Assembly: GCA_012798565.1 (NCBI GenBank)
Contig: JAAZMX010000034.1
Coordinates: 1 to 35,260, forward strand
DNA from: Candidatus Kuenenbacteria bacterium
Lineage (GTDB): Bacteria; Patescibacteriota; Patescibacteriia; UBA2196; GWA2-42-15
Length of the DNA: 35,260 nt
Direction: 5' to 3'
Shown in pieces: positions 1 through 35,260 of the stretch (the stretch's first letter is position 1; every line of letters begins with the position of its first letter). A program made the translations under genes and the position numbers. The notes under the pieces are model-generated. The model did not search any database. It saw nothing but the letters and a program-made list of their open reading frames with translations, and was not told the DNA's origin.

Positions 1-137
1 CAAAGATCAAGACATATTAAACCGCGTTCCTGGTAATTTCTCATAAGATAAAATACATTAGAATTAACCTTTGATTTTACCCAAAACTTTTACTTTGGGC
101 AATTTATGGGTGTTACCTATGTATCTCATCTTCTGCA
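1..137 (-). mobile_element. IS-like terminal sequence, copy 1 (perfect inverted repeat of 35121-35257), truncated by the window edge
   Basis: 1-137 is the exact reverse complement of 35121-35257, and identity stops abruptly at TGCAGAAG. The end TG...GAGATACATAGGTAACAC resembles IS481-family termini from memory. No transposase lies within the window. Confidence 0.6.
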
Positions 138-195
138 GAGAGAAGTAAGGGAGGCGAAACAACCCAAAGCCTGGGCTGCGGATCAATTTAATAAA

Positions 196-220
196 GGAAG
201 GCACCCTTTGGGCGCCTTCA
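196..220 (-). terminator. Probable intrinsic terminator after the 81-aa ORF
   Basis: Minus strand reads GAAGGCGCCC-AAA-GGGTGCCTTC followed by CTTTATT, just past the stop at 225. Confidence 0.55.
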
Positions 221-224
221 TGTT

Positions 225-470
225 TTATTTTATACCGTTAAGTTCCTTTAATGTTTGCCAAAATTTTTCCCAATATTCATCGGGCGATACCCCTCTTCCA
301 CGAGAATGATCCAAGCTGGTAATGTCATCGAGGCTTCTTTGACAACGGTGACAATTGCTCAAATGTTTTTTGAGCCGAGAAAATTTAGGGTTGTCGTCCT
401 TGTCATTTGCTTCAACATATTCCCGAAGCTGTTGATGGCTAGGGTGCCTTGTTCTTTTCTGAGTAGGCAT
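225..470 (-). CDS. Small zinc-finger protein, zf-HC2/anti-sigma-like
   Basis: HPS..L..YV...KKHLSNCHRCQ carries the H...HxxxCxxC ZAS-type motif and is followed by a terminator hairpin. Confidence 0.6.
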   Translation of the reverse strand: MPTQKRTRHPSHQQLREYVEANDKDDNPKFSRLKKHLSNCHRCQRSLDDITSLDHSRGRGVSPDEYWEKFWQTLKELNGIK

Positions 471-557
471 ACAGAGTCCCTCCTGGTTAAAAGTTTTTTG
501 GTTTTTGGGATCTATGATGGGGTCGCTTACTGTTCGTTTTATATTTATTAAGGAAAG

Positions 558-1484
558 CTAGATAATTTTGATCGCTTCGCCAGCGACTGATTCCAGGAAA
601 TGGAAATGATAAAAGGCGGCCAGAAGTCCGAGGCCGATGACGAAGAGGCAGTGGATGATGATCGGTTTATGCTGGATTTTGATGCGGATGAAAATAGTCA
701 GGAGCAGGTTGATAGCGACAAAGACCAGAAGGAGAAGAAAGATTTTTTCCGCATAGTAAACAACAGTAGCGGTCAGGCCATGCTGGGTATCTTGGAAAGC
801 GACTTCCACTGTTTTGCCGCCGCTGACTTCGGTGACACCAGCTACGGCCGGCGCGACAGCCGTAGAGCCTTTGGCAAACTGTTCTTGGCCGGAACCAACA
901 TAGCTTTTGCCGAAGTGCTGGACGACAATAGTTGTTTCTCGGCCATTGATTTTGCCGACGGCAACGGCAATGCCGATTTCGGCGTAATTGCTATTCATGA
1001 TATTGGCTTTGTGTGTCGGGCTGTTCATCCAGGCAGTCATCGCTTCTTCGGCTTCGGAAAAATTCATAGCGAGGTTTTCGCCAGCGTAGGTATAGTTGTA
1101 GCCGGTCTGCTTGAACCATTCCCAAGGAGTGATGCCAGCGGGAGAATCATGGGCAAAGTAGTCATTAGCCAGCATATCCTTGGCTTTGAGGCTGGCGGAG
1201 TTATCCAAAGCGGTGTTGTGCATAAAGACAGGCAGACCAGCGGCAGCTCGTTCTTTGTTGGTGAGTTCGATGAGGCGGTTGGCAGTGACAGTAGAGAATT
1301 CGGCTTGGCTCGGAAAAGTGATAAAGAGCAGAACCGTGGTAAGAATTTTGCCAAATAAAATTAAGCCACTCAAAAAATTCAGGCTTTTGTGGCGCACCAG
1401 GTGCGGCTTATGGCCATTGGCTTCACAGGGGATGAAATAGTGATGCGTCTTTTTTTTGGGTTGACTCAAGAAATTTACTGACAC
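558..1484 (-). CDS. CAP (SCP/YkwD-like) domain membrane protein
   Basis: Motifs LTNKER, KAKDMLANDYFAHDSP, AGENLA and WMNSPTHKANI, with N- and C-terminal hydrophobic helices. Confidence 0.9.
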   Translation of the reverse strand: MSVNFLSQPKKKTHHYFIPCEANGHKPHLVRHKSLNFLSGLILFGKILTTVLLFITFPSQAEFSTVTANRLIELTNKERAAAGLPVFMHNTALDNSASLKAKDMLANDYFAHDSPAGITPWEWFKQTGYNYTYAGENLAMNFSEAEEAMTAWMNSPTHKANIMNSNYAEIGIAVAVGKINGRETTIVVQHFGKSYVGSGQEQFAKGSTAVAPAVAGVTEVSGGKTVEVAFQDTQHGLTATVVYYAEKIFLLLLVFVAINLLLTIFIRIKIQHKPIIIHCLFVIGLGLLAAFYHFHFLESVAGEAIKII

Positions 1485-1512
1485 AGTGGCGGTTGATTAG
1501 TTGATTGTTTTT

Positions 1513-1541
1513 ATTATAACACAAAAATAGAAAAACATCAA
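1513..1541 (-). promoter_or_regulatory. Putative sigma70 promoter of the CAP gene
   Basis: Minus strand TTGATG-17 nt-TATAAT with TGn extension. The -35 lies at the edge of the 8-bp repeat array. Confidence 0.55.
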
Positions 1542-1767
1542 AGCACGAGAACATTTAAGCATTTAAACATTTAAGCATTTAAACATTTAAGCACTTAAAC
1601 ACTTAAACACTAGAACATTAAATCATTAAAGCACTAAAGCACTAGAACATTAAAACATTAGGACACGAGAACATTTAAACATCTAAACATTTAAACATTA
1701 AAGCACAAAAACATAGAAATACTAGAACATAGAGCATAGAACACTAAAACATTAAAACATTAAAACA
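1533..1767 (+). repeat. Degenerate 8-bp tandem repeat array (about 29 units, CATTTAAA/CATTTAAG/CACTAGAA)
   Basis: Direct reading: catttaag catttaaa catttaag catttaaa catttaag cacttaaa cacttaaa cactagaa ... Confidence 0.9.
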
Positions 1768-1785
1768 AATAGATAAAAGTAATTT

Positions 1786-2907
1786 TTATATTTTCATGGA
1801 GAAGATTTTTTGCTGCGGTATATTTTGAGTCAGATTGGCAATATAGTTTTTAATTTGCTCTTCGAAACGCTTGGTAGAAAATTGCGAGGCATGGTCTTTG
1901 ATCAGCGCGGGGCGGTATTTTTCCGGCTGAAAACGAAGCAGACGATAAGCGAGGGATTCCCAGGTCTGCTCTTCAAAAAATTCGCCGGTCTGGCCGGGGA
2001 TGATCGTTTCCAGAGCGCCACCGGCTGCGAAAGCGATCACCGGCCGGCCACTAGCCATGGCTTCAACAGCCGTGATGCCAAAATCCTCTACCTGCGGATT
2101 GAGATAGGCGAGACAATCGGCATAAAGATTTTTTTTGATTTGGTCATCGACCGGACCGAGAAACTCAATATTTTTGAAGGCCATTTTTTGGAGTCGCTGT
2201 CTTTCCGGGCCGTCGCCGAAGATTTTCAGGGGCAGGCCGAGTTTATTGAAAGCGCGGATAGCCAGATCGTATTTTTTGTAAGCGACGAGGCGGCCGCCAG
2301 CGAGGTAATAGTTGCCGGGCTGGTTGGAAATAGCAAAGAAGTCGGTGTTGACCGGCGGATAGATGACCACGCTGTCGCGCTGGTAATATTTTTTGATGCG
2401 TTCCTGGACTACCCGGGAGTTGGCGATAAAATAGTCAATTTTTTGAGCGGCCAGAAAATCGAGGTGGCGGAGGCGCGGCAGAAATAAGGGGATGATTTTT
2501 TTGATGAAGCGGGGGTAATTCAATTCCTCAACATAAGAATCGGCATCGTGCCAGAGAAAGCGGGTGGGCGTGTGGCAATAGCAGATATGCAGGGAGTCCT
2601 CGGAGACCTGGATGTTTTTGGCAAAAGAGGAGGCGGAGCTGATGACGATGTCATAGTTTTTCAGGCGGTGGCGGCTGGCGGCCCAAGGCATTAGCGTCAA
2701 ATACCATTGGTAGTTGCGGTGGGACAAGGGCAGGTATTGGAGCCAAGTAGAATGGATTTTGTGTTCTGGAAAAATATCCCCAGCTTTGTTTTTATTATAG
2801 AGCAAAACAAAGATCGGGCTATTGGCATAAACCCGCTCCAGGCTGGAGAGCACTTTTTCAGCTCCGCCCAGTTGGATGAGATAATCATGGACGAGCGCGA
2901 TAGACAT
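1786..2907 (-). CDS. Glycosyltransferase family 4 (GT-B)
   Basis: IALVHDYL..GGAEKV, YCHTPTR and EDFGITAVEAMASGRPV (EX7E motif). Confidence 0.93.
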   Translation of the reverse strand: MSIALVHDYLIQLGGAEKVLSSLERVYANSPIFVLLYNKNKAGDIFPEHKIHSTWLQYLPLSHRNYQWYLTLMPWAASRHRLKNYDIVISSASSFAKNIQVSEDSLHICYCHTPTRFLWHDADSYVEELNYPRFIKKIIPLFLPRLRHLDFLAAQKIDYFIANSRVVQERIKKYYQRDSVVIYPPVNTDFFAISNQPGNYYLAGGRLVAYKKYDLAIRAFNKLGLPLKIFGDGPERQRLQKMAFKNIEFLGPVDDQIKKNLYADCLAYLNPQVEDFGITAVEAMASGRPVIAFAAGGALETIIPGQTGEFFEEQTWESLAYRLLRFQPEKYRPALIKDHASQFSTKRFEEQIKNYIANLTQNIPQQKIFSMKI

Positions 2908-2924
2908 GGCCTCATCTTAACACA

Positions 2925-2976
2925 AGAATATAAAAACACAAGAACATTTAAGCATATAAACATTTAAGCACTATAA
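2925..2976 (+). repeat. Short 8-bp repeat array (same family as 1533-1767)
   Basis: tataaaaa cacaagaa catttaag catataaa catttaag cactataa, overlapping the promoter region of the GT4 gene. Confidence 0.75.
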
Positions 2977-3005
2977 CAAAAAGGCCCTTTGGGAGGCCGT
3001 TTTTG
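2977..3005 (-). terminator. Intrinsic terminator
   Basis: Minus strand GGCCTCCC-AAA-GGGCC-TTTTTG after the stop of the 103-aa ORF. Confidence 0.55.
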
Positions 3006-3028
3006 GGGGGAATGATAAAATAGTAAGA

Positions 3029-3340
3029 TTATTTTTTGGTTGGTAGGCCGAGGGATTCATAGATAGCTTTTTGGGCGAATTCTTCAGTAATATTTTTTTC
3101 TTTGATAATTTGTTTGGCTAGGTTTCTAGCCTGCCAAGATTCTATTTTGTGGGGGCCACTTTCTTTGACCATTTTTATAATTTCTTGACGTTTATCGGGC
3201 GTTAGACAATGATAATCGTGTTTATTTAAGGATTCTTCAAAGGTTTTTGGGGTTACTATTGGGGGAGTTGTTTTTTGGGCTGACTGGGGAGCGGATTTAG
3301 AATTTGAGTCATTTTTTGGGTTTATTAAGGGTTGGGTCAA
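3029..3340 (-). CDS. Hypothetical protein
   Basis: 103-aa ORF co-oriented with its neighbours and followed by a terminator. No motif recognised. Confidence 0.6.
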   Translation of the reverse strand: MTQPLINPKNDSNSKSAPQSAQKTTPPIVTPKTFEESLNKHDYHCLTPDKRQEIIKMVKESGPHKIESWQARNLAKQIIKEKNITEEFAQKAIYESLGLPTKK

Positions 3341-3545
3341 GTAGACCTAGGACTTGAGTGGTGAATTTTTTTTGGTGTTTTGTTTGGCTATAGAGTCTTT
3401 CCAAAAAATTGCGCTGGCGAGGTTTTGTTGTCGCCTGCTGGGGGTTTAGCCGGTCGGGAAATTTTTGACCAGGAGGCTGATTAGTTTGAGATTTAGAGGG
3501 CATGCCACCCTTTAGAATTAGGTTGGATACTTGAAGGTGATCCAT
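3309..3545 (-). CDS. Small hypothetical protein
   Basis: 78-aa ORF with an AT-rich upstream (aataatATG) filling the gap after the GT4 gene. It overlaps the next ORF by 32 nt. Confidence 0.4.
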   Translation of the reverse strand: MDHLQVSNLILKGGMPSKSQTNQPPGQKFPDRLNPQQATTKPRQRNFLERLYSQTKHQKKFTTQVLGLLDPTLNKPKK

Positions 3546-3563
3546 ATTATTTTTTTAGATTAA

Positions 3564-4712
3564 TTATTTTTGGCCGACGATTTCGCGCCAGTAGGCGACG
3601 ACATTTTTGACGCTGGTGTCCCAGTCGTATTTTTGCCAAACATGCTGGTAGGCGTTGGCGCCCATTTGACGGGCGAGATTATCATCAGAGAGGAGTAGGA
3701 TTATTTTTTCCACCAGGCGTTTGGCATTATTGACGGGGGCAAGCCAGCCGGTTTGTCCGTTTATGATGATCTCTTTGGCGCCGGTGGTGGCGGAAGCGAC
3801 AGTCGGTTTGCCGGCGGCCGCAGCTTCCAAGATGACTTTACCAAAACTTTCATGGCGCGAGGGCAGGACAAAGATATCGGCGGCGTGAAAGTAATTTAAC
3901 AGCCCCTGATAATTTATTTGTCCGAGTAATTTGACATTATTGGCCAATTGCCGGGCAGTGATTAATTTTTCAAGCTGGCTTTTTTCCGGGCCGTCGCCGG
4001 CGATAAGGAGAGTGGTCCGAGGGTAATGACGGACTACATTTTGGAAACATTTGAGCAGGGAGGGTAGATTTTTTTCGGTGGTGAGCCGACCGACAAAGAG
4101 CAGAATTTTTTGGCCGGCAAATTCATTTCTAATACTCAAAACAGCTTGGCTGTCCGGGGTTTTAAAATTTTCCAGATTGACTGGGGTGGGGATAACAGCA
4201 ATAGGCAGATCAAATCCGGCGCGAAGTAACTTTTTCTTGATACCTGAAGAAACCACGCGCAGGGCATCGGCCTTTTTGATGGTTAGTTTGCTCAAAGCCA
4301 AGAGGCCGAGACGCAAGGGATTTTCCTGAAGCCAGTAAGGATTGGCCCAGAAGTCGCCATGAAAATCAATAAGCAGCTTGGAGCCGTATTTTTTTTTGAG
4401 ACGATAGCCGGCTAGGCCGGTAAAGAAAGGATCCTGGCAAACGATAAGGTCGTAGTGATTGCCTCGGAAAAGGTCGGTAGCCACGGCGAGGATATTTTTG
4501 GGATAAGAGTAGGCCCAGGCAGAGGCTTTGGTGGGATAGCTAGAGACCCGGGGCGAGAGAGCCAGGGGTTGAAAGTTTCCTTTTTTTACTAAAACAATAA
4601 TGGACAATCGTTCGATCAATTGTCCATAAGCGCAGTGGCGAGAGACAGTATCGCCAGTGCTGGTTTTGGCCCCCAGAAGGGCGAGATCATTGGAGAGTAG
4701 CAAGACTTTCAT
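3564..4712 (-). CDS. Glycosyltransferase family 4 (GT-B)
   Basis: LFVGRL..EKN, GDGPE and ESFGKVILEAAAAGKP motifs. Confidence 0.93.
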   Translation of the reverse strand: MKVLLLSNDLALLGAKTSTGDTVSRHCAYGQLIERLSIIVLVKKGNFQPLALSPRVSSYPTKASAWAYSYPKNILAVATDLFRGNHYDLIVCQDPFFTGLAGYRLKKKYGSKLLIDFHGDFWANPYWLQENPLRLGLLALSKLTIKKADALRVVSSGIKKKLLRAGFDLPIAVIPTPVNLENFKTPDSQAVLSIRNEFAGQKILLFVGRLTTEKNLPSLLKCFQNVVRHYPRTTLLIAGDGPEKSQLEKLITARQLANNVKLLGQINYQGLLNYFHAADIFVLPSRHESFGKVILEAAAAGKPTVASATTGAKEIIINGQTGWLAPVNNAKRLVEKIILLLSDDNLARQMGANAYQHVWQKYDWDTSVKNVVAYWREIVGQK

Positions 4713-4714
4713 AA

Positions 4715-5083
4715 TTAGGCCAGAGATTTTATTTTTTCTACCAAATCGGAGATGCTATAGTCAATTTTGGTCAGATAGTCTTTGGCGCCCAATTCCAAGC
4801 CTTTTAGGCGGCTATCATCATCGGACAGATTGGAGATGATGACGACGGGAATATTTTTGGTGGCTTTGTTGGCTTTGATTTTTTTGAGCAGTTCCCAGCC
4901 GTCTATTTTGGGCAGGATAATATCCAAGACAATAATATCCGGTTTTTCCTTGAAGATTAAAGGCAGGGCTTTTTCGCCATCGGCGGCGGTCATAGTTTCC
5001 ATCCCGGCGACGCTCAATTGCGACTGCAGGGCGTATAAGAGCGAGGCCTCATCTTCGATGATGAGTATTTTTTTGCGGTTCAT
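4715..5083 (-). CDS. Single-domain response regulator (receiver only)
   Basis: ILIIEDE, PDIIVLDIILPKIDG (phospho-acceptor Asp), ISN and GAKDYLTK. Confidence 0.93.
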   Translation of the reverse strand: MNRKKILIIEDEASLLYALQSQLSVAGMETMTAADGEKALPLIFKEKPDIIVLDIILPKIDGWELLKKIKANKATKNIPVVIISNLSDDDSRLKGLELGAKDYLTKIDYSISDLVEKIKSLA

Positions 5084-5164
5084 AGGCGTAGTATTATTTA
5101 AAGATCAATTTAACTATAGCATTTTTTTACCAAAAATAAAATATATGATATACTAATTACAGTT

Positions 5165-6163
5165 ATGAAAAAAATGGAAAAAGAAACAATTAAGCCTGAG
5201 AGTAGCGAGGGGCTACCCTCGCCTGAGCGCCTACCGGCCGAGGTAGAAAAGACAAAGTTTTGGGAAAACCCATCTTTTTTATTTGTGGCAATGGGCGTTT
5301 TGACAATGACCGCCATGATCGGCACTTATTTTGTGGCACAGAAATATAATGACCCGATTATTGTGATTGGCAGCGTGTCTCTGGTGGCTGGCATCACTAT
5401 TCTGATTGGCGGCATGGCCATTAAAGCGATGGAGCAGCTGTCCGCGGCCAATCGGATGAAAACCGAGTTTGTGTCAATTGCTTCGCACCAGCTTCGAACT
5501 CCCCTGTCGATTATCAAATGGTATGTGGAATTCTTGGCCCAAAAGAACAAGCAAGCCAATTTGACGCCGGAACAGATAAATTACCTAAAGATTATCAGTG
5601 ATTCCAACCAGCGGATGATCAGATTGGTCAATGATTTATTGGATATTTCTAGGATAGAGGGGAAGCGTATCCAGATTCACCCGGAGAAGGTCAGTCTGGT
5701 GGAGTTGAGCAAGAATATTATTCAAGAGAATCAACCCTTAGCGGATAAAAAGAATATCAAGGTAAGCATCAAAAGCGATGATAATATTCCTCTGCTTTTT
5801 GTCGATCCCAAAAGAATCAGCATGGTAGTGGAAAATCTTTTTTCCAACGCGGTGAAATATATAAAAGAAGAGAATGGCGGGACAATTTCCGTGGAGATTT
5901 TCCGGGAAGATAGTAAGATTATTTTCAGTATCGCCGACAACGGGGTAGGTATCCCGGACAAGGACAAGAAGAAGATATTTAAAAAGTTTTTCCGGGCGGA
6001 GAATACCATGAAACTGCAGACCAGCGGGACAGGCCTGGGCCTATTTATTGCCAAAGCGATCATAGAGTCGCATAAAGGCACAATGTGGTTTGTGTCCAAA
6101 GAGGGCGAGGGGACGACGTTTTATTTCAAATTGCCGATCAAGAGCCGGGGGTTTGAAGAGTAG
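5165..6163 (+). CDS. Membrane sensor histidine kinase (HisKA + HATPase_c)
   Basis: H-box SHQLRTPL, N-box NLFSNAVKY, G1 DNGVGI, F-box FKKFF and G2 GTGLGL, with two N-terminal TM helices and a very short loop. Confidence 0.95.
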   Translation: MKKMEKETIKPESSEGLPSPERLPAEVEKTKFWENPSFLFVAMGVLTMTAMIGTYFVAQKYNDPIIVIGSVSLVAGITILIGGMAIKAMEQLSAANRMKTEFVSIASHQLRTPLSIIKWYVEFLAQKNKQANLTPEQINYLKIISDSNQRMIRLVNDLLDISRIEGKRIQIHPEKVSLVELSKNIIQENQPLADKKNIKVSIKSDDNIPLLFVDPKRISMVVENLFSNAVKYIKEENGGTISVEIFREDSKIIFSIADNGVGIPDKDKKKIFKKFFRAENTMKLQTSGTGLGLFIAKAIIESHKGTMWFVSKEGEGTTFYFKLPIKSRGFEE

Positions 6164-6198
6164 AAAAGGAAAGTCTAATTTGATTTTTATTATAATAG

Positions 6199-6282
6199 AA
6201 AATACCCGAGCCGAAGCCAGGGTATTTTTTTATTAACTAAAAAATGCTTATTGGGCAAGCGAGCTTAATAAGCATTTTTTAA
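6199..6282. terminator. Two bidirectional terminator hairpins between the convergent HK and secY genes
   Basis: AAATACCC...GGGTATTTTTT and AAAAAATGCTTATT...AATAAGCATTTTTT. Confidence 0.75.
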
Positions 6283-6308
6283 GTTACAGTTTGGTTTTTT
6301 GAATCAAT

Positions 6309-7589
6309 TTAGAATTCGTCGTAGTTGCGCATTTCCAGCTGAGATTCAATCTGTTTGACGGTTTCAATGACCACGGAAACGACGATTAAAAGCGAGGCGC
6401 CGGAAACAACCATGCTGCTGACGCCGGTTAGGGGGCCGATGATCAAAGGCAAAACAGCGATGAGGCCCAAAGACAATGAGCCGGCCAACATAATACGATT
6501 GCTGACACTACCCAAATATTCAGCGGTTTGGCGGCCGGGACGCATGCCAGGTACGAAACCACCTTGTTTTTGGAGGTTATCAGCAATTTGTTGGGGGTGG
6601 AAGATAACAGCCGTGTAGAAGTAGGTGAAACCAACAACCAGAAAGAAATAAAGCAATCCGTAAAATATTTGGTTTTGGAAGGCTCGGCCAATAAATTCGG
6701 CCACAGAAACGATGAGGTGGTTGCTGGATCGACTGGCCAACTGGGCGATGAGGTTGGGGATCATGATTAAAGAAACCGCAAAGATGATCGGGATCATGCC
6801 TGCTTGGTTGACCTTGAGGGGCAGATGACTGTCAAAACCGCCATACATCCTGGTGCCGCGGACACGTTTGGCATAGGAAACAGGAATATTTCTCTGCGCT
6901 TCCGTGATATAGACGACACCGGCAACAGTAGCTATGGCGATTACCAAGAAAACAGCGATGTTCAAGATTTGTTCCATTTGAAAAGTGGCCAGAGTGCGCT
7001 GGACGGCTGAGGGCATGCCGGAAACGATGCCGGCGAAGATAAGCAGAGAAATGCCATTGCCGATTTTTTTCTCAGAGATCAGCTCGCCGAGCCACATCAG
7101 AAAGATGGTGCCAGCGGTAAGAATGGTAATGATTGTCAGATAGTCGGCGGTTGACAGGACGGGCAAAATATCGCGCGAAGATTGCTGTAAGAGCTTGATA
7201 GTGCTGTAGCCTTGCAGAAAAGCCAGAGGAACAGTTAAAAGCCGGGTGTACTGGTTGATTCTTTTTTGTCCAGATTCACCTTCTTTCATCATTTCTTCCA
7301 AGCTGGGGACGATCATCGCCAAAAGCTGAAAGATAATGGAAGCGGTGATATAAGGGCCGATACCCAGAGCGACAATAGAGAAGTTGGATAGGCCGCCGCC
7401 GGAAAAGATATTTAAAAGTCCTAAAACTTCATTGTCGGCAAAAAAGTTTTTTAGAGCGATGGCGTCAACGCCAGGAATGGGAATATGGGCGGAGATCCGG
7501 AAGACAACTAAAAGACCGAGAACAAAGAGGATTTTTTTTCTCAATTCTCGATCTTTGAAGATTCGGATTAGCTTTTCCGCAAATTTCAT
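6309..7589 (-). CDS. secY: Preprotein translocase subunit SecY
   Basis: FSIVALGIGPYITASII, IGNGISLLIFAGI and GGFVPGMRPG. Start placed at the ATG at 7589 (MKFAEK). Confidence 0.98.
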   Translation of the reverse strand: MKFAEKLIRIFKDRELRKKILFVLGLLVVFRISAHIPIPGVDAIALKNFFADNEVLGLLNIFSGGGLSNFSIVALGIGPYITASIIFQLLAMIVPSLEEMMKEGESGQKRINQYTRLLTVPLAFLQGYSTIKLLQQSSRDILPVLSTADYLTIITILTAGTIFLMWLGELISEKKIGNGISLLIFAGIVSGMPSAVQRTLATFQMEQILNIAVFLVIAIATVAGVVYITEAQRNIPVSYAKRVRGTRMYGGFDSHLPLKVNQAGMIPIIFAVSLIMIPNLIAQLASRSSNHLIVSVAEFIGRAFQNQIFYGLLYFFLVVGFTYFYTAVIFHPQQIADNLQKQGGFVPGMRPGRQTAEYLGSVSNRIMLAGSLSLGLIAVLPLIIGPLTGVSSMVVSGASLLIVVSVVIETVKQIESQLEMRNYDEF

Positions 7590-7633
7590 AGGCAGGTTAG
7601 TAGTAATAAAAGAAACAACGGCCCCCAAAGGGC

Positions 7634-8119
7634 TTATTGGGTTGCTGGGGCGGTTTTTTTGACGGTTTTTTCTTTGGCGACCGGCAAGAGGATCTCGCCA
7701 CCGGCTTTTTTGATTTTTTCGGCGGCCGCGGCGCTGGCGAGACAGTCGGCTAATTTAATTTTAATATTAAGCTGGCCATCAGACAAGACCTTGGCCCGGT
7801 TTTGGGCGCTGGGGATAATCTTTTTGGCAGCCAAACTGGCCGGAGAAACAGTATCGTCGTTTTGAAAATTTTTATTGATTATTGATAAAGAAACAATGGC
7901 GGGTTTTTTGACCAATGATTGAAAGCCGCGGAGTTTGTGAGTGCGTTCCATGAGCTGGCGCAGGCCGAGTCTTTTTAGGCCGCTTTTGCCACCAGAGCGG
8001 GCTTTTTGGCCTTTCATGCCACGGCCAGAATAACTACCGCGTTTGCCGCCACGGCCGATGGTTTTGGCGCGGCGTTTGGAACCCGGGGCTGGTTTTAGGT
8101 TGGATAAATTGAGAGCCAT
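7634..8119 (-). CDS. rplO: 50S ribosomal protein L15
   Basis: GRGGKRGSYSGRGMKGQKARSG and its position before secY. Confidence 0.97.
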   Translation of the reverse strand: MALNLSNLKPAPGSKRRAKTIGRGGKRGSYSGRGMKGQKARSGGKSGLKRLGLRQLMERTHKLRGFQSLVKKPAIVSLSIINKNFQNDDTVSPASLAAKKIIPSAQNRAKVLSDGQLNIKIKLADCLASAAAAEKIKKAGGEILLPVAKEKTVKKTAPATQ

Positions 8120-8129
8120 AGGAATAAGA

Positions 8130-8621
8130 TTATTGATTCATTTTTTTCAGAGCGTAATAAACCGCTTTCACATTGTTGACTTTATTGTGCGAACCGATAA
8201 TTTTGGCGACCACATCGCGATAGCCAGCCAGTTCGAGAACAATGCGGACCACGCCGCCAGCAATAATCCCGCGGCCTTTTCTGCCCGGGCGAATCATAAC
8301 TTCAGCGGCCTTAAATTTTTCTTGGACGGCATAGGGGATAGTGCCGGTTTTAATATTAATTTTGAGCATTCTTTTTTTGGCTTGAGCGACAGCTTTATTG
8401 ATGGCAATGGTAGTATCAGCACCTTTGGCAACGCCAAAACTCACTTGCCCGGCTTTGTCGCCGATGACGATACAGGCGCGAAAGTTCATGCGTTTGCCGC
8501 CCTTGGTCACGCGGGTAACGCGCGCTAAATCAACTAGCTTTTGATCCAGGTTGGAATCTTCCTCGGGTTTTCTTTTGCGCGGTCGCGGCCCATTATTTTT
8601 GTGCTCTGTTTTAGGATTCAT
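8130..8621 (-). CDS. rpsE: 30S ribosomal protein S5
   Basis: RVTRVTKGGKRMNFRA and GIIAGG. Confidence 0.97.
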   Translation of the reverse strand: MNPKTEHKNNGPRPRKRKPEEDSNLDQKLVDLARVTRVTKGGKRMNFRACIVIGDKAGQVSFGVAKGADTTIAINKAVAQAKKRMLKINIKTGTIPYAVQEKFKAAEVMIRPGRKGRGIIAGGVVRIVLELAGYRDVVAKIIGSHNKVNNVKAVYYALKKMNQ

Positions 8622-8639
8622 AGGATTAAATCAATTTAC

Positions 8640-8999
8640 TTAAAATTTTAAACCACCTTGTCTGGCGCCATCAGCCACTGCTTTTATTCGACCATGATAT
8701 TGGCGGCCGCCGCGATCAAAGACGCAGGTAGTGATACCCTTGGCCAGGGCTTTTTGGGCCAGGTTTTCGCCAGCGGTAAAAGCAATGGCGGTTTTGGTAG
8801 CCTTTTGGGCAAGGGTTTTACTATGAAGACTGATGAGGGTGCGTCCAGTTTGGTCATCAATCAGCTGTAAAAAGACACTCTTTAGACTTTTAGAGACTGA
8901 CAAACGGGGTCGATCCGCAGTGCCAAATATTTTGGCCCGGACACGTTTCTGGCGGCGGGCGAGTGAGGCTTGTTTGATTTGCTGGTAGTTCTTTTTCAT
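8640..8999 (-). CDS. rplR: 50S ribosomal protein L18
   Basis: RPRLSV and VFDRGGRQYHGRIKAVADGARQGGLKF. Confidence 0.97.
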   Translation of the reverse strand: MKKNYQQIKQASLARRQKRVRAKIFGTADRPRLSVSKSLKSVFLQLIDDQTGRTLISLHSKTLAQKATKTAIAFTAGENLAQKALAKGITTCVFDRGGRQYHGRIKAVADGARQGGLKF

Positions 9000-9020
9000 A
9001 TTTAATAAAATTAGAGGGTG

Positions 9021-9566
9021 CTAGCTGGATGATTTAACTTGTTTGCCGGCTTTTCTCAAGACTACTTCGTCAATATATCTAATACCTTTGCCTTTATAGG
9101 GCTCAGGCTTTCTAACTTTTCTGATGTTGGCGGCGGTTTCACCAAGCAATTCTTTATTAATAGATTCTAGGGTGATAATATTTTTGTCAACCGAGCCAGT
9201 GATGCCGACCGGCAATTTGAATTCCACCGGATGGGAATAGCCCACAGAAAGCACTAGGATTTGGCCTTTTATTTCTGCTTTATAGCCAACGCCTTTGATT
9301 TCGAGCTGTTGGCGATAACCGACGGAAACGCCAGTAATAGTATTGGCGACAACCTGTCTCATGGTGCCCCAAAGGGCGCGATCGGTTAAATTGTTTTTGT
9401 CGGTAATCGATAAGACAATCTCATTATCTTTTTGTTTAATCTGAACACGAGGATTGACACGATATGATAATTCACCTTTGGGGCCTTTGGCCTTGAAGTC
9501 GTGTCCCAGGAGGGTGACGGTAACGCCGGTGGGAATAGTAATTGGTTTTTTGCCGATGCGGGACAT
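9021..9566 (-). CDS. rplF: 50S ribosomal protein L6
   Basis: MSRIGKKPI start at 9566 and RKPEPYKGKGIRY. Confidence 0.98.
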   Translation of the reverse strand: MSRIGKKPITIPTGVTVTLLGHDFKAKGPKGELSYRVNPRVQIKQKDNEIVLSITDKNNLTDRALWGTMRQVVANTITGVSVGYRQQLEIKGVGYKAEIKGQILVLSVGYSHPVEFKLPVGITGSVDKNIITLESINKELLGETAANIRKVRKPEPYKGKGIRYIDEVVLRKAGKQVKSSS

Positions 9567-9576
9567 AGAGGTATGA

Positions 9577-10008
9577 TTAGTAAATTTGGCAGATAACTTC
9601 GCCGCCGATTTTTTCCTTACGCGCTTCACGGTCGCTCAAAAGTCCGCGCGAAGTGGAGATAATTGCGAGACCTTTACCATTGAGAACATAAGGGATATTT
9701 TCCTTATTGGCATAAACACGACGACCCGGTTTGCTGATTTTTTCCAGTTTGGATATTTTAGGACGCTGACCATCGGCGCTATAGCGTAAAACAATTTTAA
9801 TGGAAGCGAAACGGCCGGCAGTGGAGCCTTTTTTGATCAGTTTGCCGGTCAGGGCTTCAATTTTTTCTGCGCTTTGAAGCCAACCTTCCTTGACGAGAAG
9901 CTCTGTGATGTTCATTTTCAATTTGGAGTATGGCAAAACCACCTCGCTTTTTTTTATCATTTGAGCGTTTCTTATCCGAGTTAGCATGTCAGCGATAGGA
10001 TCGGTCAT
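9577..10008 (-). CDS. rpsH: 30S ribosomal protein S8
   Basis: MTDPIADMLTRIRNA, SKPGRRVY and GGEVIC. Confidence 0.98.
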   Translation of the reverse strand: MTDPIADMLTRIRNAQMIKKSEVVLPYSKLKMNITELLVKEGWLQSAEKIEALTGKLIKKGSTAGRFASIKIVLRYSADGQRPKISKLEKISKPGRRVYANKENIPYVLNGKGLAIISTSRGLLSDREARKEKIGGEVICQIY

Positions 10009-10039
10009 ATTTTACAATAAATCAGTTTAATAAATTTAA

Positions 10040-10225
10040 TTACCAGCTGGACTTGGTTACACCGGGGAGATCACCTTTATTGGCCAGTTCGCGAAAGCAG
10101 ATGCGGCAAAGGTTAAATTTTCTGAGATAGCCTTTATTGCGGCCGCAACGCCAACAGCGCCGGACAACTCGAGTGGAGTACAGCGGTTTCTTTTTACTTT
10201 TGGCAATTTGTGCTTGTGTAGCCAT
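10040..10225 (-). CDS. rpsN: 30S ribosomal protein S14 type Z (zinc-binding)
   Basis: 61 aa, CWRC...CRICFRELA...LPGVTKSSW. Confidence 0.97.
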
Positions 10226-10239
10226 AAAATCTTTTCAGT

Positions 10240-10824
10240 TTATTGGTGTTTACTTTTTTTATCTTTTTTGCCTTCTCCGGGATCTTTTTCGGCAAAAGGA
10301 AAACCAAGATATTGGAACAGGGCCAAGCCCTCGCGACTACTCTTGGCGGTAGTGGACAAACAGACTTCCAGACCATGGATATTTTCCACTTCATCAGGGT
10401 TGATTTCCGGGAAAGCAAGGTGTTCCTTGAAACCGAGGGTGAGGTTGCCATTGATATCAATACTTTTTTTGCTCAAGCCACGGAAATCCCGAACTGAAGG
10501 CAGGGCAAGATTAATCAACTTATCAATAAACTCATACATGCGTTCACCGCGCAAGGTGACTTTGGCCCCGACAACCTGTCCTTCTCTGGTTTTGAAAGAA
10601 GAAATGGATTGTTTAGCTTTGGTCAAAACCGCTTTTTGACCACTGATGCGGGCTAGGGTTTTTTCCACCAATTCAATAAATTTAGTTTCGCCTTTGGCGC
10701 TAGGGATACCCACATTAAGAGTCAGCTTGGTGATTTTGGGGACAGCCATTTTGTTGACGTAACTAAAATCAGCTTCCAATTTGGGGACGACTTCGGTTTG
10801 ATATTTTTGATAAAGTCTATTCAT
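10240..10824 (-). CDS. rplE: 50S ribosomal protein L5
   Basis: KVTLRGERMYEF and RDFRG. Start placed at the ATG at 10824 (MNRL). Confidence 0.97.
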   Translation of the reverse strand: MNRLYQKYQTEVVPKLEADFSYVNKMAVPKITKLTLNVGIPSAKGETKFIELVEKTLARISGQKAVLTKAKQSISSFKTREGQVVGAKVTLRGERMYEFIDKLINLALPSVRDFRGLSKKSIDINGNLTLGFKEHLAFPEINPDEVENIHGLEVCLSTTAKSSREGLALFQYLGFPFAEKDPGEGKKDKKSKHQ

Positions 10825-10838
10825 AGGTTGATTAGGAT

Positions 10839-11186
10839 TTAGATGACCGCTTTGCATTTTTTGCAGATTCTTTGCTTGATAATTTTCTTTTTGGCGGTTT
10901 CATTTTGATTATTTATTTTTTGATAACCGACTTTGGCGGTTTGCCCACATTTGGAGCAGACAAGAGCGGCATTGGAGATATTCAGGGGATAAGGGAACAT
11001 AATGCGTTGCCCTTTCTCGCGCTCGTTTTTTGGACGGACATGTTTGTATTTCAGATTTAGGCCCTCAACGACTATGCGGGCTTTGGCCTGGGGATTTTTA
11101 GGGGCGATAACATGTAAAACTTTGCCGGTTTTGCCCCGGTCTTTGCCAGTGATTATTTTTACAGTATCATTGATTTTAATTTTCAT
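10839..11186 (-). CDS. rplX: 50S ribosomal protein L24
   Basis: KOW motif D.V.IITGKDRGKTGKV, plus CSKC/CKKC. Confidence 0.96.
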   Translation of the reverse strand: MKIKINDTVKIITGKDRGKTGKVLHVIAPKNPQAKARIVVEGLNLKYKHVRPKNEREKGQRIMFPYPLNISNAALVCSKCGQTAKVGYQKINNQNETAKKKIIKQRICKKCKAVI

Positions 11187-11195
11187 AAGGGTGGA

Positions 11196-11567
11196 TTATA
11201 AAACTTCAGGGGCCAAAGAAATAATCTTGGTAAAGCCCAGAGAACGTAATTCTCTGGCGACCGGGCCAAGGATGCGAGTGCCTTTGGGCTCTTTGTTTTT
11301 TTTGTCAATGAGAACAGCAGCATTATCATCGAAACGGATATAGATGCCGCTTGGCCGGCGGATTTCTTTTCTGGTGCGGACGATGACAGCGTGAGCAACC
11401 GTGCCTTTTTTTATTTGAGTGTGTGGCTCCGCTTCTTTGACAGCGACAGCAACGATATCACCCAGGCGGGCGTATCTTTTTTTGTAGCCACCAAAAACTC
11501 TAATCACCTGGAGTCTTTTGGCACCAGAATTATCCGCTACTTTAAGGATGGAACGATGTTGAACCAT
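11196..11567 (-). CDS. rplN: 50S ribosomal protein L14
   Basis: [17 protein letters not shown] and [10 protein letters not shown]. Confidence 0.98.
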
Positions 11568-11584
11568 AGGATTAGATCATTTAA

Positions 11585-11827
11585 TTAGGCGGATAAAACA
11601 CGCCATCTTTTATCTTTAGACAGGGGGCGGCATTCCATAAAGCTGACCTTGTCGCCGAGTTTATAAAGACCTTTTTCATTATGAACTTTGTATCTTTTAC
11701 TGGTTTTATAACGTTTCTGATATTTGGGGTGGATTTTAGTACGTTCAACCAAAACCACAATCGTTTTGGCCATTTTGATGGAAACCACTTGACCAGTTAA
11801 AATTCTTTTTTTGTTTGTCGTGGCCAT
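11585..11827 (-). CDS. rpsQ: 30S ribosomal protein S17
   Basis: GQVVS.KM.KTIVV, HPKY and ECRPLSKDKRW. Confidence 0.97.
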   Translation of the reverse strand: MATTNKKRILTGQVVSIKMAKTIVVLVERTKIHPKYQKRYKTSKRYKVHNEKGLYKLGDKVSFMECRPLSKDKRWRVLSA

Positions 11828-11834
11828 ATAATAA

Positions 11835-12041
11835 TTACTTGTCAGTTGATTGATTCTTCCGCGCTTGGTTTATAATTGTAGCCAACCGAGCAATGGCGCG
11901 GCGGTTATTTTTCAGTTCGTGGACTTTTTTTAACTGGCGCTGAGCGACCTTGAAGCGCATAACCCGAAAAAGCTCTCTTTTTTCAGCGAGCGATTTCTGT
12001 AATTCAGCCAGTGATTCTTTTTTTGTTTCCTGATTATTCAT
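11835..12041 (-). CDS. rpmC: 50S ribosomal protein L29
   Basis: EL...L...R.ELF..RF...RRAIARLATI between rplP and rpsQ. Start placed at the ATG at 12041. Confidence 0.9.
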   Translation of the reverse strand: MNNQETKKESLAELQKSLAEKRELFRVMRFKVAQRQLKKVHELKNNRRAIARLATIINQARKNQSTDK

Positions 12042-12045
12042 GTGA

Positions 12046-12456
12046 TTATTTTTTGACAAATTTAGTTTTGACGGATAATTTATGGCCGGCCATAATAAGG
12101 GCTTCCCGAGCTTGCTTTTCCGGAATACCAAACATTTCAAAGAGTATCATGCCGGGCAGGACAGAAAAAACATAGTGATCAACAGCACCTTTGCCTTTGC
12201 CCATGGGCACTTCAGACCCCTTCATGCTAACCGGCTTATCCGGGAAGATGCGAGTCCAGATTTTGCCGCCTTTTCTGATATATCTGACCAAGACGCGGCG
12301 GGCAGCTTCAATCTGACGAGCAGTAACCCAGCAGCTTTCGGTTGATTTTAGGCCATAGGTACCAAAGGAAACATCGGTCAAGCGTGAAGCTTTGACCCCG
12401 GAGGTGCCGGCTATTTTGTGCCATTTTCTGTGTTTTACTTTTTTGGGTGCCAACAT
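12046..12456 (-). CDS. rplP: 50S ribosomal protein L16
   Basis: MLAPKKVKHRK, RQIEAAR, IFPDKP and MGKGKG. Confidence 0.98.
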   Translation of the reverse strand: MLAPKKVKHRKWHKIAGTSGVKASRLTDVSFGTYGLKSTESCWVTARQIEAARRVLVRYIRKGGKIWTRIFPDKPVSMKGSEVPMGKGKGAVDHYVFSVLPGMILFEMFGIPEKQAREALIMAGHKLSVKTKFVKK

Positions 12457-12462
12457 AATTGC

Positions 12463-13119
12463 TTATTTATTATTTTCCTCAGTATTAAAGACGTCACCTT
12501 TATAGATCCAGACCTTGATGCCGATAGCGCCATAGGTAGTATGGGCAGCCAGACGAGCGTAGTCAATATCAGCTCTGAGGGTGTGCAGGGGGATTTTGCC
12601 TTCGGCTAGATTTTCACGTCGGGCGATTTCCGCTCCGCCCAAGCGGCCGGAACAGGTAATTTTGACGCCCTGACCGCCAGCTTTCATCACTTGCTCAATG
12701 TATTTTTTCATAGTTTTACGGTGCGGAATTCTTTTTTCCAGATCAAGGGCGATGTTTTGAGCGATGATTTTTGCGGAAAGATTGGGTTTGGACACTTCTT
12801 TGATATTGATTTGAATTTTAGCCTTATTAGTTCGGATAATTTTTTTGGCAATGTGATTTTTCAGTTCCTCAATAGACGCACCACCTTTGCCGATAATCAT
12901 GCCGGGTCGGGCGGTAAAAATATTAATTTCAAGAGCCTCAGCCGTCCGATCGATCAGGACACTGTCCACGCTCGCTTCTCTAAATTTTTTTTCCAGAAAT
13001 TTCCTAATCTTGACATCGTTTTCCAGTTTGGCAGCATAATTTTTGTGCGAATACCATTTGGAATTCCAAGTTTTGGTAGTACCGATGCGGAAAACTCGTG
13101 GATTAACTTTTTGTCCCAT
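12463..13119 (-). CDS. rpsC: 30S ribosomal protein S3
   Basis: MGQKVNP start at 13119, GRLGGAEIAR and PLHTLRADIDY. Confidence 0.98.
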   Translation of the reverse strand: MGQKVNPRVFRIGTTKTWNSKWYSHKNYAAKLENDVKIRKFLEKKFREASVDSVLIDRTAEALEINIFTARPGMIIGKGGASIEELKNHIAKKIIRTNKAKIQINIKEVSKPNLSAKIIAQNIALDLEKRIPHRKTMKKYIEQVMKAGGQGVKITCSGRLGGAEIARRENLAEGKIPLHTLRADIDYARLAAHTTYGAIGIKVWIYKGDVFNTEENNK

Positions 13120-13226
13120 ATATATATTAAAAATTAAGCCCGCCCAATTATCATCACCGGAGAATTTTATTTTCTGCATCGGCGGGTGCCCTAAGGGCAA
13201 AACTAAGAAAATGAATTAATAATTTA

Positions 13227-13787
13227 TTAGCCAGACTTGCGGCTGAAAAATCTTTTTTTGCCTTTTTGGGCCGGTGATTTTGGGCCTCTTTGCCCGTAAC
13301 CGGCCTCTTTTTCATGTTCATGCTCATGTTCGTGCTCGGTATCTTTTTCATCATCTAAAATTGATTGTTTAACGTCTGAGAGGGAGTTGACTATCTTGGC
13401 AGCGGGGAGTCGAGTTTCTTTTTCGTCGTGGCTGATTTTTTTATCAACAGTTGGTTTTAATTCGCCAAGAACAATGGTGATATGGGAGGTTTCTTTTCTA
13501 ATACCAGAGGCACGCCCAAAAGCGCGCGGTTTCCAACGTTTGAGAGCTGGGCCCATATCAACACGGATTTCTTGGATAAAAAGATTATCTTTTTTCATTT
13601 TAAAATTATGTTCAGCATTGGCGACAGCGGAATTCAGGAGTTTTAAAAGCGGAACCGCAGCATATTGCGGAGCAAATTTAAGCTTGGATTCAGCTTTCAA
13701 AACAGCTAAACCCCGAATGGCGTCAGCGACGAGGCGGACTTTTCTTGGTGATTGTCTAAGATATCTTAATTTAGCAAAGGCTTCCAT
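13227..13787 (-). CDS. rplV: 50S ribosomal protein L22 with long C-terminal extension
   Basis: SPRKVRLVAD, SAVANAEHN, PRAFGRA and SHITIVL, followed by about 75 extra aa including EHEHEHEHE. Confidence 0.97.
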   Translation of the reverse strand: MEAFAKLRYLRQSPRKVRLVADAIRGLAVLKAESKLKFAPQYAAVPLLKLLNSAVANAEHNFKMKKDNLFIQEIRVDMGPALKRWKPRAFGRASGIRKETSHITIVLGELKPTVDKKISHDEKETRLPAAKIVNSLSDVKQSILDDEKDTEHEHEHEHEKEAGYGQRGPKSPAQKGKKRFFSRKSG

Positions 13788-13792
13788 AGTGA

Positions 13793-14128
13793 TTATTTTT
13801 TAGATTCATTTTTGGCCGGAGCGGCAGCGGCAGTAGCTTTGGCAGCAGCAGCTTGTTCTTCCTCGCGCTGTTTTTTACCGCCATGCTTGATAAATTTTCG
13901 AGTCGGTGAGAATTCTCCCAATTTATGACCAACCATATTTTCCACCACAAAGACAGGGAGATGTTGTTTGCCATTGTGGACGCCAAAGGTAAAGCCGACC
14001 ATTTCTGGAGTAATCGTGCAGTCACGGGACCAAGTTTTGACTATGCCAAGATCGGCCGGTTTTTTGCCGGTGATTTTGGCTAATAGTTTGTGATCCACAT
14101 AAGGACCTTTTTTTAGTGAACGGCTCAT
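13793..14128 (-). CDS. rpsS: 30S ribosomal protein S19
   Basis: [17 protein letters not shown] and [13 protein letters not shown]. Confidence 0.98.
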
Positions 14129-14143
14129 AAGAATTTATAAAAA

Positions 14144-14995
14144 TTATTTGACTTTTTTGCGACTGGCGCGGCGGCGAGTAAGAATCATTTTATTGGACCA
14201 TTTTTTGGGTTTTCTGGTTTTAACACCAAGGGCGTGTTTGCCCCAAAGAGTTTTGGCATAAGGCATGCCGATGGGATGACGACCCTCGCCACCACCATGG
14301 GGGTGATCACAGGGATTCATCGCTTTGCCTCTAACGGTCGGCTTGATGCCACGGTGGCGGGAACGACCGGCTTTGCCGTATCTAACCAAGCCATGGTCAG
14401 GGTTGGAAACCTGGCCAATGGTGGCTAAACATTCTTTTTTGACCAAGCGAATTTCACCCGATGGCATTTTTAGTTGAGCGAATTTTCCTTCCACGGCTTG
14501 AACCAAGACGCCGTTACCGGCGGAACGGGCAATAATACCACCAGCGCCCGGTTCTAGCTCAATATTATGAATCATAATACCCAAAGGAATAAATTCCAGG
14601 GGCATACGATTGCCGATTTTAACATCTATTTTTTCTCGAGAAGACATAATCTGATCGCCGACTTTCAAGTTATTGGCGGCAATAATATATGATTTTTGGC
14701 CATGAGGATAAGTCAGAAGCGCTAGGCGGGCAGAACGGTTGGGGTCGTATTCAATAGCAGAAACAATGGCTGGCTGATCAAAATAATTTCTTTTAAAATC
14801 AACAACGCGAAGACGTCTTTTGGCTCCGCCGCCGCGATGACGGACGGTGATTTGGCCGCTATGGTTGCGTCCGCCAAGCTGCTTTCTAGGCAGGGTTAAT
14901 TTTTTTTCTGGTTTGTTTTTGGTCAAATCAGAAGAAGAGACCACGGAAGTGTGGCGTCTGGCGGGGGTAGTTGGTTTGTAAAGTTTAATAGCCAT
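14144..14995 (-). CDS. rplB: 50S ribosomal protein L2
   Basis: IEYDPNRSA, RSAG and VRGKAMNPCDHPHGGGEG. Confidence 0.99.
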   Translation of the reverse strand: MAIKLYKPTTPARRHTSVVSSSDLTKNKPEKKLTLPRKQLGGRNHSGQITVRHRGGGAKRRLRVVDFKRNYFDQPAIVSAIEYDPNRSARLALLTYPHGQKSYIIAANNLKVGDQIMSSREKIDVKIGNRMPLEFIPLGIMIHNIELEPGAGGIIARSAGNGVLVQAVEGKFAQLKMPSGEIRLVKKECLATIGQVSNPDHGLVRYGKAGRSRHRGIKPTVRGKAMNPCDHPHGGGEGRHPIGMPYAKTLWGKHALGVKTRKPKKWSNKMILTRRRASRKKVK

Positions 14996-15003
14996 AAGAT
15001 AAG

Positions 15004-15441
15004 TTAACCTTCATAAACATCAATTTTTTGGCCGGCGGGCAGGGTAATGATTGCTTTTTTCCAATTTTTTAGATAGCCGGTGGTGTTTTTGCCGGTACGC
15101 ACCTTTTTACCGCGTTGATTAGCAATCATTATTTTCGTCGGTTTGACATTGTAAATATCTTCAATCGCTTTTTTGATAGCGGTTTTGGTGGCGGATTTGG
15201 CAACAGAAAAAACATATTGATTATAAGCGCCGAGTAAGGAAGATTTTTCAGTGATGAGAGGATGAACCAGCTGGTGGTAGGCTAGACTATGGACGCGCAC
15301 CAGAGAAGATTTTTTGGATTTATTTTCTGTTTCACGATTTGGCTTGGAGGAATTATCGGTTGCAACCACAAAATCGTCAGCCTTTTGGGTGGTGGTCTCT
15401 TTTTTATTTTTTTCGTTTTTGCCTAAGCCGAATAAAGCCAT
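15004..15441 (-). CDS. rplW: 50S ribosomal protein L23 with N-terminal extension
   Basis: PLITEKS, YVFSV...ATK..IK.AIE and WKKAIITL, preceded by about 50 extra aa. Confidence 0.96.
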   Translation of the reverse strand: MALFGLGKNEKNKKETTTQKADDFVVATDNSSKPNRETENKSKKSSLVRVHSLAYHQLVHPLITEKSSLLGAYNQYVFSVAKSATKTAIKKAIEDIYNVKPTKIMIANQRGKKVRTGKNTTGYLKNWKKAIITLPAGQKIDVYEG

Positions 15442-15445
15442 ATGA

Positions 15446-16174
15446 TTAGTGGAGATAAGTTTTTTCGATTACGGACAAGCTGTCTTCAGATAAAAGCAGA
15501 TTTTTAGCATCAAGAATATCGATTACATTCAGGGAATTGGCCCCAAGCACTTTGACGCCCGGGATATTGCGGGCAACTCTGGAGACGGATTTGGTATTGG
15601 CGCCAGCGACAACCAAAAGAGAAAGTCGGTAATTTTTTAGGTCTTCTTTTCTGGTCGTGGTTGATTTTTTGGTTTTCTTTTCATCGTCGTCAGCGCTGGA
15701 TTTAGTTTTAGCTGAAGATAATCTGAGAGCGTCTTTCAAATTTAAAATTAATTGGGTAAAATTTTTAGTTTTCCATTCAGGCAGATTGAGCTCGTCAACT
15801 AAAATAAGAGCTTGGTCTTTGGCACGGTCAGTCAGACAGGAGAAAAGAGCTTGGCATTTCATTTTTTTATTAATCTTTTGAGAAAAATTACGGGTGTTTC
15901 TCGGACCAAAAGTGACGCCACCACCGACCCAGAGAGGAGAACGAGAGGAGCCATGGCGAGCACGGCCAGTGCCTTTTTGGCGCCAAGGTTTTTTGCCGCC
16001 CCCACGTACTTCATCTTTGGTTTTGGTATGGGCCAAGACTGGTCGAGCATTGGCCATTTGGGCGACGGCGGTTTGGTGAACAAGCTCGGGATTAATTTTC
16101 ACATCAAAGACAGCCGGATTGAGATTGACTTCTTTCACGACAGATCCAGATTGATTGTAGACTGGGTATGACAT
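15446..16174 (-). CDS. rplD: 50S ribosomal protein L4
   Basis: EVRGGGKKPWRQKGTGRARHGS and GGGVTFGP. Confidence 0.98.
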   Translation of the reverse strand: MSYPVYNQSGSVVKEVNLNPAVFDVKINPELVHQTAVAQMANARPVLAHTKTKDEVRGGGKKPWRQKGTGRARHGSSRSPLWVGGGVTFGPRNTRNFSQKINKKMKCQALFSCLTDRAKDQALILVDELNLPEWKTKNFTQLILNLKDALRLSSAKTKSSADDDEKKTKKSTTTRKEDLKNYRLSLLVVAGANTKSVSRVARNIPGVKVLGANSLNVIDILDAKNLLLSEDSLSVIEKTYLH

Positions 16175-16179
16175 AAAAA

Positions 16180-16899
16180 TTAAGCGTTTTGATTGTCAGT
16201 TGATTTGGGTGATTCGGCATTAGCCGCTTCAATCGTGGCTGGTTGCTGTTCTGTAGCAGTTGTGGCAGTTGGTTGAAGGACATTTAATTGACCAGGGCCG
16301 GAAATAATCAGCAGTCCGTTTTTGGCTCCAGGCACGGCACCTTTGACATAGAGCAAATTGGCGCTAGCGTCAATTTTGGCGATTGTTAAATTCTTTACAG
16401 AAACTTTTTCGGCGCCCATGTGGCCAGGCATGCGGACGCCGGGGAAAACGCGAGCTGGTTCGCAGGGACTAATCGAACCGGAAGTGCGGACCTGATCTTT
16501 GGTACCATGGGTTTTGTTGTGACCGTGAAAGCCATGTCTTTTGACGACACCCTGAAAACCTTTGCCTTTGGAAAAGCCAGTTATTTTTACTTTATCACCG
16601 ACAGCAAAAGCTTCCACGGAAATATTATCACCGGGATGCAAATCAACCAATTCATCAGTGCGGAATTCTTTTAAATATTGTAAATTACCGAAGCCACCAG
16701 TTTGACCAAGCTCTCTTTTTTTGAGCTTTTTAACACCAGGCAAACCCAAAAGAGCGGCGTTGTAACCGTCCGGACTGTCGGTCGTTTTAATTTTAACAAT
16801 CGGGCAAGGCTTGGCTTCGATAATCGTTACCGGGGTAACGTTGCCTTCGTCGGAAAAGATTTGGGTCATGCCTTTTTTAAGCCCTAGGATGAATTTCAT
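16180..16899 (-). CDS. rplC: 50S ribosomal protein L3
   Basis: K.GMTQIF, SKGKGFQGVVKRHGF, MPGHMG and VKGAVPG. Confidence 0.98.
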   Translation of the reverse strand: MKFILGLKKGMTQIFSDEGNVTPVTIIEAKPCPIVKIKTTDSPDGYNAALLGLPGVKKLKKRELGQTGGFGNLQYLKEFRTDELVDLHPGDNISVEAFAVGDKVKITGFSKGKGFQGVVKRHGFHGHNKTHGTKDQVRTSGSISPCEPARVFPGVRMPGHMGAEKVSVKNLTIAKIDASANLLYVKGAVPGAKNGLLIISGPGQLNVLQPTATTATEQQPATIEAANAESPKSTDNQNA

Positions 16900-17130
16900 A
16901 TTTTAGGCTAGTATAAAACAAAAATCCGGTCATAATAAACCAGATATAAAACATAAAATCGAGTCAGTTTTATAGTCTCTTATCTAATTTATTATTATCT
17001 CTTTCTACCTCGCCTTAAGAATCAGCAAATGGTTTCCCCAAACAGGGATCTTATTTGGTTTCCTAAACGATTTATTATTTTGTTATTTTAAATTACACTA
17101 AATGATGTTTTTTGTCAAATAGGACAAAAA

Positions 17131-17490
17131 TTACATTTTGATTTCGATATCTACACCACTTGGCAGAGCCAGATTGGTCAGGTCATTAATAGTCGTGCCT
17201 TTGGGGTCATAGATATCAATCAATCTTTTATGAACGCGCATCTCAAACTGTTCGCGGGAATCTTTGTGCACAAAAGTGGAGCGATTGACAGTGTATTTGG
17301 TCTTTTCGGTGGGCAGGGGTACCGGGCCCTTGATCTGGGCTTGGCTTCTTTTGGCAGTGTCAATGATAGTTTTGGTGGCCCGATCAATGATTTTATGATC
17401 AAAAGCTTTTACCTTGATTCTGATTTTTGGTTTGACATCCTCCTCGGTTGAGGTGGGCTTGATATTGTTTTTTTTGTTAACTTCGACCAT
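17131..17490 (-). CDS. rpsJ: 30S ribosomal protein S10
   Basis: [18 protein letters not shown] and [15 protein letters not shown]. Confidence 0.98.
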
Positions 17491-17534
17491 ATGGGCTAAG
17501 AGCTTATGATAATTAGATAAATAAAATTTTTAAA

Positions 17535-17567
17535 CAATCAAACCCCGCTCTTCGCGAAGGGCGGGGT
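17535..17567 (-). terminator. Terminator-like hairpin after tuf
   Basis: Minus strand ACCCCGCCCTTC-GC-GAAGAGCGGGGT followed by TTGATTG. Confidence 0.65.
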
Positions 17568-17572
17568 GAAGA

Positions 17573-18775
17573 TTATTTAAGAATCTTGGTGATGGCACCG
17601 GCACCAACGGTCTTGCCGCCCTCGCGGATAGCAAAGCGTTGCTGTTCTTCCAGTGCGATCGGATGAATCAAAACGACTTTTAAAGTAATGGTGTCGCCAG
17701 GCATAACCATTTCCGTGCCTTCTGGCAGGATAACTTCACCAGTGACATCAGTAGTGCGGATATAAAACTGTGGTTTATAGCCCTTGAAAAATGGGGTATG
17801 ACGGCCACCTTCTTCTTTGCTCAAGATGTAAACCTGGCATTCGAATTCGGTATGTGGAGTAACAGAACCGGGTTTGGCTAAAACTTGGCCGCGCATAACA
17901 TCTTCTTTTCTGGTGCCACGGAGTAAAAGACCGGCGTTATCACCAGCTTGGCCTTCATCTAGCTGTTTGTTGAACATTTCAATACCGGTAACAACCGTTT
18001 TTTGGGTGTCTTTCAAACCGATTATTTCCATTTCTTCATTTAACTTGACGATGCCCCTTTCTATTCTACCTGTAACGACAGTGCCGCGACCTTCAATGGT
18101 AAAAATGTCTTCAACCGGCATCAAAAATGGCTTGTCAGTTGTTCTAATCGGATCGGGAATGTATTCATCCAATTTATTCAAAAGTTCCCCAATAGCTTTG
18201 AAATTCTCATCTTCCTTGTTGCCAGCTTGGGCGGCTTCCAGAGCTTTCAAGGCAGAGCCTCTGATGATAGGCGTAGTATCGCCAGGGAATTCATATTTTT
18301 TGAGCAGGTCACGGATTTCTTCTTCGACCAAGTCAATCAATTCTTTGTCATCAACCTGATCGACTTTATTCAAGAAAACAACGATGTAAGGCACGCCGAC
18401 CTGGTGGGCCAAGAGAATGTGTTCTCTGGTTTGGGGCATGGGGCCGTCAGCGGCGGAAACGACCAGAATGGATCCATCCATTTGGGCGGCGCCGGTGATC
18501 ATATTTTTGATATAATCAGCATGGCCAGGACAATCAATATGGGCATAATGTCTTTTGGCGGTTTCATACTCCACGTGAGTAGTAGCAATGGTAATACCAC
18601 GCTCTCTTTCTTCTGGAGAGTTGTCGATTTGGTCGACCGATTTGTCTTGAGCCGTACCGCCAGTCGCTTTGATATAAGAAAGGAGAGCAGCGGTCAAGGT
18701 TGTTTTGCCGTGATCAACGTGGCCGATAGTGCCAACATTGACATGAGGCTTGATTCTTTCAAATTTACCAGCCAT
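17573..18775 (-). CDS. tuf: Elongation factor Tu
   Basis: [21 protein letters not shown] and [13 protein letters not shown]. Start placed at the ATG at 18775 (MAGKFER). Confidence 0.99.
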
Positions 18776-18943
18776 AGTGTAGCCTATGAATTTTAGCGGC
18801 CCCAGTGCTGCCCCAGAGGGGAAAGTCAAGGGTTATATACCAGCCGCTAATATTAATTTATTAGTTATTTTTTCAAATATGCCCAACCTCAGAAAACCCA
18901 TGGTTTTCCGGGATGAACAGAATTTATTAGATTGGTTTGTTTT

Positions 18944-18973
18944 ATAGTATATCAATTTTTGGGAATATGTCAA
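18944..18973 (-). promoter_or_regulatory. Putative sigma70 promoter for tuf and the r-protein cluster
   Basis: Minus strand TTGACA (18973-18968) with TATACT (16-nt spacer) or TACTAT (18-nt spacer). Confidence 0.65.
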
Positions 18974-19026
18974 ATTGGAAATAATCAAGTTGCTTTGTTT
19001 GCTGTTTTGAGTTAAAATTGAGATAT

Positions 19027-19593
19027 ATGAAGGAAAATCAAAAAAATAAAGAAATAGAAGAGATCAGTACTTATAACACTTTTAAAGTTTTTGAGGATAT
19101 TTATCGAGAGGAAGGAGAAAAAGAAGATTATTGGCAGATAAAAGCCCCGGCTAAAAAAAGAGGAATGGGTGCAACCAGCCGGTTTTTGATTTTTGTTTTT
19201 ATTTTGTCAGTTTTGGGACTGGGCATTTATCCGGTTTTGGCATATTTTTTGAAGACGCCATATCCTTTGGTTGTGGTGGCGGAGGATAATTTGGCACCGG
19301 TAGTGGAGAAAAATGATCTGGTTTTGGTGCGCGGGCTGGTTGACAAGACAGAAATAGAACCCAATGATTTGGTGGTTTATGCCAGTGATATGACAGATAA
19401 TTCTAATTTATTGGTACAGAAAGTGGTAGATATAAACAGAGAGAAAGGGTTACTCATGGTCAAGGGCGAAGCAGCAGAATCAGCCGGCGAAGCAGTGGAA
19501 ATGAAGCAGGTGATGGGCAAGGTGGTGGGAGACGAAAAACCTTTCAGAGTGCCTTTTATGGGACAGTTGATTGGGTATCTGGCAGGGAAGTAG
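19027..19593 (+). CDS. S26 (Sec11/SipW-type) signal-peptidase-like protein with degenerate catalytic motifs
   Basis: TM helix followed by YPLVVVAEDNLAP...DLVLV, LVQKVV, VKGE and V.GKV...VP.MG, which follow the spacing of the SGSMEP/HRV/KGD motifs. Confidence 0.7.
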   Translation: MKENQKNKEIEEISTYNTFKVFEDIYREEGEKEDYWQIKAPAKKRGMGATSRFLIFVFILSVLGLGIYPVLAYFLKTPYPLVVVAEDNLAPVVEKNDLVLVRGLVDKTEIEPNDLVVYASDMTDNSNLLVQKVVDINREKGLLMVKGEAAESAGEAVEMKQVMGKVVGDEKPFRVPFMGQLIGYLAGK

Positions 19594-19595
19594 AG

Positions 19596-19638
19596 CATGA
19601 AGTCATTAAAGCATTAAAGCATGAAATCATTAAAGCAT
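19596..19638 (+). repeat. 8-bp repeat run (5 units)
   Basis: catgaagt cattaaag cattaaag catgaaat cattaaag cat. Confidence 0.8.
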
Positions 19639-19769
19639 CCGCCTGCCGTTGGCGTCGCCTCAGGTGAATGGCGGGCAGGTTTGAACACTAGAATATTAGA
19701 TATTTAGATTAGAGGCGGATAATTAGGAATTACGATTTAGAAAAAGATTATTAAATAAGTTTTTAATAT

Positions 19770-20234
19770 ATGGGAGATAAATATGGGGTAACGCCGGGTG
19801 ATTGGGTAAATCAAGTTGAGAATGGAGGCAACTTTATGAAAGAAAGCGCGCAGGCTGAGTGGTTTGAAAAGTTTGAGGTAAAAACGACAGCAGATTGGAA
19901 AGCTTTGTTATTAACAGAGCCAGCCAAAGCCAAAGAAGCTTTACAATATGTGATTGATAACAGAGATCATTTTCTACAGTATAATGATGGTTGGGTAAGG
20001 GATAGACATAAAGAATTGGGTAAGGCTAAGTTGAAAGCGGAGTTTGGAATAGCGGATACGGGAGAATTTCAGCAGGCGCTGAAAGAAGGAAAAATAGAGG
20101 GTGCCAAAAAGTGGCTAGAAGGCGTGATTAGATGTCATGAACAGAATGATCCAATAGTTGGTCATTATGGAGCAACTTGGGACAACTGGTTACGAGATAG
20201 AGAAGAAGAGCTGGAACAGGTTGAGAATAAATAA
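19770..20234 (+). CDS. Hypothetical protein with an internal duplication
   Basis: Two roughly 55-60-aa units, each ending W(V/L)RDR..EL. Confidence 0.75.
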   Translation: MGDKYGVTPGDWVNQVENGGNFMKESAQAEWFEKFEVKTTADWKALLLTEPAKAKEALQYVIDNRDHFLQYNDGWVRDRHKELGKAKLKAEFGIADTGEFQQALKEGKIEGAKKWLEGVIRCHEQNDPIVGHYGATWDNWLRDREEELEQVENK

Positions 20235-20245
20235 TCAGGTTATTA

Positions 20246-20436
20246 AACCTATCCCGAGCCCCGCATGGGTTTGCGGGGTGAGGGATCCCGTTTAGGCTAG
20301 TACTTATTAAAATCTAAGTTAGAATAAATAAATACGGGTTCCCTCGGCTTGGAACAGCCTAGTTTATTAATTAGTAGTTAAGCAGTATTTTTTGCCTGTT
20401 GAGTAAGTGAGTGAGCGAAGTCGCTCGGGACAGGTT
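20246..20436. repeat. Nested palindromic (REP/MITE-like) element upstream of GlyRS
   Basis: AACCTATCCCGAGC (20246-59) pairs with GCTCGGGACAGGTT (20423-36, 1 mismatch). Internal stems are CCCCGCA/TGCGGGG and GAGGGATCCCGT/ACGGGTTCCCTC. Confidence 0.65.
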
Positions 20437-20454
20437 GCTGCAATAGCATTATTT

Positions 20455-21849
20455 ATGCAAGAAAAAGAATTAACTAAGATGGATAAATTGATTTCCCTTG
20501 CTAAGAGGCGGGGTTTTGTTTTTCAATCCTCGGAGATTTATGGTGGTTTTGGCAGTTGTTATGATTACGGACCTCTGGGCGTGGAATTGATTAACAATAT
20601 AAAGAAAGCCTGGTGGCAGGCGATGGTGCAAAAAAGGGATGATGTGGTCGGTTTGGATAGCGCGATCATCATGCATCCGAAAGTGTGGGAAGCATCGGGC
20701 CACGTGGAAAGCTTTGCTGATCCTTTGGTGGATTGCAAGAAATGTAAGAAGAGGTTCCGGGCGGATCATTTACTCGAAGCCGTTAGTATGAAACCGGATC
20801 TAGAAGCGCACAAAGAGCCGCCCAAAAGTATCAAAGATATTGTCTGTCCCGAATGCGGTGGGGAATTGACCGAGCCGAGAAATTTTAATTTGTTAATGAA
20901 AACATTTATTGGCGCGGTGGAAGACGCGACCTCGTTGGCATATTTACGAGGCGAGACCTGTCAGGGTATTTATGTAAATTTCAAGAATATCCTGGACAGT
21001 TCCAGACAAAAATTACCTTTTGGCATTGCCCAAATCGGTAAGGCCTTTCGGAATGAAATCACGCCGGGGAATTATATTTTCCGCACGCGTGAATTTGAGC
21101 AGATGGAGATGCAGTTTTTCGTGAATCCCAAAGAGGCGGATAAATGGTATGACTATTGGAAAGAGCAGAGGATGAAATGGTACAAAGATTTGGGTATGAA
21201 AGATGAATTTATCCGTTGGCGGCGGCACAGCAAGGAAGAATTGGCGCATTATGCCAAAGCGGCCTGGGATATTGAATTTGATTCGCCCTTTGGCGGCTGG
21301 AAAGAATTGGCTGGGGTGCACAATCGGAGTGACTGGGATTTGAGCCGGCACTCGCAGTATTCGGGAGTGGATTTGAGTTATATTGATCCAGTGACTAATG
21401 AAAAGTATGTGCCTTATATTGTAGAAACATCAGACGGAGCGGGTCGGGCGATGTTGGCGTTTCTCTTGAATGGCTATGAAGAAGTAGAGACGCGTTCGGG
21501 TGATGAGGAAGCCAAGCACGAAAAAGAAGTCGTTTTGCATTTGCATAAAAGTTTGGCGCCGATCAAGGTGGCGGTTTTGCCGTTGAGTAAAAAAGAAGAA
21601 TTACAAAGAGTGGCGCATGAGATTAAAGATAATTTGGCGGAAAATTGGATGACGCAGTATGATGAGACTGGCTCGATTGGCAAACGTTATCGGAGGCAAG
21701 ATGAAATTGGCACGCCATATTGCGTGACCGTTGATTTTGAAACCGCCAATGATAAAAAGGTGACGGTGAGAGATATTCTGACGATGGGACAGGAACGGAT
21801 TGCTATTGGTGAATTAAAAGATTATCTGCGAGAGAAGCTGGAGAAGTAG
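20455..21849 (+). CDS. glyQS: Glycine--tRNA ligase (alpha2 homodimeric type)
   Basis: KRRGF, YDYGPLG, YLRGETCQG, GKAFRNEITP, FRTREFEQMEM and SIGKRYRRQDEIGTP. Start placed at the ATG at 20455. Confidence 0.97.
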   Translation: MQEKELTKMDKLISLAKRRGFVFQSSEIYGGFGSCYDYGPLGVELINNIKKAWWQAMVQKRDDVVGLDSAIIMHPKVWEASGHVESFADPLVDCKKCKKRFRADHLLEAVSMKPDLEAHKEPPKSIKDIVCPECGGELTEPRNFNLLMKTFIGAVEDATSLAYLRGETCQGIYVNFKNILDSSRQKLPFGIAQIGKAFRNEITPGNYIFRTREFEQMEMQFFVNPKEADKWYDYWKEQRMKWYKDLGMKDEFIRWRRHSKEELAHYAKAAWDIEFDSPFGGWKELAGVHNRSDWDLSRHSQYSGVDLSYIDPVTNEKYVPYIVETSDGAGRAMLAFLLNGYEEVETRSGDEEAKHEKEVVLHLHKSLAPIKVAVLPLSKKEELQRVAHEIKDNLAENWMTQYDETGSIGKRYRRQDEIGTPYCVTVDFETANDKKVTVRDILTMGQERIAIGELKDYLREKLEK

Positions 21850-21925
21850 CTAGTAACTTGTAACTAGTAAAAGGAAAAAATTATTAAATTGCTTCCGCCG
21901 GCTGGCGGATTGTTTTATTGTTGCT

Positions 21926-21980
21926 GGACGTGGCGCGTGAGCGTCCCCTCCTCAGTCGAGGAGGGGGTAGGGGGTGGTGC
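21926..21980. repeat. GC-rich palindromic repeat (CCCCTCCTC-N4-GAGGAGGGG family), intergenic copy
   Basis: The stem at 21945-21966 is identical to the one inside mnmA at 27127-27147. Confidence 0.75.
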
Positions 21981-22020
21981 TGATTAATAAATATTTGGTT
22001 CAATCTGCAGGATTGAACCA

Positions 22021-23091
22021 ATGAAGATGATTTATATGAGTATTGAAACATCAGAGTTTCATCCAGGTTTCCCGCCCATGAAAGATGTACGGGAGATTGA
22101 GCCAATCGCAGAGAGCGGCCGGCAGGAAAATCAACCTGTTTATGATAGAAATACTATTAAATCTCCTGATGAGAGAAGGAGAGAGATTGATGATACGGTG
22201 AAGGAGTGTATAGATAAGTCATTTAGCAGACCAGAGGTTGAAAGATATGTAGGGGAGTTCGACCAAGTATATAAAACTATTAGAATTATGCAGGGGGAAG
22301 CGATTAAATTTGACTCCACTGATCCTGATGAGAGGATATTGGCAGCAGTAGAACAGGGAGATTTAAATAATTTGAATGCTTTGCTATCAGAAGGCCGACC
22401 GGAAGATTTACGAGAAGCAGATTTTATTATGGGTAATTTGCTCCATGGGCAGGCTTATCGCAATATAAGTAGACGTATTTATGATAAATTTGGAGATGGT
22501 TCTTACGCCGTTGTCTTCGCCTCTGACATATTAGAGAAAACAAGAAAAATGGGTGAAATTCTTCGATCTAGTGAGAACGGTAGGACTGCAAAGATCTTTG
22601 CTTTGTATGAGCAAGTAGAATCTGATATTGGACAGATAGAAAAAACCCTTGGTTCACAGACAGATCAGCGAGAAAAGGGACAGGGAAGCACTGGAGGGCA
22701 AAGAACACCGATCTCAAATCAAGAGCAGGCGGTCGGTGGGCTAACTGAGGAAGAAATCAAGGCGGGACGGGAAAAGATTGAGAGGTTGATGTCTACTGTT
22801 ACAAATGAAAAAGGGGAACAGAAAGAAGAAGATCCAAATCAATTAAAGTTTAATCATTATTTGGGTTTTTTTGAAGAACGAGTTGGCTTGATTCCGGGGT
22901 TTGGAAATTTAGCGCAAGCCTTTGGTAGCTTGTATGGTCGTGGGGCAAAGACTACACCGGAACAGTGGGAAAGGGCAGCTAATCAAATTGCTGAATTATA
23001 CTCAAGATACAGCCAGGACAAAAGATTGAGAAGCGTAAAGAATCAGGAATGGCTAAAAAGGTTGGAAGAATTAAGTAAAAAGACTTTTTGA
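22021..23091 (+). CDS. Hypothetical protein (charged, helical)
   Basis: 356-aa ORF co-oriented with its neighbours. No motif recognised, and the start may be at 22036. Confidence 0.75.
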   Translation: MKMIYMSIETSEFHPGFPPMKDVREIEPIAESGRQENQPVYDRNTIKSPDERRREIDDTVKECIDKSFSRPEVERYVGEFDQVYKTIRIMQGEAIKFDSTDPDERILAAVEQGDLNNLNALLSEGRPEDLREADFIMGNLLHGQAYRNISRRIYDKFGDGSYAVVFASDILEKTRKMGEILRSSENGRTAKIFALYEQVESDIGQIEKTLGSQTDQREKGQGSTGGQRTPISNQEQAVGGLTEEEIKAGREKIERLMSTVTNEKGEQKEEDPNQLKFNHYLGFFEERVGLIPGFGNLAQAFGSLYGRGAKTTPEQWERAANQIAELYSRYSQDKRLRSVKNQEWLKRLEELSKKTF

Positions 23092-23272
23092 TTTCTTAAG
23101 GTGGATTTAAGGGGCACGTTATCAGAGTCCATTTTTGGGAGATTCCGACGGGGTGAAATAATCATGTGTCAAATATTTGTCTATATAATCAGGATTCGCG
23201 CCGGAGAAAGAAATCTGGCGCGGTTTGATTTTGGGCGATGCAATAAATAGAGTATAATAAATAAGTATTTCT

Positions 23273-23377
23273 TCTGTCATTTTCGAGTTTGACTCGAGGA
23301 TCCACGCCTCATTATTTTTGCTAGCTTATTTCTCTTTATTTTTTTGTTTGGATTCCCGCTTCCGCGGGAATGACAGA
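23273..23377. repeat. Inverted pair of REP-like units (GTCATTCCCGCG..GCGGGAATCCA family)
   Basis: TCTGTCATTTTCGAGTTTGACTCGAGGATCCA ... TGGATTCCCGCTTCCGCGGGAATGACAGA. The outer ends are complementary. Confidence 0.75.
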
Positions 23378-23423
23378 GAAGGGAAAAGAGAGAGATAAAA
23401 TTAAAATTTAGAATTATTGAATT

Positions 23424-24692
23424 ATGTATAAATTGACCCAACTGAAAAACGGAATCAAAGTCATTACTCACAACATGCCCGCGGCGCATGGGGTGACGAC
23501 GAGTATTTTTTGGGGTGTAGGTTCGCGCTATGAAAATCAAAAGGTAGCTGGGGTGTCACATTTTTTGGAGCATATGTTTTTTAAGGGAACCAAGGATAGG
23601 CCGCGGCCGGAGGATATTGCCAGAAGCATTGAAGGCGTAGGCGGTTATTTGAATGCGTTTACCAATCAAGGCCATACTGTTTACTACAATCGCATACCAA
23701 AAGAACATAGTGGCCGGGCCTTGGAAGTACTCGCCGATATGATGAATAATTCTTTATTTGACGCGGCGGCGATGGAACGTGAGCGTGGTGTTATCCTGGA
23801 GGAATTGAACATGTATTTAGATACGCCAGTGCGTTATATTTATGACTTGATGATGAATTTATTATTTAGCGACAGTACGTTGGGCCGACATATTCTTGGC
23901 ACCAGGGAAAGTTTGCAGCAGATGCGGCGCGCTGATTTGCTAAATTATATCAAGCGATATTATCAACCGCAAAGAATGGTGGTGAGCATCGCCGGCCGAG
24001 TGGATCATAATCGGGCAGTCAAACAGGTGGAGAAATATTTTGGCCAGTGGCGGCGAGTAGGACAGCCAAAATTTAAAAAGGTGGTCGGCGGTCAGAAGGG
24101 ACCGAAGATTTTGATTCACCATAAAAAAACAGATCAAGTGCATTTAGCTTTGGCGGTTCGGGCTTTGCCATACAATCATAAACAAATACCAGTTTTGACT
24201 CTACTCGATACAATACTTGGCGGGGGCATGAGTTCCAGATTATTTTTGAATATCCGGGAAAAGCTGGGTTTATGTTATTACATCAATTCTAACGCTGAGC
24301 AATTCGAGGATACGGGCTTATTTGCAGTGACGGCTGGTTTGAATACGGAAAAAATAGAATTGGCAATAAGATCAATTTGGTCGGAACTCCAGGAGACAGT
24401 TAACCATCAAGTCAAAGCAACAGAACTGGCCGAAGCTAAAGAATATTTGCGCGGCGGCGTCAGCCTGGAGAGCGATAACACGGATACGATGGCGATTTGG
24501 TATGGGACACAGGCGATGTTTGGCCGAGAGGTAAAGACACCAGAGCAGAAAATACGGGAATTGTTGGGGGTGAAGGAAAGTGATATAATGAAATTAGCCA
24601 AACAGCTGTTGGCCAGAGAACGATTGAACTTGGCGCTGATCGGTCCGTTTGAGGAAAAGCAAAAAAATAATTTTTTAAAAATTTTAAAATAA
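23424..24692 (+). CDS. M16 (pitrilysin/insulinase) family zinc peptidase
   Basis: Inverted zinc motif HFLEHMFFKGT, NAFT, ERGVILEE and GGGMSSRLF..IREK.GL.Y. Confidence 0.95.
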   Translation: MYKLTQLKNGIKVITHNMPAAHGVTTSIFWGVGSRYENQKVAGVSHFLEHMFFKGTKDRPRPEDIARSIEGVGGYLNAFTNQGHTVYYNRIPKEHSGRALEVLADMMNNSLFDAAAMERERGVILEELNMYLDTPVRYIYDLMMNLLFSDSTLGRHILGTRESLQQMRRADLLNYIKRYYQPQRMVVSIAGRVDHNRAVKQVEKYFGQWRRVGQPKFKKVVGGQKGPKILIHHKKTDQVHLALAVRALPYNHKQIPVLTLLDTILGGGMSSRLFLNIREKLGLCYYINSNAEQFEDTGLFAVTAGLNTEKIELAIRSIWSELQETVNHQVKATELAEAKEYLRGGVSLESDNTDTMAIWYGTQAMFGREVKTPEQKIRELLGVKESDIMKLAKQLLARERLNLALIGPFEEKQKNNFLKILK

Positions 24693-24698
24693 AAACAT

Positions 24699-25754
24699 AT
24701 GCTTAGCAAAAGCAACGCCAGCGCGGCAGCGATTTCCTACAAATCAATCATGCGGGTGGTTTGGGTTTTATTTTTATTGTTTTTTGTTTATCTGATCAGG
24801 GACATACTGGCGCTATTGTTCGTGTCGGTAATTTTTGCGGCGGCGATTGACCCTTGGGTTGATTGGCTGCAAAAATATAAGGTGCCGAGAGCGGTTTCTA
24901 TTTTGGTGATTTACGTGGTGTTGTTGGCGATGTTCAGTTTGATTGTGGTGATGCTCGTACCGGCAATGACCGAACAGATATTACAGATGATCAATAACAT
25001 CCCTGATTATTACGAAAAAATATCAGTGGGTATCCATACTTTGCAGCAGAATAGTAACGAGGGATTGACAACAGTCAGCAGTGATTCGGTGGTGACAACT
25101 TTGCAGACTTTGAGTTCCACCTTGGCGCAGGCGACCAAAAGTATCTTTGTGACAGTGGCCAGTATTTTCGGCGGCATTTTGTCGTTGTTCGTGGTTTTGG
25201 TGATGACTTTTTATATCACCGTGGAAGAAAGCGGGCTGAAGAGATTTCTAAAACATTTGGTACCGCCCAAACATCGGGAGTATATAATGGATTTGGTGGG
25301 CAGAATGGAAATGAAAGTGGGTTTGTGGCTCCGCGGACAATTGCTTTTGTGTTTTATCGTGGGAGTGATGGTTTATTTTGGTTTGTTGTTTCTGGGGGTG
25401 GAGTATGCTTTGCTCTTGGCTTTGGTAGCCGGTATTTTGGAAATTATTCCTTATTTCGGTCCATGGCTGTCGGGCTTGATCGCGGTTCTGGTGGTGTCGT
25501 CCGATTCCTGGACCAAGATTATTTTCGTGGCGGCCTGGTACTTTATCGTACAGCAATTGGAAAATCAGATTATCGTGCCCAAGTTGATGCAGAAAGTCGT
25601 GGGACTAAATCCGATTATTGTGATTATGGTGATTTTGATCGGCGCGAGGATCGGCGGTATTGTGGGCGGGCTTTTGGGCGTGCCGGTAGCGGCGGCTATC
25701 GCGGTGTATTTTGAGGATATGTTGAAGGAAAAACAAAAAGCGGAGAAAAGTTGA
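24699..25754 (+). CDS. AI-2E family transporter
   Basis: Multi-TM protein with WLRGQ, EIIPYFGP, QQLENQIIVPK and G..G..GGLLGVP. Confidence 0.93.
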   Translation: MLSKSNASAAAISYKSIMRVVWVLFLLFFVYLIRDILALLFVSVIFAAAIDPWVDWLQKYKVPRAVSILVIYVVLLAMFSLIVVMLVPAMTEQILQMINNIPDYYEKISVGIHTLQQNSNEGLTTVSSDSVVTTLQTLSSTLAQATKSIFVTVASIFGGILSLFVVLVMTFYITVEESGLKRFLKHLVPPKHREYIMDLVGRMEMKVGLWLRGQLLLCFIVGVMVYFGLLFLGVEYALLLALVAGILEIIPYFGPWLSGLIAVLVVSSDSWTKIIFVAAWYFIVQQLENQIIVPKLMQKVVGLNPIIVIMVILIGARIGGIVGGLLGVPVAAAIAVYFEDMLKEKQKAEKS

Positions 25755-25767
25755 TATAGTAATTAAA

Positions 25768-25797
25768 TTGACAGAAGAGATAAAGGTAGTATATAAT
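25768..25797 (+). promoter_or_regulatory. Consensus sigma70 promoter of the Asn leader/tRNA-Asn unit
   Basis: TTGACA (25768-73), 18-nt spacer, TATAAT (25792-97). The leader ATG follows 9 nt later. Confidence 0.85.
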
Positions 25798-25806
25798 AAC
25801 CACATT

Positions 25807-25866
25807 ATGCAAAGATTAACCAACAATTTCAATAATAACAATAATAACCGCTGGCGGGTTGGTTAG
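25807..25866 (+). CDS. Asn-rich attenuator leader peptide MQRLTNNFNNNNNNRWRVG
   Basis: ATG CAA AGA TTA ACC AAC AAT TTC AAT AAT AAC AAT AAT AAC CGC TGG CGG GTT GGT TAG: 8 Asn codons within 9 positions, overlapping the antiterminator arm. Confidence 0.85.
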   Translation: MQRLTNNFNNNNNNRWRVG

Positions 25867-25915
25867 TTTTGAAATAGAAAGACTGACGAACCCGCCCAAA
25901 GAGAGGCGGGTTTTT
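25817..25915 (+). promoter_or_regulatory. Ribosome-mediated transcription attenuator (protector / antiterminator / terminator)
   Basis: 1:2 is TAACCAAC (25817-24) with GTTGGTTA (25858-65). 2:3 is GGCGGGTTGGTTAGTTTT (25853-70) with AAGACTGACGAACCCGCC (25879-96). 3:4 is AACCCGCC (25889-96) with GGCGGGTT (25905-12), plus a U-tract. Confidence 0.85.
25889..25915 (+). terminator. Conditional intrinsic terminator of the attenuator
   Basis: AACCCGCC-CAAAGAGA-GGCGGGTTTTT. Confidence 0.85.
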
Positions 25916-25931
25916 AAATCCCTAGTCGTGC

Positions 25932-26003
25932 TCCTCTGTAGTTCAAAGGTAGAACGCTACGCTGTTAACGTAGATGTTGTAGGTTCGAGTCCTACCGGAG
26001 GAG
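25932..26003 (+). tRNA. tRNA-Asn (GTT), CCA not encoded
   Basis: Acceptor TCCTCTG/CGGAGGA, D-arm GTTC-AAAGGTA-GAAC, anticodon arm CTACG-CTGTTAA-CGTAG, T-arm GTAGG-TTCGAGT-CCTAC, discriminator G. Confidence 0.96.
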
Positions 26004-26059
26004 CAGGACGAGGGATTTTTGATAATGGTTATTTGTGAAAATAGTTTATTTGGGATAAG

Positions 26060-26650
26060 ATGAAATTAAAGGATATTAAGCTATTTATTATGGAGTTTAA
26101 AAAATTGGAATTAAATAATTTGGAAGATATTCTTGAGATGGAAGAAAAAATGTATTGGCAGGGTAAAGAATGGCAGAAGCTTTGGCAAAAAGAGGCTAGG
26201 GATAAATTTAAGGAATTGATAAAAGATTATTTAATTAATTATCCCAATGGGTGCTGGGGGTTATTTAATACCACCGGGGAACTATTGGCAGTAGTAATTT
26301 TTACTAGGCTGAATAAGGTTAAGGCAATTCCTTATTTTCACAGGTTTAGTAATTATTTTGAGACGGCTGGTAAAATTATTTATGTACAAGTGTTTGCTGT
26401 AAAAAACAGTGAAAGTGAAGATAATTTAGCGGAGAAGATTTATGAGCAACTAGAGAGGGTGGCCAAGCATATTGGTGGACAAAAAGTAGCAGTATTAATT
26501 TATTCATCATTTTTGGAAGAAAAGATACTAAATAAGTTGGGTTATAAAATTGAGTACAATAATTTACAGTGGGAGATATATCCAGATAAGTTTGTGAATT
26601 GTAAAATATATACACGAACAGTAGATCAACGAGAAAACAATATTCATTGA
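26060..26650 (+). CDS. GNAT-fold-like protein (possible start at 26090)
   Basis: F..L...LEDILEME, G...YVQVFAV..., L....K..G...VAV and KLGY follow GNAT topology. The canonical R/QxxGxG/A loop is not present. The gene is AT-rich. Confidence 0.6.
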   Translation: MKLKDIKLFIMEFKKLELNNLEDILEMEEKMYWQGKEWQKLWQKEARDKFKELIKDYLINYPNGCWGLFNTTGELLAVVIFTRLNKVKAIPYFHRFSNYFETAGKIIYVQVFAVKNSESEDNLAEKIYEQLERVAKHIGGQKVAVLIYSSFLEEKILNKLGYKIEYNNLQWEIYPDKFVNCKIYTRTVDQRENNIH

Positions 26651-26708
26651 TTGATATTTTAAAAACGGGATCTTCTATCGCAATCTCCTCAAGATAAAAT
26701 TATTTTTT

Positions 26709-27872
26709 ATGAAAATAGCAGTACTTGCATCAGGCGGCGTGGACAGCTCAGTGGCTTTGAGATTACTCAAAGACCAAGGCCATGAGCTGACGGCTTTTTA
26801 TATTAAAATTTGGATGGAGGATAAATATTCTTTTCTGGGCAAATGTCCCTGGGAAGAAGATTTGGGTTATTTAGAAAAGGTTTGCAAGCAGGCGAAGGTG
26901 CCCTTGGAAATAGTGCCATTGCAAAAAGAATATTGGGCGAGAGTGGTGGCTGAAGCCATTAAAGAGGTCAAAGCCGGGCGGACACCCAATCCGGATATTT
27001 TGTGCAATCAATTTATAAAGTTTGGGGTGTTTTATGATTATATTGGTAAGGATTTTGAAAAGGTGGCAACGGGGCATTACGCGCAAGTAGAGGAACACCA
27101 CCCTGTCCCTCGGCGAGCTCGGGTCACCCCTCCTCAGAGAGGAGGGGAAAACCTCCCACCTCCTCCCTCCCCGATATTAATCGGGGAGGACTCCCCCTCG
27201 GGCAGGGGGAGAAAATTTTATTTAAAATGTTCACCGGATAAAATCAAAGATCAGACATATTTTTTGGCGCGCTTGAACCAGGAGCAGTTGGCGCGAGCGA
27301 TATTTCCCATTGGCCAATATACCAAAGAGGAAGTGAGAAAATTGGCCAGAAAATATAATTTACCAAACAAAGACCGCAAAGACAGCCAGGGGATTTGTTT
27401 TCTGGGCAAGATAAAATATCGTGATTTTTTGGAAGCGCATTTGGGGAAGAAAGAGGGTGATTTGATTAATATTAAAACCGGAGACAAGATGGGAGAGCAC
27501 GAAGGATTTTGGTATTATACGATTGGTCAAAGGAAGGACATCAAATTGTCGGGCGGACCGTGGTACGTGGTCAAAAAAAATATCAAGAAAAATATTATTT
27601 ATATTGGGCGCGAGAGCGAGGTAGTCGAGAAACGAAGAGATGAATTCACGGTTGGTGATGTCAAGTGGATTTTGGGCCGCTGGCCGGGAAAGAAAAATTT
27701 AAAAGTGAAGATCCGACACGGGAAAAATTTTTATCAGTGTTGGCTGACCTTTGGCCAAAAAGGAAAAATTAAGGTAAAATTAGAGCAAGCAGACGCCGGT
27801 ATCGCGGCCGGGCAATACGCGGTTTTTTATGACGACGGATACTGTTTGGGCGGAGGAATAATTGAAGAATAA
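26709..27872 (+). CDS. mnmA: tRNA 2-thiouridine(34) synthase with an in-frame palindromic insertion
   Basis: SGGVDSSV, TPNPDILCN, ATGHYA, KDQTYFL, DSQGICF, YTIGQR and GQYAVFY. Confidence 0.97.
   Translation: MKIAVLASGGVDSSVALRLLKDQGHELTAFYIKIWMEDKYSFLGKCPWEEDLGYLEKVCKQAKVPLEIVPLQKEYWARVVAEAIKEVKAGRTPNPDILCNQFIKFGVFYDYIGKDFEKVATGHYAQVEEHHPVPRRARVTPPQRGGENLPPPPSPILIGEDSPSGRGRKFYLKCSPDKIKDQTYFLARLNQEQLARAIFPIGQYTKEEVRKLARKYNLPNKDRKDSQGICFLGKIKYRDFLEAHLGKKEGDLINIKTGDKMGEHEGFWYYTIGQRKDIKLSGGPWYVVKKNIKKNIIYIGRESEVVEKRRDEFTVGDVKWILGRWPGKKNLKVKIRHGKNFYQCWLTFGQKGKIKVKLEQADAGIAAGQYAVFYDDGYCLGGGIIEE
27096..27211 (+). repeat. In-frame palindromic element inside mnmA
   Basis: Three GC-rich hairpins (27127-47, 27166-89, 27191-211) encoding HHPVPRRARVTPPQRGGENLPPPPSPILIGEDSPSGRGR. 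Confidence 0.85.
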
Positions 27873-27946
27873 AGAGGTAAGTAAACCAAACGAAGAGGAA
27901 GTGGCGATTTATCTATACACAATAAACAATTAGCAATAAACAATAA

Positions 27947-28549
27947 ATGATTTTATTTTTTGGAAAAGATAAAAATCTAAAAGAGAAGATCGCTTATGTT
28001 ATTTCTAGAATATTTGAGCCGCTTTTGTGGTTGGGGCTACTTGGGGTGGCAGTGATATCGTCGCCAGCTATGGATGGCCATAGCCGAACTATGTGGTCAG
28101 CGGAACTTTTGGTTTTTTTGGTTGGCTTGCCGCTTTTGACTTTGTGGCTGGCTTTTAAAAAGGGCAAGATTACCGATATTGATTTTACCAAAAAAGAAGA
28201 GCGCACGCCGTATTTGTTGGCAGTGATTTTTTATTGGGCCTTGGGTATGATTTTGACTTGGGGACTAGGCGGACCAAAGATTATTACCAAACTATTATTG
28301 GTAGCGGTGATTCTGGGAATAATGATGTTGGTGATAAATTTTCGCTATAAAGTGAGCGGGCACGCTTTGGGCTATACGATCGCGGTTTTGTTGATGAATG
28401 AATTTTATAATTGGCAATATTGGTGGTTGATTATTTTGGTGCCCGTGGTGTGGTGGTCGCGCCAAGCGCAAAAGAAACACACTTGGGGACAGTTAGTTTT
28501 GGGATCGCTTTTGGCAGTAGCTGGGTGGATGATTTGGCGAATATTTTAA
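27947..28549 (+). CDS. Integral membrane protein, PAP2-like
   Basis: Multiple TM helices with KVSGHA and WSR....KHT, resembling the PAP2 C2/C3 motifs. Confidence 0.7.
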   Translation: MILFFGKDKNLKEKIAYVISRIFEPLLWLGLLGVAVISSPAMDGHSRTMWSAELLVFLVGLPLLTLWLAFKKGKITDIDFTKKEERTPYLLAVIFYWALGMILTWGLGGPKIITKLLLVAVILGIMMLVINFRYKVSGHALGYTIAVLLMNEFYNWQYWWLIILVPVVWWSRQAQKKHTWGQLVLGSLLAVAGWMIWRIF

Positions 28550-28604
28550 AATTTAAAAATCAAAAATCAAAATTTTGGTATCCCGCTGGCGCGGGATGTT
28601 TATG
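28548..28604 (+). repeat. (AAAATCA)n-TTTTGGTATC-hairpin module, copy 1
   Basis: aaaaatcaaaaatcaaaattttggt-ATCCCGC-tggc-GCGGGAT-gtttatg. A second copy lies at 33064. Confidence 0.7.
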
Positions 28605-28623
28605 ATTTTATTATCTGCATTTT

Positions 28624-28648
28624 AAAATACCCCGTGAGGGGTATTTTT
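28624..28648. terminator. Bidirectional terminator between convergent genes
   Basis: AAAATACCCC-GTGA-GGGGTATTTTT. Confidence 0.8.
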
Positions 28649-28659
28649 GGTGAGGAAAT

Positions 28660-30705
28660 TTATTCCAGAATAACTTTGATGTCCACAATTATTGGCGGTT
28701 GATCAGGATAGAAGATGATGGGATTGAGGTCGAGCTCTTTAACCGTAGGGTTTTCCAGGGCGAGAGCGCTGACAAGTTTTAGATTTTCAATTACCAAGTG
28801 GAGATCTATTTTTTGTTTGGCCAAGAGACGACCAAGAGGTGAGTTTGTAATTTTTTCTTTGAAGTATTTTGGTGTGCCCTGGGGTGAGAAAAATATTTTG
28901 GTGTTGAAAATTTCCGTAGCGATGCCGCCGAGGGCGAGCATGATGACTGGACCGAAGTTATTGTCACGCTTTAGGCCGATAATCAGCTCGAGGCCGGATT
29001 CGATTTGCGGCTGAACGATAAGATCGGTTTGGGGGAATTTGGTTTGGAGGATTTTGGCTGAGCTTAGTAATTGTTCGGGACTTTTGATATTAAGAATCAG
29101 ACCACCTTCTTTGTTTTTGTGAAGAATTTTATCGCTGTCTATTTTCAGGACGGTAGGATAGCTGATTTTTTGAGGATCAAGAGAATTAAAGCGTGGAGCG
29201 GGCAGAATATTGAGGTGATATGATTGGCCAAGGTAGAGAGCTTCGCTAAAAAGAAGAATAGAGCGCTGGCGATTTTTTATCTGCTCCAGATAATGGTTAT
29301 TTTTTTTCTGGCGCGTTGATATTTTCACTGGTTGAGTCAAAGCAATATTAATATTTTTTTTATTCTGCCAGAGATAATATTTTTCCAGCGACCGGACGGC
29401 GTAGAGCGGGTCGTCAAAATTGGACAGCTGGGTGTCGGGGGCGATGGATTTGGCAATAATCGCGCTCATAATAACCGGTACGACCGGGAAATGACAATAT
29501 TTTTGGGCGGAGATGATGGTTTGCCAGATGGCGGGGGGGTTGGTCTGAACTTGAGCAGTGGCGAGGACGATAAGCGAGCCAATTTTTTTATTTTTTGAAA
29601 GTTCTTTTATGGCAGCTTCATAGCGGACATGGTTGGCGTCGCCACGCAGGTCCAAGGGATTGCCAAAAGAGCTGGCTTCTGGCAATTGTTTTTGGAGATA
29701 AAATTTTTCCGCCGTGGAGAATTCATGGAGATTCAGGATTTTGCTTTTGGCTACCAAATCAGCGGCGATAATACCCGGGCCGCCGGCATTGGTGACAAGG
29801 GCGACAGTATTATTGGCGGGAGCTTTGAAATAAGAGAATATTTTGAGATAACCGAGAAATTCACCAAGGCTATGAGCAATGATGCCACCGCAGTCAGCGA
29901 TCAGAGATTCGGCTACCTCTTCATCACCAGCCATGGCGCCAGTGTGTGAGATGATAGCGGCTTGGGTTTTTTCCGTAACACCAGCTTTGATGATGATAAC
30001 TGGTTTTTGGGGGCAGATTTTTTGAAGGGCAGCCAGAAATTCAGGGCCGCGTTTGATATTTTCCAGATAAAGACCAATGACCTTGGTTTGTTTATCAGAG
30101 GCATAATAGGCCAGGAAGTCGGTTTCATCAAGGACAGTTTTATTACCAATAGTGGCCAGCGAGGAAAAGCCAAGATTTTCTCTTTTGCCAAGATCAAGGA
30201 GGGCGGCGGCAAAAGCACCGGATTGAGAAATCAAACCAATAGAACCGGAGAGAAAATTATTGGGAGCGAAAGAGGCATTGAGGCCGTTTTGGGTATTGAT
30301 AATACCGAGACAGTTGGGGCCGATGATTTTCAGATTATATTTTTGGGCCAACTCGGAGATTTGCTGTTCCAGTTTTTGGCCGGCAGGTCCAGCCTCGGAA
30401 AAACCGGCGGAAATAATGATAAAGTTTTTGAGGGGTTTGGGAAGGGTGGCGCATTCACTCAAGATGGCCGGGACAGTGGGCGCTGGCGTGGCGATGAGAC
30501 ACAAATCAATTTCTTTTTTTATTTCTTTGACGGAAGGATAACATTTCAGATCTTTGATTTGCTGGTATTTGGGATTGACTGGATAGATTTGGTCTGGGAA
30601 GCGGTTGGCAAGAAGATTATTCAAAATAATACCGCCAATTTTTTCCGTTTTGGTGGAAGCGCCGATGATGGCGATGGAATGGGGAGAAAAAAAAGTTTTT
30701 AACAT
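28660..30705 (-). CDS. ADP-forming acetate/acyl-CoA ligase family protein (fused CoA-binding + ATP-grasp)
   Basis: SIAIIGAS, YPVNP, ISAGFSE, GPNCLG, SQSGA, SHTGAMAG (phospho-His), TNAGGPG, NPLDL and ELDLNP. Confidence 0.92.
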   Translation of the reverse strand: MLKTFFSPHSIAIIGASTKTEKIGGIILNNLLANRFPDQIYPVNPKYQQIKDLKCYPSVKEIKKEIDLCLIATPAPTVPAILSECATLPKPLKNFIIISAGFSEAGPAGQKLEQQISELAQKYNLKIIGPNCLGIINTQNGLNASFAPNNFLSGSIGLISQSGAFAAALLDLGKRENLGFSSLATIGNKTVLDETDFLAYYASDKQTKVIGLYLENIKRGPEFLAALQKICPQKPVIIIKAGVTEKTQAAIISHTGAMAGDEEVAESLIADCGGIIAHSLGEFLGYLKIFSYFKAPANNTVALVTNAGGPGIIAADLVAKSKILNLHEFSTAEKFYLQKQLPEASSFGNPLDLRGDANHVRYEAAIKELSKNKKIGSLIVLATAQVQTNPPAIWQTIISAQKYCHFPVVPVIMSAIIAKSIAPDTQLSNFDDPLYAVRSLEKYYLWQNKKNINIALTQPVKISTRQKKNNHYLEQIKNRQRSILLFSEALYLGQSYHLNILPAPRFNSLDPQKISYPTVLKIDSDKILHKNKEGGLILNIKSPEQLLSSAKILQTKFPQTDLIVQPQIESGLELIIGLKRDNNFGPVIMLALGGIATEIFNTKIFFSPQGTPKYFKEKITNSPLGRLLAKQKIDLHLVIENLKLVSALALENPTVKELDLNPIIFYPDQPPIIVDIKVILE

Positions 30706-30908
30706 AAAAAAGAGACTAATTGTCTGGTAAGAATATTATAACATAAAGGTTAAAGAGAGGTAAATAATACGAATTACAAATCTATTACAAATATACAAAT
30801 AAATTCCAAAGTTTGATGATTTGAATGGGAAAGTTAAAATATAAATAAGAATTATTTGTATATTGGTAAATATTTGTAGATTTGTATTGATATGGTAAAA
30901 TGGGGGAT

Positions 30909-32615
30909 ATGACAAAAAAGTGGATTATCAAAGATAAATATAACGGAGAGTGGGCGGATAAATTTCCGGAGATAAATTTGGTTGTTTTGCAGCTGCTTTT
31001 CAATCGGGATTTGGATACTCAAGACAAGATTGACCAATTTTTGGGACCGGATTATTTGCGAGATCAAGGAGAGCCGTTTTTATTTAGGGAAATGAAGGTG
31101 GCGGTGGAGAGAATTTTTCAGGCCTTGGACAAACAGGAGAAAATTGTCATTTATGGGGATTATGACGCAGACGGAGTGACGGCCACGGCAGTGATGTTTT
31201 TGACTTTACAAAGGCTCGGAGCGAGAAATTTAAAAGTATATATTCCCAACCGCTTGACTGAAGGCTATGGCATGAACGAGGAAGCGGTAGAAGAGCTGGC
31301 CAAGAGCGGAACAAAACTGATCATCACAGTGGACTGCGGTATTTCCAATAAAAAAGAGGTAGCTTTGGCCAAAGAAAGAGGTATGGAAGTGATCATTAGC
31401 GATCATCATTTGGAGCCGGCGGAAATACCGGAAGCCTTGGCGGTGATTTGTCCAACATTGAAAAAAGAGAAATATCCTTTCAAAAAATTGGCCGGGGTGG
31501 GAGTAGCGTTTAAATTGGCGCAAGCATTATTGCGCAGTGATAAAAAACAAAATAACGATGCTTTCGAGAAATGGTTGTTGGATTTGGTGGCCATCGGTAC
31601 GATTGCCGATGCGATGCCGCTTTTGGAGGAGAACCGGACATTGGTGAAGTGGGGTCTGATTGTTTTGAACAAAACACAGCGTTTGGGCTTGAGAGAATTG
31701 ATGGGTTTGGCCCAAGCGAGTGAATTGGATACCCATGGGGTGGCTTTCCAGATCGCGCCAAGGTTGAATGCCGCCGGCCGGATGGATCACGCCAATACAG
31801 CTTATGAGCTTTTGGTGACCGGAGATGAGGCCGACGCTTTGGCGATTGCTAATGACTTGAATCAGAAAAATCAAGCACGTCAGAAGGCAACCGAAGAAAT
31901 GTTAAAGATATCCTGGGAACAGATTGGAGAGCCGAGTGAAAAAGAGAAAATATTGTTTAGTACCTATGATGGTTGGTCGCCAGGCTTGGTCGGACTGGTG
32001 GCGGGGAAGCTGTGCGATAAGTTTAATCGGCCGGTGATTGTTTTTGGCAAGTCCGGGAACGAGTACGTGGCTTCGGGCCGGAGCGTGCCGGAATTCGATA
32101 TTACCGGAGCGTTGAATCAGTGCCGTGAATTTTTGGCGGAATTTGGCGGGCACGAGCAGGCGTGCGGTTTGACGATTATCGGAGAAGAAAATTATGAAAA
32201 ATTTAAAACTAAAATCGGGCAACTCGCGGAAGATAAATTAGCCGGGGTGGAATTAATTCCAAGCATTTTTATTGAGACGGAAATGACCCTAAAAGAAGCC
32301 AGCTGGGAGATCATTGATGCGTTGGAAAAATTTGAGCCGTTTGGCGAGGGCAATAGGGAGCCATTATTTATAACCAAAAATCTGCGCGTGGAAGAGATAA
32401 ATACAATGGGCACAATGGGGCAACATTTGCGATTTGCTTTGAGTGATACGAATACCAAGCTGACCAGGAAATTTGTGGGCTTTGGGTTGAGCGGTGAATG
32501 GATTGAAAAAATCAAAGTTGGCGACCGGGTAGATGTGGTATATGAATTTGGAGTGAATGAGTGGAACGGGAATAGAGAATTGCAGTTTAAGATTGTGGAT
32601 TTAAAGCTCGTTTAA
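30909..32615 (+). CDS. recJ: Single-stranded-DNA-specific exonuclease RecJ
   Basis: YGDYDADG, TVDCG, DHH, GTIAD, PRLNAAGR, SGRS and FGGH. The start is 30909 or 30900. Confidence 0.96.
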   Translation: MTKKWIIKDKYNGEWADKFPEINLVVLQLLFNRDLDTQDKIDQFLGPDYLRDQGEPFLFREMKVAVERIFQALDKQEKIVIYGDYDADGVTATAVMFLTLQRLGARNLKVYIPNRLTEGYGMNEEAVEELAKSGTKLIITVDCGISNKKEVALAKERGMEVIISDHHLEPAEIPEALAVICPTLKKEKYPFKKLAGVGVAFKLAQALLRSDKKQNNDAFEKWLLDLVAIGTIADAMPLLEENRTLVKWGLIVLNKTQRLGLRELMGLAQASELDTHGVAFQIAPRLNAAGRMDHANTAYELLVTGDEADALAIANDLNQKNQARQKATEEMLKISWEQIGEPSEKEKILFSTYDGWSPGLVGLVAGKLCDKFNRPVIVFGKSGNEYVASGRSVPEFDITGALNQCREFLAEFGGHEQACGLTIIGEENYEKFKTKIGQLAEDKLAGVELIPSIFIETEMTLKEASWEIIDALEKFEPFGEGNREPLFITKNLRVEEINTMGTMGQHLRFALSDTNTKLTRKFVGFGLSGEWIEKIKVGDRVDVVYEFGVNEWNGNRELQFKIVDLKLV

Positions 32616-32648
32616 ACATATAAATATTTAAGCATTAAAACAAGATAT

Positions 32649-33065
32649 ATGCATAAGCATGAAAGTCTTACTATTTTTACTGACGGTGGAGCGAGAGGCA
32701 ATCCGGGGCCGGCAGGCGTGGGCTTGGTGATATTTGACGAGAGCGGAGAGAAATTATTGGCTACGCATAAAAAATATATCGGCGAGGCGACCAATAATGT
32801 GGCCGAGTACAGCGCGGTGATTCTGGCGATGGAAGAAGCAAAAAAAATGGGCGCTGAAGAATTGGGTTTTGTCTTGGACTCGGAATTGGTGGTGAAACAG
32901 TTAAATGGTGAGTACAAGGTAAAAAATGAAGATCTGGGAAAATTATTCATTAAGATTTATAACCTCAGACAGCAATTTCGCAAAGTGACTTTTCGGCACG
33001 TGCCGCGCGAACAGAACAAATTGGCGGACAAATTGGTGAATGAGGCGATAGACAGTAGAAATTAA
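32649..33065 (+). CDS. rnhA: Ribonuclease HI family protein
   Basis: TDGGARGNPGPAG, TNNVAEY, DSELVVKQ and HVPREQNKLAD. Confidence 0.93.
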   Translation: MHKHESLTIFTDGGARGNPGPAGVGLVIFDESGEKLLATHKKYIGEATNNVAEYSAVILAMEEAKKMGAEELGFVLDSELVVKQLNGEYKVKNEDLGKLFIKIYNLRQQFRKVTFRHVPREQNKLADKLVNEAIDSRN

Positions 33066-33121
33066 AAAATCAAAAATCAAAAATCAAAATTTTGGTATCA
33101 CCCTTCGGGTGATGATTTATG
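33064..33121 (+). repeat. (AAAATCA)n-TTTTGGTATC-hairpin module, copy 2
   Basis: aaaaaatcaaaaatcaaaaatcaaaattttggt-ATCACCC-ttc-GGGTGAT-gatttatg. Confidence 0.7.
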
Positions 33122-33129
33122 TCAATAGC

Positions 33130-33158
33130 TTGATTTACTGAGCTAGTTTTGTTAAGAT
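33130..33158 (+). promoter_or_regulatory. Putative promoter giving a leaderless alaS mRNA
   Basis: TTGATT-17 nt-TAAGAT with TGn extension. The ATG lies 6 nt after the -10. Confidence 0.55.
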
Positions 33159-33164
33159 TTTTAT

Positions 33165-35039
33165 ATGATTACTGCCAAAGAATTACGACAAAAGTATATA
33201 GATTTTTTTAAAGCCAAAGGGCACACGCCAATACCCAGCGCGTCTTTGATGCCGGAAAATGATCCGTCGGTTTTGTTTACCACGGCGGGTATGCACCCTT
33301 TGGTGCCGTTTCTTTTGGGCGAAAAGCACCCAGCCGGCGCTAGATTGGTTAATTCACAAAAATGTATCCGCACCGGTGATATTGATGAGGTGGGTGATAA
33401 AATTCACCATACTTTTTTTGAAATGTTGGGACATTGGTCACTCGGTGATTATTTTAAAGAAGAGGCAATAAAGATGAGTTATGAATTTTTGACCAATGGG
33501 CTGGGGTTGGATAAAGGCAGACTAGCATTTACTGTTTTTGCCGGTGATGACAATGCTCCAGTGGATGAAGAGGCGGCTAGTGTTTGGCGGTCGCTGGGAA
33601 TAAAAAAAGAAAGGATAGTTTATTTGCCGAAAGCGGATAATTGGTGGGAGCCGTCTGGCTCTGGCGGGCCGTGTGGGCCATGTACTGAGATGTTTTATTG
33701 GTCGGATAAGGAAACGTCAGTGCCAGAGTCATTTGAGCCGAGCGATAAAAGATGGGTGGAGATCGGCAACGATGTTTTGATGCAGTATGAAAAGAAGGGT
33801 GAGAATAATTATATATTGGCTCATCAAAAGAATATTGATAATGGTACTGGGCTAGAGAGAAATTTGGCGATCTTGAATGGTTTTGACGATAATTATTTGA
33901 TAGATCTTTTTTGGCCGATAATTTTGAAAATTGAGGAGTTGAGTGGTAAGAAATACCTCATCCCGGTCTTATCATTAGAAAAGAGAGGAGGAGATGAAGA
34001 TGATACTCCTCTGTCCGCAGTAGCGGACACCTCCCCTAAGTTAGGGGAGGATGTAAAGAGGTCGATGCGGATTATTGCCGATCATCTGCGGGCGGCGGTG
34101 ATGATTATGGGCGATGATCTGGGTATCGCACCATCTAATGTGGATCAGGGTTATGTGGTCAGAAAATTGATTCGCCGGGCGATTCGCCATGGCCGGATGA
34201 TTGACATTCAAGAAAATTTCACGGATAAAATTGCCGCAGTGGTGATAGAAATAATGGGTGAGGCTTATCCGGAATTGGAACGAAACAGGAAATTTATTAT
34301 GGATAATTTAGTGGCAGAGGAAGAGAAGTTCGGGAAGACATTGCAGGAGGGGCTGAAAGTTTTTCATGAAAGCATTAAAACATTAAAGCATGAAAGCAAA
34401 AATGCAGTGGATGGGAAGTCGGCATTTGATCTTTATCAGTCATATGGGTTTCCGTTGGAGTTGACAAAAGAATTGGCCAAAGAAAATGGTTTGGAAGTTG
34501 ATGAGGTTGGCTTTGAGGAAGAATTTAAAAAGCACCAAGAGTTGTCGCGCACTGCGGCGGCGGGAAAATTTAAAGGCGGACTGGCCGATCATTCAGAAAA
34601 AGTGACAGCGTATCATACGGCGACGCATCTTTTGAACGCGGCCTTGAGACAAGTTTTGGGCGAGCACGTTTTTCAGAAAGGTTCTAATATTACAGAAGAG
34701 CGTTTGCGATTTGATTTTTCCCATCCGGAAAAAATGACGGCTGAGCAGATTAAACAAGTGGAAGATTTAGTGAATGAAATAATCCAAAAAAATGTGGCCG
34801 TGGAATGCGCGGAAATGACGGCCGAGGAAGCCAAAGTCCGAGGCGCTATTGGGGTATTCGCGGATAAGTATGGAGAAAAGGTAAAGGTGTATTCCGTGGG
34901 TGGTGGGGATATTTGTTTTTCCAAAGAGATTTGCGGCGGGCCACATGTGGAGAGGACAGGGGGGATGGGACATTTTAGAATCATAAAAGAGGAAGCTAGC
35001 TCGGCGGGAGTTCGACGTATTAAAGCAGTATTAGAATAG
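33165..35039 (+). CDS. alaS: Alanine--tRNA ligase (no C-Ala domain) with repeat-derived insertions
   Basis: LFTTAGM, HHTFFEMLG, GPCGPCTE, IDNGTGLER, IIADH, HTATHLL and EICGGPHV. The protein ends GVRRIKAVLE. Confidence 0.97.
   Translation: MITAKELRQKYIDFFKAKGHTPIPSASLMPENDPSVLFTTAGMHPLVPFLLGEKHPAGARLVNSQKCIRTGDIDEVGDKIHHTFFEMLGHWSLGDYFKEEAIKMSYEFLTNGLGLDKGRLAFTVFAGDDNAPVDEEAASVWRSLGIKKERIVYLPKADNWWEPSGSGGPCGPCTEMFYWSDKETSVPESFEPSDKRWVEIGNDVLMQYEKKGENNYILAHQKNIDNGTGLERNLAILNGFDDNYLIDLFWPIILKIEELSGKKYLIPVLSLEKRGGDEDDTPLSAVADTSPKLGEDVKRSMRIIADHLRAAVMIMGDDLGIAPSNVDQGYVVRKLIRRAIRHGRMIDIQENFTDKIAAVVIEIMGEAYPELERNRKFIMDNLVAEEEKFGKTLQEGLKVFHESIKTLKHESKNAVDGKSAFDLYQSYGFPLELTKELAKENGLEVDEVGFEEEFKKHQELSRTAAAGKFKGGLADHSEKVTAYHTATHLLNAALRQVLGEHVFQKGSNITEERLRFDFSHPEKMTAEQIKQVEDLVNEIIQKNVAVECAEMTAEEAKVRGAIGVFADKYGEKVKVYSVGGGDICFSKEICGGPHVERTGGMGHFRIIKEEASSAGVRRIKAVLE
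34012..34050 (+). repeat. In-frame palindromic element inside alaS
   Basis: TGTCCGC-agta-GCGGACA followed by CCTCCCCTA-agt-TAGGGGAGG. Confidence 0.8.
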
Positions 35040-35086
35040 ACACGGGATCCTTCCCCCGATGTCCTCGGGGAAGGATAAATTTTTTT

Positions 35087-35110
35087 AAACAGGCTTTTAG
35101 CCTGTTTTTT
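35087..35110 (+). terminator. Intrinsic terminator after alaS
   Basis: AAACAGGC-TTTTA-GCCTGTTTTTT, preceded by a REP-like hairpin at 35047-35076. Confidence 0.7.
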
Positions 35111-35120
35111 GGTTTTGCGG

Positions 35121-35260
35121 TGCAGAAGATGAGATACATAGGTAACACCCATAAATTGCCCAAAGTAAAAGTTTTGGGTAAAATCAAAGGTTAATTCTAA
35201 TGTATTTTATCTTATGAGAAATTACCAGGAACGCGGTTTAATATGTCTTGATCTTTGGCG
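35121..35260 (+). mobile_element. IS-like terminal sequence, copy 2, running off the window
   Basis: Reverse complement of 1-137. It contains an outward-reading ORF start MRNYQERGLICLDLW (ATG at 35214) that could be a transposase N-terminus. Confidence 0.6.

Follow-up and report, generated by a model that had tools for sequence, protein, structure and literature searches.

A candidate asparagine-codon attenuator upstream of a tRNA-Asn gene in Patescibacteria

The tRNA-Asn gene of a Candidatus Kuenenbacteria genome lies behind a short, asparagine-rich leader open reading frame (ORF) and two alternative RNA hairpins. From comparative sequence evidence, we consider it likely that this arrangement works as a ribosome-mediated attenuator, with slow decoding of Asn codons leading to more transcription of tRNA-Asn. 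The observations behind this reading are the anatomy of the locus, its conservation in relatives, the co-variation of its pairing arms and the association of the same leader with Asn-related genes in other lineages.

The promoter, leader ORF and switch arms at the tRNA-Asn locus

The window analyzed here is a stretch of 35,260 nucleotides (contig JAAZMX010000034.1), and all features described below lie on its forward strand. Direct reading gives a -35 hexamer, TTGACA (25768–25773), and a -10 hexamer, TATAAT (25792–25797), separated by an 18-nt spacer and together matching 12 of 12 consensus positions, the score also returned by a promoter scan of the window. The -10 hexamer ends 9 nt 5' of the ATG (25807–25809) of a 19-codon ORF, MQRLTNNFNNNNNNRWRVG, which closes with a TAG stop codon at 25864–25866 (25807–25866 in all). 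Eight of the 19 codons specify Asn (five AAT and three AAC) and, with one Phe codon, make up a control block at 25822–25848. The distance between the -10 hexamer and the ATG suggests a leader mRNA that is leaderless, or close to it, and a comparison of related leaders found no Shine-Dalgarno site in it.

The putative regulated product, tRNA-Asn(GUU), occupies 25932–26003 and has no encoded CCA; it was identified by ARAGORN (anticodon GTT, 3' end at 26003 or 26004) and by Rfam RF00005 at 70 bits. The T-tract of the presumed attenuator (25911–25915) ends 16 nt before this gene. A separate tRNA-Asn promoter was considered and rejected, because this gap leaves no room for one and the scan listed no promoter-like site within it. 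The promoter, the 19-codon ORF, the eight Asn codons and the 16-nt distance are, to the base, as an earlier note on this DNA had described them. In the predicted fold, the 5' flank of the tRNA (25916–25931) pairs with its 3' trailer (26004–26020), which has TTTTT (26016–26020) at its end, and the tRNA with its flanks (25913–26026) folds at -47.7 kcal/mol (z = -5.5). The trailer is probably the end of the transcription unit, a terminator role suggested by this fold. Four RNA-library runs gave a single contig, at 25300–25481, which lies within the transporter gene upstream.

Between the leader ORF and the tRNA lies a candidate terminator, an 8-bp GC stem followed by TTTTT. Its 3' arm, GGCGGGTT (arm 4, 25905–25912), is present a second time at 25853–25860, and AACCCGCC (25889–25896) is complementary to both copies. 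The upstream copy falls in arm 2 (25853–25870), the predicted 5' strand of an antiterminator, which takes in the last codons of the ORF, the stop codon and the U-run behind it. The predicted 3' strand, arm 3 (25879–25896), ends with the 8 nt that also form the 5' arm of the terminator. At -35.4 kcal/mol (z = -5.0), the minimum-energy fold of 25804–25925 is a long antiterminator hairpin in which 25848–25870 pairs with 25879–25896 and part of arm 4; none of 200 shuffles folded as well. The window's U-tract is short (five Ts, then AAAT), and a simple terminator scan made no terminator call there.

The earlier note had proposed three mutually exclusive pairings in a trp/his/thr-type geometry. The antiterminator and the terminator held up, both pairings co-varying among relatives, as did the control codons and the placement of the antiterminator at the stop codon. 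The third pairing, a protector helix joining 25817–25824 to 25858–25865, did not: it is a true 8-nt complement in the window sequence, but a weak one. In the window, the nascent RNA as far as arm 2 folds at only -2.8 kcal/mol (z = +1.3); across 34 leaders the median is -3.4 kcal/mol, with z <= -2 in one of the 34. The 1:2 protector/pause hairpin was dropped from the model as unstable and unconserved. The locus is then modeled as a two-state switch whose ribosome-free default is read-through, because without a protector hairpin an uncoupled transcript would read through.

The leader and its pairing arms in related genomes

A first round of comparison recovered 26 tRNA-Asn loci from 61 relatives. 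A short ATG ORF with 4–10 Asn stands upstream of tRNA-Asn in 22 of the 26, and each of these 22 leaders also carries a GC hairpin with a T-run behind it; the ORF, the Asn run, the terminator and the alternative pairing occur together 5' of tRNA-Asn in 22/26 loci. Of 151 class-level genomes searched with a covariance model, 26 gave matches; outside the window's own genome there were 27 hit loci, 21 of which lie directly before tRNA-Asn.

Related leaders keep the spacing as well as the parts. A promoter scoring at least 9/12 is found at the equivalent place in 34 of 37 leaders, the -10 hexamer ends 6–10 nt (mode 9) before the ATG in 34/37, and 36/37 have an in-frame, Asn-rich ORF of 13–24 codons with 4–10 Asn each. 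Outside the Asn run the leader peptide is unconserved. Arm 3 pairs with the stop-codon segment, arm 2, in 34 of 36 leaders, and among the leaders compared the median start of arm 2 is at -2 nt relative to the stop codon and 32 nt past the first Asn codon. The exceptions take several forms: L008 is without a leader; the leader of L023 resembles an attenuator but carries just one Asn; L017 and L021 carry three Asn only; and in L048 the Asn run is shifted out of frame by one base, at an A7 stretch.

A pattern scan covering 185,579 species genomes returned 80 loci, 65 of them with both the ORF and the terminator, so that the search for homologous loci suggested by the earlier note did recover the in-frame Asn run and its terminator elsewhere. 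Twenty-three scan loci are titled 'uncultured Gammaproteobacteria'. These titles were not counted as occurrence outside Patescibacteria and were set aside because one such locus matches a locus in a genome of the window's own order with 100% identity over 402 nt.

Eleven scan loci are titled as other phyla, and they have an AAT/AAC run 80–110 nt before tRNA-Asn without the leader architecture. Such loci, and the commonness of AAT repeats in AT-rich spacers, are what would be expected if the window's arrangement were a chance product, a low-complexity spacer beside an ordinary terminator. However, the ORF and terminator occur together in none of the 11, versus 65 of the remaining 69, and the arms of the leader co-vary. 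Within the window's own genome, one of 47 tRNA genes, that for tRNA-Asn alone, has an upstream short ORF rich in its cognate codons, and only five short ATG ORFs in 1.06 Mb have at least five Asn including a run of at least three. One short ORF with five Asn, on contig C26 before a tRNA-Gly gene, was rejected as a second case: it is without attenuator features and looks like chance. As far as sequence comparison can take it, genome-wide specificity together with conservation in relatives excludes a chance origin, to which we assign next to no probability.

The arms also change together. Mean duplex energies were -13.0 kcal/mol for cognate versus -8.5 kcal/mol for non-cognate pairs of arms 2 and 3, and -12.25 versus -6.8 kcal/mol for arms 4 and 3. 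In both comparisons all 10,000 permutations fell short of the cognate value, which answers the co-variation check on arms 2, 3 and 4 that the earlier note had proposed. Twenty-seven different arm-3 cores occur, each with arms 2 and 4 that match it. Pairing of the terminator helix in alignment A3 stands at 93.1%, and five of six pairs show compensatory changes; none of 500 shuffles reached this level, and slid controls gave at most 47.5%. The column-based count for the antiterminator in the same alignment is weak (68.4% of cells paired versus 64.8% in shuffles, 8/500, with 55.7% when the pairing was slid by +1) because arm 2 is out of register there, by 4–5 columns in the window's own genus. 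Co-variation of the antiterminator was for this purpose judged by the alignment-free tests and not by A3 columns.

The same data bear on the idea that the main product acts in trans, being either the Asn-rich peptide or the leader RNA after termination, with control of the tRNA secondary. Terminated leader transcripts would be abundant, and there is precedent in rnTrpL/peTrpL of Sinorhizobium (excerpts of PMC7968998 and PMC7298713). But the peptide lacks conservation beyond the Asn run, the arm sequences vary freely while staying complementary, unlike a trans-acting seed, and the element is always found immediately 5' of an Asn-related gene. We regard a trans-acting main product as very unlikely and retain attenuation in cis as the preferred reading.

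Asparagine-related genes behind the leader and in this genome

In other Patescibacteria the Asn leader precedes genes other than tRNA-Asn. It stands before asnA at two loci, L047 (322 bits against a cut-off of 309) and L063 (335 bits), and before asnS at three (L064, L066 and L069). Sister leaders rich in Ile or His precede other targets, hisS among them, and a His/Asn leader lies before hisS in other Patescibacteria. The regulated genes appear to belong to the supply of the amino acid that is sensed, by biosynthesis or charging: tRNA-Asn in the window and asnA or asnS elsewhere. As judged from gene order, the placement before asnA and asnS ties the Asn leader to Asn-tRNA supply. Taken with the conserved ORF, frame, Asn run, terminator and antiterminator and the co-varying arms, it gives comparative support to the central proposal of the earlier note, a leader-peptide attenuator with Asn control codons and a tRNA-Asn output.

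A less specific sensor can be drawn from the same parts. The leader might report on translation in general, or on transcription-translation coupling, with the Asn run serving merely as a slow stretch and the terminator reading out ribosome availability or elongation speed. The missing conserved protector hairpin, which makes read-through the outcome when no ribosome is present, would suit such a sensor, as would a leaderless start, which ties loading to free ribosomes. Three findings point the other way. The run is specific to Asn: among the 261 codons in the run windows across the leaders, 232 are Asn codons (173 AAT and 59 AAC), AAA occurs once, and third-position variation within the runs is T/C only. 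The genes behind the Asn leader are asnA and asnS, not random genes. Finally, the Ile- and His-rich sister leaders before other targets, including hisS, indicate that the amino acid matters. We consider general sensing unlikely, and continue with a leader that responds to the decoding of Asn codons.

The earlier note had also asked whether the genome has a second, constitutive tRNA-Asn. Using ARAGORN and Rfam, we found no second canonical one, and the window's tRNA-Asn is the sole Rfam-supported tRNA-Asn of the genome. A second ARAGORN candidate, at 2820–2894 of contig C56, was rejected on its odd anticodon loop and T-loop and on having no Rfam tRNA match at E <= 1. The genome contains asnS, above the family cut-off, and an asnB-type gene and gatB were likewise found; tgt is also present, so that sensing of queuosine status, which the earlier note had raised, is conceivable. 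The gene aspS adjoins asnS and encodes a 469-aa bacterial-type enzyme whose discrimination the family models cannot tell. A search with filters off found no Asn leader before the genome's own asnS (best E 6.6). With asnS, the asnB-type gene and gatB all present, the circuit would not depend on the indirect AspRS/GatCAB route, so the rationale that the earlier note had built on that route is unneeded. The same inventory counts against the attenuator in one respect, in that the gain from extra tRNA under Asn shortage is unclear for a cell with asnS and an asnB-type gene.

A proposed attenuation mechanism and its relation to known systems

We propose that transcription starts a few bases before the ATG and that a ribosome would load once the 5' end emerges. 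With Asn-tRNA(Asn) plentiful, the ribosome would reach the UAG at 25864–25866 and cover arm 2, arms 3 and 4 would be left to pair as the terminator, and polymerase would halt at 25911–25915, before the tRNA. With Asn-tRNA(Asn) scarce, the ribosome would stall at the first Asn codons (25822–25839), and the free arm 2 would capture arm 3 (about -28 kcal/mol), block the terminator and allow read-through into tRNA-Asn. The tRNA-Asn pool would thereby come under negative feedback. In the window the last Asn codon lies only 4 nt before arm 2, and a stall on the last two or three Asn codons should therefore mask arm 2 and favor termination. Translation of the ORF, the ribosome footprints, the efficiency of termination and the response to Asn decoding are the steps that we infer.

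Bacterial tRNA genes are usually said to be transcribed in step with growth rate, not with the state of individual tRNAs. If the proposed mechanism is true, the cell gauges its decoding capacity for one codon family and corrects it by making more of that tRNA, and organisms with genomes of about 1 Mb and few regulators depend on cheap RNA and ribosome switches. A literature search found no description of an Asn leader–tRNA-Asn attenuator. On balance we favor a broader reading, held with less confidence than attenuation at this locus: that Patescibacteria hold one tRNA pool under closed-loop control, the tRNA-Asn gene being transcribed in proportion to the ribosomes' need for its product, through a portable, leaderless Asn sensor plugged lineage by lineage into the step limiting Asn-tRNA supply (in one lineage the tRNA gene itself, in others asnS or asnA). 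The tRNA-Asn gene would then be the first known case of a cellular tRNA gene under ribosome-mediated attenuation, and, where the indirect route operates, the tRNA would be a regulated scaffold of asparagine synthesis. The element is a compact candidate sensor of Asn-tRNA supply. Its departures from the textbook attenuator, namely leaderless loading, no protector hairpin and a read-through default, yield clear predictions for tests, and with the 37 and 65 collected loci a new RNA family can be defined for use in genome annotation.

The closest models are the amino-acid operon leaders of enterobacteria, foremost the his leader, which has a run of His codons, and also trpL, pheL, thrL, leuL and ilvL. 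The locus described here resembles his-type leaders in its run of control codons, its Rho-independent terminator, its mutually exclusive antiterminator at the stop codon and the choice between them by ribosome position. It differs in having Asn as its control codons and, in place of biosynthetic enzymes, a tRNA gene as its output; unlike the his and trp types, it also lacks a conserved 1:2 protector and has a predicted leaderless mRNA with no Shine-Dalgarno site. In Rfam release 15, positions 25400–26300 gave sub-threshold scores for Thr_leader RF00506 (19.4 bits against a gathering score of 55, E 0.6) and Trp_leader RF00513 (14.7 bits against 41, E 6.6), and no further leader family was listed. 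These two and a P9 sRNA hit (E 0.00098) all fall below their gathering scores, and we take them as a sign of hairpin-plus-U geometry only.

T-box riboswitches bind tRNA directly and need no translation. As in a T-box, the state of one tRNA species would here switch a terminator and an antiterminator before the supply genes of that amino acid, and one could picture tRNA-Asn being sensed directly, the AAU/AAC repeats acting as specifier codons for the GUU anticodon; many cognate codons are indeed exposed in an unstructured 5' region. Unlike a T-box, the features of this leader point to a translated ORF, and direct sensing gives no role to the fixed promoter–ATG distance, the kept frame or the stop codon at arm 2. 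No T-box or other riboswitch family matched 25400–26300 in Rfam, even at E <= 10. Direct sensing in the manner of a T-box is in our judgment highly improbable, and ribosome-mediated attenuation remains the preferred reading.

Attenuators of charging machinery are a further point of comparison. In E. coli, pheM precedes pheST and forms a leader-peptide attenuator of aminoacyl-tRNA synthetase genes. The Asn leader before asnS in other Patescibacteria is like these in having charging machinery as its output; in the window, in contrast, the output is the tRNA itself. His leaders stand before hisS paralogs in bacilli (PMC2965389), and in that article the terms 'asparagine', 'asnS' and 'tRNA gene' have zero occurrences each. 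For leaderless translation the nearest parallel comes from mycobacteria, where, according to the accessible part of a preprint (bioRxiv 10.1101/834739), leaderless polycysteine short ORFs are Cys-responsive attenuators. As far as that portion describes them, they share with the present leader a leaderless short ORF, a codon run for one amino acid and regulation of downstream genes, and they differ from it in amino acid, in phylum and in their output, which there is operonic protein genes.

The leader and its transcription unit

The leader directly precedes a tRNA-Asn gene in the window, and on direct reading of the sequence its promoter, ORF, pairing arms and tRNA lie exactly where the earlier note had placed them. 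A promoter scan gave 12/12 to the -35 hexamer TTGACA (25768–25773) and the -10 hexamer TATAAT (25792–25797), which are separated by an 18-nt spacer; the -10 hexamer ends 9 nt ahead of the ATG at 25807. The ORF has 19 codons (MQRLTNNFNNNNNNRWRVG), including 5 AAT and 3 AAC, and ends at a TAG stop (25864–25866). Two copies of GGCGGGTT, at 25853–25860 within arm 2 (25853–25870) and at 25905–25912 (arm 4), are both complementary to AACCCGCC at 25889–25896, the core of arm 3. Pairing of arm 3 with arm 2 gives the antiterminator and pairing with arm 4 the terminator, whose T-tract TTTTT (25911–25915) follows the second GGCGGGTT copy. The tRNA-Asn(GUU) gene (25932–26003; called by ARAGORN, 70 bits with the Rfam tRNA model) starts 16 nt past this T-tract.

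The minimum-energy fold of 25804–25925 is a long antiterminator hairpin (-35.4 kcal/mol, z = -5.0), and none of 200 shuffles folded as well. When the window leader was searched against Rfam, no family reached its gathering score; Thr_leader and Trp_leader were matched, both far under threshold. Directly after the leader stop there is a U-run (TAG then TTTT, 25864–25870), also present at the same place in relatives' leaders and nearly invariant in A1, an alignment of related leaders (at least 90% at three columns). This conservation exceeds the demands of antiterminator pairing, and the U-run might be a pause site. Contigs from two DNA runs break within the stretch from promoter to Asn run (25773–25846), and one DNA run holds strain variants at 25862, 25897, 25924 and 25929, none of them compensatory.

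The 16-nt 5' flank of the tRNA (25916–25931) is complementary to its 3' trailer (26004–26018), so that the acceptor stem continues as a long helix (-47.7 kcal/mol, z = -5.5), and a T-run TTTTT (26016–26020) ends the trailer. The modeled helix would serve as both a processing stalk and a terminator, closing a unit of leader and tRNA alone. Several relatives have comparable pairing of the flanks, or a standard terminator directly after the tRNA. Upstream of the unit lie genes for an M16 peptidase and an AI-2E transporter; the only RNA-library contig aligned falls at 25300–25481, within the transporter gene. Directly downstream is a 196-aa ORF (26060–26650) with no match in Pfam or NCBIfam at E <= 0.001, followed by mnmA (26709–27872), in which the MnmA family match is split in two by a Pro/Arg/Gly-rich insert of ~40 residues (residues about 126–167).

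Distribution and codon conservation

Such an arrangement is rare within the window's genome (1.06 Mb, 75 contigs, 42% GC, 47 tRNA calls by ARAGORN). A short ORF rich in cognate codons lies within 220 nt upstream of only 1 of the 47 tRNA genes, namely tRNA-Asn, and the whole genome holds only five short ATG ORFs with at least five Asn including a run of at least three. Using a 251-nt region as a BLAST query against 61 relatives, we found matches in 30 genomes, the window's own counted. ARAGORN called tRNA-Asn at 26 of these 30 loci, and at 22 of the 26 a short ATG ORF with 4–10 Asn lay upstream, in every case (22/22) with a GC hairpin and then a T-run behind it. Two leaders (L017, L021) have three consecutive Asn, L023 has an attenuator-like leader with one Asn (by eye), and at L008 the tRNA-Asn has no leader.

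R1, a covariance model built from the 22 leaders and applied with strict filters, found matches in 26 of 151 genomes drawn from the whole class. Setting aside the window's own locus, R1 hit 27 loci: 21 immediately ahead of tRNA-Asn, one ahead of a tRNA-Asn with a T-loop insertion and one ahead of asnA, plus two Ile-rich leaders with the same architecture and two that seem false. A second covariance model, R2, found matches in 13 of 151 genomes spanning the phylum. Among the genomes searched, those in which an Asn leader was seen had one each, except G124, which has two, both ahead of tRNA-Asn copies.

We also scanned one genome per species (185,579 species) for an AAT/AAC run 80–110 nt ahead of a tRNA-Asn D-arm, which reported 82 stretches. 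Of the 80 loci listed, 65 had a leader, taken here as a short ATG ORF (at least 4 Asn) with a hairpin of <= -7 kcal/mol and a T-run behind it. By record title, leaders were found at 41 of 43 loci from Patescibacteria lineages, 21 of 23 from 'uncultured Gammaproteobacteria', 3 of 3 from plain 'bacterium' and 0 of 11 from other phyla (Bacillota, Mycoplasmatota, Klebsiella and a Bacteroidota symbiont). The 'Gammaproteobacteria' titles are doubtful, since one such locus matches a genome from the window's own order at 100% identity over 402 nt. The 11 loci from other phyla are a natural control: there a chance run of Asn codons comes without the ORF and terminator.

After removal of 7 antisense or spurious rows from 44 matches, 37 leaders remained, and in 36 of them the Asn run is in frame with an ATG. 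In the exception (L048, from G093) the run is one base out of frame at an A7 run, which could reflect assembly error, decay or slippage. Asn accounts for 232 of the 261 codons in the run window (173 AAT, 59 AAC), with AAA occurring once and AAG not at all. The variation falls at the third position, as expected of codons and not of a mere A-rich spacer. The leader peptides have 13–24 residues and are unrelated outside the Asn run. In 34 of the 37 leaders a promoter scoring at least 9/12 ends 6–10 nt (mode 9) ahead of the ATG. Transcription from sigma-70 promoters usually starts 6–8 nt past the -10 hexamer, so this spacing would leave a 5' untranslated region of 0–3 nt, with no space for a Shine-Dalgarno site.

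Alternative pairings and the proposed switch

With the RNA truncated ahead of arm 4, the 5' arm of the terminator finds an upstream pairing partner in 20 of 22 first-round leaders (14 of 22 have z <= -2.7) and in 34 of 36 leaders of the larger set. The arms also co-vary. Cognate arm 2/arm 3 duplexes average -13.0 kcal/mol versus -8.5 for non-cognate ones, and arm 4/arm 3 duplexes -12.25 versus -6.8; for either duplex 0 of 10,000 permutations reached the cognate mean, a figure that overstates independence because related sequences share arms. The arm-3 core takes 27 distinct forms, matched by arms 2 and 4. In A3, a model-fitted alignment of leaders, 93.1% of the terminator helix is paired and 5 of its 6 pairs show compensatory changes; 0 of 500 shuffles reached this level, and slid controls gave at most 47.5%. 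A column-based count for the antiterminator was weak (68.4% paired, versus 64.8% for shuffles [8 of 500] and 55.7% at a slide of +1) because arm 2 does not line up between genera in that alignment.

By its median position, arm 2 begins 2 nt ahead of the stop codon's first base (range -25 to +7), 32 nt past the first Asn codon and 8.5 nt past the last. Given these positions and known ribosome footprint sizes, a ribosome at the stop codon would mask arm 2, and a ribosome held up among the early Asn codons would leave it free. When Asn codons are decoded fast, the ribosome would thus reach the stop, the terminator would form and tRNA-Asn would not be made; when they are decoded slowly, arm 2 would stay free and the antiterminator would form, allowing tRNA-Asn to be made. 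With its conserved in-frame ORF, terminator and co-varying arms, the Asn-codon attenuator proposed in the earlier note is the best-supported reading of the element, and we consider it probable that leader-peptide attenuation exerts negative feedback on tRNA-Asn. The physiological signal may be too little of the tRNA itself, of its charging or of its modification.

A protector helix between 25817–25824 and 25858–25865, also proposed there, found no support: the nascent RNA as far as arm 2 has a median folding energy of only -3.4 kcal/mol, and just 1 of 34 leaders has z <= -2. The Asn leader therefore differs from the trp/his attenuator model in having no protector hairpin, so an untranslated leader is predicted to read through rather than terminate. 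It differs further in its putative leaderless loading of ribosomes and in having a tRNA as output. A full-text literature search returned no description of an Asn leader peptide, attenuation of a tRNA gene or leader peptides in Patescibacteria. His leaders before hisS paralogs have been described in bacilli (PMC2965389); that paper uses no terms for asparagine or for tRNA genes. The Asn leader is a variation, with new features, on a known leader-peptide switch.

Asn-tRNA supply and other targets

The window's genome encodes asnS (449 bits versus a cut-off of 342.6), adjoined by a bacterial-type aspS (469 aa), as well as gatB, tgt and an asnB-type asparagine synthetase (493 bits versus 267); no asnA-type gene scored above cut-off. 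With asnS and the asnB-type gene present, the circuit makes sense without the indirect AspRS/GatCAB route, which had been offered as a rationale. ARAGORN called a second tRNA-Asn(GTT) in this genome (C56:2820–2894, L075), with an encoded CCA and a T at position 37. We rejected it as a supported tRNA-Asn, as its anticodon loop and T-loop are aberrant and the Rfam tRNA model did not match it at E <= 1; the call is either false or marks some tRNA-like element. The window gene is thus the only supported tRNA-Asn in the genome (ARAGORN, Rfam). On another contig (C26, about 20131–20197), a tRNA-like fragment ending in CCA was seen by eye just upstream of tRNA-Gly(GCC), with a T-arm identical to that of this neighbor.

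Elsewhere the leader precedes other genes. In G089, from the same class, it lies before a gene for asparagine synthetase A (NF005054, 322 bits versus 309), and no leader of this kind stands before the tRNA-Asn of G089 itself. It precedes asnA in G210 (335 bits) and asnS in G284, G216 and G263, with a tRNA-Leu between leader and asnS in the last. In G051 a weak form holding two Asn lies before aspS, in G236 (L070) hisS follows a leader that has three His and two Asn, and tandem Ile-rich leaders of the same build precede tiny ORFs at L051 (G153) and L058 (G037). The leaders before asnA and asnS suggest that the sensor is tied to the Asn-tRNA supply line, and sister sensors appear to exist for other amino acids.

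Two genomes (G049, L033; G161, L035) each have two quite different tRNA-Asn(GTT) genes, the first upstream, leaderless and with a GCTC/GAGC D-stem, the second behind the Asn leader with a GTT(C/T)/(G/A)AAC D-stem. The leaderless tRNA-Asn of G089 is of the GCTC/GAGC type. Nested tRNA genes, absent from the window, were noted by eye at 11 or more of the 26 relatives' loci: a complete tRNA-Asn with complementary flanks lies inside a second, interrupted copy, in its D-loop, anticodon loop or T-arm, and some copies have a conserved two-hairpin insert in the T-loop. The nested loci are L002, L004, L009, L010, L011, L012, L013, L015, L016, L017 and L018, with partial cases at L007, L024 and L057.
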